A DNA stretch of 32,000 nucleotides from Gemmata obscuriglobus (GCF_008065095.1 NZ_CP042911.1:7170001-7202000); one strand, 5' to 3'; numbered from the stretch's first letter, positions 1 through 32,000 are shown. Numbers and translations: made by a program. Notes: generated from the sequence alone by a model not told the origin.

Positions 1-1591
1 CCGCCACCACCGTCAGCGACCGTGTCAATGGGACCAAGTCCTTTTCGACCCGAACCCCCAGCACCGACTTCCCATCCGGCGAAAGCCGCTGCCCATCGAA
101 CCGCTTCTCGGTGAGCAGTTGCGGCTTCAGGGTCGCGACCGGTATCAGGTACGTCCGGCTCGGGTAGACATCATTGAGCGTCATGGTAACCGCCAGCAGG
201 GTTTTCCCGTCGCGCGAGACGTCGACGATCCCGTACCCGGCCGGTAACTCCAGCGGGGCCTTCTTCTTCGTCTTCAGGTCGTACACCCACGTCGCGACCG
301 GCGCCGGCTTGTCCGCCGCCACGTCCTTCACGTCGGGGGGCAGGTGCGACACGTACAGCTTCGTCCCGTCCGGGTGCCACGCGAAGAACATGCACCGCAT
401 GCCGGAAATCAGTGGCTCACCCGGCCCGTCCTTGCTGGCGGGGTCGAAAACGTGCAGGTCGATCGAGGCCCACGGACCGGAGTTCGGAACGAACGGCCCC
501 ACCTTGGTAACCGCGAGGCGGGTGCCGTCCGGCGAGTACCGGGGACGCCACACATGCCCCAGTTCCCCCATCGACAGCCGACGAGCCGGGGTGCCATCGG
601 GTTTGAACACCTCGGCCACGCCATCAGCAGCGTGGAACGAGGTGACGAGCAGTTGCTCCTCGCGTGGCGGCGCGACGCGGACCGGCGCCGGGCGCGCCGC
701 GATCCGGCCGGCGCCCGCACGGGAGACGACCGGCGGGCCGGTGTGTTCGGCCGCTCCGGCGACGGCCAGCGCCACCAGCAGGGCGCTTCCGACCAACGCA
801 ACCTTCCATTTCTCCAGCAGCATGGCTTTGAATCCCCCGTGTGTGAGCGAGGCGACGTGTGGGGGTAGCGCCCCGCCCGCCGCGACCAGTTCGGCCGTGT
901 CAACGGTCCGCCGGATCAGCCGCGGGGGTATGGCCCCGGCGGCCGTACCGGCGGCCAGTTCGATCGCAAGTGCCGCGACGGACAGTGTGATGCCGCGGCG
1001 GGACAGCCGGCCGGCGAGCATCGCCCGCCCCCGGCTCAACCGGGCGGCGATCGTGCCCTCCGGGCACCCCAACTGCCTGGCGGCCTCGGCGTGTGTTCGG
1101 CCCTCAAGGTCGCACAGGAGGATCGCTTCCCGGTACCGGGCCGGCAGACCGCTTAACTCGCGATCAAGGGCCGGTCGGAGGTCGGACGAATCGGGCACCG
1201 GCGGCGCCATCGGTTCCGCGGGCGCCGCCGAGAGCCGCTCGCGCGTGCGCCGCCGGGCCTCCCGCGCGCGGGCCTTGAGCGCGGTGTTGTAAGCGACCCC
1301 GTGCAGCCAGTTCGCCACCCGGTCCCGGGGCGCGACGGCGCTCGCCCGCGCGACGAGGACCAGGAACGTGGCCTGGAAGGCATCTTCAGCGGCGTGATAG
1401 TCGGACAGCAGTCGGCGGCAGACGCCCCACACCATCGCCCCGTGCCGGCGAACCAGATGTGCAAACGCCTCCGCATCGCCGGACCGAACGTAGCGCCCGA
1501 GCAACTCGTCGTCGGACGGTTCGCCGCCGTCCCGGCCCACGACAACCCCGCGGAGCCGGCTGGCGAGTGGACCGGCGTGAGCGTTTATCAT
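1..1591 (-). CDS. ECF-type sigma-70 factor fused to a C-terminal transmembrane segment and a beta-propeller (WD40/PD40-like) extension; the 3' end runs off the window
   Basis: The ORF is absent from the track because it is open to position 1. I checked every minus-frame codon (plus-strand triplets starting at 2,5,...,1589) and found no tta/cta/tca. The ATG at 1591-1589 is preceded by GAGG. The translation starts MINAHAGPLASRL. Region 2 reads DAEAFAHLVRRHGAMVWGVCRRLL..AEDAFQATFLVL. The region 4 HTH reads LPARYREAILLCDLEGRTHAEAARQLGCPEGTIAARLSRGRAML. A hydrophobic WKVALVGSALLVALAVAGAA follows, then blade-like repeats SPDGTRLAV, HPDGTKLYV, SRDGKTLLAV and SPDGKSVLGV. Confidence 0.85.
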   Translation of the reverse strand, partial: MINAHAGPLASRLRGVVVGRDGGEPSDDELLGRYVRSGDAEAFAHLVRRHGAMVWGVCRRLLSDYHAAEDAFQATFLVLVARASAVAPRDRVANWLHGVAYNTALKARAREARRRTRERLSAAPAEPMAPPVPDSSDLRPALDRELSGLPARYREAILLCDLEGRTHAEAARQLGCPEGTIAARLSRGRAMLAGRLSRRGITLSVAALAIELAAGTAAGAIPPRLIRRTVDTAELVAAGGALPPHVASLTHGGFKAMLLEKWKVALVGSALLVALAVAGAAEHTGPPVVSRAGAGRIAARPAPVRVAPPREEQLLVTSFHAADGVAEVFKPDGTPARRLSMGELGHVWRPRYSPDGTRLAVTKVGPFVPNSGPWASIDLHVFDPASKDGPGEPLISGMRCMFFAWHPDGTKLYVSHLPPDVKDVAADKPAPVATWVYDLKTKKKAPLELPAGYGIVDVSRDGKTLLAVTMTLNDVYPSRTYLIPVATLKPQLLTEKRFDGQRLSPDGKSVLGVRVEKDLVPLTRSLTVVA

Positions 1592-1758
1592 GTCGGCACC
1601 TCGGTGACGCCCTCATCGTTACCTACTGTTTCCCGGGCAGGGCGCCGTCCTTGCATTTTTTTCTGCGGAGCCCGTAGACCGACTGCTCGGCACCGCTCCG
1701 ACCGCCGTTCGGCTTGTAACCTGGCGCGGATCGGTCATGCTGGGGACGGAGGTGCGGT

Positions 1759-2505
1759 ATGACGGAAGCAGAGTGGCTAGTAGCGACTGACCCAATGGCA
1801 CTTCTCCGGCATTTAGGGGCCGAGCAGGCAGGTCGGAAATACCTTCTGTACCTTGTCGCTGCGTGTCGGCACATTACCCATCTGTTCCACGCTCCAGCAA
1901 GCGTCGAAGCTGTCGGAATTGCGGAGCGGTATGCCGACGGCGCGGCGGACGGTGAGGAAATGGCAGGAGCCAACGGGATCGCCGAGTCGCCAACGTTCGG
2001 TTTCGACTTCGATGCTGACTTCTACGAACAGTACCCCACACAACGGACGAACCTTCCCCGACTTGTCGAGATGGGGGCACTTGGAGAATCGGTCCTTACC
2101 GGCGGCGAGTGGAGGGTGAACGAACCCGTTTGTAAGCGACTGGCAGCGGCTGCGGAACTGGCTTATCTCACGACGCTCCGGCCGGAACTCAACCGTGGAC
2201 ATTTAAAACGTGTCGAATAGTGTGCCAGTTCCGTTGACCTTTGCTGGCCTAAACGGTGGCTAGTGGATTGCATCTTCGGGAACCCGTTTCGCCCGGTTAC
2301 GTTTTCCCCTTCCTGGCGCACCGACACCGCCCTCGCGCTCGCCCGCCAGATGTACGAATCTCGCGACTTCGGCGCCATGCCCATCCTCGCGGACGCACTT
2401 CAGGACGCCGGGTGCGACAGCCCCGAAGTGCTCGACCACTGCCGGGGTGATGAACCACACGTCCGCGGGTGCTGGGTGGTGGACTTGGTACTCGGCAAGG
2501 GATAA
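1759..2505 (+). pseudogene. Member of a Gemmata/myxobacterial-type paralog family (N-terminal EWL..TDP module plus C-terminal CIFGNPFRP...HVRGCWVVDL module) interrupted by one in-frame TAG
   Basis: Track ORFs 1759..2220 and 2263..2505 share a frame (both 1 mod 3). They are separated only by TAG 2218-2220. The stretch 2221-2262 reads CASSVDLCWPKRWLV without a stop. I recall both halves occurring in one polypeptide in homologs. The region around the stop is locally AT-richer. Confidence 0.55.
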
Positions 2506-2629
2506 CGCACGTTCACCGGCACATTCGAAGGAGATTCCGACAAAATCTCTTCACGCGCCGGGGCGGATACGGTATTATTGATCCGTTTGTTGGCGCGATT
2601 CCGATTCCCTTGTCGCGGAGGACGGTTCG

Positions 2630-3346
2630 ATGGCGCTTCGCGTTCTGCTGTTGACCGGGTGGCTGCTGCTCGGCGTGGGCGCCGCGGTGGCGCACTGGTT
2701 CGGGCCGGGGGTGGACGGGCGCAAGCTCGACCGGGTGGCGCTGCACGTGGCGTCCGCCGAACAGGCGGTGGCGGCCGAGGACTACGCCACGGCGGTCGAG
2801 GCGTTCGACCAGGCGCTCAAGGCGCTGCCGGACGGGCGCGCCGCCGAGGCCCGCAAGCTGCGGCTGGAGAAGGCCAAGGCGCAGATGCTCGCGCAGCAAC
2901 TGACCGAGGCGCACGGTGACCTCCGCACGCTGGTGGACGAGATGGCGGCGGACCCGGCGGCGGACCCGAAGGTGCTGGCCGAGGCCCGGTCCGCGCAGGC
3001 CAACAGCCAGTACTACACCACCTGGCTGATGCGGCTCGAGGGGCTGTCCCGGGACGAGTGGGAGCCGGAGATCGAGGCCGCGCGGCAGAGCTACCGGCTG
3101 CTGGCCGAGCAGGCCGACAAGCGGGGCGACGGGGCCGCGGCGGCGAAGCACCGCGAGGACCTGGAGTCGGCCGTGCGGCTGGCCCGGATGGAGCTGTCCG
3201 AGCTGCAGGGGCTGAACCTGCCGAAGCAGTGCAAGGGGTGCTGTAGCTGCAAGGGGCGCAAGCCCAGCGTCGCCAAGGGGCCGCCCAAGAAGAACGACGT
3301 CCGCAGCGCCGGCGGCGCGCCGCCCCTCGACGATAGCGGGCACTGA
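2630..3346 (+). CDS. Membrane-anchored hypothetical protein: N-terminal TM, helical/TPR-like body, Cys/Lys-rich C-terminal tail
   Basis: ATG 2630 is 7 nt downstream of GGAGGA. The N-terminus LRVLLLTGWLLLGVGAAVAHWF is hydrophobic. Third-position GC is high throughout. The tail contains CKGCCSCKGRKPSVAKGPPKKN. Confidence 0.7.
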   Translation: MALRVLLLTGWLLLGVGAAVAHWFGPGVDGRKLDRVALHVASAEQAVAAEDYATAVEAFDQALKALPDGRAAEARKLRLEKAKAQMLAQQLTEAHGDLRTLVDEMAADPAADPKVLAEARSAQANSQYYTTWLMRLEGLSRDEWEPEIEAARQSYRLLAEQADKRGDGAAAAKHREDLESAVRLARMELSELQGLNLPKQCKGCCSCKGRKPSVAKGPPKKNDVRSAGGAPPLDDSGH

Positions 3347-3389
3347 GCCGCCCTGATCACGTCAGGCTCTCACATCCACCAAGCGACAC

Positions 3390-3411
3390 GGCCCGGGAGT
3401 CATCCCGGGCC
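3390..3411 (+). terminator. Hairpin ggcccggga-gtca-tcccgggcc located 44 nt after the stop of 2630..3346
   Basis: The stem is a perfect 9 bp with a 4-nt loop, followed by gctcgcgttatt. The T-tract is weak. Confidence 0.4.
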
Positions 3412-3659
3412 GCTCGCGTTATTCCGCCGGCTGGCTCGTGCCTTGTGCCCGGCCGGGCGGGCAGAGGTCGGCGCCGCGCCAGTTGATCGTGACGCCCACC
3501 GACTGACGTGGTCGCGGCTAGGTAGTCCGCAGGGCACTCACGCCTTATCCCATGACAGCGGCCGGAGATGCCAGCTCGCCTTACCCGGCCTGCGCCCCTG
3601 TCACCGGGCGGAACTGTTGAATGCACCGCGAATGCCAGTCGCGAACAAAAGACGATTCC

Positions 3660-3698
3660 GGAGCGAGATACGTGGCACCGCCCCCGCGCGGTCGCGGC
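3660..3698. repeat. Second copy (35/39 identical) of the core of the 18532..18616 palindromic element
   Basis: ggagcgagatacgtggcaccgcccccgcgcggtcgcggc here matches ggagcgggatacgtggcaccgctccccggcggtcgcggc at 18561..18599. It lies in a 590-bp spacer between convergent genes. Confidence 0.6.
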
Positions 3699-3856
3699 GC
3701 GCCAAGAAACTACCTACCAGCCGGACCATGAATGAAGGTCGGGGGATGTGCCTGCGCGGTACGGTGCCGGTATCGATCCGCACGCGCTTCGCAGTCTTTC
3801 GTCGCTCGTCATTCGCGTGCCGCGCGGTGCCGGCTCCGGAGGCACGACACGAACGT

Positions 3857-3907
3857 GAGCCCCGCAGCCCCCTTGCACGTCGTTGGGTGCGAGGGGGCTG
3901 CGGGCTC
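3857..3907 (-). terminator. GC-rich hairpin 32 nt downstream of the DUF1579 stop
   Basis: gagccccgcagccccct pairs with agggggctgcgggctc (16 bp with one bulged C). There is no U-tract. Confidence 0.4.
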
Positions 3908-3938
3908 GATCCGTCGCGCGGCCCGTCTCGTCGCCCGA

Positions 3939-4460
3939 TCACTTCTTCCGCTTATAGACGATCGTGAACGCCGGCTCCTTGCCGTCCCCGATGTACATGC
4001 TGAAGTCGATGGTGTTGTCGTCCGGGTACGCGGACACCGACTTGTATTTCGTCGGCTTGCCATCCATGCCCGGGCCGTCGCCGCTCAGCGTCAGCGTCTT
4101 CTTGTCCTTGTCGTAGTCGCCCTCAAGGAGCATCGGCTGCGTGACCATGCTGTCCACCCACACGCCGATGTACTTCTTCTTGGTCGCGTCGTAGGTGTCG
4201 AGGCTCTTGCCGGTGAACTTGGAACCGAACAGCTCGCTCTCCAGCGTTCCGGTGAGCCACAGCCCGCCCAGCTCCATCTTGTAGACCACCGTCCCCTTGG
4301 TCTCCATTCCGCCGAACTTCATCACCAGGTCCCAGTTGCCTTCCATCTTCTTGAGCAACTCGTGCTCCGGGCCGGGCTTGGGGCCGTCCTGGGCTCGCGC
4401 CACCGGCGCCACCAGCGCAACCACCGCCGCCACCGCGCAGAACCGACGCACCGTTTTCAT
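3939..4460 (-). CDS. Secreted DUF1579-family protein
   Basis: Only the last 173 aa of track ORF 3939..4946 look real. They start at ATG 4460: MKTVRRFCAVAAVVALVAPVARA/QD (signal peptide). The following text, HELLKKMEGNWDL..LGGLWL..FTGKSLDTYDATKKKYIGVWVDSM..TIVYKRKK, is typical DUF1579. Confidence 0.85.
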   Translation of the reverse strand: MKTVRRFCAVAAVVALVAPVARAQDGPKPGPEHELLKKMEGNWDLVMKFGGMETKGTVVYKMELGGLWLTGTLESELFGSKFTGKSLDTYDATKKKYIGVWVDSMVTQPMLLEGDYDKDKKTLTLSGDGPGMDGKPTKYKSVSAYPDDNTIDFSMYIGDGKEPAFTIVYKRKK

Positions 4461-4542
4461 CTGGGACACTCCACCAGGGATCGGGCGAAGAGGAGCTTGT
4501 AATTTGCCCGATGAGCGATTGGTAGCTCGGTTGCGGCGCAAA

Positions 4543-4551
4543 AACGAGGCG
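4543..4551. repeat. Left copy of the 9-bp target-site duplication AACGAGGCG
   Basis: Identical 9-mers directly abut the outer ends of both terminal inverted repeats. Confidence 0.8.
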
Positions 4552-4570
4552 GAGGTCACGCCACGGTTTG
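4552..4570. repeat. IS left terminal inverted repeat
   Basis: gaggtcacgccacggtttg is the perfect reverse complement of 6266..6284. Confidence 0.85.
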
Positions 4571-4650
4571 CAGTAGGCCTTGCGGTCCTCGGGGCACGGG
4601 ATAGGAAAAGCGCGGGGCGATTTCGCCGCAACTCTCGTGCGGGGCGAGTC

Positions 4651-6280
4651 ATGAGCACACCGCGTTTCACGGCCGAGGAACTCGACCGCCTTCGAGCACT
4701 GGCGGCGGAGTGGGGCAAAATCGTTTCCAAGCGGGCGTTCGGGGACGACGGGCCGGGATTGGACGTGGACTTCCGGACGATGGAGCAGATCGCCACCGCG
4801 GCGGCACAAGGGCTCACCGAAGGTGCCCTCCAGCAGATGCTCCACCAGCAGGCCCGGAAGGTGCCCGAACAGGTTCCGTGTCCGGTGTGTGGCGAGCCGT
4901 GCCCGACCCGACCACACACCCGCACCCTGGCGGCCCAAGGGGCCACGGTTCAACAGGCCGAACGGATCGCCCATTGTCCCGCCTGCCGGCGGGACTTTTT
5001 CCCCCCTGCGGCTGGCCCTCGGGCTGGATGAGCACGGGTACAGTTCCTCGGTCGTTCAACGCATCGTCACGGCCGCCGCCCGGTTCTCCTCGTTCCGGGA
5101 TGCCGCCGAGGCGGTGCGGATGACCGGGGTCACGATCAGCGACAACCAGGTGCGCCGACTGGCTCACGAGGTCGGGCACGAGTTGATCGCGCGGCGCGAT
5201 CGGAAGGCGGTCGAGCACCGGCGCCGCCAGTTAGAGCCGCGGACCGCGGTGGTGCCCGTGGCCGTGGTGGTCGAGGTCGATGGGGGGCGCATCCGCACCC
5301 GCGCCGCGGGCGCCGGCCCGGGTGTTCACGAGGCCCAGAACAAGGAGGACAAGGTGGCGTGCCTGGCCACCCTGAGTGGCCCCACGTTCGCCACGGACCC
5401 GTGCCCCGAGCCGCCCGAGTCGTTCCGCTGCCCGCGCCGGGTGCGGCGCCTGGTGCAGCAGATGAAGGGCCCGGCGGGCGAGGTCGCGCCCCCGGAAACC
5501 GTGGACGAATCGACGCCCCCGGTGCCGGCCGGGGAACCCGAAGGGGCCGAGCGGTGGTCCCCGACGCGGTTGGTGCGGACGTGCGTGGCGAGCCTGGAGG
5601 GGAGTACCGCGTTCGGCCCGATGATGGCCGCCGAGGCCCAGGAGCGGCGCTTCTATGAGGCCCCGCGTCGGGCGTTCGTAGCCGACGGTCAGGCGTACAA
5701 CTGGACCATCTGGCGCGGGTACTTTGGTGCGTTCGAGCCGATCGTGGATTTCCTGCACGCGGTGTGTTACGTGTTCTCGTCGGCCGCGGCCGTGAGCCCC
5801 GATGAGGCGTCGGGTTGGTCCCAATACGTGGCCTGGATGCGCGCGTGCTGGCAGGGTCGCGTTGGAGAAGTGCTCACCGAACTGGATCAGTGGCAGGCGC
5901 GGCTGGGTGAGCCCCCACCGGGTGAGGCGGCGACGGCCGAGGAGCGCCGGGACCCGCGCCGGGTGGTGGCGCACGCGCGGACCTACTTGGGGAACAATCG
6001 GGATCGCATGGCGTACCCGCGATACCGGCGCAACGGGCTACCGACGACGAGTAGCTTGGTCGAGTCACTGGTGGGCGAGATCAACGCCCGGGTGAAGAGC
6101 ACACAGAAGCATTGGACCCGGCCCGACGGTGCCGAATCGATCCTGCAACTGCGGGCCGCCGTGCTGAGCCAAGACGACCGGCTCCCACGGTTCTTCGCCG
6201 AACGGCCGGGCTCCTCGTTCCGCAAACGAGATACACTCTGCCACAAATCAGAGGGTGCCACAGCACAAACCGTGGCGTGA
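4651..6280 (+). pseudogene. IS transposase (Zn-finger N-terminus plus DDE-type core) split by a +1 frame change at a T5C6 run
   Basis: Frame A runs from ATG 4651: MSTPRFTAEEL...CPVCGEPC...CPACRRDFFP, with a stop at 5029-5031. Frame B continues PLRLALGLDEHGYSSSVVQRIVTAAARFSSFRDAAEAV...YLGNNRDRMAYPRYRRNGLPTTSSLVESLVGEINARVK and stops at 6280. Removing one base from ttttt/cccccc (4996..5006) joins DFFP to LRLALGLD. Confidence 0.8.
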
Positions 6281-6284
6281 CCTC
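6266..6284. repeat. IS right terminal inverted repeat (contains the transposase stop codon)
   Basis: caaaccgtggcgtgacctc is the reverse complement of 4552..4570. Confidence 0.85.
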
Positions 6285-6293
6285 AACGAGGCG
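6285..6293. repeat. Right copy of the 9-bp target-site duplication AACGAGGCG
   Basis: It is identical to 4543..4551. Confidence 0.8.
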
Positions 6294-6406
6294 CGCGAAG
6301 GTGCCCGATTTCTTTCGAGCGCCGCCCCCCTGTGAAACCGACGCTTGGTGGGCCGCGTCGGCGCAATTGCGGTCGGCTACGGCCGTCACGCCGCGCGAGC
6401 CGGCCG

Positions 6407-7285
6407 TCAGTGGTCCGGGTTGTAAAGGCGGACGCGGGGGCCGTGCCCGGCGAGGGGGAGGTGTTCGTACTCGCGCGGCAGCCCCGACCCGCTCGCGGCG
6501 GGCGCCGCTTCCGACTCGAGCTGCCCGTCGGCCAGTTCGAACACGCGGTCGGCGTAGGAGGTGAGGCGCGGGTCGTGCGTGACGACGAGCACCATCGCGC
6601 CGCGCTCGCGGGCCGTCTCGGTGAGCAGGTTAATGACCTGCTGGCCGTTCTCCCAGTCCAGCGCGCTGGTGGGCTCGTCGGCGAACACGAGCGCGGGGTT
6701 CTTGACCAGCGCGCGGCCGATCGCGACCCGCTGCTTCTCCCCGCCCGACATCTCCGCCGGCCGCAGGTGCGCTTTCCGGGACAGCCCGAGCTGCCCGAGC
6801 ACGCGGTCGGCGCGGTCGCGGGCCTCGCGGGCCGAGCACCCCTCGCCCCACTTGAGGACGATCTCGAGCTGCTCGCGGGCGGTGAGCGCGGGGAACAGGT
6901 TGTACCCCTGGAAGATGTACGAGCAGTGCCGGAGCCGGAACCGCTCCATCTCGTCCTCGCCCATCTGCCACACGCTCCGGCCCAGCGCGCCGACCGCCCC
7001 GGCGTCCGGGCGCAGCAGCCCCGACAGCACCGCCAACAGGGTGGACTTCCCGCTCCCGGACGGTCCCATGAGGAGGTTCAGCTCGCCCGGGCGGAAGTCG
7101 GCCGACACGCCCTTCAGCGCGTAGGACCGCGTGTCGCCGGTGCCGAACGAGCGGAACAGCTCCTCCCCCTTCAGCGCCGGTTCGGGCTTGCACACCACCG
7201 CGGGGGCGGCTCGCAGCGCGAGCCGGTCGCTCCCGTGGGGCTCTGCGCGGAACAGGCGGCCGAGGTAACGGGACAATGGAATCAT
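6407..7285 (-). CDS. ABC transporter ATP-binding protein (MacB/LolD/FtsE-like)
   Basis: Motifs present are Walker A GPSGSGKST, signature MSGGEKQR, Walker B LVFADEPTSALD and H-loop VVTHD. The preferred start is ATG 7285 (MIPLSRY), preceded by GGAGGATCC. The track ORF extends to 7387. Confidence 0.9.
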   Translation of the reverse strand: MIPLSRYLGRLFRAEPHGSDRLALRAAPAVVCKPEPALKGEELFRSFGTGDTRSYALKGVSADFRPGELNLLMGPSGSGKSTLLAVLSGLLRPDAGAVGALGRSVWQMGEDEMERFRLRHCSYIFQGYNLFPALTAREQLEIVLKWGEGCSAREARDRADRVLGQLGLSRKAHLRPAEMSGGEKQRVAIGRALVKNPALVFADEPTSALDWENGQQVINLLTETARERGAMVLVVTHDPRLTSYADRVFELADGQLESEAAPAASGSGLPREYEHLPLAGHGPRVRLYNPDH

Positions 7286-7650
7286 CGCGGGAGGATCCTC
7301 CGTGTTCGTGGGGTGCGGCGTCAAGATGAGGAGCGGGGGGCACGTGCGAGGTGCGGCGGTGGTGGCTCCTTCCCTGTTAATCGGCACTCCGGCCGAGGCG
7401 CGCTAAACGAGAGTGAGCGCGAAAGCGGGGCGAATTCGGGTGGACTCGGCTAACATCGGTCGCGTCTTTATGCGATCAAAAGGAGACTACGGCAACCATT
7501 TCGCGCGCTTTTAATCAACATTTCCGCTCGTCAATTCGCCCTCGATCGCGGCGGAAAAGGCGAATTCCGTTCGCAACTTCCTTGTGATTCACCGCTTGCG
7601 CCACAGCGCGTGTTGTGCCGAAGGAAACGGTTGTGCGCATCGGGCTGGTA

Positions 7651-7659
7651 CCCCCCCCC
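7651..7659. repeat. C9 homopolymer 41 nt upstream of the mfd start
   Basis: The sequence reads ggta-ccccccccc-tggcgg and is followed by TAGAAT at 7672..7677. Confidence 0.9.
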
Positions 7660-7699
7660 TGGCGGACATTAGTAGAATGGGCGGTTGGAGGGACCTCTC

Positions 7700-10600
7700 A
7701 TGACGACGGCGGCTCTGGCGGTGCCGGCGGACGCGGATTTGCGCGCCCTGCCCTCCTTGTTGCACCGGACTGAGGGCTGGACGGAGATGCGCGCCGCCCT
7801 CGCCGCCGGGCGCAGCGGGACCGTCGACGGGGCCTGGGGGTCGTCCGCGGCGCTCGCGGCCGCGGCCCTGGCGGCCGAAGTGCGGGGCACGCTCCTGGTG
7901 GTGGTGCCGCACCCCGTCGAGGTCGAGCCGTGGGCCGAGGACATGGCCTCGTTCCTGGGCACGCGCCCGGCCGTGTTCGAGATGTGGGAGTCGTGGCCGG
8001 TGTCCTCCAACCGGGGGAAGCTCGACCCGGTCACCACGTCGCGCCTGCGCCTCCTCCAGCAGCTCCAGAGAGCGGGCGGGGCCGAGGGGCCGCCGAAGGT
8101 GGTGGTGTGCGGGATCAGCGCCGTGTGCCAGCCGGTGCCCGAGCGCGCCGACCTCGCGGCCCGCGGCCGCACGCTCGCCGCCGGCGACATCGTCGAGCCG
8201 AGCGAGCTCGCCGAGTGGCTCGTCGCGAACGGCTACAAGCGCGTGGACGCGGTCGAGTTCCCGGGCGAGTTCAGCCGCCGCGGGGGCATCTGCGACATCT
8301 TCCCGCCCGACTCCCCGGACCCGTTCCGGCTCGAGTTCTTCGGCGACGAGGTGGAGGGCCTGCGCACGTTCGCGGCCGGCTCGCAGCGGAGCCTGGAGAA
8401 GAAGGACCGGGTCACGCTCCTGCCGACCGACCAGGGGACGGCCGGCGCGCGGCCGGCGAAGGGCCACCTCGCGGATTACCTCCCGCCCGACTCGTGGGTC
8501 GTGCTGATCGAGCCGCGCGACCTGCGCGAGCAGGCCAAGCACTTTCACGAGCGCGTCTCCACCACCGACGGGCTGCACACCACCGAGCAGGCGTTCGCGG
8601 GCCTGATGAAGCTCCCCAGCGTGGTGCTGTCCGCGCTGCCGCGGCCGAGCGTGGAGGCGTCCGTTCACCTGCGGGTCGAGTCGGTGAACCGGTTCAGCGG
8701 GAGCGTCCACCGGGTGCGGGACGAGTTGGATTCGATCGCGCACAACGCGACCGCCCGCGTGCTCGTCGCCTGCCAGAGCGAGGCCGAGGTGCACCGGCTC
8801 ACGGAGGTGCTGAAGGCGGGCAAGCTCGCGGAGTCGCACCGGCTGCGGCTCGTCACCGGGCACGTGCGCAGCGGGTTCCGGCTCGTGGAGAGCGGCGTCA
8901 TCGTCCTGGGCAGCCACGAGATCTTCCACAAGGACCTGCTCCCGCCCGGGACAAAGGCGCAGGCCAAGTCCAGCCGCACGATCGAGTCGCGCGCGATCGA
9001 CTCGTTCCTCGACCTCAACGACGGCGACTACGTCGTTCACGTGGCCCACGGGATCGCCCGGTTCCGCGGGATGCGGATGCTGGATAAGGCGAGCGGCGTA
9101 CAGGACACGGGCGAGGATTCGCTGTTCCCCGACGAGCGGCCGGCGAACCCCGCCGCCGAGGAGGAGCACCTCGTCCTGGAGTTCCGGGACGGCATCTTCC
9201 TGTATGTGCCGGCGACCCGGATCGACCTCGTCCAGAAGTACGTCGGCGGGTCGCAGGCCGAGCCGCAACTGAGCAAGCCCGGCGGCGCCGCGTGGAGCCG
9301 CAAGAAGGAGAAGGTGTCCGAGGCGGTCCGCGACATGGCGGCCGAGATGATCAACATCCAGGCGCTGCGCCAGGCCGTTCCCGGGCACCAGTTCCCCCCG
9401 GACTCGGACTGGCAGAAGGAGTTCGAGGCGGCGTTCCCGTACCAGGAAACGCCCGACCAGCTCTCCGCGATCGCCGAGGTGAAGGGGGACCTCGAGAAGA
9501 CCAAGCCGATGGACCGGCTCATCTGCGGCGACGTCGGCTACGGCAAAACCGAGGTGGCGATCCGCGCCGCGTTCAAGGCCGTGGACAGCGGCAAGCAGGT
9601 CGCCGTCCTGGTGCCCACGACGGTGCTGGCGGAGCAGCACTTCCGCACGTTCACCCAGCGGTTCGCCGAGTACCCCTTCATGGTGGACGCGGTGAACCGG
9701 TTCAAGAGCGGCGCGAAGCAGAAGGAGACGCTCAAGAAGCTCGCGGCCGGCGAGGTGGACGTGATCGTCGGCACGCACCGGCTGCTCTCGAAGGACGTGA
9801 CGTTCAAGGACCTGGGCCTCGTGGTGATCGACGAGGAGCAGCGGTTCGGGGTGGAGCACAAGGAGCGGCTGAAGCACCTCCGCGCGACGGTCGACGTGCT
9901 CACGATGACCGCCACGCCGATCCCGCGCACGCTGCACGCGTCGCTGCTGGGCATCCGCGAGATCAGCAACCTCGAAACCCCGCCCGCGGACCGGCAGCCG
10001 GTCGAGACGCACATCACCCGGTGGGACGACAAGCAGTTGCGGAACGCGATCCTCCGCGAGATGAACCGCGGCGGGCAGGTGTACTTCGTCCACAACCGCG
10101 TGCAGGACATCTACGAGGTCGCCACCAAGATCGAGATCCTCGTGCCCGAGGCGAAGGTGACCGTGGGGCACGGGCAGATGGACGCGCACGACCTCGAAAA
10201 GGCGATGGTGCGGTTCGTCCGCAAGGAGGCCGACATCCTGGTCGCGACCACCATCATCGAGAGCGGGCTGGACATCCCGAACGCGAACACCATCTTCATC
10301 GACGAGGCCGACACCTACGGGCTGGCCGACCTGCACCAGTTGCGGGGCCGGGTGGGGCGGTCGAAGCACCGGGCGTACGCGTACTTCATCGTGAACCCGC
10401 TGAAGCTGTTGAACCCGACCGCGCAGCGGCGCCTGAAGGCGATCGAGGAGTTCACCGAGCTGGGGGCGGGGTTCAAGATCGCGATGCGCGACCTGGAGAT
10501 CCGCGGCGCGGGCAACATCCTCGGGGGGGAGCAGAGCGGGCACATCGCGGCCATCGGGTACGAGCTGTACTGCCAGCTCCTGGAGAACGCGGTCCGCGCG

Positions 10601-11065
10601 CTGAAGCACCAGCCGCCGAAGGTGGCGGTGGACGTGGTGGTCGATCTGCCGTGGCCCTCGTACCTGCCGCGCGACTACGTGCAGGGGCAGAAGCTGCGCA
10701 TCGAGGTGTACCGGCGACTCGCCCGGCTCCGCGACCCGGCGAAACTGGCCGACTTCCGCACGGAACTCCGGGACCGCTACGGGGAGCCGCCGGAGCCGGT
10801 GGAGTGGCTCCTGCGCACCACGGAGGTCCGGCTGCTGTGCGTGAAGTGGCTGGTGGCGAGCGTCCACCGGCACGGCCAGGACATCGTGTTCACCTACCGG
10901 AGCGCGGAGCGCGCGAAGCAGTTCGTGGCCGCGAGCCGGGGGCGGCTGAAGATCGTGGACGACAAGAGCGTGTACCTGCGGCTCCGGTCCGGCGACGCGG
11001 ACACGCCCGCGGGCATCTACAAGCTGCTGCTCGGGGTGCTGAAGCCGGCGGCCCGCGCGGAGTAG
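7700..11065 (+). CDS. mfd: Transcription-repair coupling factor Mfd
   Basis: The product is about 1120 aa. Supporting text includes a CarD/TRCF-like stretch GDYVVHVAHGIARFRGM, helicase motifs GDVGYGKTEVA and VIDEEQRFG, and the TRG region LHQLRGRVGRS. ATG 7700 is 8 nt after GGAGGG. The track starts at TTG 7685. Confidence 0.95.
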   Translation: MTTAALAVPADADLRALPSLLHRTEGWTEMRAALAAGRSGTVDGAWGSSAALAAAALAAEVRGTLLVVVPHPVEVEPWAEDMASFLGTRPAVFEMWESWPVSSNRGKLDPVTTSRLRLLQQLQRAGGAEGPPKVVVCGISAVCQPVPERADLAARGRTLAAGDIVEPSELAEWLVANGYKRVDAVEFPGEFSRRGGICDIFPPDSPDPFRLEFFGDEVEGLRTFAAGSQRSLEKKDRVTLLPTDQGTAGARPAKGHLADYLPPDSWVVLIEPRDLREQAKHFHERVSTTDGLHTTEQAFAGLMKLPSVVLSALPRPSVEASVHLRVESVNRFSGSVHRVRDELDSIAHNATARVLVACQSEAEVHRLTEVLKAGKLAESHRLRLVTGHVRSGFRLVESGVIVLGSHEIFHKDLLPPGTKAQAKSSRTIESRAIDSFLDLNDGDYVVHVAHGIARFRGMRMLDKASGVQDTGEDSLFPDERPANPAAEEEHLVLEFRDGIFLYVPATRIDLVQKYVGGSQAEPQLSKPGGAAWSRKKEKVSEAVRDMAAEMINIQALRQAVPGHQFPPDSDWQKEFEAAFPYQETPDQLSAIAEVKGDLEKTKPMDRLICGDVGYGKTEVAIRAAFKAVDSGKQVAVLVPTTVLAEQHFRTFTQRFAEYPFMVDAVNRFKSGAKQKETLKKLAAGEVDVIVGTHRLLSKDVTFKDLGLVVIDEEQRFGVEHKERLKHLRATVDVLTMTATPIPRTLHASLLGIREISNLETPPADRQPVETHITRWDDKQLRNAILREMNRGGQVYFVHNRVQDIYEVATKIEILVPEAKVTVGHGQMDAHDLEKAMVRFVRKEADILVATTIIESGLDIPNANTIFIDEADTYGLADLHQLRGRVGRSKHRAYAYFIVNPLKLLNPTAQRRLKAIEEFTELGAGFKIAMRDLEIRGAGNILGGEQSGHIAAIGYELYCQLLENAVRALKHQPPKVAVDVVVDLPWPSYLPRDYVQGQKLRIEVYRRLARLRDPAKLADFRTELRDRYGEPPEPVEWLLRTTEVRLLCVKWLVASVHRHGQDIVFTYRSAERAKQFVAASRGRLKIVDDKSVYLRLRSGDADTPAGIYKLLLGVLKPAARAE

Positions 11066-11142
11066 CGGCCCCGACGAAGGGCGAACGAGCCACCGCGCCC
11101 GGGGGAGAGCTCGCCGGCTTCGCGGGGCGAGCGGGGCGGCCG

Positions 11143-13614
11143 TCACGGCGCGTCCAGGACCTCCCGCACCTTGAGCGCCAGCGCGTCCGGCGAGAACGGC
11201 TTGTGCAGGAAGTGCATCTGGTCCTGGAACACGCCCCGGGTCACGACCGCGTCGTCGGTGTAGCCCGAAACGAACAGCACCTTCGTCGCCGGGTGCCGCC
11301 CGCGGATCTCCTCGGCCACCTCCCGCCCGCTCGGGCCCGGCATCACCACGTCGGTCAGCACCAGTTGGATCGACGGCCCCTGGGCGCGTGCGAGGCGGAG
11401 CGCCTCCGCCCCGTCGCACGCCTCGAGCACCGTGTACCCGCAGGCGGTCAGGATGCAGCGGCTCAGCGCGCGGACGCCGTCCTCGTCCTCGACCAGGAGG
11501 ATCGTCTCCGCGCCGCGCGGCGGTCGCGTCGAAGGCGGCGGCTCGGGCGGCGGCGCCGGCGCGGCGACCTGGGGCAGGTACACGCACACGGTCGTGCCGG
11601 CCCCGGGCTCGGACTCCACCTGAACCCACCCGCCGCTGCTCTGAACCACCCCGAACACGGTCGCCAGCCCCAGCCCGGTCCCCTTCCCCACGCCCTTGGT
11701 CGTGAAGAACGGCTCGAACAGGTGCCCCTTCACCTCGACCGACATGCCGCACCCGGTGTCCGAGACGCTCAGGGTCGCGTACCGCCCGGGCGGCGCCCCG
11801 AGCCGCGCCCGGGGGTGATCCGCGCCCAGGTCGAAGGCGCCGGTGCGGATGGTCAGCTGGCCCCCCGTGGGCATGGCGTCGCGGGCGTTGATCGACAGGT
11901 TCATCAGCACCTGCTGGAGCTGGCCCGCGTCGGCGTGGGCGGCGCCCGCGTCGGCCCCCGGCAGCGTGACCAGTTGGATGTCCTCGCCGATCAGCCGGCG
12001 CAGCAGCGACTCGGCGCCCGCGACCGCGGCGTTGAGGTCCAGGTCCTGGGGCCGGAGCACCTGCTTGTGGCTGAACGACAGCAGCTGCCGGGTGAGGCCC
12101 GCGGACCGCTCGCCCGCGCTCCACACCTCGCGCAGCAGTTGGTGCGCCCGGCCGCCCGGGGGCAGCTCGGCCAGGAGGATCTCGGTGTACCCGTTGATGA
12201 CGGTGAGCAGGTTGTTGAAGTCGTGCGCCACGCCGCTGGCCAGCCGCCCGATCGCCTCCATCTTCTGCCCCTGCCGGGACTGCTCGTCGAGCAGGCGGCG
12301 GGCGGTCACGTCGCTCAGCACGCCGACGTAGTGGGTCACCCGCCCGGTCTCGTCCCGGACCGGTGAAACGGACAGCCCGTTCCAGAACGCGGTCCCGTCC
12401 CGGCGGTAGTTCAGCAGCTCGATGGCGCACGCCTCGCCGGCCGCCTGGGCGGCCCGCAGCCGGTCCACCGCGGCCCGGTCCGTGTCCCGCCCCTGAAGGA
12501 AGCGGCAGTTGCGGCCGGTCACGTCGGCCGCCGCCCACCCGGTGATCCGCTCGAACCCGGGGCTGACGTATATGAGCGGCCGGTCGGGGGCCAGGAAGTC
12601 GCAGATGACGAACCCCTGGTCGGCGCTGGTGATGGCCCGCTCCCGGAACCGCAGCGCCTGTTCGGCCGCCTTCCGCTCGGTCACGTCGGTGTGCGTGACC
12701 GCCGCCCCGGTCACCCGGTCCGCGCGGACCGGGGTGACCACCAGCCGGCACCAGCGCGGCCCGTCGTGCGTGCCGTACAGGTACTCGAACACGAACTCGG
12801 CGGCCGTCCCGGCGAGCACCGCGCCCAGCCCGTCGGCCACGTGCCGCTCGTCGGCGGCCCGGGTGCCGGCCCAGATCCCCGCGCGCACGTCCAGGTACGG
12901 GGCGCCGATGTCCCCGGCGGCCGGGCGCGCGGCCGCGGCCCGGCGCCACGCGGCGTTCACCGCGACGACCGCCCCGGCCGGGTCCAGGAGGGCGATTTGG
13001 GCCGGCAGCGCGTCGAGCGTGGCCCGGGTCTGCTCCCACGCCCGGCGCTCGGCCTCCGCGGCGGCCCGGCGGGCGACCTCGGCCGCCGCGCGGTCGCTCA
13101 CGTCCCGGACCGCGGCCGCGGCGCGGGGCTCCCCCGGCGCGCTCATCGGCCACCACTCGAGCACGACCTCGGCCGGGAACCCGCCCCCGCCGGGGCGCAC
13201 GCACCGGGCCGGGAACTCGCGCCGGTGGCCGGCCCCCAGCACCGACCTCAGGTGCCGGTGGAACGCGGCGTGGTCGCCCCCGGCCAGGAACGCGGTGAAC
13301 GGCTTGCCGCGGACCGCCCCGGCGTCGGCGCCGAGCGCCCGTGCGGCTGTTTGGTTGGCCTCCCGGATCACCCCGCGGCGGTCCAGGAACAGGATGCTCG
13401 CGGGGGCGTAGTGGAAGAGCTGCGCGTACTCGTTGCGGGACCGCTCGGCCTCCGCCTGCGCGGCCTCCAGCTCGGACTTCTGAACGACCAGCTCGGCGTG
13501 GTACACGTACAGCTCGTGCACCAGCCCGTCGAGGTCGATGCCGTTCAGGTCCGGGGCCATGACGGTGCCGTCCCGGAGGAGCTGCTCGGCGAGGTGCCGC
13601 AGGTCGGTCTGCAT
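11143..13614 (-). CDS. Hybrid sensor histidine kinase: PAS-PAS-LOV-HisKA-HATPase-receiver
   Basis: Motifs present are the H-box ASGVAHDFNNLLTVINGY, the N/G boxes NLSINARDAM, DTGCGM and GTGLGLATV, and the receiver ILLVEDEDGVR..LVLTDVVMPG..FLHKPF. The LOV motif is GRNCRFLQG. I chose ATG 13614 (MQTDLRHL, GAAAGGG upstream). An alternative GTG at 13674 would overlap the upstream gene by 26 nt. Confidence 0.9.
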   Translation of the reverse strand: MQTDLRHLAEQLLRDGTVMAPDLNGIDLDGLVHELYVYHAELVVQKSELEAAQAEAERSRNEYAQLFHYAPASILFLDRRGVIREANQTAARALGADAGAVRGKPFTAFLAGGDHAAFHRHLRSVLGAGHRREFPARCVRPGGGGFPAEVVLEWWPMSAPGEPRAAAAVRDVSDRAAAEVARRAAAEAERRAWEQTRATLDALPAQIALLDPAGAVVAVNAAWRRAAAARPAAGDIGAPYLDVRAGIWAGTRAADERHVADGLGAVLAGTAAEFVFEYLYGTHDGPRWCRLVVTPVRADRVTGAAVTHTDVTERKAAEQALRFRERAITSADQGFVICDFLAPDRPLIYVSPGFERITGWAAADVTGRNCRFLQGRDTDRAAVDRLRAAQAAGEACAIELLNYRRDGTAFWNGLSVSPVRDETGRVTHYVGVLSDVTARRLLDEQSRQGQKMEAIGRLASGVAHDFNNLLTVINGYTEILLAELPPGGRAHQLLREVWSAGERSAGLTRQLLSFSHKQVLRPQDLDLNAAVAGAESLLRRLIGEDIQLVTLPGADAGAAHADAGQLQQVLMNLSINARDAMPTGGQLTIRTGAFDLGADHPRARLGAPPGRYATLSVSDTGCGMSVEVKGHLFEPFFTTKGVGKGTGLGLATVFGVVQSSGGWVQVESEPGAGTTVCVYLPQVAAPAPPPEPPPSTRPPRGAETILLVEDEDGVRALSRCILTACGYTVLEACDGAEALRLARAQGPSIQLVLTDVVMPGPSGREVAEEIRGRHPATKVLFVSGYTDDAVVTRGVFQDQMHFLHKPFSPDALALKVREVLDAP
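12310..12642 (-). other. LOV (flavin-binding PAS) domain within the kinase; the photoactive Cys codon is at 12505..12507
   Basis: FVICDFLAPDRPLIYVSPGFERITGWAAADVTGRNCRFLQGRDTDRAAVDRLRAAQAAGEACAIELLNYRRDGTAFWNGLSVSPVRDETGRVTHYVGVLSDVT aligns by eye along its whole length with phototropin/YtvA LOV domains. Confidence 0.85.
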
Positions 13615-13648
13615 GGGCGAGGCCCTTTCTGGCGCGCCGCTAATATCC

Positions 13649-16603
13649 CTACTCTGGCCCGCCGGTCGGTTCACTGGAGTTCGGACGCCCGGTCGCGAGC
13701 CGCTCCTCGGCCTCCCGCCGCTCGGTGATGTCGAGGTGCCAGACGATGGCCCCGGCCGGCGGCTCCGCGGTCGGGAACACGCGCATCATGAACCACTGGC
13801 GGCGGCCCGGGGTGTGGCACTGGTACTCGAGGTAGAAGTCGGGCAGCCGCCGGTCGAGGACCCCCAGAATCCCGGCCCGGGCGGCCGTCGCGTCCGGGTC
13901 GGCCCCGCGGCCGCAGGCGGTCAGGTAGTTGGTCCCGGCCCCGGTGCGGGTCAGGTCCGGGTCGCCGTTCTCCCGCGCGAACTGCTCCCACGCCCGGTTC
14001 ACCATGAGGATCGTGCCGGCCCGGTCGAGGACGGCCACGTGGGCCGGGTGCGAGTTCAGGATCTCGACCGTCCGCAGCTCCCGGCGCCGGTCCGCGGTGA
14101 CGTCCAGCAGGTACACCACCACCCCGCGGAGCCGCCCGTCCGCCAGGTACGGCAGGAACCGCACCCGCAGGTGCTTCCCGTCCGGCCCCTGCACCTCGAC
14201 GGCCTCGGCGTCGCCCCCGGCCAGCACCGCCCGCGCGCGCCCCGCCAGGTCGAGCCCGGGGACCACGCTGGACAGGTGGTCGAGCGGGCGCCCGATGTCC
14301 TCCGGGATCACGTTCAGCACCCGCGACACCGCCGGCGTGAACTTGCGGATCCGCAGCCCCTCGTCCACGAACAGGATGCCCACCTCCGTGACCCGGAGCA
14401 GGTTGTCAACGTCGTCGCTCAGTTGCGTCAGCTCGTCGATCTTCTGCTGGTACTCGGCGTTGACCGTCTGCAGCTCCTCGTTGACCGACTGGAGCTCCTC
14501 GTTGGTGCTCTGGAGCTCCTCGTTGGCCGCCACCATTTCCTCGTTCGTGGCCTGGAGCTCCTCGTTGGCGGTTTCCAGCTCCTCGATGGTGGCCTGGAGG
14601 TTCTCCCGGGTCTGCTGGAGCTCCGCCTCCAGGTGCCGGAACCGGTCCGCGTCGCCGTCGCCGCCCCCGGCGGGCGCCCCCGACGGGCCGCCCGCGGGCT
14701 CCAGGAGGACCAGGAACAGGGCGTCCTGGTCCGGCACCGGTGGCAACTGACGGACCCGCAGCCGGGCGGCGCGGGGGGCGCCGTCGCCGAGGGTCACCGG
14801 CTGGGCCGTTTCCTGCCCGTCCTTGGCGGCGCGGAGCACGGCGGTGCGGATCGCGGACCCGAGTTCCGCCGGGACCATCCGGAGCAGGTCGAGGGTCGCC
14901 CGCCCGGGCGGGACGGTCAGCACATCGGCCGTGTTCCCGTAGCTGTGCAGCAGCCGGTAATCCGCGTCCACAACGAAGCACGTCTGCTCGAGCGCCCGCA
15001 CCAGTTCCTGGTGGACCCGGTCCAGCAGCACGTCGTCGCCGGTCAGCCGCGGGGCCCGGGTCGCGGGCGGGCCGGTACTGGGGGCGCGGCTCAGGGCGAG
15101 GATGTCGGTCAGCGACCCGCGCCCGCTCTGGATCGCGCGGTACACCTTCCAGCGGGTGTCGACGGTCTGGAACTGGTGCCCCAGGTGCCCCGGGTTCTCG
15201 CTGGCCCCGAGGAACAGGAACCCGCCCGGGCGCAGCGAGTACGTCAGCAGCGCCAGCGCCTTCCGCTGGAGCACCGGCTGCAGGTAGATGAGCAGGTTCC
15301 GGCACACGACCAGGGACATCCGGGTGAACGGCGGGTCCTTGACGAGGTTCTGGTACGCGAACACGACCATCTCGCGGATCGACCGGCCGACCTGGTACCC
15401 GCCGCTGGTGGGGGTGAAGTACCGGGCCAGCCGGTCCGGCGCGACGAGCGCGGCGCTGGCCGCCGGGTACACCCCGGCGGCGGCGAACGCGACCGCCTCG
15501 CGGTCCACGTCGGTGGCGAAGATCTTGACGTGGCAGCGGATCTGGTTGGCGTCGCAGTACTCGCGCAACAGGACGGCCAGCGAGTACGCCTCCTCCCCGG
15601 TCGAGCACGCCGGGGCCCACACCCGAACCGTCTCCCCCGCCGGCGCCGCGGCGAAGATCTCCGGGACCACCCGCGCCTGGAGCACCTCGAACGCCGCGGG
15701 GTCGCGGAAGAACTGGGTCACCCCGATCAGCAGCTCGCGGTACAGCGCGTCCCGCTCCTGCGGCGAGCGCTCGAGCAGCCGCACGTACTCGGCGAACCGC
15801 TCGACCCGGTTGGCGCTCATCCGCCGGTCCAACCGGCGGGTGACGGTGGCCGGCTTGTACAGCGAGAAGTCGATGCCCGCGTGCTGGCTCAGGATGTCGA
15901 ACATCTGGCGCAGGACGGCGTCGTCCGTTTCGAGCGCCGGGCCGGCCGGGGGCGGCGGGCTGGCGGCCCGCAGCTCCAGTTGGTTGACCAGTTCCGCGGG
16001 CAGTTGCTCGACCGGCAGCACCAGATCGACGAGCCCGGTGGCGATGGCGCTCCGGGGCATCCCGTCGAACCGGGCCTGGGCCTCGTCCTGAACCGCCACC
16101 AGCCCGCCCGCCTCCTTGACCGCCCGCACCCCCCGCGCCCCGTCGCTGCCGGTGCCCGACAGGATCACCCCGACCGCCCGGTCCCCGTACTCGCTCGCCA
16201 GCGACCGGAAGAACAGGTCGATCGGCAGTTGGATCCCGCTGTGCGCCACCTGCTCGGTCAGTTGGAGGCAGCCGCCGCGGATGGTGAGGTTGTTCTTCGG
16301 GGGGATCAGGTAGATCGAGTCCGGTTCCAGCGGCATCCCGTGCTCGGCCCGCAGCACCCGCATCCGCGTGTGCCGGGAGAGCAGTTCCACCATCAGGCTC
16401 TTGTAATCCGGCGACAGGTGCTGGATGACGACGAACGCCATCCCGGTGTCGACCGGGGCGTGATCGAAGAACCCTTCGAGCGCTTCAAGGCCGCCGGCGG
16501 ACGCGCCGATCGCCACAACGTGCCGGGGCGAGCCCTCACGAGTGGGCGAGTCATCGACCAGCAGGTGCTCCGGGGGCACCCCGGGGGCATCAGAAGTTCC
16601 CAT
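13649..16603 (-). CDS. CheB methylesterase - CheR methyltransferase fusion with a coiled coil and two C-terminal PAS-like domains
   Basis: CheB motifs are [23 protein letters not shown] and [11 protein letters not shown]. CheR motifs are [32 protein letters not shown] and [11 protein letters not shown]. The heptad run is [44 protein letters not shown], followed by PAS-like segments. The start is ATG 16603. Confidence 0.9.
14468..14593 (-). repeat. Six tandem 21-bp (7-codon) coding repeats specifying the NEELQxx heptad coiled coil
   Basis: Units of ctgGagctcctcgttgNNNNN start at 14468, 14489, 14510, 14531, 14552 and 14573. Confidence 0.85.
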
Positions 16604-16793
16604 GGATAACCGTCGCCAAGGCCTTCGCCGTCATCGGGTCGTCAGCGGCCGACCTCGTTCATCGGCACTTGGGGATAGACCGGATCATGGTCCGGGCGTC
16701 GAAAGTGCTTATGTGTCAGGTTATACCTTACACTGTGGCGCGATAAAGGTTACCCAGAATAACCCGAAAATTCTGACCGGGTTTGAAGCCGGG

Positions 16794-17039
16794 TTACCAT
16801 CTGCGTTCGCACAGATGGAACCCGACGCCCCAGGATGAGACCGGGTGCGTCCGCTGAGTTGGAACCAACCGCGTGGCCGCGCCTGTCACGACATCGTAGC
16901 TCGTCGTGACGGGCGCGAACTGGTCGTAAAAGTCCGGGGCGGCCCACGCGACCTCGCGCCGCGTGTGGGATGTGAACGCGGCCCGTTGAACGTTGAACAC
17001 GCCCCAGCCACCGGCTCGGAGTGGGCTCGTCTCGCTCAT
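16794..17039 (-). CDS. Possible 81-aa hypothetical protein
   Basis: From ATG 17039 the product reads MSETSPLRAGGWGVFNVQRAAFTSHTRREVAWAAPDFYDQFAPVTTSYDVVTG.... About 80% of third positions are G/C and the composition is protein-like (W/F/Y/D). I recognised no family. The ATG sits 1 nt after the terminator T-tract, and the apparent GGAGG is part of the terminator stem. Confidence 0.3.
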   Translation of the reverse strand: MSETSPLRAGGWGVFNVQRAAFTSHTRREVAWAAPDFYDQFAPVTTSYDVVTGAATRLVPTQRTHPVSSWGVGFHLCERRW

Positions 17040-17045
17040 GAAAAA

Positions 17046-17095
17046 GGCCTCCGCCGCGGCCCGATCGGAACACCGGTCGGGCCGCGGCGGAGGCC
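17046..17095 (-). terminator. Rho-independent terminator of the pseudo-receiver gene
   Basis: A 23-bp GC-rich stem (ggcctccgccgcggcccgaYcgg, one mismatch) carries a 4-nt loop. It is followed on the minus strand by TTTTT (17041..17045). It lies 34 nt after stop 17130. Confidence 0.8.
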
Positions 17096-17129
17096 AACGG
17101 GGCAAGAGACCGCCGTCAACGACGACGGG

Positions 17130-17507
17130 TCATTGCCGCACGCTCGGGAGACGCTCCCCAAGTCGGCGCATCAGCACGGACGGGTTTACCGGCCGGTTTA
17201 TCACCAGATCGTAGCCGCTGACGGAAGCACGCTCGTCGGTCACCGCGACCCGCACGGCCCCGTGACGCAGCACCCCGGAGTCGCCCGCGGCGCCCGCGAA
17301 AATGACGGCGTCGGCCTCACCGTGGAAGTCGGCCGCGGCGTCGGCGGTGAGGCGCACCTCCGCGTCCGCACCGCACTCGTCCAGCGCTTCGGCCAGTTCG
17401 ACGGCCTCAACAATGTCGGCGGTGTCCGCGACGACCAGGATGTGCGGCGGGGTGGCGAACGGGGACCGCTCACGAACCTCGGACAGGGCACGGTGATCGC
17501 GTTTCAT
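17130..17507 (-). CDS. Stand-alone receiver-like (pseudo-receiver) protein, 125 aa
   Basis: ATG 17507 is preceded by GGAAAGG. The protein has a receiver-like layout: HILVVADTADIVEAVELAEAL..., then ADAVIFAGAAGDSG, then VAVTDE, then YDLVINRPVNPSVLMRRL. The position expected for the phospho-accepting Asp is A/G. Confidence 0.6.
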   Translation of the reverse strand: MKRDHRALSEVRERSPFATPPHILVVADTADIVEAVELAEALDECGADAEVRLTADAAADFHGEADAVIFAGAAGDSGVLRHGAVRVAVTDERASVSGYDLVINRPVNPSVLMRRLGERLPSVRQ

Positions 17508-17766
17508 CGTCAAAACCTTTCCGTCTCGGTCGCAGGGCGCGAGTGGCCCAGACTGGTGGCGACCGCAATTTGTGAGAGGCGACTGAGTATCGACCAAAAC
17601 CGCTTGACTTGGCCCGACAGAAGTTACCGTACCACTCTCATCGACCTTTCACAACTCCTTTTCCTCTCATATTTGCGTTCCAGCAGCGGCACCAGCCACA
17701 AATGATTTCCCAGTAATTATTTGTGCCCGATTTGTTCCGGAGACACCGACCGATCACGGATGCCAT

Positions 17767-17823
17767 GAAAATGAGAAGGGCTACGAGGGTTCATTTTCAC
17801 CCCTCGCAGCCCTTCTCATTTTC
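17767..17823. other. Long AT-rich-armed hairpin with a 16-bp perfect outer stem plus a 6-bp inner stem
   Basis: gaaaatgagaagggct (17767..17782) pairs with agcccttctcattttc (17808..17823). Inside, cgaggg (17784..17789) pairs with ccctcg (17801..17806). The loop is 11 nt, ttcattttcac. Confidence 0.7.
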
Positions 17824-17946
17824 GACACGATTGTGACCGCCGGCGCCAAGGTTGGCAGTCGTTCGGTCGAACCGAGTTCGGTTGCCCACGATTTTTGTTC
17901 CTCTCGCGCGAGCGCTGTTCGACAGAACGGCAAAATTGTCAGCCCG

Positions 17947-17956
17947 CCCCCCCCCC
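17947..17956. repeat. C10 homopolymer in the non-coding island
   Basis: The sequence reads agcccg-cccccccccc-gcgacaaagcggg. Confidence 0.9.
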
Positions 17957-18323
17957 GCGACAAAGCGGGAGTCGCAGGCGGCACCACATTCGAGAGCCGT
18001 GCCATCAGCCGTAGGGGTGCGCTCCCGCGCCTGCTCGCGTTCGCGCCGGAGGCACCGCGAAGCGCTCGGCCCCAACGAACACCCCGGGCGGAAGCTTTTG
18101 GCGCGCGGACCGATGTTCGATCCACGTTACCTAACGTCGCGGCGCGATTCTTTGTCGTGTGCGGTTCGCGTCGTAGCAAGTTAACTTGAGATGTGTCGGA
18201 CCGCCGTGAGGCTGAGATTTAAAGGCTTTACGAAGGGCGTAAGAGCGGCAGGCGGCGCGAACTCAGTGACGCCGTGAGGCGATGTGTCGGGAACGCGATA
18301 AGGTCCGAACAAGTGGCAACCGG

Positions 18324-18380
18324 CTACCGACTACCTCACCAGAAGTCGCTCCGCTACCCACGGACTACCGCCGAGCTACC
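18324..18380. repeat. Array of five CTACC motifs, the last three spaced 11 bp apart
   Basis: CTACC occurs at 18324, 18331, 18354, 18365 and 18376 (GGTAG on the minus strand). Confidence 0.7.
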
Positions 18381-18531
18381 ACAGTTTCCCCGCCCCGCTG
18401 ACACGAAATTGCGACCGATTGTCCGGAACGTTCCGAATCGATCGGTCACCGGGGTTGAGATGATCAGGCTGAACAGCAGCCTTGTGCGCTGCGATTGAGG
18501 GCAAGCGTCTCGTACATGACCCGCCGTAGGT

Positions 18532-18616
18532 GTCGCTTTCTGACGAGCCGCGACCGCCGGGGAGCGGGATACGTGGCACCGCTCCCCGGCGGTCGCGGCT
18601 CGTCAACAAAAGCGAC
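18532..18616. repeat. 85-nt GC-rich palindromic element: a 26-bp perfect inner stem, an 8-bp outer stem and an 11-nt loop GATACGTGGCA
   Basis: gacgagccgcgaccgccggggagcgg (18542..18567) pairs with ccgctccccggcggtcgcggctcgtc (18579..18604). The outer stem is gtcgcttt (18532..18539) with aaagcgac (18609..18616). A related copy lies at 3660..3698. Confidence 0.85.
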
Positions 18617-18830
18617 ACTGCCACCGGATACGTGTATCAGGTGTAACGGGGGTTACAGTCTGTAGCGATGGCGTTGAGAAGCGGCGGCGGACGAACAAGG
18701 TTCGGTTCCCGATCGGTGCCGAGGTCGAACGATGAAATGCCGTTTTCCTGACCGGTCCGACTTTACTCTGCCGCCACGAACCGGCCGTTGGCGCCGCGGC
18801 ACGCGCCGCCCGGGCGCCACGCGATTCCGG

Positions 18831-19787
18831 TCACGCATCCATGTCCCAGACCACCACTTTACCGTTCAGTGCGGCGGCGGCGCACGTCAGGCCGTCGGGC
18901 GCGAACGCCAGCGCCGTCACCGGGCCGATGTGCCAGTCGAAGCTCGCGCCGGGTTCCCCGCGCTCGGTGTCCCAGGTGCGAATGAGCCCGTCGTGCGACG
19001 CCGTCAGCACCCGCCGGCCGTCCTGGGTAACAGCCACGGCGTTCACCTGCTTCGGGTGACCGTCGAGTGTGAGTTGCGGCGTCGCGCGGTCGGCCGGGAG
19101 CACGTACACGAATCGTCCGTTCGCGACCGCCAAGCGGCCATCGGGGAGGAACACGGCGCACCGCGTTACGGTCCCCTTCGGCTCGAACGTGAACAGCTCC
19201 TTTCGCGCCGCCACGTCGAACACCGTTACGGCGGTGTCGCCGTCCAACCCGCCGGTGACCGCCAGCCGCGCGCCGTCGGCGCTGAAACTCAGCACGCACG
19301 CCTCCCGGACGGTGGGCAGTTCCGCCTCGGCTTCGCCGGTGTCGCGGTCCACGATCGTGAGCAACGGCCGGGACCGGTTCGCGCCCCGCGGACCGATCAC
19401 CCGGCTGTGCCCGATCGCCAGCCACGAGCCCGTCGGGTCGAACGCCAGCCCGGACACGTTCTTGTACGTCGGCGGCAGGGTGCGTTTGGGCCACACGAAC
19501 CGGCGCCACTCGACCGCCCGGTCGAGCGCGGTCCACTCGACCGCGGCGACGCCACGTGCGAAATGGTCCGGCCCGCCGACCACATACCGGGTCAGGCCCG
19601 GATCGACGGCGGCGCAGGTCACGAACCGCTCGACGCGGCCCTCGCTGTCCCCGGTCGCGAGGTTCAGCCACACGGCGGCGTCCACCATCCGCGCCTCGGC
19701 GCCCCCGAGCGCCAGGAGCCGCACGCCGTCGGGGGTAAAGTGGACGCTGTGAACCCGCTTGCACTTCTTCAGCTTGTACTCGCGCAC
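18831..19787 (-). CDS. WD40 beta-propeller protein, paralog 3 of 3 (318 aa)
   Basis: The GTG start at 19787 lies 9 nt after the upstream stop, with TGAGGG acting as an SD. WD text includes LDGHPKQVNAVAVTQDGRRVLTASHDGLIRTWD. The C-terminus is FAPDGLTCAAAALNGKVVVWDMDA. Confidence 0.85.
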   Translation of the reverse strand: MREYKLKKCKRVHSVHFTPDGVRLLALGGAEARMVDAAVWLNLATGDSEGRVERFVTCAAVDPGLTRYVVGGPDHFARGVAAVEWTALDRAVEWRRFVWPKRTLPPTYKNVSGLAFDPTGSWLAIGHSRVIGPRGANRSRPLLTIVDRDTGEAEAELPTVREACVLSFSADGARLAVTGGLDGDTAVTVFDVAARKELFTFEPKGTVTRCAVFLPDGRLAVANGRFVYVLPADRATPQLTLDGHPKQVNAVAVTQDGRRVLTASHDGLIRTWDTERGEPGASFDWHIGPVTALAFAPDGLTCAAAALNGKVVVWDMDA

Positions 19788-19796
19788 GCCACACCC

Positions 19797-20861
19797 TCAC
19801 GCGTCCACGTCCCAGAGCACGATCCGACCGGCGGTGCCGCCGGCCGCGCAGGTCAGGCCGTCCGGGGCGAAGCAGACCGAGCACAGTTGCTGTGCCCCTT
19901 TCGCCCACTTGAACGTCTGGGTCACAGTTCCGGTCGCCGGGTCGAGGTACCGCGCCCGCCCGTCGGCACACACCGCGCAGATGAGCCGCCCCGACGGATG
20001 AACAGCAAAGTCGTTCACGTGAGCCAGTTCCGAACCCGTCTTCCAGGGCTTTGCGGCGCCGAGCGGGTCCGCGAACAGGCGCCCGCTGGCGCGCGACACC
20101 ACCCGCTCTCCGCCCGGGACGAACGCGACCCGGCGGACAACTCGTTCGGATTCCTCCGCAAGTGCGGGCCAGGTACGGCGGAACGAGGCGAGCACTTCCG
20201 CGCGCGCGAGTTCGACCACCAGAACACCCCCTCCGGCATCGCCGGCCGCGAACAACCGTCCGTCGGCCGAGATCGCGGCGGAATGGACGTACCGCCCCGG
20301 CGGCAGGGGAATCTCGTCGCGCCACCCCACGTCATAGATCGGCATCTGAAATGGGAGTTCGATCAGCGGGTTGATCTTCTGCTCGTAACCGAGCGGCGGT
20401 TCCCGGTACGGCCCCAGCGGGAACCGTGCCAGGTCGCGTGTGTGCGTCACTCGCCCCTGCTGGGAGAGGTGCCGCACCGCCAGCAACTCGGACCCGTCCG
20501 GGGTGAACACGATCTCGCTCAACCCAAACTCCGGCCCTGGTACAGCAGGTAAGTAGAAACCGTCTTCGGACCGGCGCGTGAGATCTTCGACGTAAATGTG
20601 AGAGCTGTGGTACACGTTCTCGGCGGCCAGGAACCGGCCGTCCGGAGACACGACCGGCTCCATCGACTCCCAGAGTATGTCGTTGTTGAGTTCGCGTGTC
20701 GTTCCGGTTGAGAGGGTGTGAACGTGGAGCGTCATCGTGCCGCCTCCAGTGCCGCCTTCACCGACCCAAATGACGAGGTCGGCGCCGCCGGCAACGAACT
20801 GGAGCCGGCGCACCGTACTGAGGTCTGCGCGCTTCGGCACCTTGAGTCGCAACTCGCGCAT
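19797..20861 (-). CDS. WD40 beta-propeller protein, paralog 2 of 3 (354 aa)
   Basis: The start is ATG 20861, after GGGGGA. Blade-like text includes SPDGRFLAA, TPDGSELLAV and SADGRLFAAG. The C-terminus is FAPDGLTCAAGGTAGRIVLWDVDA. Confidence 0.85.
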   Translation of the reverse strand: MRELRLKVPKRADLSTVRRLQFVAGGADLVIWVGEGGTGGGTMTLHVHTLSTGTTRELNNDILWESMEPVVSPDGRFLAAENVYHSSHIYVEDLTRRSEDGFYLPAVPGPEFGLSEIVFTPDGSELLAVRHLSQQGRVTHTRDLARFPLGPYREPPLGYEQKINPLIELPFQMPIYDVGWRDEIPLPPGRYVHSAAISADGRLFAAGDAGGGVLVVELARAEVLASFRRTWPALAEESERVVRRVAFVPGGERVVSRASGRLFADPLGAAKPWKTGSELAHVNDFAVHPSGRLICAVCADGRARYLDPATGTVTQTFKWAKGAQQLCSVCFAPDGLTCAAGGTAGRIVLWDVDA

Positions 20862-20893
20862 CGGTCCCCCTGTGAGGTCAGCTTACCATGCGG

Positions 20894-21934
20894 CTACACG
20901 TCCACGTCCCACACCACCACCCGCCCCTTCTCGCCGCCGGCCGCGCAGGTCAGCCCGTCGGGGGCGAACGCGACGCTGAACAACTTGCCGATCTTCCACG
21001 CCATCTCGCGCCGCAGCTTCCAGGTCGCGGTGTCCCACTCGCCGACGGTGCCGTCCTCGCGGGCCGTGAGCAGGGTGCGCCCGTCCGGGCTGAACGCGAC
21101 CCCGTTCACGTTCGCCTTCTCCTTCGGCCCGCGCAGTTGCGTGCCATCGGACAGTGCCCAGACGTGGACCTGGAACCCGTATCGCTTGTCGGCCCACCGC
21201 CCACGGACCGCGGCGAGCCGGTCCCCGTCGTCGGAGAACACTAACCGGTGAACACCGAACCGCACATACTTCATCCCCTTCAGGGTCGGAACCGACAGCA
21301 CCTCGCGCCGGTTCGATCGCCCCCACACGGTCACAGATCCGCCGGTACGGCCGAGCGCGATTCGGGCACCGTCTGGCGACACGGCGAGCGATTGCGGAGT
21401 CTCATCCGTGTGCCGCGCGAGACCGGTCGGAACGGGCAAATCGATGCGCCATCGGGGAACGGGTGCAAGCGGTGTATCGGTGGGGGCGAGCGGCACCGGC
21501 ACCTCCCAGCGACGCACCCCGCGCCGGTTCCGTATGTCGAACTCGACGGCCAGCGTGGATTGCCCGTCCGAGGTGAGCGCCGGCAGGGCCGTGTGGTCGC
21601 TTCCGAGCCGCACTGCGACGCCGGTCGCGAGGTCACAAACCGCCACCCCGCCCTCGGACGCATCATCGGCGTCGTCCCGCTCGGGGGCAACGGTGTACGC
21701 GCACCGGGTCACGTCGCGGTCGAAATCGGGGTCAGGGTAGGTGTCGTCGTCGTCCTGAAGCGGGGCGCGCCAGAGGGCGCGGCCGGCGCTCGTGTCCCAG
21801 CACAGCACGGACCCGTTGAACGGAACGCCGTTGCCGAACACGGCCGCGATCCGGGCGAGCCCGGGTGCGAGCCAGAGCCGGGTCACGTCGGTCCCGGCCT
21901 CGGGCTGTTCGGTTGCGAGTTTGAGCACCTGCAT
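20894..21934 (-). CDS. WD40 beta-propeller protein, paralog 1 of 3 (about 346 aa)
   Basis: The preferred start is ATG 21934 (MQVLKL, GAGG upstream); the track ORF extends to 21997. Blade text includes SPDGARIALGRTGGSVTVW and FSPDGRTLLTAREDGTVGEWD. The C-terminus is FAPDGLTCAAGGEKGRVVVWDVDV. Confidence 0.8.
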   Translation of the reverse strand: MQVLKLATEQPEAGTDVTRLWLAPGLARIAAVFGNGVPFNGSVLCWDTSAGRALWRAPLQDDDDTYPDPDFDRDVTRCAYTVAPERDDADDASEGGVAVCDLATGVAVRLGSDHTALPALTSDGQSTLAVEFDIRNRRGVRRWEVPVPLAPTDTPLAPVPRWRIDLPVPTGLARHTDETPQSLAVSPDGARIALGRTGGSVTVWGRSNRREVLSVPTLKGMKYVRFGVHRLVFSDDGDRLAAVRGRWADKRYGFQVHVWALSDGTQLRGPKEKANVNGVAFSPDGRTLLTAREDGTVGEWDTATWKLRREMAWKIGKLFSVAFAPDGLTCAAGGEKGRVVVWDVDV

Positions 21935-22133
21935 CGGTCCGCCTCGGTTCGTGGGAAGGCGCTCACTGAACCACAGGCGCGGCCGTTCCGCAATCACGGG
22001 AGCGGCGCGCGGGCATCAAGGCACGCAACGGACGCAAGCGATTCCAGGCGCGTCGCGCCCGGCCCGCCCCGACACCCCGCGCCCGTAAAATGGAGCACAG
22101 ACGCCGCATTCACGCAACCACGGAAGCGAAGCC

Positions 22134-22961
22134 ATGTCGCAGCCGCGCATCCTGATGTGCCCGCCGGACCACTACGGCATCGAGTACGAAATCAACCCGT
22201 GGATGAACCGGTCGCTCGGCGCCGTCCGCGAACTCGCGTTCCGTCAGTGGCGCGCCCTCCACGACACGCTGAAGGGGCTCGGCGTGCAGGTCGAAACCAT
22301 GACCCCGCAACCGGGGCTGCCGGACCTCGTGTTCACCGCGAACGCCGGGCTGATGTTTCGGAACACGTTCCTGAGCAGCCGGTTCCGGCACGAGGTCCGC
22401 GCGAAGGAGTCGCCGCACTTCGACGCGTGGCTCGGCGAGCACGGCTTCGAGGTAAAGCACCTGCCCGAGAACTCATACCACGAGGGGGCGGGCGACGCGC
22501 TCTTCTGCGGCGACACCCTGTTCGCCGGTTACCGGACCCGATCGGACGCCAGCGCGCACCAGTGGGTCGGGAAGGAGTTCGGCGTTCGCGTGTTGCCGCT
22601 GGAGCTGGTGAACCCGCGGTTCTATCACCTCGACACCTGCTTCTGCCCGCTCGCCCCGGGCGAAGCGCTCTACTTCCCGAATGCGTTCGACACCTACGGC
22701 CAGCGGGTGCTGAGCACGCACGTCCCGAAGCTCATTCCGGTCGTGGAGGAGGAGGCGCACCGGTTCGGGTGCAACGCGGTGGTGGTGGGCAAAACGGTGG
22801 TTCACAACAGCCGGTGCCCGCGACTGGCGGAAGAGCTGGCTCGCGCCGGTTATCGGTCGATCGAGGTGGAACTGGACGAGTTCCTCAAAGCCGGCGGCAG
22901 CGCGAAGTGCTTGACGCTGCGGCTCGACGGCGAAGAGGCCGCGAGCTGGAAGGAGAAGTAA
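22134..22961 (+). CDS. Amidinotransferase / DDAH-type guanidino-group-modifying enzyme
   Basis: The N-terminus is MSQPRILMCPPDHYGIEYEINPWM. Also present are FYHLDTCFCPL and a C-terminal nucleophile motif GGSAKCLTL, characteristic of the superfamily. Confidence 0.8.
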   Translation: MSQPRILMCPPDHYGIEYEINPWMNRSLGAVRELAFRQWRALHDTLKGLGVQVETMTPQPGLPDLVFTANAGLMFRNTFLSSRFRHEVRAKESPHFDAWLGEHGFEVKHLPENSYHEGAGDALFCGDTLFAGYRTRSDASAHQWVGKEFGVRVLPLELVNPRFYHLDTCFCPLAPGEALYFPNAFDTYGQRVLSTHVPKLIPVVEEEAHRFGCNAVVVGKTVVHNSRCPRLAEELARAGYRSIEVELDEFLKAGGSAKCLTLRLDGEEAASWKEK

Positions 22962-23013
22962 GTCGAAAGGCAAAAACGAGCGGTCGTAAGCTGCTGATTT
23001 TGCCTTTCGACTT
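22960..23013. terminator. Hairpin between convergent genes, a likely bidirectional terminator
   Basis: aagtcgaaaggcaaaa (22960..22975) pairs with ttttgcctttcgactt (22998..23013), a perfect 16 bp. It is followed on the plus strand by ttgactt. It overlaps the stop of 22134..22961 and lies 15 nt from stop 23028. Confidence 0.65.
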
Positions 23014-23027
23014 TTGACTTGATCCGA

Positions 23028-24008
23028 TCAGTAGTGCAGCAACAGCTTGGGCGGCGGCTTGTTGCCGCGGCTGTCCAGCGCGACCCGGGTCACAACCGCG
23101 CCGACCGCCAGCACGTTGCACAGCAGCGCGAGGTACAGCCATGTCGTCCACTCGACATCGAACGCCCGGAACTTTTGCTTCTCCTGGTACTCGACCTTTG
23201 CGAGATCGGCGGGGCTGTTGGCCGCGGCCGCCCGTTTCTCGGCGAACTCCTCGGCGATCTGCTGCTGGATCGCCCGCTCCATCCCGAACCCGTGGGCGAG
23301 CTGCCAGAGCAGGAAGAGCAGGGCAACGGCCGCGCAGCCGGCCACGATCGAGTTGCGCCACGGCCACAGCTTGACGAGTGGGGGCGGCGCGCCCGGCCCC
23401 AACACCTTGATCACGCGCTCGGCCCATGCCACCCCGGTCCCGACCAAGAGGCACAGGAAGAACGGGAACAACAGCCAGTCGCGGCTGGTCTTGTTCAGCC
23501 AGTTGCTCGGTATACCGGAGCGCTCTTCCAGCCGGAAATCACGGCTCGGCGTGCCGCTGAGCAGCGCCCACCAGGGGCGCTGCGAGTACACCGCTCCGCC
23601 GCCCGCGTAGCTGCCCACCCACGGGAGGAACGTGAGCAGCAGCACCGCCGTCAGCAGCGCCGCCGGGAGCCACGCGACGACCGTGGGCGAAATCGTGATC
23701 CCGCGGGACTTGGTGTACCCGGCAGGCGCGTCGGTACTGTCCGGCCCCGGAAGGAACCCGCCGGTGGGCGGCGGAACCAGCCCCGGTGGCGCGGGCGGCA
23801 CCGGCGGTATCACCGGCAGCACCGGTATGGGCGGCGCCAGCCCGGGGGGCACCGTCGGAACGGCCGCCGCACGGGGCTCCGACACGGCCGCCGTGTACCG
23901 CGACGGGGTCGGGAACGACTTCCCGCAGTTCGGGCAGGTCGCCTCCTTCCCGGCCGCGTCGTCGGGAACGGTCACGTTGCTCATGCACTGTGGGCACACT
24001 AACCGCAT
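23028..24008 (-). CDS. Zn-ribbon / proline-rich-linker / multi-pass membrane protein
   Basis: ATG 24008 lies 8 nt after the nnrD stop, with TAGGAG serving as an SD. The N-terminus is MRLVCPQCMSNVTVPDDAAGKEATCPNCGKSF. A linker PPGLAPPIPVLPVIPPVPPAPPGLVPPP follows, then about four hydrophobic helices. Confidence 0.75.
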   Translation of the reverse strand: MRLVCPQCMSNVTVPDDAAGKEATCPNCGKSFPTPSRYTAAVSEPRAAAVPTVPPGLAPPIPVLPVIPPVPPAPPGLVPPPTGGFLPGPDSTDAPAGYTKSRGITISPTVVAWLPAALLTAVLLLTFLPWVGSYAGGGAVYSQRPWWALLSGTPSRDFRLEERSGIPSNWLNKTSRDWLLFPFFLCLLVGTGVAWAERVIKVLGPGAPPPLVKLWPWRNSIVAGCAAVALLFLLWQLAHGFGMERAIQQQIAEEFAEKRAAAANSPADLAKVEYQEKQKFRAFDVEWTTWLYLALLCNVLAVGAVVTRVALDSRGNKPPPKLLLHY

Positions 24009-24016
24009 ATCCGCTC

Positions 24017-24886
24017 CTACCAGTGGGATTCCAACTCTTTGAACGCCGCCGGGAGATGGTCGAGCAGGTCGGGCGCGGTCAGTGCCGTCTGGCCCAGGGC
24101 GGCGGCCCCGAGGTCGCCGGCCCGCCCGTGCACCCACGCGCCCAGCACCGCCGCGTCGAATGCCTTGAGTCCCTGGCCGATGAGAGCCGCGATCACCCCC
24201 GCAAGCACGTCGCCGGTGCCGCCGGTGCCCATCCCCGGGTTGCCCGTTGCGTTCCGGTACACGCGGGTGCCGTCGGTCACAACGGTCCCCGCCCCCTTCA
24301 GCAGCATCACCCCGCCGAAGGTGTTCGCGGACGCGATCGCCTGCTCCTCGCGCTCCGCGTCCGTCGCGGGAACGGCTTTGCCGGTGAGCCGCGCGAACTC
24401 GCCGGGATGCGGGGTCAGGACCAGTGGTGCGGTGCGGCGTACGAACTCTTCGCCGAACGGTGACACCGCGAACAGCCCGTCGGCGTCCAGCACCACGGGG
24501 GCGGTCAGGTCCGCGAGCAACCGGAGCACGAGCCGCACGGTCGGCTCCGCGCGCCCCAGCCCCGGTCCGATCACCACCGCGTCGGCCCCCGAAGCCAGTT
24601 CAACGACTTCCTCTGCGGCGCCGTCGCCGAAGGTGCCGTCCGCGTGCTGGCGGATGCCGTAGGTGGTGTACGCGGGGTACGCGCCGGCCACCACGTCCTG
24701 AACGTTCTGCGGGCACGCGACCTGGACGAGCCCGGCGCCCCCGCGGAGCGCGGCCCGGCCGCACAGCACCGCGGCGCCGCTCATGCCGCGGCTCCCGGCG
24801 ACCACCAGAACCTTACCGTACGTTCCCTTGTGGCCGGCCGCGTTGCGCCGCGGCAGCCGGGGAAGGTCGCGAATGGCGTGCGTCAT
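24017..24886 (-). CDS. nnrD: ADP/ATP-dependent NAD(P)H-hydrate dehydratase (YjeF C-terminal domain only)
   Basis: Supporting text includes HKGTYGKVLVVAGSRGMSGAAVL, VIGPGLG, VLDADGL, LTPHPGEFARL and GNPGMGTGGTGDVLAGVIAAL. I chose ATG 24886 (MTHAIRDLP). Confidence 0.85.
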   Translation of the reverse strand: MTHAIRDLPRLPRRNAAGHKGTYGKVLVVAGSRGMSGAAVLCGRAALRGGAGLVQVACPQNVQDVVAGAYPAYTTYGIRQHADGTFGDGAAEEVVELASGADAVVIGPGLGRAEPTVRLVLRLLADLTAPVVLDADGLFAVSPFGEEFVRRTAPLVLTPHPGEFARLTGKAVPATDAEREEQAIASANTFGGVMLLKGAGTVVTDGTRVYRNATGNPGMGTGGTGDVLAGVIAALIGQGLKAFDAAVLGAWVHGRAGDLGAAALGQTALTAPDLLDHLPAAFKELESHW

Positions 24887-25014
24887 CGTCGCGCTCCATG
24901 CCCACGAGGGGTTATACCGCCGGCAGGGGCGCGCGGACATTGGCGCCGCCCTCCTGCCGGCGGAACGCTATGCTATCCGACACACGCTCAACGCAGCACC
25001 CGCGGAGTCCGCCG

Positions 25015-25503
25015 ATGTCTCCGAACGACCTACTCGCCGGCGGCTACCGGATGGGCCGGCAAATGGTTCACATGATGGCCGGCGACCTCACGGCCACGGA
25101 GTTCACGTGCCAGCCGGTGGCGGGGGCGAACTCCGCGGCGTGGATCGTCGGGCACCTCGCGGTCACCGCCCGCCGCACCGCCGAACGCCTCGGCGCTATA
25201 GAGCTGCCGCTTTTGACGGAAGCGTTCATCGGGAAGTACAGCGTGACCCGTAAGCCGGCGGACGACCAGTCCGAACTGGACGATAAGGCTGAACTGCTCC
25301 GCCTGCTCGACGCGTGCGTGGACCAACTGCTCGGCGCGCTCGGCACGCTACCGCCGGAGTCGCTCGCCAACCCGCCGGCCAACCCGGGGCCGTTCGCAAC
25401 GAACTACGGCGAAGCCGTGCTGTTCGGGGCCATGCACTTCGCCATGCACTGCGGCCAGCTCTCGACCATCCGCCGTAGTCTGGGCAAGCCACCCCTGATG
25501 TAA
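25015..25503 (+). CDS. DinB-family (DinB_2-like) four-helix-bundle protein
   Basis: ATG 25015 lies 8 nt after GGAG. The text includes ANSAAWIVGHLAV..., LFGAMHFAMHCGQLSTIRRSLG. Only the last 162 aa of track ORF 24424..25503 look real. Confidence 0.75.
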   Translation: MSPNDLLAGGYRMGRQMVHMMAGDLTATEFTCQPVAGANSAAWIVGHLAVTARRTAERLGAIELPLLTEAFIGKYSVTRKPADDQSELDDKAELLRLLDACVDQLLGALGTLPPESLANPPANPGPFATNYGEAVLFGAMHFAMHCGQLSTIRRSLGKPPLM

Positions 25504-25616
25504 CCCCCGCGCCTTCTCCGTCCGATGGCCCCCATGACGTACACCGCTAGGGCGGACCGCGTCCTTCCCTCGCGCCGCGGTGCTATTGCGTCCCGCGTAT
25601 AGGGTGTTTCAAGCAT

Positions 25617-26045
25617 TCAGCCTACCGGCGGGTCCATCCAGTTCGCGAACTGAAGACCCGGAATCTGCTCGAAGTCTCGTCGGTTGGCGGTCAGCAAGAG
25701 CGCGTTGTTCGCTCGCGCGATAGCCGCGATCTTTTTGTCCATCGTGCCAATGCGGATGTTCCCGAGCTGTTCGAACACTGTGGCAGCGGCGTCACTAAAC
25801 GGCGCAATCGTGAACTCGGCAAAGAAATCGAATAGTGCGGCCAGCTCGCGGTAGGGACCGACTTGGCGGCGCACCTGCCGCTCCTTGGCAACGGCAGCCA
25901 GCCACCCGCGCATCTGCTCTTCGACGGTCACAACCGCTACACCGATCTCTTCACTCGCCCCCGCCAACCGCGCGACCAGAAGCTCGCGGCGACTTCCGGG
26001 CGGCATCCGAAGAACCGTCACGTGATCAGTGTCGAGCAGGATCAT
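25617..26045 (-). CDS. vapC: PIN-domain toxin (VapC-like)
   Basis: The product starts MILLDTDHVTVL. Also present are VTVEEQMRGW and LLLTANRRDFEQIPGL, giving the acidic PIN residues in the expected order. The ATGA start overlaps the upstream stop. Confidence 0.85.
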   Translation of the reverse strand: MILLDTDHVTVLRMPPGSRRELLVARLAGASEEIGVAVVTVEEQMRGWLAAVAKERQVRRQVGPYRELAALFDFFAEFTIAPFSDAAATVFEQLGNIRIGTMDKKIAAIARANNALLLTANRRDFEQIPGLQFANWMDPPVG

Positions 26046-26257
26046 TCGGGGGCACCTTCTTGCGCGGCCCTCCGTTCCGCTTCGCTATTCGCCTCGATCT
26101 CGGCCTGCATGAGCCGCGTGAACTCGTTCTCCTCAGATAACCCGACCACGCGCCGCCAGTCCTTGACCCGCGGTTGCTTTTGAGCGGCGAGAATGGCAAG
26201 CTGCCGTTCCAATGCCTCAACGCGCCTAGCAAGGCTTTCAAGTGTCAGTTCATCCAT
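26042..26257 (-). CDS. Putative cognate antitoxin, 71 aa, not an obvious AbrB/RHH/Phd type
   Basis: ATG 26257 lies 7 nt after GGAGG. There is a 4-nt overlap with vapC. The sequence is MDELTLESLARRVEALERQLAILAAQKQPRVKDWRRVVGLSEENEFTRLMQAEIEANSEAERR. Confidence 0.7.
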   Translation of the reverse strand: MDELTLESLARRVEALERQLAILAAQKQPRVKDWRRVVGLSEENEFTRLMQAEIEANSEAERRAAQEGAPE

Positions 26258-26314
26258 CGTCGTCCCTCCATGAACCGCATCATACCGCACCTACCAACGA
26301 ACTGTGAACCCCCG

Positions 26315-26361
26315 GAGCAATCCGGGCCGACAGCGTGCATCGCTGCCGGCCCGGATTGCTC
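26315..26361 (-). terminator. 21-bp hairpin 10 nt downstream of the clpB stop
   Basis: gagcaatccgggccgacagcg pairs with cgctgccggcccggattgctc (one mismatch, 5-nt loop). No U-tract follows on the minus strand. Confidence 0.45.
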
Positions 26362-26371
26362 GGCTCGTCCT

Positions 26372-28987
26372 TTATGCCACCGGTTCGCCCGGCGTCGCGG
26401 TGAAGCTCAAAGCGTCGTGCGCCGCGTCGTAATCGACCGCCACCGAGCCGCCGTCGGCCACCTCGCCCTTGAGGAGCAGCCGGGCGAGCGGCGTTTCAAC
26501 CTCCTTCTGGATCGTGCGCTTCAGCGGCCGCGCCCCGTAGGCCGGGTCGTACCCGACGCGCACCATGTGGGCCTTCGCCCCCTCGGTGAGCGCCAGCCCG
26601 ATCTTCCGCTCCGCGAGCCGCTTCCGCAAGTTCCCCAACTGGACCTCAATGATCTTCGTCAGGTCCGCCTCGGTCAGCGCGTGGAACACGATGATCTCGT
26701 CGATCCGGTTCAAAAACTCGGGCCGGAACCCCTTACGCAGCTCCTCCATCACCGCCGCCCGCATCCGGTCGTACACCTCGCCGATGTGCGTGCCCTTGTA
26801 CTGCAGGATGCGCTGACTGCCGACGTTCGAGGTCATGATGACGATGGTGTTCTTGAAGTCCACCGTGCGGCCTTGACCGTCCGTGAGCCGGCCGTCGTCG
26901 AGCACCTGGAGCAGCGTGTTGAACACGTCCGGGTGCGCCTTCTCGATCTCGTCGAACAGCACCACGCTATAGGGCCGCCGGCGGACCGCCTCCGTGAGCT
27001 GCCCGCCCTCGTCGTACCCGACGTAGCCCGGGGGCGCGCCGACCAGCCGCGACACCGTGTGCTTCTCCTGGTACTCCGACATATCGATGCGGATCATCGC
27101 CTTTTCGTCGTCGAACAGGAACTCCGCCAGCGCCCGGGCCAGTTCGGTCTTCCCCACGCCGGTGGGGCCAAGGAAGATGAAGCTGCCGATCGGCCGGTTC
27201 GGATCCTTCAACCCGCTACGGGCGCGAACGACCGCCTCGCCGACCGCCGTGACGGCCTCGTCCTGGCCGATGACGCGCTTGTGCAACTCGGCTTCTAGGT
27301 GCAGGAGCTTCTCCTTCTCGCCCTCCAGCAACTTCGACACCGGCACGCCGGTCCACCGACTCACCACGGCGGCGACCTCCTCCTCGCCGACCTCCTCCTT
27401 GATGAGCTTGTTGTCCCGGTCCCGCGCGAACGCCGCTTCGGCCGCGGCGAGTTGCTTCTCCAGCGCTGGCAGTTTCCCGTACTTCAGTTCCGCCGCCTTA
27501 TTGAGGTCGTAAGCCCGCTCCGCCTTTTCGATCTCGGCTTTCACCTGCTCGATCTGCTCGCGCACCGCCTGCACCTGTTGAACGGCCTGCTTCTCGGCCT
27601 GCCAGCGTGCTTTCAGCGCGTCGGCATCGGCCTTCAGGTTGCCGAGTTCGTGCTCGAGCTTTTCGAGCCGGTCCTTCGAAGCGCGGTCGGACTCCTTCTT
27701 GAGCGCCTCGCGCTCGATCTCCAGTTGCATCACACGGCGGCTGATCTCGTCCAACTCCGTCGGCATCGAGTCGATCTCGGTGCGCAGCTTCGCCGCGGCC
27801 TCGTCCACGAGGTCGATGGCCTTATCGGGCAGGAACCGGTCCGCGATGTAGCGGCTCGAGAGGACCGCCGCCGACACCAGCGCCCCGTCCTTGATGCGCA
27901 CCCCGTGGTGAACCTCGTACCGCTCCTTGAGCCCGCGGAGGATGCTGATGGTGTCCTCCACCGACGGCTCGCCCACCTGCACCGGTTGAAACCGCCGCTC
28001 CAGCGCCGCGTCCTTCTCGACGTGCTGCCGGTACTCGTCGAGCGTCGTCGCGCCGATGCAGTGCAACTCGCCGCGGGCCAGCAGCGGTTTGAGCAGGTTG
28101 CCGGCGTCCATCGCCCCCTCGGCCTTGCCGGCGCCGACGATGGTGTGCATCTCGTCGATGAACAGGATGATCCGCCCGTCCGACGAGGTCACTTCCTTCA
28201 GAACGGCCTTGAGCCGCTCCTCGAACTCGCCGCGGTACTTCGCCCCGGCGATCAGCGCGCCCATGTCGAGCGCCACGATGAGCTTGTCCTTCAGCCCTTC
28301 CGGCACGTCGCCGCGCACGATCCGTTGCGCCAGCCCCTCCACGACGGCGGTCTTGCCGACCCCGGGCTCGCCGATGAGGACGGGGTTGTTCTTCGTGCGC
28401 CGCGACAGCACCTGCATGACGCGGCGGATCTCCTCGTCACGGCCGATTACGGGGTCGAGCTTGCCGTTGCGTGCGTACTGCGTCAGGTCGCGGCCGTACT
28501 TCTCCAGCGACTGGTACGTCTCTTCGGGGTTCTGCGAGGTCACGCGCTGGCTGCCGCGCACCTCCTTCAGCGCGGAGAGCAGCCGGTCGCGGGTCAGCCC
28601 GAACTCGCGGAGCGTCTTGCCGGCGGTGCCGGTGTCGTCGGTCGCGGCGAGCAACAGGTGCTCGACCGAGACGTACTCGTCCTTGAGCTTCTTGGCTTCC
28701 GCCTCGGCGGCGTCGATGAGCTTCACGAGCCGTTGCGTCAGGCGCGGTTCGGCGTTCGTGCCGGTCACCTTGGGTAAACGGTCCAGCTCGCGCTGAAGTT
28801 TGACGGTGACCGCATCGACGGACACGCCCGCCTTCGTCAGGATCGCGGGAGCGAGCCCCTTCTCCTGATCGAGCAGCGACAGCAGCGCGTGTTCGGTGTC
28901 AATTTGTTGATGGTTAAGCCGGGCCGCGAGCTTCTGGGCGCCGGCGAGTGCCTGCTGAGCCTTCTCTGTAAACTGGTTCAAATCCAT
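26372..28987 (-). CDS. clpB: Chaperone/disaggregase ClpB
   Basis: The product is 871 aa from ATG 28987, after GGGAGG. The Clp_N start is [17 protein letters not shown]1 shows [15 protein letters not shown], followed by a long coiled-coil middle domain. NBD2 shows [17 protein letters not shown]. Confidence 0.95.
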
Positions 28988-29040
28988 AAGTTGTTTCCTC
29001 CCTCTCGCTTCCGGAAAGTGGTGGAAGCGGGCGTCACGCA

Positions 29041-29697
29041 TTAGAGGGTTTTCCCCGACAAACGATCCATCTCGGCACGCAAGTTCGTCCGCGCCCGCTC
29101 CTCACCCTCTGCGAACAGAATCTCCGAGTAGTAAATTCGCGGTCGCGCAAGGAACCCGTTCAGCACGCTCACGCGGCCGGCACGGTATTCGGCATCTGGC
29201 ACCCAGGCGTACTCGTTGCGAATGGCCGCGGCGTACCGGGCGTAGCGCGCTTCCGACGCTCCCAGGATGGCGAGGTCGGCGTCGAGCAGCGCCCGGGTGT
29301 CGCGGTCGCCCGGCGGCTCCGCGGCGTGCGCCGTGGCCCAGATCATGCGCACGACGCGCTCGATTGTGGACGCCGGCACCCCGATGGGGCCGAGCAAATC
29401 GACGGCCAGTTCCCCGCTCCGCTGCTCGTTGTCCTTCGCACGTGAGTCGTACACGGCGTCGTGGAACCACACCGCCAGTTGCATCGCGTTCGGGTCTTCA
29501 ATGGTTGAAGAGAGCCGCTCGATCACCCGGAACATTTCGGTCAGGTGTTCGAGGTTGTGGTAGAACCGTTCGGGGCCGCTGTACGCCGCCGCCAGCACGT
29601 CGAACGCCGGGTACGCGTCCGCGGGGGCCACGCGGTACCGCTCGAGCGTCCGCACCCACCCCTTTTGCATCGACTCCAGTCGTTCGGGCGAGACCAT
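29041..29697 (-). CDS. HD-domain metal-dependent phosphohydrolase (COG4339-like)
   Basis: The product is 218 aa from ATG 29697: ...[14 protein letters not shown]...[20 protein letters not shown]...[10 protein letters not shown]. The rest of track ORF 29041..31668 is an antisense artefact. The gene ends 53 nt upstream of clpB. Confidence 0.8.
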
Positions 29698-29812
29698 GAT
29701 GGTTCGACGGCTCCAGGTGGCGCTTGCCGCGGTCGGACGACCGCGGGTATAGTCTAAGTTACGCACTTCGCGCGTGTCCGGGCACGGTCTGTGCCGGTTC
29801 TTCGGAGCGTCG

Positions 29813-32000
29813 ATGGCCGCCACCGTCCCGCCCGCCCTCGAGCAGCGCCTCGCCGCTCTGGTTCCGCGTGTGCGGGCACTGCGGGTGGCCCGCGGGGTCA
29901 GCCGGTGTCTGTTCGCGACCGTCGGCAGCGCCGTACTCGTACTCGTACTCGACGCCCTCGTCGGCCTGCCCGAGACCGCCCGCGGGCTGCTGGTTGCGTT
30001 GTGGGTCACCGCGCTGGGCGTACTCGTCTGGCAGCTCATCCTCAAGCCGTGGCAGGCGGAGATCCCCCTTTCGGAAGTGGCGGCCGAACTGTCCCGGGGC
30101 CTCCCCGAACTGGCGGACCGGCTCAAGGCGGTCATCGCCCCCGCGAACGGTACGTCCGAGGCGGTCCGCGCGGCGCTCCTGGAAGACACGCTCCGGCGCG
30201 CGAGGGCCGTCGATTTCGAGCGGGCCGTTCCGGCGCACCCCACGCTGCTGGCGGTGTGCTGGGCGCTGCTCGCGCTGCTCGCGTTCCTGATGCTCACCGG
30301 GCTGCTGCCGAACAGCGCGGAACGGCTGCGCCGGGTCGCACTGCCGTGGGTGCGGCCGCCCGCGGCGGCGCTGCGCGTGGTGGTCACGTCGGGCGAGCCG
30401 GTGGTGCGGCGCGGCGCGGCGGTCACGCTGACCGCGTTCGCCGAGCGCACGGAGTCCCGGCGCGGCGCGCGGCCGCATCGGGCTACGGCCGTGTTCCGGG
30501 ACGCGCCCGAGTCGCCCGAAGAGTCGGTCACCATGGCGGCGGATGACGCCGGCGCGTTCCACGTCACCCGGGCGCGCGTGGCCCGCGACTTCGAGTACCG
30601 CGTCCTGATCGACGGTGCGGCCAGCGAGTGGTTCAAGGTGACCGCTCTCGACCCGGTCGACCTGGCCCCGGACACGCGCATCGAGGTCGCGCCGCCGGGG
30701 TACGTCGGGGTCCCCGCACGCGTACTTCCGGCGCTCGCCGATTTCGAGGCACTGGACGCGTCCCGGCTCACCGCTCGCTTGACGTTCACCCAGCCGGCCG
30801 CGAGCGCGCTGTTCGAGTGGCACGCGCACGGGGGCACCAAAACGGACCCGGTTCCCGTGGCCCTCGCTCCCGATCGGCTCTCCGGGACGGCGTCGCTGGT
30901 GCTTCGCACGAGCGGCGAACTGAGGCTCATTCTGTTGCGCGAGGTGGACGGTAAGAAGCTCCGCACCGTTCTGGCCGCGAACGTGATCGTGCCCCCAGAC
31001 AAGGCGCCGTGGTTCGAGACGCTGGCCGGAATCGACCCGCGGCCGCGCGCGGTGCGCCCCGGGTGGCGCGTGCCGATCGTCGTCGCCGCGTGCGACGATT
31101 TTTGCGTGTCCGGTGCCCGGCTCGAGTACACACTGGCATCGCCCGATTCGCACACGGAAGTGCTCCCCATTCCCCTCACCGGCACGGGCACCGCGCGCGC
31201 GAGCGGGCGCCTCGACTTCGATCCGTCGGCGGTCGCGCCGCCCGGCGGTACGATCCGCTTCCGGGTCCGCGTGACCGACAACCGCGCGTCCGAAGACCCG
31301 AAGCTGTTTCCCCAGGAAACGCTGTACCCCGCGACCGGGTGGAGCGAACTGACGCTCAACGCGTCCGCGCCACCGCTCGAAGAGCAGGACGCGCGGAACC
31401 AGCGGGACACGTTCCGGGCGGCGGCGGAAGCGGCCCGCGGCCCCGTGCGCGAAGCGGTCGACGCGGTGGCCGCCGTTCGCGCCGAGGTCTCGGCGGCCGG
31501 TCCGCTGAGCGTGGACCAGGCGGTCCGGTTGAACGTCGCCCGCGAGCGGGTGCGGTTCGCCGCGGCCGCGCTGGCCGCCCTCGCACGCGACGCCGCGCTG
31601 GCGCCCGAGTTCCGCCCGCTCGCGACCGCGGCGCACGACCTCACGACACACGAGCTTCGAGGCGCCAAGGAGGCGCTGGGCCGCGCCGACGCGGAAGGCG
31701 GCGGGCGCGCCGACGGGCTCGCGACCGCGGCGGCCGACTTGTCCGCCGCTCACACAAAACTGGACGCACTTCTCGCCCAGAACGACGCGCTGGCCCGCGC
31801 CCGACTCGACCGCGCCCGGCTCGGTGCGCTCGCCGCCGACCAGGCCGCGCTCGCCGGCGCCAAATTGAGCGCGAACGAGTTCGGGGCGCGCCAGCGCGAA
31901 CTCGTTGCCCGGCTGAACACACTGATCGCGGACAGCGAGCCCTTGCGGCGGGCGCTCGAAGGAGGGCGCAGCGAGGAGGCCGGCCGGTTCGCTCGCGACC
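29813..32000 (+). CDS. Large membrane protein, DUF4175-like (N-terminal TM helices, long Ala/Arg-rich coiled-coil tail); the 3' end runs off the window
   Basis: It is absent from the track because it stays open to the window end. I translated it manually from ATG 29813 with no stop through 31999. The product reads MAATVPPALEQRLAALVPRVRALRVARGVSRCLFATVGSAVLVLVLDALVGL...GLLVALWVTALGVLVWQLIL...AAELSRGLPELADRLKAV...LLAVCWALLALLAFLMLTGLL. The family name is from memory. Confidence 0.75.
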   Translation, partial: MAATVPPALEQRLAALVPRVRALRVARGVSRCLFATVGSAVLVLVLDALVGLPETARGLLVALWVTALGVLVWQLILKPWQAEIPLSEVAAELSRGLPELADRLKAVIAPANGTSEAVRAALLEDTLRRARAVDFERAVPAHPTLLAVCWALLALLAFLMLTGLLPNSAERLRRVALPWVRPPAAALRVVVTSGEPVVRRGAAVTLTAFAERTESRRGARPHRATAVFRDAPESPEESVTMAADDAGAFHVTRARVARDFEYRVLIDGAASEWFKVTALDPVDLAPDTRIEVAPPGYVGVPARVLPALADFEALDASRLTARLTFTQPAASALFEWHAHGGTKTDPVPVALAPDRLSGTASLVLRTSGELRLILLREVDGKKLRTVLAANVIVPPDKAPWFETLAGIDPRPRAVRPGWRVPIVVAACDDFCVSGARLEYTLASPDSHTEVLPIPLTGTGTARASGRLDFDPSAVAPPGGTIRFRVRVTDNRASEDPKLFPQETLYPATGWSELTLNASAPPLEEQDARNQRDTFRAAAEAARGPVREAVDAVAAVRAEVSAAGPLSVDQAVRLNVARERVRFAAAALAALARDAALAPEFRPLATAAHDLTTHELRGAKEALGRADAEGGGRADGLATAAADLSAAHTKLDALLAQNDALARARLDRARLGALAADQAALAGAKLSANEFGARQRELVARLNTLIADSEPLRRALEGGRSEEAGRFARD

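Follow-up and report, generated by a model that had tools for sequence, protein, structure and literature searches.

Why would a bacterium keep the two enzymes of chemotactic adaptation beside a kinase predicted to sense blue light? In textbooks, reversible methylation of glutamates is how chemotaxis keeps its memory, and it is viewed as a property of chemoreceptor arrays. In a 32,000-nucleotide stretch of the Gemmata obscuriglobus genome (NZ_CP042911.1:7170001-7202000; hereafter the window, in whose coordinates all positions are given), a gene for a CheB-CheR fusion protein (gene A) lies next to a gene for a LOV hybrid histidine kinase (gene B), both on the minus strand, and no chemotaxis genes were found in the window. 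An initial annotation read this arrangement as a reversible-methylation adaptation layer wired directly to a light-sensing kinase. Here we ask which protein segment the enzymes of gene A would modify, and how its methylation could reach the kinase.

Gene A encodes a CheB-CheR-PAS fusion with intact catalytic residues

Gene A (13649..16603) encodes a 984-residue protein from an ATG start, for which translation of the open reading frame and Pfam searches gave a CheB-CheR-PAS-like-coiled coil-PAS_10-PAS fusion. With a GC3 of 0.96 for gene A and 0.96-0.97 over both genes, in a window of 70% GC, the codon-position GC content is typical of real genes. The CheB methylesterase catalytic domain (15989..16516, amino acids 30-205) matched PF01339 with an E-value of 2e-60 over profile positions 1-174 of 174, and found structural matches in 1CHD, 1A2O, 3SFT and 6YMZ. 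In the alignment with 1A2O, S35, H62 and D154 correspond residue for residue to Ser164, His190 and Asp286, the catalytic triad of Salmonella CheB, and all three are invariant in an alignment of 27 family members. The N-terminal receiver was absent from this CheB by Pfam and local HMM searches, the catalytic domain beginning at residue 30. The CheR part, comprising CheR_N and the SAM-dependent methyltransferase domain (15146..15913, amino acids 231-486), matched PF03705 (residues 231-281, E-value 1e-15) and PF01739 (residues 295-486, 4e-50) and aligned over 250 residues with 5XLY, 5FTW and 1AF7, and the family alignment shows no variation in its CSTGEE, FFRD and CRNLLIY motifs. NCBIfam and solved structures agree with the Pfam domain calls, and the HMMs thus confirm both catalytic domains of the methylesterase-methyltransferase fusion that the initial annotation had proposed.

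That annotation had also assigned to gene A an NEEL coiled coil and two PAS-like domains. The coil, a PAS_10 domain (14096..14407, amino acids 733-836; PF13596, E-value 3e-19) and a C-terminal PAS domain were indeed found, the last of these (13730..14062, amino acids 848-958) by weak matches to PAS_8 (residues 848-877) and TIGR00229, by a PAS-type fold in the AlphaFold2 model and by NYL..C and EY.CH motifs kept in the family alignment. The count of two has to be raised, as the AlphaFold2 model (mean pLDDT 79) adds a third PAS-like alpha/beta domain of one helix and five strands (14696..15040, amino acids 522-636, pLDDT mostly 65-90), which had no Pfam match and is kept in the family at a mean pairwise identity of 32%. 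It precedes one continuous helix that leads to PAS_10 and spans 88 residues by DSSP on the model (14387..14650, amino acids 652-739). Because the pTM of the full-length model is low (0.38), how the domains are arranged, and whether the coil touches an active site, are unreadable from it. An identical copy of the protein is present in GCA_000171775.1, and the protein of Gemmata sp. JC717 is 94% identical.

Gene B encodes a LOV hybrid kinase

Gene B encodes a hybrid LOV histidine kinase of 823 residues from ATG 13614 (11143..13614), or of 843 residues (11143..13674) if GTG 13674 is used, with the domain order PAS, PAS, LOV, HisKA, HATPase, REC. Its N-terminal helix module (LRHLAEQ...LVHELYVYHAELVVQKSELEAAQAEAERSRNEYAQLFHYAPA; 13399..13602, motif at nucleotide 13506), a candidate docking element considered below, leads into the first of two non-LOV PAS domains (12670..13407, about amino acids 90-196 and 220-335 counted from the GTG, the boundaries of the second being approximate), which were assigned by PAS_4 and PAS matches, Pfam giving three PAS stretches in the protein, and by local HMM hits. 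The predicted LOV domain follows (12301..12642, amino acids 345-458 from the GTG; PAS_9 at 355-458, E-value 3e-32), then HisKA (amino acids 476-537, PF00512) and HATPase_c (582-702, PF02518) at 11569..12249, and the C-terminal receiver (11167..11502, amino acids 725-836; PF00072, E-value 1e-19). NCBIfam matches were to PRK13557 and a CckA-type kinase, and the H-box VAHDFNNLL with its acceptor His and the receiver motif LVLTDVVMP with its acceptor Asp could be read from the translation.

Compared with the solved LOV domains of phototropin, aureochrome and LOV kinases, the LOV domain of gene B gave E-values of about 1e-27 to 1e-33, and its GRNCRFLQG motif, which carries the adduct-forming Cys, aligned with that of 9VF7 and 8QI9. 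The active-site Gln of strand Ibeta is replaced by Leu (YVGVLSDVT versus FVGIQSDV), as it is in the JC673 orthologue. This substitution places the domain with the natural glutamine-deficient LOV receptors, of which about 350, mostly with Leu or Ile, have been judged likely functional (PMC9098866). Like Brucella LOV-HK and other solved LOV kinases, gene B has a LOV domain with the NCRFLQ Cys upstream of the kinase core; it differs from the bacterial LOV histidine kinases in the two extra PAS domains and the helix before LOV, in the receiver after the kinase core and in the methylation module encoded alongside.

The two genes are closely spaced and stand apart from chemotaxis genes

Direct reading of the sequence placed 34 nt (13615..13648) between the TAG of gene A (13651-13649) and the ATG of gene B at 13614, as the initial annotation had described, and no terminator-like or promoter-like site was found in this spacer. 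The corresponding spacers of orthologous pairs measure 11-32 nt, and the ATG start is backed by the public gene call of 823 residues and by the start of the JC673 orthologue (MRTDLRHLAEQ). The further claim that no receptor or chemotaxis core gene lies in the 32 kb was borne out as well: phmmer found neither an MCP signalling domain nor CheW in the window, genes A and B had no MCP Pfam match, and by local HMM gene B holds the sole HisKA/HATPase pair and the sole receiver there. The MCP and CheW seeds were E. coli sequences, so that divergent homologues could escape this search.

The pairing recurs across phyla, adjacent or fused

Relatives at 87%, 68% and 54% identity, whose flanking genes differ, retain the order of cheBR followed by a PAS kinase gene, in agreement with the expectation that related genomes would conserve the pairing. 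Gene A has at least 8000 homologues in about 15 phyla, one archaeon among them, and is 43-54% identical to family members of other phyla. Our survey covered 78-80 species-level loci from about 15 phyla, as named in the sequence records. In 26 of 78 species-level loci a kinase or GGDEF-EAL output is fused to CheBR in cis; among the proteins surveyed, 23 of 74 carried a cis HisKA domain, 11 a receiver and 2 GGDEF-EAL, and PAS_10 was present in all 75 C-terminal parts scanned. Genes downstream of cheBR abound in PAS, kinase and GGDEF/EAL domains. A simple downstream-ORF finder overlooked the partners at four loci (L007, L018, L024 and L070), which a six-frame motif scan recovered. A neighbourhood scan, again with E. 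coli seeds, found an MCP domain in 5 of 163 related loci and CheW in none; at a few loci (L032, L023 and L087) an MCP gene adjoins cheBR. Bacteroidota members were dropped as proof of MCP independence, since chemoreceptors have been reported in Bacteroidetes (PMC7390727). The same pairing, adjacent or fused, is found again in many phyla, with chemotaxis genes essentially absent from its surroundings.

Within this family the LOV domain is restricted to Planctomycetota. In Gemmata it belongs to the separate protein of the neighbouring gene, and two Planctomycetaceae metagenome-assembled genomes have it in cis, encoding CheB-CheR-coiled coil-PAS_10-PAS-LOV-HisKA(-HATPase-REC) in one protein, a fusion that links CheBR directly to a LOV kinase. 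The JC673 partner (87% identity) retains the LOV Cys motif and those at 68% and 54% are without it; among the loci scanned, NCRFLQ was confined to 4, each of them planctomycete, which rules out LOV as the general partner of cheBR. The proposed wiring of CheBR to a LOV kinase is supported by the pairing and by the cis fusions, but as a planctomycete-specific version. What is conserved in the partner is a PAS-output architecture, with either a kinase or GGDEF-EAL, and a signature helix at the N-terminus.

A signature helix marks the partners of stand-alone CheBR proteins

This helix reads HELQVHQIELEMQNEEL in the partners and VYHAELVVQKSEL in Gemmata. It opens the adjacent PAS-output gene at 39 of 48 evaluable stand-alone cheBR genes and is found in none of the 26 fused proteins (Fisher p = 1e-12), so that cheBR follows a strict pattern, being either fused to its output or partnered by the signature helix. 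An initial strict regular expression overlooked about half of the partner motifs, and the counts come from a relaxed version. A search in the reverse direction, starting from the motif in metagenomes, found cheBR immediately upstream in 38 of 63 evaluable loci; this sample is biased to the canonical ELEMQNE form because the seed was a 6-sequence subset, the 27-sequence partner alignment being too variable for a collection scan. In 23 of the 63 the helix protein had no cheBR alongside, which counts against the explanation we favour below. The first PAS domain of the partner is homologous to the PAS_10 domain of CheBR (hhalign, 96%).

The NEEL heptad array is a candidate methyl acceptor

The long helix of gene A carries an array of heptads (14447..14587, amino acids 673-719) that forms a candidate methyl-accepting segment. 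Five NEE[LM] heptads, flanked by TIEEL and NAEY, give Glu-Glu pairs at residues 674/5, 681/2, 688/9, 695/6, 702/3 and 709/10, followed by A716-E717. All 74 complete members scanned have 3-6 such heptads; N-E-E is invariant (71/71) in four of the five and near-invariant in the remaining one (N in 55 of 71, the first E in 70 of 71), and no other part of the family is as well conserved, the mean pairwise identity of the heptads being 0.90 as against 0.61 for CheB and 0.53 for CheR. Encoded Gln at methylation sites is common in chemoreceptors; at the EE positions of the array it is nearly absent, with one case. A longer MCP consensus also exists, and only half of its upstream part is matched by the array. 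At the level of sequence, the published consensus for MCP methylation sites (PMC1079850) is matched by EELQAT, EELQST, EELQSV, EELQTV and EEMVAA at 7-residue spacing, a partial match in that Ser often stands in place of Ala. Because the fused proteins are without the partner helix, the coil is the sole candidate acceptor common to the whole family, and it is the likely methyl acceptor of gene A. There are other possible reasons for such strong conservation: the coil might be a pseudo-substrate, carry a code for dimerisation or serve as a binding surface.

DISCUSSION

Taken together, the domain identities, the intact catalytic residues, the conserved adjacency or fusion and the extreme conservation of the NEEL array with its consensus match lead us to a tentative proposal, which we judge could well be correct: genes A and B may form one signalling unit that works independently of chemoreceptor arrays, with self-methylation of the NEEL coil relayed to a docked kinase. 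CheR would add and CheB remove methyl groups on glutamates of the coil of their own chain, whose six Glu-Glu pairs, one per heptad, would offer the context that these enzymes recognise on chemoreceptors. Neutralisation of charge would then alter the packing of the helix joining the PAS-like domain to PAS_10, and the methylation state would be handed to an output enzyme. For roughly one family member in three this would be the kinase fused behind PAS_10; in split members, the Gemmata locus included, it would be the product of the neighbouring gene, docking through its N-terminal helix-PAS unit, which appears to be a short homologue of the helix-PAS_10 junction of CheBR. The Gemmata output would be the PAS-PAS-LOV hybrid kinase, and a slow, reversible methylation memory would reset or scale its blue-light-regulated phosphorelay; we infer here the methylation of the coil, the binding of the two proteins and the direction of the effect on the kinase. 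The reading of the locus as a reversible-methylation adaptation layer on a light kinase is supported, with adaptation as its presumed function. The partial nature of the consensus match and the scarcity of encoded Gln in the array count against our proposal, as do two further features. The methylation sites of MCPs lie on an antiparallel four-helix bundle, whereas the coil of gene A is expected to be a parallel two-helix one. In chemotaxis, moreover, the CheB receiver closes the feedback loop, and the absence of a receiver from gene A makes adaptation, as distinct from mere modification, harder to account for.

The acceptor might lie in the partner instead, CheBR modifying a glutamate of the signature helix so as to bias the first PAS domain and thereby the kinase, which we consider unlikely. 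The helix is conserved, is specific to the partners of stand-alone CheBR and resembles one NEEL heptad; hhalign puts it in register with the last CheBR heptad, N715-A-E-Y (register counted by hand), and its pair reads QNEEL in most partners and QKSEL in Gemmata. On visual inspection, about nine of ten partners have Glu or Gln as the second residue of this pair, including three with QNEQL, which recalls the E/Q variation at MCP sites. The pair is nevertheless far less conserved than the Glu-Glu pairs of CheBR, as D, S, A, V, T, H and N also occur, and Gemmata and its relatives have K/H-S-E. Because none of the 26 fused CheBR-kinases has the helix, it cannot be the family-wide acceptor, and the pattern of either fusion or helix better fits a docking role.

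It is improbable that CheBR is a spare adaptation enzyme for chemoreceptors encoded elsewhere, the PAS domains and the light kinase only regulating its activity so that light would modulate chemotactic adaptation. Catalytic domains that closely resemble true CheB and CheR and retain every key residue, together with the few loci that have an MCP gene beside cheBR, would suit such a role; against it stand the rarity of MCP genes and the lack of CheW in the neighbourhoods scanned, the kinase or c-di-GMP enzyme as the conserved neighbour or fusion partner, and a CheB without the receiver that CheA would phosphorylate. The chimeric CheB-CheR gene of Phaeobacter (P. inhibens) is not co-regulated with the che genes and lies outside their regulon, and a spare enzyme would leave the near-invariant NEEL array unexplained. 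Also to be weighed, and very unlikely in our view, is that the CheB and CheR domains serve mainly as sensors or scaffolds, for instance of the SAM/SAH ratio, with the NEEL coil a pseudo-substrate that is clamped or released and methyl turnover not the signal. Gene A is laid out as a multi-sensor input with three PAS-type domains, and its coil is conserved like a binding surface, but a full esterase triad and methyltransferase motifs invariant across about 15 phyla are hard to explain without catalysis. A chance adjacency of two independently working genes, in a genome rich in signalling genes, has a negligible probability and is already contradicted by the survey: planctomycete genomes do encode many PAS kinases, and one locus (L001) has a second PAS kinase 4 kb downstream, but conservation of the pairing across phyla was seen whichever way the search ran, the two parts are in some cases fused in cis, and the signature helix is present only where the two parts are separate proteins.

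Compared with the adaptation system of Tar and Tsr in E. coli and Salmonella, to whose CheR and CheB the domains of gene A are homologous with the catalytic residues kept, the system described here differs in having both enzymes in one chain, CheB without a receiver, no MCP signalling domain, CheA or CheW at the locus or in the family neighbourhoods, and an output that is not CheA but a HisKA kinase of the classical type or an enzyme of c-di-GMP metabolism. In systems of the Wsp, Frz and Che3 types, CheR and CheB homologues serve non-flagellar outputs such as a diguanylate cyclase or developmental regulators. For Frz, CheR and CheB homologues with an output other than flagellar control have been described (PMC2535941). 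These systems use an MCP-like receptor, CheA and CheW, whereas none of these is encoded near gene A. With its CheB-CheR-helix-PAS_10 order, gene A is a typical member of the family annotated at JGI as 'two-component system, chemotaxis family, CheB/CheR fusion protein' (KEGG K13924). The family is thus already known, but by annotation only: in the literature searched, CheB/CheR fusions came up in passing mentions, those of a 'CheB-CheR hybrid' in R. centenum (PMC2890560) and of the chimeric gene in P. inhibens; functional studies were not found, nor was any account of the NEEL array or the partner helix, and neither the NEELQ repeat nor the partner-helix peptide turned up as a motif.

The pairing suggests that ordinary sensor kinases may be tuned by methylation in a way so far unstudied. 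The two enzymes known from chemotaxis are here wired directly to PAS sensor kinases of the ordinary kind and to c-di-GMP enzymes. More speculatively, the CheB/CheR fusion family may form a second, MCP-independent class of methyl-accepting signalling proteins, in which NEEL methylation would act on kinases or c-di-GMP enzymes by covalent linkage or by way of the docking helix (HELQVHQIELEMQNEEL). The survey provides testable predictions for this, namely an acceptor segment of six Glu-Glu pairs, a docking helix in the partner, and natural fused and split versions. If the proposal is true, methylation adaptation would be an accessory of general use in two-component signalling, which would gain chemotaxis-style adaptation together with c-di-GMP signalling, and Gemmata would possess an adapting blue-light kinase; its LOV version and those of other planctomycetes would then offer a test system that can be triggered by light and perhaps a part from which adapting optogenetic kinases could be built.

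The gene pair and its surroundings

Gene A, the CheB-CheR fusion (13649-16603, minus strand, 984 aa), and gene B, the hybrid LOV histidine kinase downstream of it (11143-13674, minus strand, 843 aa counted from GTG), both show GC1 > GC2 << GC3, the pattern of real genes in this window of ~70% GC. A protein identical to gene A is encoded in GCA_000171775.1, which we take to be Gemmata obscuriglobus UQM 2246, and one of 94% identity is found in Gemmata sp. JC717. The stop codon of gene A (13651-13649, minus) is followed 34 nt later by the ATG at 13614, from which gene B begins MQTDLRHLAEQ, and no terminator-like site was found between the two genes. Since the public gene call is 823 aa long and the orthologue in Gemmata JC673 agrees, sequence comparison supports this ATG rather than the GTG as the start. 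Downstream of the pair lies a convergent mfd gene, and the rest of the window encodes an ABC ATPase, a DUF1579 protein, WD40 proteins, a DDAH-like enzyme, an NAD(P)HX dehydratase and ClpB. Scanning the window revealed no MCP signalling domain, CheW, second kinase core or free receiver, confirming that the 32 kb hold no receptor or chemotaxis core gene. The initial annotation thus stands in full as to both ORFs, their domains, the 34-nt junction and the surroundings.

Upstream of gene A, the stretch 16604-18800 has a GC content of 0.64-0.65 against about 0.70-0.75 and contains only small ORFs without family matches, where the public record places genes of 125 and 81 aa. Three consecutive ORFs at 18831-21997 (minus; 318, 354 and 367 aa) each carry WD40 repeats at the C-terminus and have no Pfam match in their N-terminal halves; they could be tandem paralogues or fragments of one disrupted gene. 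At 29041-31753 (minus), overlapping long ORFs of 875 and 664 aa show an atypical codon-position GC pattern and no Pfam match.

Domain composition of the two proteins

In gene A, Pfam detected CheB_methylest (aa 30-205, 2e-60), CheR_N (aa 231-281), CheR (aa 295-486, 4e-50), PAS_10 (aa 733-836, 3e-19) and a weak PAS signal (aa 848-877). Solved CheB and CheR structures both match the protein, and S35, H62 and D154 align with Ser164, His190 and Asp286 of full-length Salmonella CheB (1A2O), which bears out the catalytic domains originally proposed. Between CheR and the coiled coil, aa 522-636 (14696-15040) form a family-conserved domain that no Pfam model detects and for which the AlphaFold2 model of the protein (pLDDT 79) gives a confident PAS-like fold; aa 652-739 are modelled as one unbroken helix. 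In the CheBR subtype of ~1000 aa the C-terminal PAS (here aa 848-958; 13730-14062) has family-conserved NYL..C and EY.CH motifs, the latter reading EYQCHTPG, which may form a cofactor or metal site.

The PAS-PAS-LOV-HisKA-HATPase-REC architecture of gene B is agreed on by Pfam (three PAS stretches, PAS_9 at 355-458 with GRNCRFLQG, HisKA, HATPase_c and Response_reg), by NCBIfam, whose blue-light kinase and YtvA-family models match the LOV part, and by solved phototropin, aureochrome and LOV-kinase domains (about 1e-33). A Leu at 12316-12318 (minus; also in the related locus L001) takes the place of the conserved Ibeta active-site Gln (YVGVLSDVT), and by this residue the Gemmata domain is assigned to the known natural class of glutamine-deficient LOV domains. 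The LOV domains fused in cis in two Planctomycetaceae MAGs (L059 and L062) retain the Gln.

CheBR proteins are paired with PAS-linked output enzymes

In relatives of gene A at 87%, 68% and 54% identity, a PAS...HisKA-HATPase-REC gene follows 11-32 nt downstream in each case, and the genes flanking these pairs are unrelated. A family scan with one genome per species yielded at least 600 matches, from which we kept 80 loci of ~15 phyla (as given in the records), Methanoperedens among them. PAS_10 was present in all 74 complete survey proteins scanned and in the window protein; behind it, 23 of the 74 carry a fused HisKA, 11 a receiver and two GGDEF-EAL. Among 54 same-strand downstream ORFs, counted without the window protein, we found PAS in 27, HATPase_c in 15, receiver in 15, GGDEF in nine and EAL in seven. 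Therefore, the usual company of the CheBR family is a PAS-linked output enzyme, either covalently attached or encoded by the next gene. This survey excludes chance adjacency of genes A and B, and their functional coupling is well supported and, in our judgement, highly probable.

At one locus (L073) two genes with the N-terminal helix described below follow cheBR (L073:10436 and L073:15405). After planctomycete fused CheBR-kinase-receiver genes, Pfam identified genes for an N-terminal CsrA RNA-binding domain with a C-terminal receiver (L009:11224-12039, L036:7567-8385 and L046:11250-12005), an unusual response regulator that hints at an output on the post-transcriptional level; nothing comparable is encoded in the Gemmata window.

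The expected conservation of the pairing holds across phyla for cheBR with a PAS-output partner, but the LOV partner is confined to planctomycetes. Among the loci scanned, NCRFLQ occurred at four places only: the window, JC673, where LOV is on a gene separate from cheBR, and the two MAGs. In L059 a single chain reads CheB-CheR-coil-PAS_10-PAS-LOV-HisKA-HATPase-REC, and in L062 the fused LOV protein ends at the contig edge just past the HisKA start. The LOV cysteine motif is absent from the partners of the 68% and 54% relatives. LOV as a general CheBR partner is thus ruled out; it is simply one interchangeable sensor, and the fused versions make a good case that CheBR acts jointly with the light kinase.

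A conserved coiled coil and a shared partner helix

The helix of gene A carries heptads N-E-E-L-x-[A/S]-[S/T/A/V], hereafter the NEEL coil. Across an alignment of this segment from 71 members, four of the five NEEL heptads have an invariant N-E-E; in the fifth, Asn is replaced by Lys/Arg in 16 and the first Glu by Gln in one. Among distant members mean pairwise identity is 0.90 for the NEEL segment, whereas CheB reaches 0.61, CheR 0.53 and the PAS domains 0.32-0.38, and such conservation of the coil, above that of two active sites, would not be expected of a plain structural linker. Every heptad reads E-E-x-x-[A/S]-[T/S], only a partial match to the methylation-site consensus, and encoded Gln is almost absent at the candidate sites.

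Kinases and GGDEF-EAL proteins alike, almost all of the partners encoded downstream share one N-terminal start: LRxxAE, ~25 residues, HELQVHQIELEMQNEELRxAQxELExSRxRYxxLFxxAPVGY and then a PAS domain. The Gemmata kinase has a diverged copy, LRHLAEQ...LVHELYVYHAELVVQKSELEAAQAEAERSRNEYAQLFHYAPA. Of the 78 loci that we classified, 52 encode CheBR as a stand-alone protein and 26 encode it joined to an output domain. In the 48 evaluable stand-alone loci, the motif lies within 700 nt past the stop codon in 35, just upstream in three and within a frameshifted ORF in one, whereas it was found nowhere in the 26 fused loci (Fisher p = 1e-12). Because it is missing exactly when both parts are covalently joined, this module is a candidate docking element. 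Starting in reverse from the motif in metagenome contigs, we found cheBR upstream in 38 of 63 evaluable loci, ending mostly 95-320 nt before, and a distant or partial match only in two. The other 23 (L091, L092, L100-L103, L108, L109 and 15 further loci) encode PAS proteins bearing the HELQVHQIELEMQNEEL helix without cheBR in the sequence at hand. As cheBR is missing next to more than a third of the proteins with this helix, either a single CheBR acts in trans on several of them, or the helix functions more broadly. By profile comparison the first PAS of the partner aligns with the PAS_10 of CheBR (96%, E 3e-9), and counting back from this alignment would place the partner QNEEL on the last CheBR heptad, N715-A-E-Y.

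The partner helix might itself be methylated by CheBR, as the second position of its residue pair is E/Q-rich. We consider this unlikely, given that the pair is poorly conserved, reads K-S-E in Gemmata, and is lost with the helix in fused members. Since these members lack the helix, the NEEL coil is the only candidate acceptor common to the whole family.

A putative methyl-accepting module

Because of its conservation and this family-wide candidacy, we interpret gene A as a methyl-accepting module complete in itself. The tethered CheR and CheB would set the charge of the coil, which runs from the input PAS-like domain to PAS_10; from PAS_10 the output enzyme would receive this state either in cis or via the docking helix-PAS. 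This mechanism is offered tentatively, as plausible; we infer both what accepts the methyl groups and which way the effect runs. Feedback for true adaptation is not apparent, since CheB has no receiver domain.

A still less probable reading is that CheBR acts on ordinary MCPs elsewhere in the genome. Both enzymes look competent, and of 163 related loci, scanned with their surroundings (1.7 Mb), five have an MCP domain nearby; however, the neighbourhoods are conserved, CheB lacks a receiver, and the Phaeobacter (P. inhibens) gene is not co-regulated with che genes. CheW was found at none of the 163. At one locus an MCP gene immediately precedes cheBR and shares its strand (L032:3952-5691), and at another locus two lie on the opposite strand (L023:1191-4819). 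That the CheB and CheR domains are a non-catalytic sensor or clamp is improbable as well, since their catalytic residues are invariant.

In the proposed reading the module would work like chemoreceptor adaptation. The Gemmata proteins, however, are not MCPs, having neither signalling hairpin nor CheA/CheW context, and the coil, an expected parallel dimer, differs in geometry from MCP bundles. The alternative pathways Wsp, Frz and Che3 keep MCP and CheA, whereas the module in Gemmata has neither nearby. JGI names the product 'two-component system, chemotaxis family, CheB/CheR fusion protein', presumably KEGG K13924. In the searchable literature the fusion family is no more than an oddity noted in passing: the R. 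centenum genome paper mentions a 'CheB-CheR hybrid', and a chimeric CheB-CheR gene is mentioned for P. inhibens. No paper was found for the NEEL array or the partner motif. Thus the family is already known, while the module logic and the candidate acceptor and docking elements appear new. The CheBR-kinase pairing is real, conserved and largely unexplored. In Gemmata it has a PAS-PAS-LOV hybrid kinase as its output protein, and the predicted effect of methylation would be to reset a blue-light phosphorelay or to scale it.
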